DNA of 32,000 nt from Candidatus Helarchaeota ASGARD archaeon Hel_GB_B (GCA_005191425.1 SUPR01000002.1:37566-69565), one strand, 5' to 3'. Shown: positions 1 through 32,000, numbered from the stretch's first letter. Made by a program: numbers and translations. Notes: a model not told the origin generated them from the letters alone.

Positions 1-1800
1 GATAAAACTTTCCCAACAATGGACTGCGCCATTTGTATATTAGCTCCCCTTATGAGTGAAGTCTCTACAAACCCAAGAATTGAAGTCCTCGATTATTCTG
101 AAGTTGTCGAGGTAAAAGGTCAAGTGGGTAATTTTGAAGTTACTGTTGAAAAAAAGCCTAGATTTATCGACCCGACCAAATGTATATCTGGTTGTATAGA
201 AGACTGTAGTTCTAATTGTCCTATAGAAATTCCTAATGTCTTTAATAGATTTGGTACAAACAAGGCTATTTATATTTCATTTCCGCAAGCAGTACCATTA
301 ATGGCAGCTATTGATAACAATTATTGTATTGGTTGTAGGAGCTGTCAGACATTTTGTAAAAGAGAAGCTATTAATTTTTATCAAGAACCCGAGCAAATTA
401 AAATAAAAGTGGGAGTAATTATTGCTGCCATTGGGTTTGAGCCATACGACCCAACTCCACTCGAAGAATATGGATATTCAAGGTACAAAAATGTTATCAC
501 TTCTATTGAATTAGAGCGAATCCTATCACCTTTTGGCCCAACTAAAGGTAAATTATTGAGGCCTTCGGATGGGAAACCTATTAAGAGAGTTGCATTTATA
601 CAGTGTGTAGGAAGCAGAAATGAACAAATTGGACGATTACATTGTTCTGGCGTGTGTTGTATGTCTACTATTAAAGAATCTATTCAAATAAAAACAAGAA
701 TTCCTGATGCAAATATATCTGTTTTTTATATTGATATCCGGACATATGGAAAAGGTTTTGAAGAATTTTACGAAAATTCACAAGTCAAATATAATATAAA
801 TTATATAAGAGGTAGAGTTGCTGAAATTTACGAAGACCCAACCACTCAAAATTTAATCCTTAGAGCAGAAGACACAAATTTATGCTCTTTAGTTGAGCTT
901 GAATTTGACTTGGTCGTCCTAGCTATTGGAATAGACCCTCCAAAAGATATTGATAAATTGACTAACATACTAAATATTTCAAAATCATCAGATGGTTTTT
1001 TTCAAGCAAGACACCCAAAACTAAGGCCGGAAGAGTCGACTCTTCAAGGTGTATATTTAGCAGGATGTGCACATGGACCTAAAAATATTCATGAAACTGT
1101 TATTCATGCAAAAGCAGCGGCGGTTGAATCTGCGTCCATTATTCAAAAAGGAGAAATAATGATCGATCCAATTGCCTCTAAAATTGACTATGAAAAATGT
1201 ATTAATTGTAAATTATGCATGAAAGTCTGTGATTCTAAAGCTATTCGGGAAATAGATAAGAAAATTGTTATTAATGAAGCCAATTGCCTTGGTTGTGGTG
1301 CATGTGCAGCTGCATGTCCAACTGGTGCATTAAACATCCCCAATTTTACTAATGAACAAATAATATCCCAAATTTCTGCATTAAAAAAGAGTGATTATCC
1401 CTATATTGTAGGTTTTTTCTGCAACTGGTGTGCCTATAATGCAGCCGATTTAGCAGGGGTTATGAGAGTAGAATATCCACCAAACCTTAGAATTGTTCGC
1501 GTGATGTGCGCCAGTATGGTAAGTCCTAAATATATAATTGAAGCATTTCAGAATGGTGCAGACGGTGTTTTGGTCGTTGGTTGTTATGAAAATGATTGTC
1601 ATTATCGTACTGGATTTACAAAAGCATTACATCGAATAAAAATTATGAAAGAAATGTTGAACCAATTTGGTATTAATAATAAAAGACTAAAGATCGACAG
1701 TGCCAGCGCAAGTGAAGGAATAAAAATTAAGGAGATAGTAGAGAATTTTATTAATGAAATAAAAGATTTAGGGCCGATAGGCACTGAAATTATAAAATGA
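1..1800 (+). CDS. hdrA: Heterodisulfide reductase subunit A-like flavoprotein fused to C-terminal MvhD ([2Fe-2S]) domain; 5'-truncated by window edge
   Basis: Frame is open from base 1 and reads DKTFPTMDCAICIL, an internal HdrA motif, so the listed Met19 is not the true start. It has FIQCVGSR...CSGVCC, AGCAHGPK and ferredoxin motifs (CINCKLCMKVC, CLGCGACAAACP), then MvhD motifs FFCNWCAY, RVMC and GADGVLVVGCYENDCHY. Confidence 0.93.
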   Translation, partial: DKTFPTMDCAICILAPLMSEVSTNPRIEVLDYSEVVEVKGQVGNFEVTVEKKPRFIDPTKCISGCIEDCSSNCPIEIPNVFNRFGTNKAIYISFPQAVPLMAAIDNNYCIGCRSCQTFCKREAINFYQEPEQIKIKVGVIIAAIGFEPYDPTPLEEYGYSRYKNVITSIELERILSPFGPTKGKLLRPSDGKPIKRVAFIQCVGSRNEQIGRLHCSGVCCMSTIKESIQIKTRIPDANISVFYIDIRTYGKGFEEFYENSQVKYNINYIRGRVAEIYEDPTTQNLILRAEDTNLCSLVELEFDLVVLAIGIDPPKDIDKLTNILNISKSSDGFFQARHPKLRPEESTLQGVYLAGCAHGPKNIHETVIHAKAAAVESASIIQKGEIMIDPIASKIDYEKCINCKLCMKVCDSKAIREIDKKIVINEANCLGCGACAAACPTGALNIPNFTNEQIISQISALKKSDYPYIVGFFCNWCAYNAADLAGVMRVEYPPNLRIVRVMCASMVSPKYIIEAFQNGADGVLVVGCYENDCHYRTGFTKALHRIKIMKEMLNQFGINNKRLKIDSASASEGIKIKEIVENFINEIKDLGPIGTEIIK

Positions 1801-1810
1801 GGTATTAAAA

Positions 1811-3151
1811 ATGGCTGAACCAGAAATAACTGAAGAAACAATTTCCAAAAGTATGGAAGTTACAGATAAAATGGAATTCATCTATAAATATAAAACTGAA
1901 GGACTTGAAAAAACATTAAAATATATACCAAATTTATGTACTGGATGCGGAATTTGTGTGGATATATGTCCTGTTGAAGCAATTGAATTAGGGCCTATAA
2001 CTGAAATAGCGACTGGTGAAATTGATGCTCCTTATATTCTAATTGACCAAAATAAATGTGAATATTGTGGAATTTGTACTCTCTGCCCATTAAATGCAAT
2101 AGAATTTTCTTTTGACGAATTAAATATTAAAGACAGTGACGATTACCCAAAATTTGCGAGGTCTCACTTTCTTGATGAAGATAAATGTGTTAAATGTTTT
2201 TTATGCGAAGAAACTTGTCCACGAGAGGCAATCGAAGCGCAAATTACTGTAAAGAAAAAAGATGAACTTGTAATATATCCAGAAGGTGTATCTTTTAAAG
2301 ATTTGAAAATAGAAGGGGATATTAAAATTGACTATGAAAAATGTACATATTGCAAATTGTGTGATAAATTATGTGATGCTTTAGAAATTGTTCCTGGAAA
2401 CCAATCACCATTAAATATCTACGCTGGAAAACGAATTGAAATTTATTTAAGTGAATGCGACTATTGCGGATTATGTGAAAAAATTTGTCCGGTAGATGCA
2501 ATAAAAGTAAATTGCAATACACAAGTTGAACGAGAAATAAAAGATATTTCAGTTGAAGGTAAAATTATAGTCGATGAAGAAAAATGTATTTATTGTAATT
2601 GGTGTGGAAATGTCTGTTTTGTAGATGCAATAAAAGTCGAAAAAGAATTTGAGGGAGAAATTACTTTACAGCGACTAGAATTTTGTGACCCATTAGGGTG
2701 TCAGGCATGTATCAAAATTTGCCCAACAAAATCTTGGTATATACCTCAAGAAAAATCCGAAAAGATAGCGGTAGATGAAAAATTCTGTATTTATTGTGGT
2801 TCATGTGAATTGGCATGCCCTGAAAATTGTATAATCGTGGACAGAAATGTTGTAAAATACAAAGAATTTAATCAGAATACACCTTGGGCTAATTCTTGGC
2901 TTAAAGCATTAAAAATAATCGAAGAATCAAAAAAAGTTGAGATGGAATTAAAGTCAATCCCTATTGAACAAAAAGAAGAGGTTAAAAAGACCACAAAAAA
3001 GATTGAAAAAATACCTCAAGTAGCACCAGAAATCTGGGAAAAATTCCAGGCGAAATTAAATAATTTAAATGAAATTTTAGGTAAAGCCCCTGTGAGATAT
3101 TATATGGAAGGTAAAAAAGAAAAAAAGCCCAAAATTTTGACCCAGAATTAA
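1811..3151 (+). CDS. Polyferredoxin with eight [4Fe-4S]-type motifs (FwdF/MvhB-like)
   Basis: Eight CxxCxxCxxxC-like motifs (CTGCGICVDICP through CIYCGSCELACP). GAGGT SD overlaps the hdrA stop codon. Confidence 0.88.
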   Translation: MAEPEITEETISKSMEVTDKMEFIYKYKTEGLEKTLKYIPNLCTGCGICVDICPVEAIELGPITEIATGEIDAPYILIDQNKCEYCGICTLCPLNAIEFSFDELNIKDSDDYPKFARSHFLDEDKCVKCFLCEETCPREAIEAQITVKKKDELVIYPEGVSFKDLKIEGDIKIDYEKCTYCKLCDKLCDALEIVPGNQSPLNIYAGKRIEIYLSECDYCGLCEKICPVDAIKVNCNTQVEREIKDISVEGKIIVDEEKCIYCNWCGNVCFVDAIKVEKEFEGEITLQRLEFCDPLGCQACIKICPTKSWYIPQEKSEKIAVDEKFCIYCGSCELACPENCIIVDRNVVKYKEFNQNTPWANSWLKALKIIEESKKVEMELKSIPIEQKEEVKKTTKKIEKIPQVAPEIWEKFQAKLNNLNEILGKAPVRYYMEGKKEKKPKILTQN

Positions 3152-3165
3152 TTTGTTGATCTCTT

Positions 3166-3684
3166 ATGGCAAATGATGGTGAATATTGTTTTAACCACTG
3201 CAATGGATATTGTTGTACAAAATACACCGTATTAATCACTACTGAAGATATTAAAAGAATATTGGAAAATACACCCTTAAAACCCACACAATTTTTAACA
3301 TTATATTATGTAAACGAAGAAATTTTAAAGTTATTCCCTAAAATTACCTTGGCATCTGAAGATATTGTATTGGGCTTACGGCAAAGACCAGATGGGTCTT
3401 GTATTTTTTATTTAAAAGAGCTGGGTTTATGTGGAATTCACCTCTATAAACCAATGGTCTGTCGAACATATCCATTTACATTGAATGATAAGGGTCAATT
3501 AATAAGACTTGAAAATATTTGCCCTGGAGAATGGTACCCAAAAAATATTGAGGACTTAAAAGACCAAATTCGGCAAGCATGGTATGAAATGGAAATAAAT
3601 AAAAAGAAAATAGAAATGTGGAATAAAAAAAATTCTGACCTAGGTTTTAATGATCTAATTAAATTTATTTTAAAAGATATCTGA
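3166..3684 (+). CDS. YkgJ/UPF0153 family cysteine-cluster (Zn/Fe-chelating) protein
   Basis: CFNHCNGYCC, DGSCIFY, CGIHLYKPMVCRTYPF and a terminal CPG pattern. Confidence 0.85.
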   Translation: MANDGEYCFNHCNGYCCTKYTVLITTEDIKRILENTPLKPTQFLTLYYVNEEILKLFPKITLASEDIVLGLRQRPDGSCIFYLKELGLCGIHLYKPMVCRTYPFTLNDKGQLIRLENICPGEWYPKNIEDLKDQIRQAWYEMEINKKKIEMWNKKNSDLGFNDLIKFILKDI

Positions 3685-3733
3685 AAAAAATTAGTATACA
3701 CAATTGTATAAATATTTTAATCTTTAAGATTTG

Positions 3734-3988
3734 TTATACTAATAATTCTCGTTTATATTTTTCAGTTAATTCAATTCTGTTTTTATTTTTTACAATTCTA
3801 CTTACATAAATTATTCCTAGAATTTCTAATTTAAAAAGAATTTGTTGTAGATCTTTCATTGTCATAAATTTATATTCATTTTTTAGTAAATTCAATAATT
3901 CTTGGTCTGTTATAACTCCTTTATTTTTTAATAAAGCAAAAATTATCGAATCTTTGATTGGTGTTGGGTTCCATAATCCATTATTCAT
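3734..3988 (-). CDS. Small winged-helix protein downstream of cdc48
   Basis: 84 aa with a wHTH-like pattern (ITDQELLNLL...LQQILFKLEILGIIYV...RIEL). GGAGG SD upstream of the ATG. Confidence 0.7.
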   Translation of the reverse strand: MNNGLWNPTPIKDSIIFALLKNKGVITDQELLNLLKNEYKFMTMKDLQQILFKLEILGIIYVSRIVKNKNRIELTEKYKRELLV

Positions 3989-4024
3989 AATTGGGCCTCC
4001 TTTTAATGTTTATATTTGAATAAA

Positions 4025-6211
4025 TTATGTATATGGCATGTGTTTTTGAGGTCCGACTATCTGTCTAAACTGACTTTCCATATTGTCATAAAACCTCTTC
4101 ATTTCTGGAGTAATAGTCGGGTGTATTTTTTTCATTGCCTTTTTAAAATGTTTTAATGAAACTTTTTTAGCTTTTATGTCCTCTCTTAATGCAATTAGCC
4201 CAGCCTCATCACAGCAACCTTCGATATCACTTCCTGCAAACCCTTCCATTTCATGGGCTAAATCTTCAAGATTTACATCGTCATCAAGTGGCATTTCTTT
4301 TGTATATATTTTTAGTATTTCTAATCTTGCTTTTTCATCAGGTGCATCGACTTTAATTAATCTATCAATTCTTCCAGGTCTAATTAATGCTGGATCTATA
4401 ATGTCCAATCTATTAGTTGCTGCAACAATAACTACATCTCTTGATAAAGTTTCTAATCCATCTAATTCAGTTAAAAGTTGAGAAATTACTCTGGTCGTGA
4501 CATTTGAATCTCCAAACATCATTCCGCGTTTAGGCGTAATTGCATCAATTTCATCAAAAAATATTATTGCAGGTGATGCCATTCTAGCTTTTCTAAAAAT
4601 TTCTCGAATAGCTTTTTCTGACTCTCCTACCCATTTACTTAATACTTCTGGGCCTTTAACACTAATAAAATTAGCTTCACTTTCGCTTGCTATTGCGCGG
4701 GCAAGTAACGTTTTTCCACACCCTGGTGGGCCAAATAGAAGTATTCCGCGAGGCGGTTTAATACCCATTCTCCCAAATACTTCAGGTTGTTGTAAGGGCC
4801 ATTGGACTGCTTCGATTAATTCTTGTTTAACCTCTTCAAGTCCTCCTATATCTCTCCAATGAACATTTGGGACTTCAATTAAAACTTCTCGAATTGCGGA
4901 TGGTGCAATTTCTTTTAGAGCACTTCTAAAATCTTCCATATTTACAAAAATTTTTTCTAAAATATCTGGAGGTATTTCCTCCTCATCAAGGTCTATTTCA
5001 GGTAAAAACCGTCGGAGCGCTTTCATAGCTGCTTCTCTACATAATGACATTAAATCTGCGCCAACAAAACCATGAGTCAGGTCAGCCATTTCGTTTAAAT
5101 CGACATCTTCTCTTAAAGGCATACCTCTAGTATGAATTTGTAATATTTCTAATCTACCATTTCTGTCTGGAACTCCAATTTCTATTTCTCTATCAAACCG
5201 TCCGGGCCGTCTTAAAGCTGGGTCAAGAGCATTTGGTCTATTTGTAGCTCCAATAACGACAACTTTACCTCTGGTACGTAGCCCGTCCATTAGCGCCAAC
5301 AACTGAGCGACGACTCGTCTCTCGACTTCTCCTGTCACTTCTTCACGCTTAGGGGCTATAGCATCAAGTTCGTCAACAAAAATTATACTAGGCGCATTTT
5401 TTTCAGCCTCATCAAATATACTTCTCAATCGTTTTTCAGACTCACCATAAAATTTACTCATTATTTCGGGCCCATTAATGGGAATAAAATGAGCTTCTGA
5501 TTCATTTGCAACAGCTCTTACGAGTAAGGTTTTACCACAGCCTGGCGGGCCACGGAGTAAAACTCCTTTTGGTGGATCTATACCTAATCTCTTAAATAAT
5601 TCTGGATGTTTGAGCGGCAATTCGACCATTTCACGAATTCTCTGAATTTTATCGTCTAACCCGCCAATATCCTCATATGTAATAATTGGTATTCCTGTAG
5701 TCATTTCATCCATAGGTCGATCACTTACATGTAAGATAGTTGTGTTTTTTACAACTACAATTCCTCTAGGCCTAGTTGATACAATCTGAAATGGTACTTC
5801 ACGGCTAATACCAATTGAAATTAAAATAGTATCTCCTTTTGTAAGTGGATAATTAAGTAATTTACGTTTAACAAAGCTTTCGACATAAGGATCAGCTCTA
5901 ATTCTCACAGAAGTTGGGGCAAGGATCACGGATCTAGCAGTTTTTTCATTGGCTTTTTCTATTATTATTTTTTCCCCCAAACTGACACCTGCATTTTTTC
6001 TCAATCGCCCGTCCATCCTTATTATTCCTCTTCCTTTATCTTCAGGAAATGCTGGCCATGATATCGCAGCTGTTGTTCTTTTACCTGTTATTGCTACAAT
6101 ATCACCTGTCCTTATATTTAATTGCTTCATTGTATCTCCATCAATCCTAACAATTGATCTTCCAACATCTCTCTGTTTAGCTTCTGCTACTCGAAGTTCA
6201 AATTTCTCCAT
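4025..6211 (-). CDS. cdc48: CDC48/VAT/p97 AAA+ ATPase
   Basis: N-domain ([20 protein letters not shown]) plus two AAA modules with GPPGCGKT, Walker B FVDELD/FFDEID and [18 protein letters not shown] at 6211 preferred over TTG at 6223. Confidence 0.97.
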
Positions 6212-6296
6212 TTTTATTCCCAATATTGTTATTAATATTTAAATTTTTAATTAATTTAAAAAATTGGCTCTTTTTTATTGAAATTAAGGAGTTCAT

Positions 6297-6617
6297 TTAA
6301 ATTTTATTAGTCCTAAACCTAATATTATTATCTTTTTCAATTTCATGTATAATTGGTTCTAACTCATCAGATGGAAAATTTTTATCACATCTCACTAAAT
6401 CTTCTTTAATTAATTCAATTAAATTTCTTATATTTACCACATCAAATTTTACATCTGTAATAATAAGACTAACTATATGCCCATTTTTATCAAGGTGGAC
6501 TTCCACGTTATGTTCGTTTCTGTCCTCAATTTTTGAAAATAACATTTTAGTTATAGGATTATCATTTAAAATTATATGCAAAATTTCTCCGCGGATGATA
6601 ATATTCATTTTTTTCAT
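6297..6617 (-). CDS. Hypothetical protein, possible DUF2283-like domain
   Basis: AAGGAG SD upstream. The segment VEVHLDKNGHIVSLII resembles the DUF2283 'xxDxDxxGxIVGIEI' signature. Confidence 0.55.
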   Translation of the reverse strand: MKKMNIIIRGEILHIILNDNPITKMLFSKIEDRNEHNVEVHLDKNGHIVSLIITDVKFDVVNIRNLIELIKEDLVRCDKNFPSDELEPIIHEIEKDNNIRFRTNKI

Positions 6618-6773
6618 TGGACTCCTTAACCATCATTTGTCTTAAATAAATTCAAGTATAATTATGTTTTATATTATAAAAATCTAAACATTTTATAAAT
6701 ATTATATTTGTTTAGATTATTGGTAATAATTCGTATATAAAAAGTTTATAGAAAAAGTGAGAAAGACATAAAA

Positions 6774-8000
6774 TTGAATAAAAATTCATGTGATATTATT
6801 ATAATTGGAGCTGGACCTTCAGGTTGTATAGCTGCTAGAGAAATTAAAAAGTATAACAAAAAAATAAGTGTCCTAATATTAGAGGAACATTCTAATATAG
6901 GAGAGCCAATGCAGTGTGCCGGTCTAATAAGTATTGATGGCTTCAAAAAATTAGGTATTAACCCCCCAAAAGAATGTATTTTAAATATTATTTATGGTGC
7001 ACGGTTCTATTCTCCAAGTAATAAGTCTTTTAGTATTAAAGTAGATAAACCAATGGCTTATGTTATCGATAGAAGAATTTTTGACAAATATTTAGCAGAA
7101 CAGGCTATTAAAAGTGGTGTTAAGCTAAAATTGGGCCATAAGGTGTCAAAAATAATTGTCCCGCATGAAAATGAATATGTAAAAATTCATGGAACAAAAA
7201 ACAACGAAAAATTTGAAATATCGTCAAAAATTGTCCTCGATGCCGAAGGAATAAAAGGTAATATTCTTCGTCAATGTGGGTTTCAACCACCTTCTAAAAT
7301 AATTCCAGCCATTCAAATTGAGATGGAAAATATCAAAATTAATGATAAGGAAATAGTAGAATTGTATTTTGGCCGAAACATTTCTCCAGGGTTCTTTGCT
7401 TATCTTATACCTACATCTAAAAATTCTGCTCGTATTGAAGCGGCATCAAATAATGGAAATCCATATAATTATCTTGTAAAATTTTTAAAAACACACCGCG
7501 GGATAAATGAGCGCATTAAAAACGCAAATATAGTCGAAGTAATTGGCGGTGGAATAATAACTAGTGGACCAGTTAAAAAAACACATTCTAATAACATGAT
7601 GTTAATTGGTGATTCTGCTGGTCATGTAAAAGCAACTACCGGTGGCGGAGTTATAATGGGTGGATTATGCTCAAAAATAGCAGCTAAAATTGCAGCCCAG
7701 TCCATATTGCAAGACAATTTTTCTTCTAAAATGATGCATCAATATGAAAAATTATGGCGGAAAAAATATGGAAACGAATTTTTTACTATGAACATGGTCA
7801 GAACGTTAATTGATTCAATACCTGACCCAATTATTGATGAACTTTTTGATACTATTGATAAATATAAAATAACCAAAATCATCGAATCCTATGGTGATAT
7901 GGATTTCCAATCAGAGGTAATTAAAAGAGTAATATTTTCAAAAAAAATGCCTCTTCTTCTTGTTTCATTAATTTTTGGTCTGTTTAAACACATTTTTTAG
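6774..8000 (+). CDS. Geranylgeranyl reductase family flavoprotein (DGGGPL reductase-like)
   Basis: IIIIGAGPSG FAD motif, QCAGLIS, DRRIFDKYLA, DAEG and GDSAGHVKATTGGG. TTG start. Confidence 0.9.
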   Translation: MNKNSCDIIIIGAGPSGCIAAREIKKYNKKISVLILEEHSNIGEPMQCAGLISIDGFKKLGINPPKECILNIIYGARFYSPSNKSFSIKVDKPMAYVIDRRIFDKYLAEQAIKSGVKLKLGHKVSKIIVPHENEYVKIHGTKNNEKFEISSKIVLDAEGIKGNILRQCGFQPPSKIIPAIQIEMENIKINDKEIVELYFGRNISPGFFAYLIPTSKNSARIEAASNNGNPYNYLVKFLKTHRGINERIKNANIVEVIGGGIITSGPVKKTHSNNMMLIGDSAGHVKATTGGGVIMGGLCSKIAAKIAAQSILQDNFSSKMMHQYEKLWRKKYGNEFFTMNMVRTLIDSIPDPIIDELFDTIDKYKITKIIESYGDMDFQSEVIKRVIFSKKMPLLLVSLIFGLFKHIF

Positions 8001-8071
8001 CATCTATAAAAACATTAAAATTTATAAATTATAATGTGATTTATCAAAACAAAAATTGAGGTATTAATGTA

Positions 8072-8257
8072 ATGGCTGAATCAGAACTAATCAAAACACC
8101 TATTTGCACTTGTTGTAATAGAATAATAAGCCCTAATGAAGATGCTATTAAATTTGTGTGCCCAGAATGTGGCGATATAATAATCTGGCGTTGTGAAATG
8201 TGTAGAAAATTTTCCAGACCATATAGATGCGCAAAATGTGATTTTATAGGGCCTTAA
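8072..8257 (+). CDS. Zinc-finger protein (DUF1610/HVO_2753 family), conserved upstream of aEF1beta
   Basis: CTCC, FVCPECG, IWRCEMCRK and YRCAKCDFIGP motifs. GAGGT SD. Classic archaeal linkage to EF1beta. Confidence 0.9.
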   Translation: MAESELIKTPICTCCNRIISPNEDAIKFVCPECGDIIIWRCEMCRKFSRPYRCAKCDFIGP

Positions 8258-8301
8258 ATCTTGTTTTAAAATTAAATACAAATTTGTAGGTGGATCTTTA
8301 G

Positions 8302-8574
8302 ATGAGTAAAAAAGTAATGGTACAATTAAAAGTCCTTCCCGAAGATATAGACACTGATTTAGAGGAATTATTGAAAAAGATTGGGACAATCCTTCCCGAA
8401 GATATTGGTATCTACAAATATGATATTCAACCAGTTGCATTTGGGCTAAAAGTCCTAAAACTTACTGTATTTATGCCAGAGAATAAAGAGGGTGGACCTG
8501 ACTCTGCAGTAGAATTAATTGAAAAATTAGAGGACGTCCAGAGAGTAGAAATAGGACTTGTAAGCTTAATTTAA
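8302..8574 (+). CDS. ef1b: Translation elongation factor aEF-1beta
   Basis: VMVQLKVLPEDIDTDLEEL, QPVAFGLKVL and EDVQRVEI match archaeal EF1beta. Confidence 0.93.
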   Translation: MSKKVMVQLKVLPEDIDTDLEELLKKIGTILPEDIGIYKYDIQPVAFGLKVLKLTVFMPENKEGGPDSAVELIEKLEDVQRVEIGLVSLI

Positions 8575-8603
8575 CCTATGTATTTATTTTAATAATTTGA
8601 AAA

Positions 8604-9860
8604 TTAAATTATATTTTTAATAAAAGTTATCTCTCTTCTATCTAATTCATAAAATTTTTTTAAATATTCGCTTTGGGGAGATCTCTTCTTAAGAATTAAG
8701 GCAATAAATGGAAGATGTTTTGTGATAATTTCCTCAGGACTACTCTTTAACTTCTTTCTAATTTTATTTACAATGTTCATTAATTCCCCTGATCTTGATG
8801 CATACATTTTATTTAAGAAATTACTGGGCGAATACCTAAAATATTGAACAAAATGGGACTTATTCTCGTTTTTAATTGGTAGTGAAACGCCTGAAGAAAT
8901 TATATCTATAAAATATGGTAGCATTGACCATGATATTTTCTCTGGATTGCTTGCAATTGCGTTATAAATTAAATCAGCTTTTGATAATGCTTTATATGAC
9001 TTAAATAGCGTTCGCGAGGAAACTTTATGATATGGGAGAATTTCATTTACCCAATGTAAAAGTAGTCCCCAATCAATGTCTAGCATTGAAACTGCTCTAT
9101 TACATGTTTGAATATCTTTATTTTTAAATATTATATTTAAAACTTCAAATATATTTTTCTCAGTATCTCTTACTTGCTGAATCTTTCTTACATCTGACAA
9201 TGTTAATTTTTTCTTACCTTCACAAACTGCTTGGAGGTCATTTATTGCAGACCGCAAATCATTATTTACATTAATTGCAATTTCAGTAAGCGCTTTTGGA
9301 TCGGCTTGTATTTTTTCGGCAATGCAAATTTTCTGAAGTACCTTTACTATAGTTGGATTTTTTATTTTTTGAAATTTTACGATTTTTATCCCGCTTCTTT
9401 TATCTCTTAATGACCTGAACTTTTTGTCATGTACATTGTTAGCTGTAAAAATAATTGGAAATTTCGATAATTTAACCATCTTTAACATGGCTGATAATCC
9501 CCCCCTATCTTGATTCCCACTTAATCCATCAACCTCATCTATTAAATATAATTTATTTACTCCCTTTTTAATAGTCCGTGTAGCCAGACTTGGAATAAGT
9601 TTTTCTTCAATGCTTTTTTTATTTCTAACATCACTAGCATTTATTTCAATAACATCAAACCTATTAAGCTTAGCTAATACATTAGTAGATGAGGTCTTTC
9701 CACATCCCGGAGGTCCTAATAATAATAGTGCTTTAATTTCGTTTTTACTTGACCATTTTGTTAAAAATTCTTTTATAACCTTAACAGCATTAGGATTTCC
9801 TACTATATCTGATTCTTTTTTGGGTGCATATTTTATTGTCCATAATTCCTTTTCAAGCAT
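8604..9860 (-). CDS. rfcL: Replication factor C large subunit
   Basis: [39 protein letters not shown] and DLRSAINDLQ. Confidence 0.93.
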   Translation of the reverse strand: MLEKELWTIKYAPKKESDIVGNPNAVKVIKEFLTKWSSKNEIKALLLLGPPGCGKTSSTNVLAKLNRFDVIEINASDVRNKKSIEEKLIPSLATRTIKKGVNKLYLIDEVDGLSGNQDRGGLSAMLKMVKLSKFPIIFTANNVHDKKFRSLRDKRSGIKIVKFQKIKNPTIVKVLQKICIAEKIQADPKALTEIAINVNNDLRSAINDLQAVCEGKKKLTLSDVRKIQQVRDTEKNIFEVLNIIFKNKDIQTCNRAVSMLDIDWGLLLHWVNEILPYHKVSSRTLFKSYKALSKADLIYNAIASNPEKISWSMLPYFIDIISSGVSLPIKNENKSHFVQYFRYSPSNFLNKMYASRSGELMNIVNKIRKKLKSSPEEIITKHLPFIALILKKRSPQSEYLKKFYELDRREITFIKNII

Positions 9861-9875
9861 TATAATTATCGCCTT

Positions 9876-10937
9876 TTAATCTTTAATTCCAAGAGTAGCA
9901 AGATATGTTAAGAAAAATGAAAGTTGTAATTCATTATTAGATGGAACGCTAATATATGAATCGAATTTTGATATTTCTATAGAAATTTTCTTCTTTAATT
10001 CTTCTGTAATAGTTGATTCCATTAAAAATTTATTAAAAGCTTTTAATATCATTTTTCCTGATAAACTTTTTTTAATAAATAGATTTCTTAAAAAATTCCG
10101 CGCATCAACTATATTACCACTTATAGCTAATTTTAGACATTCCCCAATTTCTTTAATTTCTAGTTTCTTTATCATTTCATATATAAAATTTTCTGTAATT
10201 TTTTTCTTATAACAACTTGCTGCTTCTAATATATTAATTGCAATATTCATATCATTATTAGAATAATAATAAATCAATTTTAAAGCATTTTCAGTGATAT
10301 TAATTTCCTCTGATTCGCATATATATTTAATTTTACTTAAAAATTGTTTTTGACTTAATGGAAATAATTTTAAATTTACACATCTCGACCTAATTGGGTC
10401 TATTATATTTGAAACTGAATTTGCCACCAATATAAATCTACATATCCTACTATATTTTTCCATAGTCCTCCTTAATGCCTGCTGTATTATTCTTTCTAAT
10501 TTATCCGCTTCATAGATGATCAAGATTTTGTGGTCAGCAGAATCTAACGTTTTAGTTTTTGGATAGTTTCTGATAATTGTAAATAATATATCTATTCTAC
10601 TTGGACTTTTAGACTTGCCGTGTCTTTTTAGACTTATTTTGCTAGCCTCTACCCAATATGGCATGTATTCATAGTAGAAATTCTTACTATCTGAAGCAAA
10701 AATCTCTTCAATATTCGCTTTATATGTTGTTCCATATAAGTCATGCACCAAACTTGATACTATTGAGGTCTTTCCTTTAGGATGAAAATAACCTACATTT
10801 CAAATTCCCGGAGGACCATATAACAACAAGTTCGGTAAATTTCCGCTTTTTACATATTTTTTAATCTGATTTATTATATGTTCTTGTCCTATAATATTTT
10901 CTAATGTATCTGGACGGTATTTTTCTATCCATGACAT
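9876..10937 (-). CDS. rfcS: Replication factor C small subunit (divergent type), split by a 27-nt BHB intron: join of 10937-10804 and 10776-9876, 344 aa after splicing
   Basis: ATG at 10937 gives MSWIEKYRPDTLENIIGQ...LPNLLLYGPPGI*. The same frame continues NVGYFHPK-GKTSIVSS into the annotated 291-aa ORF (QQALRRTMEKY, FILVAN, IRSRC). The ORF track captures only exon 2. Confidence 0.9.
10777..10803 (-). other. Predicted 27-nt bulge-helix-bulge intron in rfcS mRNA
   Basis: mRNA reads UCC-GGGA-AU^U-UGAAA...UUUCA-UCCU-AA^A-GGA. Exon helix UCC/GGA, 4-bp central helix GGGA/UCCU, two 3-nt bulges, intron helix UGAAA/UUUCA. Removal yields GGA AUA GGA AAG ACC (G-I-G-K-T). Confidence 0.88.
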
Positions 10938-11344
10938 TTTTTTTACCAAATATATTTATACCTATTTCATTATAAAAAATTATTAAATTATAAAATTTAA
11001 ATTATCTCCAGTTAAAATAATTTATTTTAAGATTCCTTTACTTACTAAATTTGATTTGATTATTTATTCGTATAAAAATATTTTTTCTTGGTTAAATATG
11101 TCCTTTAAATAAATTTTTTCTTGAATTATCAATCTTAAATTTTAGCGATCATTATAATTTATGTGTTTAAAAGTTCTTTTTCTTTTACTCCATTAAATTT
11201 GTAGTTATAATTAAATTTAAAAATGATAAAAAGAGAAATTTATAAATATTTTATTGTCAATTATGATACGAAATAATAAGGACATTTTTCACATCATTTT
11301 AATTTATAATGATTTAATTAGTAATCTGAGAGGCGAAAAAAAAT

Positions 11345-12391
11345 ATGAGCGAAGCCTTGAAAAATTTTAGAGAATTTCGCGGAGTATGGATTGCGAGAAT
11401 AGCTTCAATTCCGACTTTATGCTTTTCATTTTTAGTTTTAATTTTAGGTCCCGCAGGAATAGCAAATGGCTATGTTGGTGGGATCGAATGGGCTACCCAG
11501 TACTCTCACAACTTTGTTCTTGGTGATAATATTGTCCATAATTTATCTTTTGCATATTTAATTTCAGTTGGTATTATAATCTGTGGTCTGATTGCATTTA
11601 TTGTTCCATGGTTCAGAGGAAAAACTGGTCTAAGAATTAGCGGATTTATTACTGGATTTATTTCTATCATATTAATTATTTTATACATTTTATATTTATC
11701 TTTTATAAATCAAGTAAATTTTGCGGTTCGAAATGACCCTGACGCAGGGGCTACAATTATTAATGCATATAGCATTAGTGGTTTGATATGGAATATTGTT
11801 TATGGATTATGGATTACTGGCTTAACTTTTTCGTTTTTATTTTTTATTAGCGCAGGATATTTAATAAATGCCAGTCCTATTCCATTTGCAAAATTTAGAG
11901 CCAAAAGAATGAAAATATTGACAAGAGCAGATGCAGCGGAACGAGCTGGAAAACCAAAAGAAGCTATTACTCTTTATAAAATTGCAGGGGATTTATCTAT
12001 GAAACTCAGGGAAGAAGATAAAGCGACAGAATATTATCAGAAATCTAGGGAGATCGAAGAAACTGAAATTATCGCAGTTTTAGAACGTGAAGAAGAGATA
12101 AAAAGAAAAGAACTTGCAGAACGAAGAGCAAAATTAGAAGAAGAAAGAAAAGAAATTCTGGTTAGAGCAGATCAAGCAGAAGAAAAAAAGCAGTATTTGC
12201 GAGCGTCCACACTTTATCGTGATGCTGCCGAAAAAAGTGTTGATTTAGGTGAAAAAAAGTTAGCAGCTCAATTTACAGCTAAAGCAAAAGAACTAAAAAG
12301 AAAAGCAATGAAAATTAAGAAAGAAAAAGAAAAAGCAGAAAAGGAAGAAAAAGCAGAAAAAGAAGAAAAAGCAGAAAAAGAATCAGAATAA
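11345..12391 (+). CDS. Membrane protein: about 4 N-terminal TM helices plus two cytosolic MIT/TPR-like helical repeats joined by coiled coil
   Basis: Hydrophobic segments within aa about 17-175. Repeats ILTRADAAERAGKPKEAITLYKIAGDLS and ILVRADQAEEKKQYLRASTLYRDAAEKS. GAGAGG SD. Confidence 0.75.
   Translation: MSEALKNFREFRGVWIARIASIPTLCFSFLVLILGPAGIANGYVGGIEWATQYSHNFVLGDNIVHNLSFAYLISVGIIICGLIAFIVPWFRGKTGLRISGFITGFISIILIILYILYLSFINQVNFAVRNDPDAGATIINAYSISGLIWNIVYGLWITGLTFSFLFFISAGYLINASPIPFAKFRAKRMKILTRADAAERAGKPKEAITLYKIAGDLSMKLREEDKATEYYQKSREIEETEIIAVLEREEEIKRKELAERRAKLEEERKEILVRADQAEEKKQYLRASTLYRDAAEKSVDLGEKKLAAQFTAKAKELKRKAMKIKKEKEKAEKEEKAEKEEKAEKESE
12329..12382 (+). repeat. 3 x 18-bp coding tandem repeat (EKAEKE)
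   Basis: GAAAAAGCAGAAAA(G/A)GAA repeated at 12329, 12347 and 12365 at the 3' end of the membrane protein gene. Confidence 0.9.
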
Positions 12392-12469
12392 AAAGTAAAT
12401 TGGTAATTCAATTTTCTTTAATTCACATCTTTTATTTTATTTGGATTTTATGTAAAATTTCTATTTTTG

Positions 12470-13831
12470 TTAATAATTTAGTGGATCTGTTTTCATAAAT
12501 TCTCGTAATAAAATAGTTGCATATGTTCCTTTTTGAATTGAAAAACTTGTTAAGATATTAATCAGATCATTTTTGTTATCTGAATTATTTAACAATTTAA
12601 ATTTCAATGCTTTTGGAAATACCAAAAATGGCCTATATACCCCCTTAATTATTATTTCATAGTTACTCCATGATAAAAGCTCATCAATCTTAACTTTCTC
12701 TCTTAGTATAATTTTTTTAACATATTTATTATTCATTATTATATTGAGAAATGGTAAGTTCTTTCCCAGTAATGGAATTCCTAATACGGCTTTTTTCTTT
12801 TTAATTAAATTATTCAATATGTCAAGATTTCTATTATCAACTATTACGATTTTATTGCTTGGAAGTTTTAAGTTATCCAATATGATAACACTATCTCCAA
12901 TTTCTATTTTTTTACCAATATCCTTAACCCTAGAACTTAACATTTTATTAAATAAATATCCTTGATAAGCATGGACAAACAATTCAATTAAATTTCTGCC
13001 AAATACGGACAACATTATATTTTCATAATCAAGGTTTGTCTCTATTATTTTTTTAATAATTTCTTTTTCATAATCAAATTTTTGAGGCAAATAATTTAAT
13101 ATTTTTATATCTATATTCGGCCAGTCTTTATTAATCGATTTTCTAATTTTCTCTGTCTGAATATCTTCATATTTTGATCTTATTGTCAAATATTTTTTTA
13201 AGGCTGTTTCATAATTGTTCATGATTATTTCTTTACCAATTAAATGTGAAATTTGTCTTATTGTGCCAAAACGTTGATATCCAAAATAATTTAATAGACC
13301 ATCTTTATTGACCTGCCCTTGAATTGAGAAAATCACTTTTTTGCATTTATTCCATGGTAAATGAACATTTCTTATAATTATTTCAAAATGATTCCCCCAG
13401 TGTTCATTCTCCCAAAAATCTTTTTCTTTTTTAAAATTAAATAAAATTAAATTATCGTCTTGAAAATCTGTCAATAAATGTAAAGAATTGCATTTAACAC
13501 AAATTTTTTGGACTGAAATTCCCCGTTTATCTTTCAACCCATTATAATAAAAATTATTTATATCTATACCCGTTTTTAACGAAATTCTTTTAATGGCTTC
13601 AAATGTTGACAACCCACATTTTTGTAAATTAAAGCTAATAAATTCTAATTTCTTATCGAATAAATATGAATAATCCTTATGACCTCTAAAAAATTCTAAC
13701 CTTTTATTATTAATTTCGATTTCAGAAACCTTGAAATCAGAATTTTTTATTCTTAAATTTCCACCAATTCCTTTTCCCTTTGTAGAATATACTTCTAATC
13801 CAATCTGTTTGTCAATTTTGAAAATTTTCAT
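12470..13831 (-). CDS. truD: tRNA pseudouridine(13) synthase TruD/Pus7
   Basis: DFKVSEI, GLKDKRG (catalytic Asp), GNHFEIIIR, NYFGYQRFG, LFVHAYQGYLFN and KGTYATILLRE. Confidence 0.93.
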   Translation of the reverse strand: MKIFKIDKQIGLEVYSTKGKGIGGNLRIKNSDFKVSEIEINNKRLEFFRGHKDYSYLFDKKLEFISFNLQKCGLSTFEAIKRISLKTGIDINNFYYNGLKDKRGISVQKICVKCNSLHLLTDFQDDNLILFNFKKEKDFWENEHWGNHFEIIIRNVHLPWNKCKKVIFSIQGQVNKDGLLNYFGYQRFGTIRQISHLIGKEIIMNNYETALKKYLTIRSKYEDIQTEKIRKSINKDWPNIDIKILNYLPQKFDYEKEIIKKIIETNLDYENIMLSVFGRNLIELFVHAYQGYLFNKMLSSRVKDIGKKIEIGDSVIILDNLKLPSNKIVIVDNRNLDILNNLIKKKKAVLGIPLLGKNLPFLNIIMNNKYVKKIILREKVKIDELLSWSNYEIIIKGVYRPFLVFPKALKFKLLNNSDNKNDLINILTSFSIQKGTYATILLREFMKTDPLNY

Positions 13832-13940
13832 TGATATCCGTTATACCTTTCTTATTTTTTAGTGTTCAAAAAAATTAATAACATACAATTTGAATTTTAT
13901 ATTCCTTATTAATGATTATACTCATATAAAAAAAGTCATA

Positions 13941-14318
13941 ATGAACAAAATGGTTAATGAAATTTTTAAATTTAAACAAGTAATAATCGTTAGGACTGAC
14001 TTGCCAATGAAAAAGGGAAAAATTGCAGCTCAAGTCGCACATGCTGCAGTTTCTGCTATGCTACAAACTAAAAAAATCAAAAATAAATGGGTAAAGCGAT
14101 GGCTAGATGAGGGGCAAAAAAAAGTAATTTTAAAAGTCAAATCTGAAGAGGAAATTCTTGAAATAAAAAATTTGATTAATGACAAAAATTTACCTTTTGC
14201 ATTAATTCGCGATAAAGGTCTTACACAAATCCCTCCAGGAAGTATTACGGCTTTAGGAATTGGTCCTTGTCCAAATGAATTAATTGACCCAATAACTAGA
14301 AAATTGCCATTATTATAG
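13941..14318 (+). CDS. pth2: Peptidyl-tRNA hydrolase Pth2
   Basis: KQVIIVRTDLPMKKGKIAAQVAHA, GQKKVILKV, DKGLTQI and TALGIGP. Start is ATG 13941 or 13950. Confidence 0.95.
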   Translation: MNKMVNEIFKFKQVIIVRTDLPMKKGKIAAQVAHAAVSAMLQTKKIKNKWVKRWLDEGQKKVILKVKSEEEILEIKNLINDKNLPFALIRDKGLTQIPPGSITALGIGPCPNELIDPITRKLPLL

Positions 14319-14333
14319 TGAAGTGAAACAAAA

Positions 14334-14816
14334 TTGAGCAATAAAAAGATATTAATAATGGGAGTTGGAAATCACATCCTTACTGATGATGGATTTGGAG
14401 TTCATGTAGCTAATCAACTACTAAAACTACAAGATAACGGCAAAATTGATAGTTCAATTGAAATTATTGATGGTGGTGCAGCGGGTATTGACATCTTATA
14501 TTACCTGGAAAATCAAGATATTGCTATCTTCATTGATTCAATAATTGGTGGAAAAGAACCAGGATATGTTTATAACATAACATTAGATGATTTGAAAATT
14601 TTCAAGGAAGTAAAAGTAACCAGTTTGCATGATTTAGAATTAACTTCTGTTCTAAAAATAGCAAAAGAAGTTAATAAATTACCAAAAAAAATCTATTTAA
14701 TTGGCATTGAACCATTAGACTATACAAAAATTTCAATGGAATTAACTCCAAAAATTAAAGAGAAAATACCTAAAGTAATTGAAATTATATTGGATATTAT
14801 TCAGAAACAATCCTAA
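14334..14816 (+). CDS. [NiFe]-hydrogenase maturation protease (HyaD/HycI, peptidase A31)
   Basis: GVGNHILTDDGFG, IIDGG, IFIDSI, SLHDL and IGIEP motifs. Confidence 0.92.
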   Translation: MSNKKILIMGVGNHILTDDGFGVHVANQLLKLQDNGKIDSSIEIIDGGAAGIDILYYLENQDIAIFIDSIIGGKEPGYVYNITLDDLKIFKEVKVTSLHDLELTSVLKIAKEVNKLPKKIYLIGIEPLDYTKISMELTPKIKEKIPKVIEIILDIIQKQS

Positions 14817-15306
14817 TATGTGTTCCAGTTAATGAATATATAATGTCCTCTAAGATATTAATATCAATAGGGATTCTATTAATATCTTTTTCCGATACTC
14901 TTGCTTTATTTTCAATTTCTCCGGTAGGTAAATATATTTGATTAATTCCTAAAACAGGGATCGGGGCTATTAAATCTTCAAGAATCTTTTTAGGACTTTT
15001 TGATTTTTCTATTACTCTAAAATTTTTATTAAATTTCTCTTGTAAAATTTTTTTTGTCTTTCCATAATTACCTATAATGTGATTTATTTCTCCTTTTCCT
15101 ACTATCAAGATTACGAGGTCTTCCTTTTCAATAGCTTTATAAAAGCTGACCCTCTTCAAAGCAGGAAATTGCTTTTCAAGGTCTAGTAATGTCCGGGATA
15201 AATCAATTTCTAATTGTGTTACTTCTCCATTTCTTAATTTAGTTTCACACGATGAACATAGTACGCCTGTCTTAGCACATACCTTACAAATCGGTATTTT
15301 TCGCAT
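14797..15306 (-). CDS. Archaeal NusA-like KH-domain protein with N-terminal Cys cluster
   Basis: PICKVCAKTGVLCSSC followed by KH-like LVILIVGKGEINHIIGNYGK...FRVIE. GGAG SD. Confidence 0.85.
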   Translation of the reverse strand: MRKIPICKVCAKTGVLCSSCETKLRNGEVTQLEIDLSRTLLDLEKQFPALKRVSFYKAIEKEDLVILIVGKGEINHIIGNYGKTKKILQEKFNKNFRVIEKSKSPKKILEDLIAPIPVLGINQIYLPTGEIENKARVSEKDINRIPIDINILEDIIYSLTGTHIRIVSE

Positions 15307-15844
15307 TATTTATTTTCTCCATATTACTTGAAGCTATTTTTAATTTCATTATTAATTAAATTAAATTTGAATTATAATAACTATTTATTAAAATTAAATT
15401 CTTATTATTATTTCAAAATAAAGTATTTCAATTTTTTTCATTATAATATCTTTTAATAATTTTAATGTCAATTAAATTTTCAGATTAATTAAAATAAAAG
15501 GTACCAAATTATAACTAAATTGAAATAATTAAAGGGAAATTACCAAACATTCTAAAGAAATTTAAGATTATTTTTATTATTAAATAGATATATTTTTTAA
15601 ATTATAAAGTATTCCATTTAATAAATATTTTAAATAATTATTTCATTATGAAATTTCGAGATTAATTATAAAAAATAAAAAATTTCATTTAATTTCTTTA
15701 TGTTTTTCCTTAATTTCAACTTAAATTAAAATATCTATTGATATCTTTACAAATTTTCATTTTTTCGATAAACTTTATTAATTTATTTAATCTTATTCCG
15801 AATTGAATGAAAAAAATTTCATTAAATAAAAATGGTATTTTATA

Positions 15845-16369
15845 ATGCGCTCAAGAAAAAGTATTAAATTGGAAAGAGATATTTCAAATTGGCTTAAGGA
15901 TATTCAAGAGATAAAAGAAATTTTTCAAAAAAAATCAAAAACGATCATTGAATATATTGAGCGAATAGTTGATTTAAATAAAAATAAAGATGAAAAGATT
16001 TTTCTAATGACTGGTCTAGAAGATGCGATCTACGTTCTCGAAAATAAAACATTTGAAAAGTTAAATAACATTTTAGAAGATATACTTGGAAATGAACTTG
16101 ATGAAAATAAAGAAATTATAAAAATGTTCAATTATTTAAAAAATTTCAAGAATGAATTAGCATCTATTCAGATATCGACAAAAAACTTCCTAAAAATCTA
16201 TAATTTAAACAATGATAATACTGAAATCTTATCCAATTTCATTTCAAGTATTAAAAAATCAAAGGATAGTTATGAAACAATTTTATCACAAATGAATGAA
16301 TCATTTTCTAATGTAATAAATTATCTAAACAAACAATATCAATTTTCTCGTCAAGTTGACATAATTTAA
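15845..16369 (+). CDS. Hypothetical helical/coiled-coil protein
   Basis: 174-aa ATG-started ORF with no competing ORF, co-oriented with hef. No recognisable motif. Confidence 0.55.
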   Translation: MRSRKSIKLERDISNWLKDIQEIKEIFQKKSKTIIEYIERIVDLNKNKDEKIFLMTGLEDAIYVLENKTFEKLNNILEDILGNELDENKEIIKMFNYLKNFKNELASIQISTKNFLKIYNLNNDNTEILSNFISSIKKSKDSYETILSQMNESFSNVINYLNKQYQFSRQVDII

Positions 16370-16457
16370 TCTTTTAATTTTTTATTTCATTTAGTAATTA
16401 AATTCAATTTTTAATTATAAAATTATTTTAAATATTTACTATTATAAATAATAGATA

Positions 16458-18758
16458 ATGGAAAATAGAACAAAAAAATATTTTAATCATAAATTACTTA
16501 AGAAGGACAAAATAGAATATAGAGCATATCAAGAAGCTATAATGGGGGCATGTGCAAACAAAAATAGTCTTGTAGTCCTACCTACTGGACTGGGAAAAAC
16601 TATTATTGCAATTTTAATATGTATTGTTAGGTTACATAAATATCCTGGTTCTCAAATAATTTTTCTTGCCCCTACTAAACCATTGATTCAACAACATTAT
16701 CAAACTTTTAAAGAGTTATCAAATTTTAATGAAGACCAAATGGTATTGATAACTGGAGCAATTTCACCTGAAAAAAGAGTTAATTTATATAAAACAGGTC
16801 AGTTTTTTTTTATTACACCTCAAACTTTACAAAATGATATTATTAATTCGAGAATTGACCTTTCCAATGTTTCTCTTATTGTTTTCGATGAAGCGCACCG
16901 AGCTATTGGTAATTATGCTTATGTTTTAATAGCCGAAAAATACATAACAAATGCTAAATTTCCCCAAATTTTAGCAATAACCGCATCTCCTGGCTCAATT
17001 AAAGAAAAAATACTTGAAATAATTGAAAATTTACATATTAAAAAAATTGAAGTTAGAACTGAAGATAGTCCTGATGTTAAACCTTTTATTCAACCAATTG
17101 AATTAAAATGGCTAAGAATTGATCTGCCTAAGGAATTTAACGAAATTAAGAACATTCTAGAAACTAAATTAAAAGAATGTTTATTAATTCTAAAGAAAAA
17201 TGCATTGATAAATAGTATAAATATTTCCTCTATAAATAGAACTGATTTAATTAAATTACAAAAATCATTACCTCGTAAAATTCAAGAGGCTAATGAAAAT
17301 AAACAAGAACTTTTTGAAAGTTTAAGAACAGTAGCAATAGCTATTAGATTTTCATATATGCTTGAATTACTTGAAACCCAAGGAATTTCATCTCTCTCCA
17401 GATATTTAGATAAACTTTATGAAGACTCTTCAAAAAAAGATTCATCAAGAACAATTAGGGATTTAATGTCACAACCATTTATGAATAAAATTAATCAAAT
17501 TTCTAAAAATCTAATAAAAAAAGGAGTTGAACATCCTAAAATCCCTATACTTCAAGATTTACTTGAAAAACAATTTAGAAAAAAGCCTGAATCCCGCGTG
17601 ATTATCTTTTGCCATTTCAGAGTTACCACTAAAACATTAGAAAAAATATTTCAAGATAATCCTATAATTAAAGCTGCGAGATTTGTAGGCCAACAAACTA
17701 AAACTGGTGATAAAGGGCTCTCTCAAAAAGACCAAATTATAATCTTGGACAACTTTAAATCTGGAATATATAATACCTTAATAGCTACATCTGTAGCTGA
17801 GGAAGGATTAGATATTGCTGAATGTGATATGATCATATTTTATGACACCGTTCCTAGCGCTATTAGAGATATTCAGCGCCGCGGTAGAACAGGAAGAAAA
17901 AAACCAGGTAAAGTAATCATTTTAACTGCAAAAAATACTCGTGATGAAAGTTATTATTGGGTCTCTTATAGTAAAAAGAAAAAAATGAAATCATTACTTG
18001 ATGATTTGATCGAAATTTCTCAAAAATTAGATGCACAAGCAAAAAGTCATACTCAAACCTCAATCTCTGATTTTATTATAAAAAATAAGAAAAAAAATAA
18101 TGAAAAACAAGATATTAAAATTCAGATAATTGTTGATTCACGCGAATCTTCTTCCTCTATCTTGAAGCATCTTTCAAAAATGGGCGCTGATATAAAAATT
18201 GAAAAATTAGATATTGGCGATTATATTCTATCTGACAAAGTTGCTATTGAAAGAAAAACGGTAAATGACCTCATCAATTCAATCATAGATTCACGATTAT
18301 TCAAAGAATTAAAATCTTTAAAAAGCGTATATTTAAAGACATTCCTAGTTATTGAAGGCGAAATTATTTATGAATTTTCTAGAATCCGAAAAGAAGCGTT
18401 ACAAGGCGCTATTGTTTCTGTTATGCTTGATTTCTATGTACCAGTTATTTTTACAAAATCTCCCGAAGAAACAGCTGAATGGTTATATAAATTAGCTAAA
18501 AAAGAACAGATTAAAGGTAAAAAACCGCTCATTAGACCTGATAAAACCCCTCTCTCATATAATATAAAAAGAATACAAGAATTTATTCTCGCAGGATTCC
18601 CCGATATTGACAGTAAACGCGCCCAAGATTTATTAAATTATTTTGGTAGTCTAGAAGAAATTTTTAATGCTCCTATTGAAGCATTAATGAATGTAAAAGG
18701 AATTGGTAAAAAAATTGCCAAACAAATAAAGGAAATCTTAAAAGCCAAATATTTTTAA
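16458..18758 (+). CDS. hef: Hef helicase-nuclease (FANCM/ERCC4 family)
   Basis: LPTGLGKT, FDEAHRA, TASPG, EEGLDI and QRRGRTGR helicase motifs, then ERCC4 nuclease GDY...ERKTVND and HhH motifs (VKGIGKK). Confidence 0.95.
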   Translation: MENRTKKYFNHKLLKKDKIEYRAYQEAIMGACANKNSLVVLPTGLGKTIIAILICIVRLHKYPGSQIIFLAPTKPLIQQHYQTFKELSNFNEDQMVLITGAISPEKRVNLYKTGQFFFITPQTLQNDIINSRIDLSNVSLIVFDEAHRAIGNYAYVLIAEKYITNAKFPQILAITASPGSIKEKILEIIENLHIKKIEVRTEDSPDVKPFIQPIELKWLRIDLPKEFNEIKNILETKLKECLLILKKNALINSINISSINRTDLIKLQKSLPRKIQEANENKQELFESLRTVAIAIRFSYMLELLETQGISSLSRYLDKLYEDSSKKDSSRTIRDLMSQPFMNKINQISKNLIKKGVEHPKIPILQDLLEKQFRKKPESRVIIFCHFRVTTKTLEKIFQDNPIIKAARFVGQQTKTGDKGLSQKDQIIILDNFKSGIYNTLIATSVAEEGLDIAECDMIIFYDTVPSAIRDIQRRGRTGRKKPGKVIILTAKNTRDESYYWVSYSKKKKMKSLLDDLIEISQKLDAQAKSHTQTSISDFIIKNKKKNNEKQDIKIQIIVDSRESSSSILKHLSKMGADIKIEKLDIGDYILSDKVAIERKTVNDLINSIIDSRLFKELKSLKSVYLKTFLVIEGEIIYEFSRIRKEALQGAIVSVMLDFYVPVIFTKSPEETAEWLYKLAKKEQIKGKKPLIRPDKTPLSYNIKRIQEFILAGFPDIDSKRAQDLLNYFGSLEEIFNAPIEALMNVKGIGKKIAKQIKEILKAKYF

Positions 18759-18912
18759 TCTATAATTAAAATGTTTAGAATTGATACATTTTCAAATTAT
18801 ATTAAAAATTATTAATTGGTTTAAAGTAATAAAATTTAAATAACTTTATTTAATAGATTCAACCTCAATAATTAATTTTAATTTAATAAAAACTTAAATC
18901 GTGTGGACAATT

Positions 18913-19074
18913 ATGCCAATTTCAGATCCTATTAAAAAGCAAATAGCAGTTAAAAGCCTTCTATTTGTAAAAATTTGTCGAAAATGCTATGCAAGAAATC
19001 CAGTTAGTGCTAAAAAATGTAGAAGATGTAAATCTAAACAACTAAGATACAAAAAGAGGGAAAAATCGAAATAA
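18913..19074 (+). CDS. rpl40e: 50S ribosomal protein L40e (missed by ORF track, 53 aa)
   Basis: Manual translation: MPISDPIKKQIAVKSLLFVKICRKCYARNPVSAKKCRRCKSKQLRYKKREKSK. Confidence 0.95.
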   Translation: MPISDPIKKQIAVKSLLFVKICRKCYARNPVSAKKCRRCKSKQLRYKKREKSK

Positions 19075-19143
19075 TTTTTTAGTCAAGGACTTTTTATTAT
19101 TAATTTTAAAAGAGTTATTATCTGCTTCTTAAATCTTAAAAAA

Positions 19144-20889
19144 TTATAAAATTGAGCCACATTCCGGACAAATTCGTGCAAATAAGGTTATAGGCGCCTT
19201 ACAATGTGGACAAACTTTTAAAGGCTTTTTACATTCAGGACAAATTTTCTCCATCATAAAAACCACACTTTTACAATGTGGACAAATAGCCTTAGCACCA
19301 ATTATAGTTGGTTTAGTTGGCTTTTCTTCCAATTCAGTTTTTTCAATTTCTTTAATTTTTAAATAATCATCTAGGCTAGATTCTTCAATTGTTTTTTGCT
19401 CGTCAATAGATTTTAACTCTTCTTGCTCTTTTTGCGAATCTGTTGACACAGCTTGTTGTTTTTCTTCAGTTTTAGCTAGAACATCTGTTAATTTTGATAG
19501 TGTTTCATCTAATGGCTTTATTGTTTCATTTACTTGTTCTTGTACTTCTGCTTTTGGAATTTCTTTTTCTTCAGTAATTGGCATGGCTATTGGCATTTCT
19601 GGCGATTTTGTAACAATTGGCTCGGCTTTTTCTTGTGTTTCAATACCCATTAAATCACTTGCTTTTGCAGCTTCAAATTTCTCCGGCTGCTCTACTACTT
19701 CTGATTGTTCAATCGGTTCAGTCTCATTCATAATATTCATTAAATCATTAAATAATTCTTCATTTACTTCTTCAGCTACCATCACTTCAACATCTGATCC
19801 ACTCGCTGGTTTCATCGGTATATCCAAGACTTCTTGCTTAGAAATTTCTTCGGGGATAGGGGCTGCTTTTGGTGCGCTTGGAATTTCTTCGGGGATAGGG
19901 GCTGCTTTTGGTGCGCTTGGAATTTCTTCAAGAATTGATGTAATATTTGATTTATGTGATTGTTCTGTTTCTGGTGTAATTGATGTGGTAGGTTGCACTA
20001 AAGGTGGGGGATTAGACAAAGGAACTTGATTTGTAGCAGATGGCGGAATAAAAGGCGAAATTGGATCTGTATTTTTTAATAAATTGTTTATATCATCATA
20101 TATTTCATCCATTGTAGGCTGTTTTATAGTTATTGGTGGTACAACAGGGCTTGGGGCTTCAGGTGTCTTTGGTATCTCTTTTTCTGAAACTTTTAATTCA
20201 GCATGAGTAATTTTAGGAGCTTCTTTTTTAACAACCTCCTCTTTTTTTGGTTCTTTTTTAGCTTGTTCTCCCTCCATTACAATAATTCTTTTTAATTTTA
20301 TCCAACCTTTTTTCTGATATTTTTTAATTATTTCATCGACTTTTAATCTTGGAAGATTTGTTTTTTCACAAATATCTTCTATTGTATTTTTACCATCAAT
20401 TAAATGAATTACTTTTGCTTCAATCATAGAAAATTTCTTTCTTTCAATTCCATCCAATTTAATAGGTACTCTATATGCTGTCTTCTCAACTTGTTTAGAT
20501 TTTCCTTTTTCTAATTTCATATCAATAAATTTGTCAATATAATCTGAATATTTGTGCATGCGGCCTTTAAATGCCAGTAATTGACCTACTGGGCCACTTT
20601 CTGAATAAAGGACTATCATAGCTTTTTCTGAAAGTTTAAAAAATCCGATATTTACACCTGAAAGAGGTAAGCTATGTTCTCCAACATCTAGGACGCTAAA
20701 ATTTCCTGCGGCAAATGATTTTATAAAATCAGCATATTTTTCTTCAAGAACTGGATCAATATACTTCAAATTATTATTATTATCAATAATCCCGATTTGT
20801 ATTGGGTTTGATAATAATTTTCTCATATCATTTGCGATTTTTTTTACAATATCTTCGAGTGAATTAATATTTTCGATTTCCTCGCTCAT
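19144..20889 (-). CDS. Modular hypothetical protein: alpha/beta N-domain (longin/roadblock-like?), winged helix, long Pro/Glu-rich disordered linker, C-terminal double zinc ribbon
   Basis: wHTH-like EAKVIHLIDGKNTIEDICEKTNLPRLKVDEIIKKYQKKGWI. C-terminal CPHC/CPEC/CPHC/CPEC. Confidence 0.75.
   Translation of the reverse strand: MSEEIENINSLEDIVKKIANDMRKLLSNPIQIGIIDNNNNLKYIDPVLEEKYADFIKSFAAGNFSVLDVGEHSLPLSGVNIGFFKLSEKAMIVLYSESGPVGQLLAFKGRMHKYSDYIDKFIDMKLEKGKSKQVEKTAYRVPIKLDGIERKKFSMIEAKVIHLIDGKNTIEDICEKTNLPRLKVDEIIKKYQKKGWIKLKRIIVMEGEQAKKEPKKEEVVKKEAPKITHAELKVSEKEIPKTPEAPSPVVPPITIKQPTMDEIYDDINNLLKNTDPISPFIPPSATNQVPLSNPPPLVQPTTSITPETEQSHKSNITSILEEIPSAPKAAPIPEEIPSAPKAAPIPEEISKQEVLDIPMKPASGSDVEVMVAEEVNEELFNDLMNIMNETEPIEQSEVVEQPEKFEAAKASDLMGIETQEKAEPIVTKSPEMPIAMPITEEKEIPKAEVQEQVNETIKPLDETLSKLTDVLAKTEEKQQAVSTDSQKEQEELKSIDEQKTIEESSLDDYLKIKEIEKTELEEKPTKPTIIGAKAICPHCKSVVFMMEKICPECKKPLKVCPHCKAPITLFARICPECGSIL
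19843..19929 (-). repeat. 2.2 x 39-bp perfect coding tandem repeat (EEIPSAPKAAPIP)
   Basis: AATTTCTTCGGGGATAGGGGCTGCTTTTGGTGCGCTTGG at 19843 and 19882, with a partial copy at 19921. Confidence 0.95.
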
Positions 20890-21670
20890 GTGATCACTGC
20901 CACCCTTTATTTTAATTTTTTTTGATCTATAATATGTTTAAAATTTTAATAATTTTAATATTTACTTTTTTATACATTTAAAACTTTTTTAAAGACATAA
21001 TGTTGTCTAAATAATTTAAATTAAATTTATTTCACGATTTTTCAAATTTTTATAAATAAAAATTCATTAAGTCCATTCAAAATAAAACCAAAAAAACTCC
21101 TTTTTAATATTATTTTAGAATAGATTACTATTTGTTATATTTTAATATTGGAATTGATTTTTTAAATTCATTTTGAGATTTTCAATCAATAATAGCTATA
21201 CTCATTCTCATTTTTAAAGTTTTTTTCCATTTATGTTTTTCATTGTTATTTCAAAACCAATTAATTTTAATAAATACAATTAGAAATATAATCAATTTGG
21301 TCAATAATAACATATAAAATAATCTATTACAAATCAAAAAAGTTCTTTTTTAGATAATCTTGGAATTAAAATGATATATTGTAAAAAAGTTTGTTCTAAA
21401 ATATGATATTTTTTGAAAAATAAATTTTAAAATATAAAAATCTATTAAATATATTAAAACTATTATGTATCTGCTACATTTTTAAGGATCTATGATCAAA
21501 TGTTTTTAATTTTAATTGAATAAATTATAAAATCTATAAAAATAGGTAATTTTTAGTAATGATTTTCTAGAATTTAATAGTTTGAAATAAAAAAATTTAA
21601 GAATTTGTTTTTTAAAATAAAATATACTATTAAAATTGATTGATACGTCAAAATTATAAAAAGTTTTATA

Positions 21671-21772
21671 GGGCCGGTGATCTAGAAGCAATATATCGGC
21701 AATATTATTGGAAATCGGTATGATATCGCCCTCACGCGGCGAAAATCGTGGGTTCAATTCCCACCCGGCCCA
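21671..21772 (+). tRNA. tRNA-Val(CAC) with a 28-nt D-loop intron (21687-21714, position about 16/17); CCA not encoded
   Basis: Acceptor GGGCCGG/CCGGCCC, anticodon arm TCGCC-CTCACGC-GGCGA, T-arm GTGGG-TTCAATT-CCCAC. D-arm ATCTAG...GGTATGAT has 28 excess nt. Mature length 74 nt. Confidence 0.93.
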
Positions 21773-21783
21773 TAATACTCCAA

Positions 21784-21790
21784 GAGGTGA
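21784..21790 (+). promoter_or_regulatory. Shine-Dalgarno GAGGTGA for rpl38e
   Basis: Strong anti-SD match 6 nt upstream of ATT 21797. Confidence 0.7.
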
Positions 21791-21796
21791 ATAACA

Positions 21797-21991
21797 ATTC
21801 CAGTAGAAATAAAAGATGAAAATAAATTATTAAAAATTGCAAAAGATTCGACAGAATGCAAAGTTATTAGAGTTGGCGATAAGGTAAAAATAAAAGTTAG
21901 AGGTACAAAATATTTATATACTTATATTACGAATCCTAAATCTTCTGAAGAACTTTTAAAAAAGATCCCTTGTAAAATTATCGAATTATAA
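21797..21991 (+). CDS. rpl38e: 50S ribosomal protein L38e (missed by ORF track; apparent ATT start)
   Basis: (M)PVEIKDENKLLKIAKDSTECKVIRVGDKVKIKVRGTKYLYTY...IIEL matches eL38 (MPxEI...KxKVRxxxYLYT). In-frame TGA at 21788 leaves only ATA or ATT as start. Confidence 0.85.
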   Translation: MPVEIKDENKLLKIAKDSTECKVIRVGDKVKIKVRGTKYLYTYITNPKSSEELLKKIPCKIIEL

Positions 21992-22903
21992 TAACCAAAA
22001 TATTAGAAATACTATACCAAAAAAGCCTATGCCAATCCCAATTGAAAGTGGTAGTCCTGGTAATATCTCTCTTTTTTCTAATAATTTGAATGTAATGATT
22101 GCTCCTATTAAAATTCCTATTACGCTTGCAATACATGGTAAAAAAATTGCTATAATTCCATATTGACTAATAAAGGGTGTTTCAAACCCAATTTTTAGTG
22201 CAGAACAAGTTAACATAGAATAAAAAGTTAAATCACCAAGTCCTATTTCATAATCTTGCATAGAATAACTCATTTCAAATGCAAAACTATTCTTTTTTTC
22301 ATTAAGCTCAATAATTTTCTTGATAGGACCTTTAAAAACAGCAATAATATCGTAAATTGCAAGTCCTATTAATAGTAAAAAACTGGTCCAGTTTGGTAAA
22401 ATGAGGCCTAAAAAAGAACCTATTAACCCCCCATAAATTAATAGACTTGCATTTTTAATTTTAACATTTTTAGAAAATTTATCATGAAAAATCGCTAAAG
22501 TCAAGGCAACTCCTGATAAAAAACTTACAATAATGACTATAAAAAATGATAATAAATCTGAAATTGAAAAGATATACAATATACTTAATCCAAAAAGAAA
22601 TAATATCAGTCCACTAATGAAAACAAAACTTATGAAGAAAAAATGTTTTAAAAATTTCTCCTTTTTATATTTCAAAAGTAAATAAATTATAAACCCACCA
22701 AAACTAGCAATTATTATCAAAATCATTGCATTAATCACCCCTATTAAAGGGTTCAAGTTTCCTTGGTTCTCAGGGATGAACGCTGCATTAAAATCGAAAA
22801 AACCTGAAATTAAGCCAACAATAGAAAAACCAATTGCTATAAACATTGTTATAATTAACGGAACTAACCTTTTTCGAGTTTTTACTACGATTTCAGAAAT
22901 CAA
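21986..22903 (-). CDS. Presenilin-family (GxGD, A22) intramembrane aspartyl protease
   Basis: Multi-TM protein with catalytic YDIIAVFKGP and GLGDLTFYS, plus PAL-equivalent LPGLP. AAGGAG SD and TTG start. Its stop shares the palindrome TTATAA with rpl38e. Confidence 0.9.
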   Translation of the reverse strand: MISEIVVKTRKRLVPLIITMFIAIGFSIVGLISGFFDFNAAFIPENQGNLNPLIGVINAMILIIIASFGGFIIYLLLKYKKEKFLKHFFFISFVFISGLILFLFGLSILYIFSISDLLSFFIVIIVSFLSGVALTLAIFHDKFSKNVKIKNASLLIYGGLIGSFLGLILPNWTSFLLLIGLAIYDIIAVFKGPIKKIIELNEKKNSFAFEMSYSMQDYEIGLGDLTFYSMLTCSALKIGFETPFISQYGIIAIFLPCIASVIGILIGAIITFKLLEKREILPGLPLSIGIGIGFFGIVFLIFWLL

Positions 22904-23092
22904 AAGTGGTCTCCTTATTATATTTATTGATAAATATGCTAATTTTTATCTTTTTTAAATTTAATGTTGAATTGAATTAATTTCTATTTGATAAAAAAAT
23001 TTCCTTTTATCATTATTTAGTATAATTTAATAAATATGATTTTTTATTTTGATATAAAAATGGTGAAATATTTTTAAATTACAATAAATTAT

Positions 23093-24382
23093 TCACAAAA
23101 TTTGAAATTCTTCGCCTAAATTAGGTACAAAAGTCGATATACCTTTCTCTTCCATAGCTGAATAAAGACCATCTGTATTATCTTCATCGCCATGCACTAT
23201 AAAAAACGTAGTATTTCCATTGGATTTATTATGTATATAATCTACAAATGAGAGTAATTCCGATTTTCCACTATGGGACGAAAGCGGAAAATGTTTTATT
23301 TCTGCTTTAATTTTGGTTTTTCCGTCCTTCCAAATTTGTGTTTCTAAAATCTGTCGCCCAAGAGTATCTGGTAATTGAAATGAAACCAAATAGATTGCAT
23401 TATCTGGATTGTTTATAAGCTCTTCAGAATAAAAAATTGCGGTCCCGCCTTTTAACATTCCCGAAGGTGCTATTATAACCCCTGGATTTGAAACTGCATT
23501 TTGGCGCTCTAAATGCTTGTTTTTTCCAACAGAAATAAAATATGAATTTTCAACAGCATTTCTATATAATTCTTCGTCTCTCAATATTTCTAGATGATTT
23601 AATAATGCTCTACTTACACTCCGAGCCATCCCATCTACATATACTGGAAATTTCACATTATAATGGTGCAAAATACACATTATTTCCTGCGACCTACCTA
23701 CTCCAAAAGCGGGTACAAGAACAGTGCCGTTTTTTGATACAACTATATTCTCAATTGCGCTAACAAAATCCTTTTCTACTTCTACTCTAGGTGGATGGTC
23801 TGAATTTCCATATGTCGACTCCATAATTACATAATCTATTTTAGGAAAATTGTTGCTCATCCCATTTAGTAATCGAGTGGTCCTATGATTAACATCGCCT
23901 GTATATAATATTCTTTTACCATTTATTTTACATATAAATGATGCACTCCCTGGAATATGACCTGCATCTATAATTAAAAATTCAATTCCCTTCAAATGGT
24001 GCCATAAAGTTTGATTATAGGAAAATAAAGATGTTTTATTTATCATGTCCATTAATTCATTGCGCATAAATGGTAGATAATATTCTGATAATCTTAACAT
24101 ATCATCAATTAAGATTTTCGATAGAACTCTTGTCGTAGGTGTCATTATTAGAATTGGGCTTTTTGACCCACTAAAAAATAATGGCAATCCTCCAGAATGA
24201 TCTAAATGAGCATGACTCAAAAATATTATGTCTAAATTTTTTACATCAAAATCTAATGGCGGTAAAGTTGGCTTTTTGTCCATTAATATCCCATAATCGA
24301 ACAAATATACCCTATTTTTACTTTCTAATTCTATTGCTTGTCCGCCTATTTGTTTACATCCACCTATAAATTTCAGTTTCAA
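23093..24382 (-). CDS. Beta-CASP metallo-beta-lactamase ribonuclease (aCPSF2-like, no KH domains)
   Basis: FDYG, SHAHLDHSG, AGHIPGS, YTGD, MESTYG, VPAFGVGRSQE, SSHSG and FIVHGD. Confidence 0.9.
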   Translation of the reverse strand: MKLKFIGGCKQIGGQAIELESKNRVYLFDYGILMDKKPTLPPLDFDVKNLDIIFLSHAHLDHSGGLPLFFSGSKSPILIMTPTTRVLSKILIDDMLRLSEYYLPFMRNELMDMINKTSLFSYNQTLWHHLKGIEFLIIDAGHIPGSASFICKINGKRILYTGDVNHRTTRLLNGMSNNFPKIDYVIMESTYGNSDHPPRVEVEKDFVSAIENIVVSKNGTVLVPAFGVGRSQEIMCILHHYNVKFPVYVDGMARSVSRALLNHLEILRDEELYRNAVENSYFISVGKNKHLERQNAVSNPGVIIAPSGMLKGGTAIFYSEELINNPDNAIYLVSFQLPDTLGRQILETQIWKDGKTKIKAEIKHFPLSSHSGKSELLSFVDYIHNKSNGNTTFFIVHGDEDNTDGLYSAMEEKGISTFVPNLGEEFQIL

Positions 24383-24581
24383 ATAATCTCATTCCATCTA
24401 TTTTATTTTTTGATTTAAAATTTGAATTTTTATGAATTAATAAATCATAAAACTTAGTCATTAAATTTTAAAATTATTTAAATTTTTATATCTATAACAA
24501 AACTATTTAATGATAAAATTTATGGTTAATGAATATTGATTGTTTATTACATAATCAAATAAATTAAATGAAGGAACAACG

Positions 24582-25328
24582 ATGGATGAACCAGTAGATT
24601 TAGAACTAAATATAATTTTAAAAAGAGAATATGATTTTTCTGGTTTTAATTTAATTACAGGGTTCCATGGAATAGGTGCATGTGGATTTATAACGGTCAG
24701 ACACATAGTAGAGTCATTAAAATGCGAAAGAATCGGATTTATAGAAACTGAAATGCTCCCTGCGTTAGTTTCGCTTGAAAATAATCGCTTAATACTACCA
24801 TTTGAATTATATATGTACGAAAAAAACGTAATTTTTTTACCACGATTTCAACCCTATCGAGCTGAACAACGAATTATCGCCAGAAATATTTCCAATTGGG
24901 CAATTGAAAATAATTTTAAACAAGCATTTTTAATTGGAGGACTTGACTCTAAATTTAAAAAAGATGGCGATAATAATTGCAGGATCGTGCCAACTTCAGC
25001 TGCTACTGATTTAATAAAAGACCATGATAATATTACCTTGCTAGAAAAAGGTCTGTTTGTTACTGGACCTCTTGCGTTATTTCTGTCATATTTTGAAATT
25101 CAGAACTTTGCTGCAATTGCTATACTTCCATATTCAAATCGTGAGCGTCCAGATCCAAGAGCAAGTGCTGAAGCTATAAAAACATTGGGAAGTTTTATTG
25201 ATGGACTACAGATAGATATTGAGTCATTGTTAAAAGATGCAGAAAGAATTGAAGCAGAAATCGAGGAAATATTCTTACAAGGAGAAAATGATGAAGGTTC
25301 AAGTGAAAAACATAGAATGTATATTTAA
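24582..25328 (+). CDS. PAC2-family proteasome assembly chaperone/activator (PbaB-like)
   Basis: LITGFHGIGACGFI, FLIGGL, VTGPLALFL and PDPRASA motifs. C-terminal MYI is an HbYX motif. Confidence 0.9.
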   Translation: MDEPVDLELNIILKREYDFSGFNLITGFHGIGACGFITVRHIVESLKCERIGFIETEMLPALVSLENNRLILPFELYMYEKNVIFLPRFQPYRAEQRIIARNISNWAIENNFKQAFLIGGLDSKFKKDGDNNCRIVPTSAATDLIKDHDNITLLEKGLFVTGPLALFLSYFEIQNFAAIAILPYSNRERPDPRASAEAIKTLGSFIDGLQIDIESLLKDAERIEAEIEEIFLQGENDEGSSEKHRMYI

Positions 25329-25706
25329 ATTAAAATAAATCAATTATACCTTCATTTATCTCAAACATAAATTAAATAATCTAAACTTATTGTTTTAGCG
25401 TTTATATTATTTTCAATCTTTTAATTTCTTGGTTCCATTGAATTAAAAAAATAGATTAATAACTTTTATTAAAAATAGAATTTGAATTCGAAATTATTAA
25501 ACAAAAAGTTAATTTCTAATAGCTGATTCCAAATATTTTTATTCTCAAAGTTTAAAAATACAAATAGTAATTATTTAATATCATTTAAAAAAATATAAAT
25601 ATTTAAATATATAAAATCAAAGTTAGATATTAATTTTAACTCATCATATTGAGTTAAATTAGAATTCTAAATTTATATGATACCTAAAATAATAGTTTAA
25701 TGTTTT

Positions 25707-26312
25707 ATGGAGAATGTGAACGATATGGGATTTCTTAGAGGTTTTCTGGCTATTCTGTTCGGAATTTTAATAATTCCCATTCTAGGGGTTCTTATGTTGA
25801 TAATTAGTGGTGGACTTCCCTATATAACAGCTTGGGAATCCGCGATCTTTACCTATGATTTTAACCAAATATTTCAATTGATTGGCCAAGTTATTAATTT
25901 CGATATGACTGGAACACTTTTACTTTCAAATGAAGGGCTTGGTATACCACTTATGTCTGCATGGGCTGTCAATCCACCCGGATTGATTGAAGCATTAACA
26001 CCTGGAGTAGGTATAGCATCGTTTATCCTTATCAATACGTGGAAAGCAGTTGTTTGGATGTGTGCTGGGTTTTTCGTTGGCGCTATTATGTCTAAAGCTA
26101 CAAAAGGTTTACTCATAGCATTGGGCTTATGGATTGCATGGTTTGTTTATAATCTTTTATTTGCTTGGATTATTATACCAATAATTGGCGGCGCAACGAT
26201 TTTAATAAGTATAAATCTTGTTCCATTTTTGATGAATGCAATCCTTCCATTAGTTATTGTAATTGTAGCTGGCGCAATTGGCGGTGCTGTGGTTCGACAC
26301 GAAGAATTTTAA
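25707..26312 (+). CDS. Hypothetical multi-pass membrane protein
   Basis: 201 aa with several long hydrophobic Gly/Ala-rich segments. No family recognised. Confidence 0.7.
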   Translation: MENVNDMGFLRGFLAILFGILIIPILGVLMLIISGGLPYITAWESAIFTYDFNQIFQLIGQVINFDMTGTLLLSNEGLGIPLMSAWAVNPPGLIEALTPGVGIASFILINTWKAVVWMCAGFFVGAIMSKATKGLLIALGLWIAWFVYNLLFAWIIIPIIGGATILISINLVPFLMNAILPLVIVIVAGAIGGAVVRHEEF

Positions 26313-26567
26313 AAGTAGTTTTTTTAATTAATACTATTTTTTTTTAATTTTAAAAAATTAAAATAAATTATTTGTTTTCAAGTCAAATTTTTATAGCTTT
26401 AGTGAAATAACCTTCTAAATTCTAAGGGAACAAGTTAATGTATTATAAAAAAGACTATAATTTTAAATTCTGTTTAATTTTCTTTTTGTAATTAATTACA
26501 TGTTTTATTTTAAATTAATATCCCTTTCTCTGAATTGTTTTTAAAAAACAGTTTTTTAGCGCAATCA

Positions 26568-26909
26568 TCATCTAATTTTAGCACCAATTTCGATATCATC
26601 CTCAGGTACTAAAATCTTTACATTATCTTTGTATTGAGCTGCCAAAATCATTCCTTCTGATACCACACCCCGTAATTTAGCCGGTTTCAAATTTACCACT
26701 ACTGGTACTAAACGACCTTTTAATTGTTCCATTGTATAATAATCTTTTAGACCAGCAACGCATTGAATTTTTTTATCTTTAATATCTATAATTAATTTAT
26801 ACAATTTATCTGAATTTTGTATTTGCTCAACTTCAATAATTTTACCTATTCTCATTTTAATCTTTGCAAAATCTTCAATAGTAATTAGTTCATCCTTATT
26901 TTTTGACAT
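26568..26909 (-). CDS. Stand-alone tRNA-binding OB-fold protein (MetRS C-terminal/Trbp111/CsaA family)
   Basis: ITIEDFAKIKMRIGKI, SDKLYKL, VVNLKPAKLRGVVSEGMILAA. GAAGTGA SD lies 5 nt before ATG 26909. Confidence 0.92.
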   Translation of the reverse strand: MSKNKDELITIEDFAKIKMRIGKIIEVEQIQNSDKLYKLIIDIKDKKIQCVAGLKDYYTMEQLKGRLVPVVVNLKPAKLRGVVSEGMILAAQYKDNVKILVPEDDIEIGAKIR

Positions 26910-27472
26910 TTGTATCACTTCTTGTTTTTAATAATTTAAGCAATAATTTTGAATTAACCGATAAAATTTCAGCCAATTAAATCTTTTTATTTTTTATGGT
27001 TTTTCTCCTATTTTACTATTTATATAATTTTTCGAGTCCATTGATTCTATGGGCCTTAAACTTTACTTATTATAATTTAATTGATTATTTTTTGATAATA
27101 AAAATAAAATTCAATATAAAAAAATCTATTTTACTATCAAAAAATCCAAAATCTATAAATATTACTTCAAAAAGTATTTAATAATTCAATGAAGTTAAAA
27201 AATAAATAAATAAATTACTCCACATCTTAATTTTATAATTTAACAATATGTCGTTATAGATTACAGATTAACTCAATTAAATTTTAATAAAAAGAACATC
27301 CATTTATAACATCCATTTATAATAGTCATTCAAGAAATTAATGTTCTATTTCCCAAAATCGGATTTAATTAATGAATAAAATAAAAATTATAAATGCACA
27401 TCATTAAATTTAATTCAAGAACATTTAAGAAATAATCTCTACAAATATCCAATAAAAATTTAGTGTATTAAA

Positions 27473-28729
27473 ATGGTAAAATTTAAAATAAAAGATGAAA
27501 GTTTGGCAGAAGAAGGGTTCGATGCATTATATATTGCCGAAAGGAAGATGCCTGTTACAGGTAAAATTATTCGAGAGCGGTTTGAGAAAGAAAAGCCATT
27601 GAAAAATATTCTAATAGCCGGGTGTTTACATATTACGAAAGAAACCGGGGTATTAGCTAGAACTTTAAAAGCGGCGGGCGCCGAAGTAGCATTATGTGGT
27701 TCAAACCCCTTATCAACTCAAGATGATGTGGCTGCTGCATTAGTAAAAGAAGGAATAAATGTCTTTGCATGGCATGGAAATACTAATGAAGAGTTCTATG
27801 AAAATATTAGGAGTTGTTTAGATCTAAAACCCAATATATTAATCGATGATGGTGCTGACTTAATAGTAACTGCCCATAAAGAATATCCTGACTTAATTCA
27901 ATCAATTTATGGTGCCCAAGAAGAAACAACAACTGGAGTTAAACGTTTTATTGCTATGGAGGAACGTGGGCTTTTAAAAGTTCCATTAATTCCAGTAAAT
28001 AATGCTAAATGTAAAAATCAATTTGATAATGAATTAGGGACTGGACAAGGAATTATATCTGCAATTTATGGGATGCATGTTTTATTTGCAGGTAAAAATG
28101 TCGTAGTTGCGGGGTATGGGCATTGTTCAAGCGGAATGGCTTTAAGAGCAAGAGGTTTAGGGTCTAATGTAACAATAACAGAAGTCGACCCGATAAAAGC
28201 TTTAAAGGCTAAATTTGCTGGCTATAATGTAGCTCCTATTTCTGAAGCAATTAAAAACGCTGATATGATATTCACAGCAACTGGATGTAAAAATGTCATT
28301 AAAAAATCGGATTTTGAGAATTTAAAAGATGGAGTAATTTTAGCAAATTTAGGTCATTTTGATGTCGAAATTCCGACAAATGAATTAAAAGAATATGCTG
28401 TGAGTATAAAAACTGTCAGAAAAGATGTCGAAGAATTGACATTTCCCTCTGGAAAAAAGATATACTTATTAGCACAAGGTCGTTTAGCAAATTTAGTTCT
28501 GGCTGAGGGGCATCCCAGTGAAATTATGGACATGTCATTCGCTTTACAATCATTGATATCTGAATACATCATAAAAAATAAAGGGCAATTAAAACCAGGG
28601 ATAATCCCCGTTCCTGAAGAGATAGACAACGAAGTTGGTTTTTTAAAATTAAAATCAATGAATATTGAGATCGATAAATTAACTGACGAACAATATAATT
28701 ATATACATGGTTTTGAAGAGGGTACTTGA
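27473..28729 (+). CDS. ahcY: Adenosylhomocysteinase (SAH/SIH hydrolase)
   Basis: GCLHITKET, SNPLSTQDDVA, DDGADL, EETTTG, FDN, GHFDVEI and GHPSEIMDMSFALQ. Confidence 0.96.
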   Translation: MVKFKIKDESLAEEGFDALYIAERKMPVTGKIIRERFEKEKPLKNILIAGCLHITKETGVLARTLKAAGAEVALCGSNPLSTQDDVAAALVKEGINVFAWHGNTNEEFYENIRSCLDLKPNILIDDGADLIVTAHKEYPDLIQSIYGAQEETTTGVKRFIAMEERGLLKVPLIPVNNAKCKNQFDNELGTGQGIISAIYGMHVLFAGKNVVVAGYGHCSSGMALRARGLGSNVTITEVDPIKALKAKFAGYNVAPISEAIKNADMIFTATGCKNVIKKSDFENLKDGVILANLGHFDVEIPTNELKEYAVSIKTVRKDVEELTFPSGKKIYLLAQGRLANLVLAEGHPSEIMDMSFALQSLISEYIIKNKGQLKPGIIPVPEEIDNEVGFLKLKSMNIEIDKLTDEQYNYIHGFEEGT

Positions 28730-28774
28730 ATTTAAATTTACTATAGACCAAGATTTTTATCAATAAATCTAATT

Positions 28775-30001
28775 TTAATGTGCAACTGCCATATTTTCCA
28801 AAATCTTTTTACCTTCTAGCGGTCCTATAGCAATTAGAATATCATTTTTCTCAATTTTTAAATTCTTATTCGGTGAATAAATCCAATCACCATCTCTTTT
28901 CAGTGCTATTATTTGCATACCTGTTTCTATCTGTAATTTCTTATTTCCAATAGAATAGTCTTCCAGTTCTGAATTTTCTTCAACTTGGATTCTAATAATC
29001 GTTTCATCGGCTTCTGACAAGACGAAATTTACAATTGGGTGTAATTCTAATTTTCTTAGGACAATTTCTGCGATTTGTGCAGTTGCATCTGAAATTGTTT
29101 CAGTACAGATCCCAATTCGGAGCATTCCAAGTAAATTTAATGGATTATCAATTAATTTAGCGAGTTTTAATATCTGTTTCTCAAAATCAAGGTGTAGTTC
29201 GTCAATAATTTCCTCCATTTCTATGACATCTTGTGCTACTTCTTCGCTATTATATAGAATTGAATAAAAAGATAATCCGACCATTATTTCTGATTTATTT
29301 TTTAGTTGAAATAACATTGATTCTACTTCATCAAGAAGTTTATTTATTGGTGATTCATTTTCCTTACTAATATTTAATTTTCTTTCAACTTTTTGACATT
29401 CTTGAAGTTCAGTAGATGTACCATCTCCTAATAATAAATTGACCATATGAATACATGGGATCGTCCCTCTTACTAATAGAATATCCTCTGCTTTTATCTT
29501 AGTATCTTTATTTGGGTCGTAAATCCATTCATCACCCCGTCTTATTGCAATTATATCTGCCCCTGTTTCAGAGCGTACTTTAATTTTACCGATTGTTTGG
29601 TTATTATATTTCGACTTTCTAGATACTACTATTCGCGAGATTGGCTCGGAAGAATGACAAATAATATCTGTCAATATTTCATTAAATCCCATTTTTTGAA
29701 CTACTATTCCGGCAATATCAGCAGCAGAATCTGCAATTTTATTAATTGCATGAGCTATTGTAATAATAGGCACCAATTTTTTTGCAGAATCAATATCTCT
29801 ACCCGCTAGCATAGCGTTCATCATAACATGATAAGTCAATGTATTAATTTTTTCTTCTAACTTATAAACTTCTTTCCCTATCTCCTCATTTTTAAACAAT
29901 ATTGCACTATATGCAAGGTCGATCATCAGTTCAATGGTATTTTTCATGTCTGTCATCAGTTGTCTGACACTAATAGGTCGATATGTTATTTCTTGAGTCA
30001 T
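28775..30001 (-). CDS. Tandem (PhoU-like + TrkA-C/RCK_C) x2 protein
   Basis: Two copies of MKNTIELMIDLAYSAILF / LKNKSEIMVGLSFYSILY helical domains, each followed by RCK_C (GADIIAIRRGDEWIYDP / GMQIIALKRDGDWIYSP). Start approximate. Confidence 0.85.
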   Translation of the reverse strand: MTQEITYRPISVRQLMTDMKNTIELMIDLAYSAILFKNEEIGKEVYKLEEKINTLTYHVMMNAMLAGRDIDSAKKLVPIITIAHAINKIADSAADIAGIVVQKMGFNEILTDIICHSSEPISRIVVSRKSKYNNQTIGKIKVRSETGADIIAIRRGDEWIYDPNKDTKIKAEDILLVRGTIPCIHMVNLLLGDGTSTELQECQKVERKLNISKENESPINKLLDEVESMLFQLKNKSEIMVGLSFYSILYNSEEVAQDVIEMEEIIDELHLDFEKQILKLAKLIDNPLNLLGMLRIGICTETISDATAQIAEIVLRKLELHPIVNFVLSEADETIIRIQVEENSELEDYSIGNKKLQIETGMQIIALKRDGDWIYSPNKNLKIEKNDILIAIGPLEGKKILENMAVAH

Positions 30002-30158
30002 CTTTTTTTCATTATTATATTTTAATTCAATCATCAAAAATAAATTTTTTTTATTAAGTAATAATTTAAATTACAATTATTTTAATATTTTATTAATTCT
30101 TATTTTAAATTAAATAATATATAAATTGCTTTACTTGAAATGTCTAAGTTTGGTTAAT

Positions 30159-30893
30159 ATGGAAACAGATGAGCAGAAATATCAGAAAAGAGCAACAGCC
30201 TATAAATTCAATATTGAAGATATCAATAAAAGTCAACTAATTAATGGCGATTTCGGACAATATTTTAGTAATTATAATTTAAAAATTAAACGAGTAAGGA
30301 TTATGGCTACTGTCATTGAAAAACGAGAATTTGAAGGCGGTGAAAACCTTGACCTATCTACATCGAATACTGACCGCAGCGCATATGGATTTTTGGTATT
30401 AGATGATGGCACTGGAACCATTCGTCTTAAAGTATGGAAAGAGAATGTCAAAATGTTATATGATATTAACATTGGCGATATTGTTGATACTGTCTCTATA
30501 TTAAGAAAATATCAAGATGAAATTTATCTCTCGCCTGAATTCATTACAAAAATTGAAGACCCAAACTGGGAGTTATTAAGAGAGCTTGAAATAATACAAT
30601 TAAAAAAGATTTATCCATTAATGAGTGAAGAGCACAATCATAAAATTGAAAAAAAATCAGTAAAATCAAATAAAGAAAAAATTATTAATGATGAAATAGG
30701 CGATGCAAATAACTTGTTAGAAAACAAAATTCTAAACATCATTAAATCATCGGAAGATTCTGAAGGCATATCAAGAGATGAACTGTATAAAATACTCAGC
30801 AATTCAAAATTTGATATTGACGAAAGTTTAAAAGAATTGATTAATAAAGGAAAAATTGTTGAACATACAACTGGAAAAATTAAAGCAACATAA
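30159..30893 (+). CDS. Rpa2/RPA32-like OB-fold ssDNA-binding subunit with C-terminal winged helix
   Basis: RVRIMATVI, LVLDDGTGTIRLKVW, DPNWELLRELE, and C-terminal wH ILNIIKS...GISRDEL...LKELINKGKI. Confidence 0.85.
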   Translation: METDEQKYQKRATAYKFNIEDINKSQLINGDFGQYFSNYNLKIKRVRIMATVIEKREFEGGENLDLSTSNTDRSAYGFLVLDDGTGTIRLKVWKENVKMLYDINIGDIVDTVSILRKYQDEIYLSPEFITKIEDPNWELLRELEIIQLKKIYPLMSEEHNHKIEKKSVKSNKEKIINDEIGDANNLLENKILNIIKSSEDSEGISRDELYKILSNSKFDIDESLKELINKGKIVEHTTGKIKAT

Positions 30894-30905
30894 AAATGTG
30901 ATATT

Positions 30906-31325
30906 ATGACTGATCTTGATGAATATAAAAGTTATCTAAAAAGGGCTCGTTCTATGATCCCTAAAAAAGTATTTGAATTCGAAAGATTTACTCTTAAAAA
31001 GGTAGATATATATTCGGAAGGAAACCGTACAATAATTCAAAATTTTAAAGAGATCACTGACCTGTTAAATCGGGATCCAAACCATTTATTAAAATATTTA
31101 AATAGAGAACTAGCTACCAGAGGAAACTTACAAGGCGGAAGGGCTATATTCGTGGGCAGATTTAGTGAATTTTTATTAAATTCCCTTATTAAAAGATATA
31201 CTGAAAAATATGTTATTTGCCCTGTCTGTAAAAGACCTGACACCAGGCTCATTAAAGAAGGTAAATTTTCATTTATTCAATGCGATGCTTGCGGTGCTAA
31301 AGAATCGATCAAATCAATAATTTAA
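30906..31325 (+). CDS. eif2b: Translation initiation factor aIF-2 beta
   Basis: EGNRTIIQNF, LNRDPNHLLKYL and YVICPVCKRPDT...CDACGA. Confidence 0.96.
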   Translation: MTDLDEYKSYLKRARSMIPKKVFEFERFTLKKVDIYSEGNRTIIQNFKEITDLLNRDPNHLLKYLNRELATRGNLQGGRAIFVGRFSEFLLNSLIKRYTEKYVICPVCKRPDTRLIKEGKFSFIQCDACGAKESIKSII

Positions 31326-31338
31326 AGTTGATATTCTA

Positions 31339-31641
31339 ATGTTTGTATCTCTCAAAATTACTAAAAGTAAGGATGATATATTAGTAGCCATTTGCGATTA
31401 TGAATTATTAAATAAAACGATAAGAGATGGTATCAAAAAAATTAAAATTTCCTCCGCATTTTACGGTGATCATAAAATTCATGTCGATGATAAGGAATGC
31501 ATTGAAAGTTTATTATCCGCAACAATGACAAATCTAATTGGTAAAAATATTATTCAAAAAGCTCTTGACCTAAAAATTATTCATAAGAACGCAATAATCT
31601 GGATTGGCGATGTACCTCATGCCCAAAGTATTAAATGTTAA
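31339..31641 (+). CDS. DUF424 family protein
   Basis: LVAICDYELL, FYGD, ATMTNLIGK, IGDVPHAQ. Conserved archaeal position next to eIF2beta and nmd3. Confidence 0.9.
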   Translation: MFVSLKITKSKDDILVAICDYELLNKTIRDGIKKIKISSAFYGDHKIHVDDKECIESLLSATMTNLIGKNIIQKALDLKIIHKNAIIWIGDVPHAQSIKC

Positions 31642-31676
31642 TTAATTAGTTTTTAAACGCGCCCTATTTTTCCTTA

Positions 31677-31684
31677 GAAGGTGA
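31677..31684 (+). promoter_or_regulatory. Shine-Dalgarno GAAGGTGA for nmd3
   Basis: Anti-SD match 5 nt upstream of in-frame ATT 31690. Confidence 0.55.
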
Positions 31685-32000
31685 CCAAAATTTCAAGTAA
31701 AGGAATTAAATTTTGTATCGATTGCGGAAGTTTAAATGTAAATCTTTTAAAAAATCGTTGTAAAAATTGCTATATTAAAGCATATCCATTAATTAAAAAG
31801 AAAAAGAAAATATCTGATATTAAAATATGCAAAAATTGTTCTAATTATTATAATGGACACTGGCTAAAACCTAAAAATATAGAATTTTATGACTATTTAT
31901 CTGAAATAATTAACGCATCTATTGATAATTTTATTGAAAAAACGGATAATATCGTCCTAAATTTTGAGTTTAACACTACTTTTGACTTATTATGGTCCAA
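31681..32000 (+). CDS. nmd3: NMD3 family protein, 3'-truncated by window edge (not in ORF track)
   Basis: Manual translation: FCIDCG...RCKNCYIK...KICKNCSNYYNGHW, the NMD3 N-terminal Zn-binding pattern. Frame is open to the window end. Start is GTG 31681 or ATT 31690. Confidence 0.8.
   Translation, partial: MTKISSKGIKFCIDCGSLNVNLLKNRCKNCYIKAYPLIKKKKKISDIKICKNCSNYYNGHWLKPKNIEFYDYLSEIINASIDNFIEKTDNIVLNFEFNTTFDLLWS

Follow-up and report, generated by a model that had tools for sequence, protein, structure and literature searches.

A probable bulge-helix-bulge mRNA intron that interrupts the Walker A motif in an RFC small-subunit gene from a Helarchaeales archaeon

A short insert that interrupts the P-loop codons of a clamp-loader gene in an Asgard archaeon is very probably a spliced archaeal mRNA intron of the bulge-helix-bulge (BHB) type. 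The insert lies in a 32,000-nt stretch of DNA from Candidatus Helarchaeota archaeon Hel_GB_B (GCA_005191425.1 SUPR01000002.1:37566-69565), which is referred to here as the window. It is 27 nt long, sits in phase 2 and occupies positions 10777..10803 of the minus strand; these boundaries rest on the structure predicted by RNAfold, on the rule that the cut falls after the second base of each bulge (PMC2738675) and on inserts found in orthologous genes. No RNA data are available for this locus, and both cleavage and ligation in the cell are inferred. Among the lines of evidence that can be drawn from genomes alone, it is the comparison of orthologues that decides the case for an intron.

The interrupted gene, rfcS2, reads on the minus strand from an ATG at 10937 as ...LLLYGPPGI-UGA-NVGYFHPK-GKTSIV... 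and continues to a stop at 9876. The in-frame UGA is formed by the second to fourth bases of the insert, which splits the codons of the Walker A motif. Exon 1 (10804..10937, minus strand) extends from the ATG to the second base of an Ile codon and encodes MSWIEKYRP...LLLYGPPG plus two-thirds of that Ile codon, while exon 2 (9876..10776, minus strand, stop codon included), which was assigned from Pfam matches and the orthologue alignment, encodes GKTS...SRC... and the Rep_fac_C domain. The part encoded by exon 2 matches the Pfam families Rep_fac_C (35 bits), AAA (25.6 bits) and DNA_pol3_delta2; exon 1 has a weak match to the Rad17 P-loop, which is under the curated cut-off. The hallmarks of an RFC small subunit are present, including an AAA+ module, a C-terminal Rep_fac_C domain, RFC box II (MSWIEKYRP) and the SRC arginine finger (PIRSRC), and rfcS2 groups with RFC-S sequences in a phylogenetic tree. 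Judged by homology, rfcS2 is a second, divergent RFC small-subunit paralogue; the canonical rfcS (GPPGTGKTT) sits on another contig of the same genome. Its Walker A motif is canonical only once the intron has been removed, its Walker B motif reads IIYEAD, with Tyr replacing the first Asp of the canonical DEAD, and an insertion of about 28 aa follows the ASD motif. The subunit may be able to bind ATP without hydrolysing it. The gene for the RFC large subunit, rfcL (8604..9860, minus strand; Pfam AAA, Rad17 and an RCF1-5-like lid), begins 15 nt downstream of rfcS2, and this gene pair is kept in all orthologous loci.

When positions 10825-10760 are folded with RNAfold, the minimum-energy and the centroid structures both correspond to one and the same strict hBHBh' motif. 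The complete motif, exon helices included, spans 10764..10817 on the minus strand, an assignment that rests on these two structures and on the comparison of orthologue segments. Going inwards, an outer helix GGUC/GACC pairs 10817-10814 with 10770-10767, the helix h (UCC/GGA) pairs 10812-10810 with 10775-10773, and the central 4-bp helix H (GGGA/UCCU) pairs 10809-10806 with 10782-10779. The bulges AUU (10805-10803) and AAA (10778-10776) follow, and the helix h' (UGAAA/UUUCA) pairs 10802-10798 with 10787-10783 and is capped by a loop of 10 nt; all of these elements are read on the minus strand from the RNAfold structure. The strand layout is canonical, with the order h-H-bulge-h' on the 5' strand and h'-H-bulge-h on the 3' strand. 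The criterion of two 3-nt bulges on opposite strands with a 4-bp helix between them is fulfilled, and both flanking helices, h on the exon side and h' on the intron side, are present. The original prediction, which had been made by reading the sequence, described the same helices and bulges at 10764-10817, and the computed structures agree with it in every detail. It had also stated that cuts by the tRNA-splicing endonuclease EndA, following the bulge rule, would remove exactly 10803-10777. This was reproduced in silico: excision joins GGA AU to A GGA AAG ACC, restores GPPGIGKTS and leads to a product of 344 aa.

The proposed mechanism can be outlined as follows. The pre-mRNA would fold into the strict hBHBh' structure, one part of which consists of exon codons (CCU CCG GGA and GGA AAG ACC) and the other part of intron. 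EndA would cut after the second base of each 3-nt bulge, and RtcB would ligate the exons and probably circularise the intron. In the ligated rfcS2 exons, the predicted junction joins CCGGGAAU to AGGAAAGACC, and the spliced mRNA, with GGA AUA GGA AAG ACC across the former gap, would direct the synthesis of the full-length subunit with an intact Walker A motif. On unspliced mRNA, translation would end at the UGA after 45 codons, and the 45-aa peptide that had been foreseen for this message is what the reading of the frame gives.

Relatives were searched with the exon-2 protein, and orthologues were found within the same order. Six distinct orthologous sequences from two families of this order, the window included, carry an insert, and in all six it is located in the same phase and at the same position, after the second base of the x codon in GPPGxGKT. 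The inserts differ in length: 27 nt in the window's genome (G000), 24 nt in a genome of the same genus (G001, with the same sequence present in three other assemblies), 28 nt in a JGI contig and 33 nt in GCA_014729825, as well as 33 nt and 25 nt in two members of the second family (G006 and G004, respectively). The reading frame is shifted by the 25- and 28-nt inserts, and several of the others carry two or three stops. All six fold as BHB, and a single rule, cutting after the second bulge base, produces GPPG[IT]G[KR]T within an ORF of 344-351 aa with an ATG start in every one of them in silico. The motif is strict in four of the six orthologues, as against an expectation of about 0.14% for random inserts, and the other two are off by one or two mismatches: G001 has an A.G mismatch at the fourth H pair, and in GCA_014729825 H is complete, with an A.A mismatch in h and a U.C mismatch at the base of h'.

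The pairing is maintained while the sequence varies. Helix h', which is 4-9 bp long across all six orthologues, reads UGAAA/UUUCA, UGAAAUC/GAUUUCA, UGAA/UUCA, GAAAUCGA/UUGAUUUC, GAAUAAUUA/UAAUUAUUC and GAUAU/AUAUC; between the families it is wholly different in sequence, and the pairing is kept. Compensatory changes are found in the other two helices as well. At the fourth pair of H, A-U is replaced by U-A or U-G, one partner being the synonymous third base of a Gly codon in the exon and the other an intron base, and one U-A pair of h becomes C-G by way of synonymous codons, for Pro in exon 1 and for Gly in exon 2. The sample for covariation is small (n=6) and no formal statistic is given; four of the six insert-bearing sequences come from one genus and are not independent. 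At the protein level, the six sequences are 50-82% identical in exon 1 and 36-73% identical over the first 100 residues of exon 2, so that exon 1 is no less conserved than this part of exon 2. Such conservation of exon 1 is sensible only if its translation contributes to the RFC protein. One orthologue has Arg instead of Lys in its P-loop after splicing in silico (GRT). The original prediction had proposed an alignment of orthologues as a check on its BHB intron reading, and the alignment, with inserts in six sequences and compensatory base changes, speaks for that reading: the six putative introns combine a conserved structure with variable sequence and length, the frame is restored in each, and the genome encodes both EndA and RtcB.

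It is important to point out that folding energy makes no contribution to this case. The energy of the rfcS2 fold is ordinary compared with shuffled sequences (z = -0.48, not significant), but energy is the wrong statistic for a BHB motif and provides no argument either way; the insert goes beyond chance because of its geometry. If random 27-nt inserts, drawn at genome composition (28% G+C), are placed between the fixed rfcS2 exons, about 0.14% of them form a strict in-register hBHBh'. Both strands of the 3.5-Mb genome were also scanned for strict motifs whose removal joins two otherwise broken open frames. An initial scan for the strict motif with any base composition and at least 40 codons per side returned 624 matches, nearly all of them AU-rich pairings over intergenic gaps; the scan is useful only after G-C pairs are required. 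With at least four G-C pairs in h+H, three matches remain genome-wide, and the rfcS2 insert is the only short one. The other two (C103 7716-7801 and C97 1371-1484) are long 'introns' without convincing h' helices. A filter for coding potential by codon usage did not separate true from false matches, lost the RFC introns and was dropped. Searches of the window with Rfam at gathering thresholds and with ARAGORN found no Rfam matches and no tRNAs, respectively.

Could the fold be a coincidence in a gene that is falling apart? A decaying pseudogene or redundant paralogue that has been hit by a small insertion would account for the divergence of Walker B to YEAD and for the degenerate P-loops in relatives, for the canonical rfcS elsewhere in the genome and for a fold energy that is unexceptional. 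We consider this highly improbable, given that the six orthologues, at 33-62% protein identity, keep both exons open and retain the start codon, RFC box II, SRC and Rep_fac_C, that exon 1 is conserved as protein, that random inserts so rarely produce the strict motif, and that inserts of varying length and sequence all fold as BHB and are each excised exactly by one cut rule. The original prediction would have been refuted by insert-bearing relatives with a decaying rfcS and no conserved pairing, and this is not what the six orthologues look like. An assembly or sequencing artefact has to be considered, since the genome is a metagenome-assembled draft (182 contigs, 94% complete), but its likelihood is practically negligible. 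Logan contigs from two of four runs, which belong to different studies and one of which is possibly the window's own source, span the insert with zero differences, same-site inserts occur in orthologues from independent NCBI, JGI and GTDB-set assemblies, and the gene calls of an ENA contig and a Logan contig, for which no DNA was at hand, show the same split into 45 aa and about 295 aa. Assembly error, for which a check had been advised, is excluded by the independent assemblies.

Two further alternatives accept the insert as a functional element and dispense with splicing. In one, the gap is crossed during translation, either by ribosomal bypassing of the T4 gene 60 type or by recoding or read-through of the stop codon. 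The locus does resemble T4 gene 60 in having a stop after the take-off region and a hairpin that opens the gap, and GGA codons flank the gap on both sides in the window's genome. However, a hop from GGA to GGA would result in GPPGKTS and thereby lose the GxxxxGK[ST] spacing, in the second family the gap is preceded by GGU and followed by GGG, so that take-off and landing codons do not match, and what is conserved, two 3-nt bulges with a 4-bp helix, is unneeded for bypassing. Read-through would add 8-11 residues to the P-loop and cannot work where the insert is 25 or 28 nt long or contains two or three stops of different kinds; translation across the gap appears exceedingly unlikely. Recoding of UGA, for instance as selenocysteine, is ruled out by the other orthologues, which have UAA, several stops or a frame shift, and inserts of 24-33 nt are too small for group I/II or spliceosomal-type introns and for mini-inteins, all of which are likewise ruled out. 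In the other alternative, EndA cleaves the BHB without any rejoining of the exons, and the motif serves as a site of mRNA decay or regulation or gives rise to separate products. Eukaryotic TSEN cuts some mRNAs without ligation (PMC10485636). The substrates of archaeal EndA, for their part, include BHB motifs outside introns, for example in rRNA precursors. It is nevertheless very unlikely that cleavage is all that happens at rfcS2: exon 2 lacks a conserved start codon near its 5' end and opens midway through the P-loop, exon 1 by itself gives a fragment of only 45 aa and is nonetheless conserved as an RFC N-terminus, and selection on cleavage alone would not give a frame that is restored in six of six cases, frame-shifting inserts included.

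A BHB intron in rfcS2 would depend on EndA and RtcB, and candidates for both are encoded in the genome. There are two EndA paralogues (PF01974), which are 192 and 198 aa long and encoded on contigs C36 and C98; each of them has an N-terminal and a catalytic domain. Their catalytic domains are 26% identical over an 88-residue local alignment, and in the pairwise alignment the second protein has no His at a position where the first has one. The sequences suggest that the pair consists of a catalytic and a structural subunit, like the hetero-oligomeric enzymes that are tied to cbf5 splicing, and the two diverged paralogues probably form a heteromeric enzyme. RtcB is encoded by one PF01139 gene on contig C105. 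Across the genome, ARAGORN recognised no more than 14 tRNA genes, of which 8 have introns. Most tRNA genes of Asgard archaea are reported to carry interruptions, frequently at non-canonical positions (PMC11291895; bioRxiv 10.64898/2026.10.13.758758), and a low ARAGORN count together with many introns fits such heavily interrupted tRNA genes (PMC11291895).

The rfcS2 intron is not the only candidate of its kind in this genome. Compared with relatives, the canonical rfcS has an open frame that lacks about 20 residues. At the N-terminus, ...WVEKYRPR is followed by 30 nt with four stops and then by LSEIINQ, and the 30-nt insert forms a strict motif in which H is CACG/CGUG, the bulges are AAA and AUC, and h' has 9 bp. 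Applying the cut rule gives RPRTLSEIINQ, which compares well with the RPRTLDEVVNQ and RPRSLSEVVNQ of intronless genes in other families. The same-genus genome G001 has a 29-nt, frame-shifting version of this insert in its canonical rfcS, with a compensatory change from A-U to C-G in h'. As far as can be inferred from these predictions, both RFC small-subunit genes appear to need splicing. This has a bearing on the earlier suggestion that clamp loading depends on the removal of the intron. The suggestion does not follow from rfcS2 alone, a divergent paralogue with a canonical rfcS elsewhere, but with a BHB intron in the canonical gene too, the dependence probably holds.

A relaxed genome scan returned 29 matches, compared with one in a reversed-genome control; this control is not a stringent one, as long ORFs are absent from reversed sequence. 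Among the matches is an acyl-CoA dehydrogenase gene on contig C38, in which the final 23 residues are separated from the rest by a 31-nt BHB insert, and in the interrupted protein the Pfam match to Acyl-CoA_dh_1 ends at position 130 of 150. Alignment at the DNA level identifies an exact 31-nt insertion relative to intronless orthologues of four other genomes, one of which is an 88%-identical orthologue from the same genus. Removal of the 31 nt leads to ...RDAKMAEIYEGTSEIQ, a universal motif, and the putative intron would be a very recent gain. A search of the genome for other ORF disruptions flanked by BHB motifs had been recommended along with the rfcS2 reading, and it has thus yielded the acyl-CoA dehydrogenase intron, with the canonical rfcS intron found in addition. 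The three introns have no sequence in common, BLAST of all three against the genome found no further copies, and by sequence they do not form a repeat family. Three coding-sequence introns are a lower bound and not a census. Two further introns besides that of rfcS2, one of them very recently gained, suggest that the process is active and that rfcS2 is not a single relic. Whether BHB mini-introns invade coding sequences in Helarchaeales, with mRNA splicing by EndA and RtcB as a routine and ongoing part of gene expression, is a tentative inference to which we assign a little less weight than would make it the likelier view. Were it true, a means of keeping ribosomes off the unspliced message would be needed, in a lineage close to the eukaryotic ancestor. 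A regulatory link between tRNA processing and replication by way of the rfcS2 intron is speculation, and no evidence bears on it.

The distribution of the rfcS2 intron is restricted. Two orthologues from a third family of the order have no insert and have degenerate P-loops (GPPGSGKMS and GPNGSGRLT). The divergent Walker B motif, the GRT variant and these degenerate P-loops of intronless relatives imply that ATP binding by the rfcS2 subunit may be under relaxed constraint. A maximum-likelihood tree unites the eight rfcS2-type sequences from Helarchaeales in one group. Within it, the intron-bearing genus branches first, and the intronless family and the second intron-bearing family are sisters at moderate support (88/88). 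This topology is compatible with one gain and one loss of the intron or with two gains at one position. In the sister order, the second RFC-S paralogue belongs to a separate clade and is uninterrupted, with open frames of about 350 aa. When diverse metagenomes were scanned with the exon-2 alignment, canonical RFC-S genes of many archaea dominated the matches. The P-loop is interrupted in one of 80 RFC-S loci from these metagenomes, a contig of the G004 type, and a motif check detected no P-loop interruption in the other 79.

The nearest precedent for the rfcS2 intron is the cbf5 intron of Crenarchaeota (Watanabe 2002; Yoshinari 2006; Yokobori 2009, PMC2738675). It occurs in the cbf5 pre-mRNA of Desulfurococcales and Sulfolobales, its splice sites lie between the second and third residue of each bulge, and no other gene had been confirmed at that time (PMC2738675). 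A review from 2023 lists two spliced archaeal mRNAs, those of cbf5 and Haloferax HVO_1309, and expects more (PMC10485636). Both cbf5 and rfcS2 have a short intron in the coding sequence at a catalytic or conserved motif, with a BHB that is cut, or in rfcS2 predicted to be cut, between the second and third bulge residues. In both cases the intron is present or absent in a lineage-specific manner, the gene is miscalled by annotation pipelines, and the genomes have an EndA of the hetero-oligomeric type, probably so in the case of rfcS2, and many non-canonical tRNA introns. Unlike cbf5, rfcS2 encodes an RFC small subunit, is interrupted in Walker A codons and belongs to another phylum (Asgard, Helarchaeales). 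Strict hBHBh' motifs prevail among the rfcS2-type inserts and relaxed ones among the cbf5 introns, and splicing has been demonstrated experimentally for cbf5 and is inferred for rfcS2.

The HVO_1309 intron is said to lie in the 5' UTR, unlike the rfcS2 intron, which is located inside a coding motif. As is proposed for the latter, this 5'-region intron of Haloferax volcanii is an mRNA BHB with processing by EndA and subsequent ligation (Schwarz 2020, PMC7714728; PMC10485636); it differs from the rfcS2 case in its euryarchaeal host with an alpha2 enzyme and in having experimental support. The BHB introns of archaeal tRNAs and rRNAs (Marck and Grosjean 2003; for Asgard tRNAs, PMC11291895 and bioRxiv 10.64898/2026.10.13.758758) share with rfcS2 the hBHBh' geometry, a size of tens of nucleotides and the expected involvement of EndA and RtcB. 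In rfcS2, unlike these, the host is an mRNA. The exon strands of the helices therefore consist of codons, and translation is a potential competitor of folding and splicing.

Inteins of archaeal RFC-S are inserted most often at the P-loop (PMC4760082). These inteins (PMC4760082) resemble the rfcS2 intron in affecting the same motif of the same protein family and in having to be removed before an ATPase site exists. In contrast, inteins are removed at the protein level and comprise hundreds of residues, whereas the rfcS2-type element is 24-33 nt long, would be removed at the RNA level and has neither coding capacity nor a homing endonuclease. The eukaryotic HAC1 and XBP1 mRNAs, whose splicing is known to be regulatory, are cleaved by IRE1 and ligated by tRNA ligase or RtcB. 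As proposed for rfcS2, a small mRNA intron is removed there by a structure-directed endonuclease and a tRNA-type ligase without a spliceosome, which changes the frame or the product; the nuclease (IRE1) and the stem-loop that it recognises are different, and no regulation has been shown for rfcS2.

What would be new here is an EndA-type mRNA intron in a new gene and a new phylum (Asgard), the kind itself being known from cbf5 and HVO_1309. In line with the original prediction, which knew of no such case, a literature search found BHB introns reported neither for RFC genes nor for protein-coding genes of Asgard archaea. The case adds a core DNA-replication gene that is interrupted inside its catalytic P-loop, in an Asgard host, and the comparative evidence from six orthologues is about as strong as sequence alone allows. 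The RFC-S P-loop appears to host two unrelated kinds of intervening element, the intein and an element at the RNA level, which raises the question of why such elements converge on this motif. The genome also offers a concrete system for asking how coupled transcription and translation cope with mRNA introns, a question at the heart of hypotheses about how the nucleus arose.

In Asgard genomes, genes of this type are truncated by gene calling without any warning. It had been anticipated that automated pipelines would miscall rfcS2, and at NCBI two exon-2 products of 281-291 aa indeed carry the title 'hypothetical protein'. Public protein records of 281-314 aa correspond to gene calls that cover exon 2 only, and for most of these records an ORF of 45-50 aa is called immediately upstream.

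A strict bulge-helix-bulge (BHB) motif frames a 30-nt insert in the canonical rfcS gene, which lies on another contig of the draft genome (L002:1271-1300, corresponding to contig C131 8417-8446, plus strand). The insert separates EKYRPR from LSEIINQ and carries four stop codons; predicted splicing yields RPRTLSEIINQ, in agreement with intronless relatives. In the same-genus genome G001 the counterpart (L056) is 29 nt long and shifts the frame, and its intron-side helix shows a compensatory change from A-U to C-G. The insert is absent from the other families.

A further BHB insert, of 31 nt, severs the last 23 residues of an acyl-CoA dehydrogenase (L059:1334-1364, contig C38 4933-4963, minus strand). 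Relative to the orthologues of four other genomes of the same order, one of them a same-genus orthologue that is 88% identical, these 31 nt are an exact insertion, and taking them out brings back RDAKMAEIYEGTSEIQ. The gene appears to have acquired this intron very recently. At its 3′ end the insert reads AUGGCUAAAAU, which is similar to AUGGCCGAAAU, the exon sequence found at the 5′ junction.

The genome encodes two EndA paralogues, each with an N-terminal and a catalytic domain (L033:1477-2052 and L034:1477-2070, both on the minus strand), which share 26% identity over a local alignment of 88 residues. Because the second has no histidine at the position matching the DHA motif of the first in a pairwise alignment, the sequences suggest that the two may form a heteromer of one catalytic and one structural subunit. 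ARAGORN identifies only 14 tRNA genes, eight of them with introns, in the whole genome (3.5 Mb, 94% complete); introns that are non-canonical, or that occur several to a gene, probably mask most of the others.

Among orthologues of rfcS2, the second, divergent RFC small-subunit gene of the window, the intronless ones from the third family of the order (L005 and L006) have long branches and degenerate P-loops (GPPGSGKMS and GPNGSGRLT). One intron-bearing orthologue would read GPPGTGRT after predicted splicing, with arginine replacing lysine, and Walker B in all these orthologues is Y[ED]AD rather than DEAD. The second RFC small subunit seems to be relaxing its use of ATP. In public records only exon 2 of rfcS2 is annotated (281-314 aa; P0004 and P0005), under the product name 'hypothetical protein' in two NCBI records, while exon 1 (45-50 aa) is either a separate small ORF or not called at all.

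The P-loop of rfcL, the large-subunit gene directly downstream, is uninterrupted (GPPGCGKT, window 9690-9716, minus strand). Its codons, beginning GGA CCU CCG GGA, are nearly the same as those of the spliced rfcS2 junction (10764-10817, also minus strand), and the two have in common CCG, a rare codon in this genome of 28% G+C.
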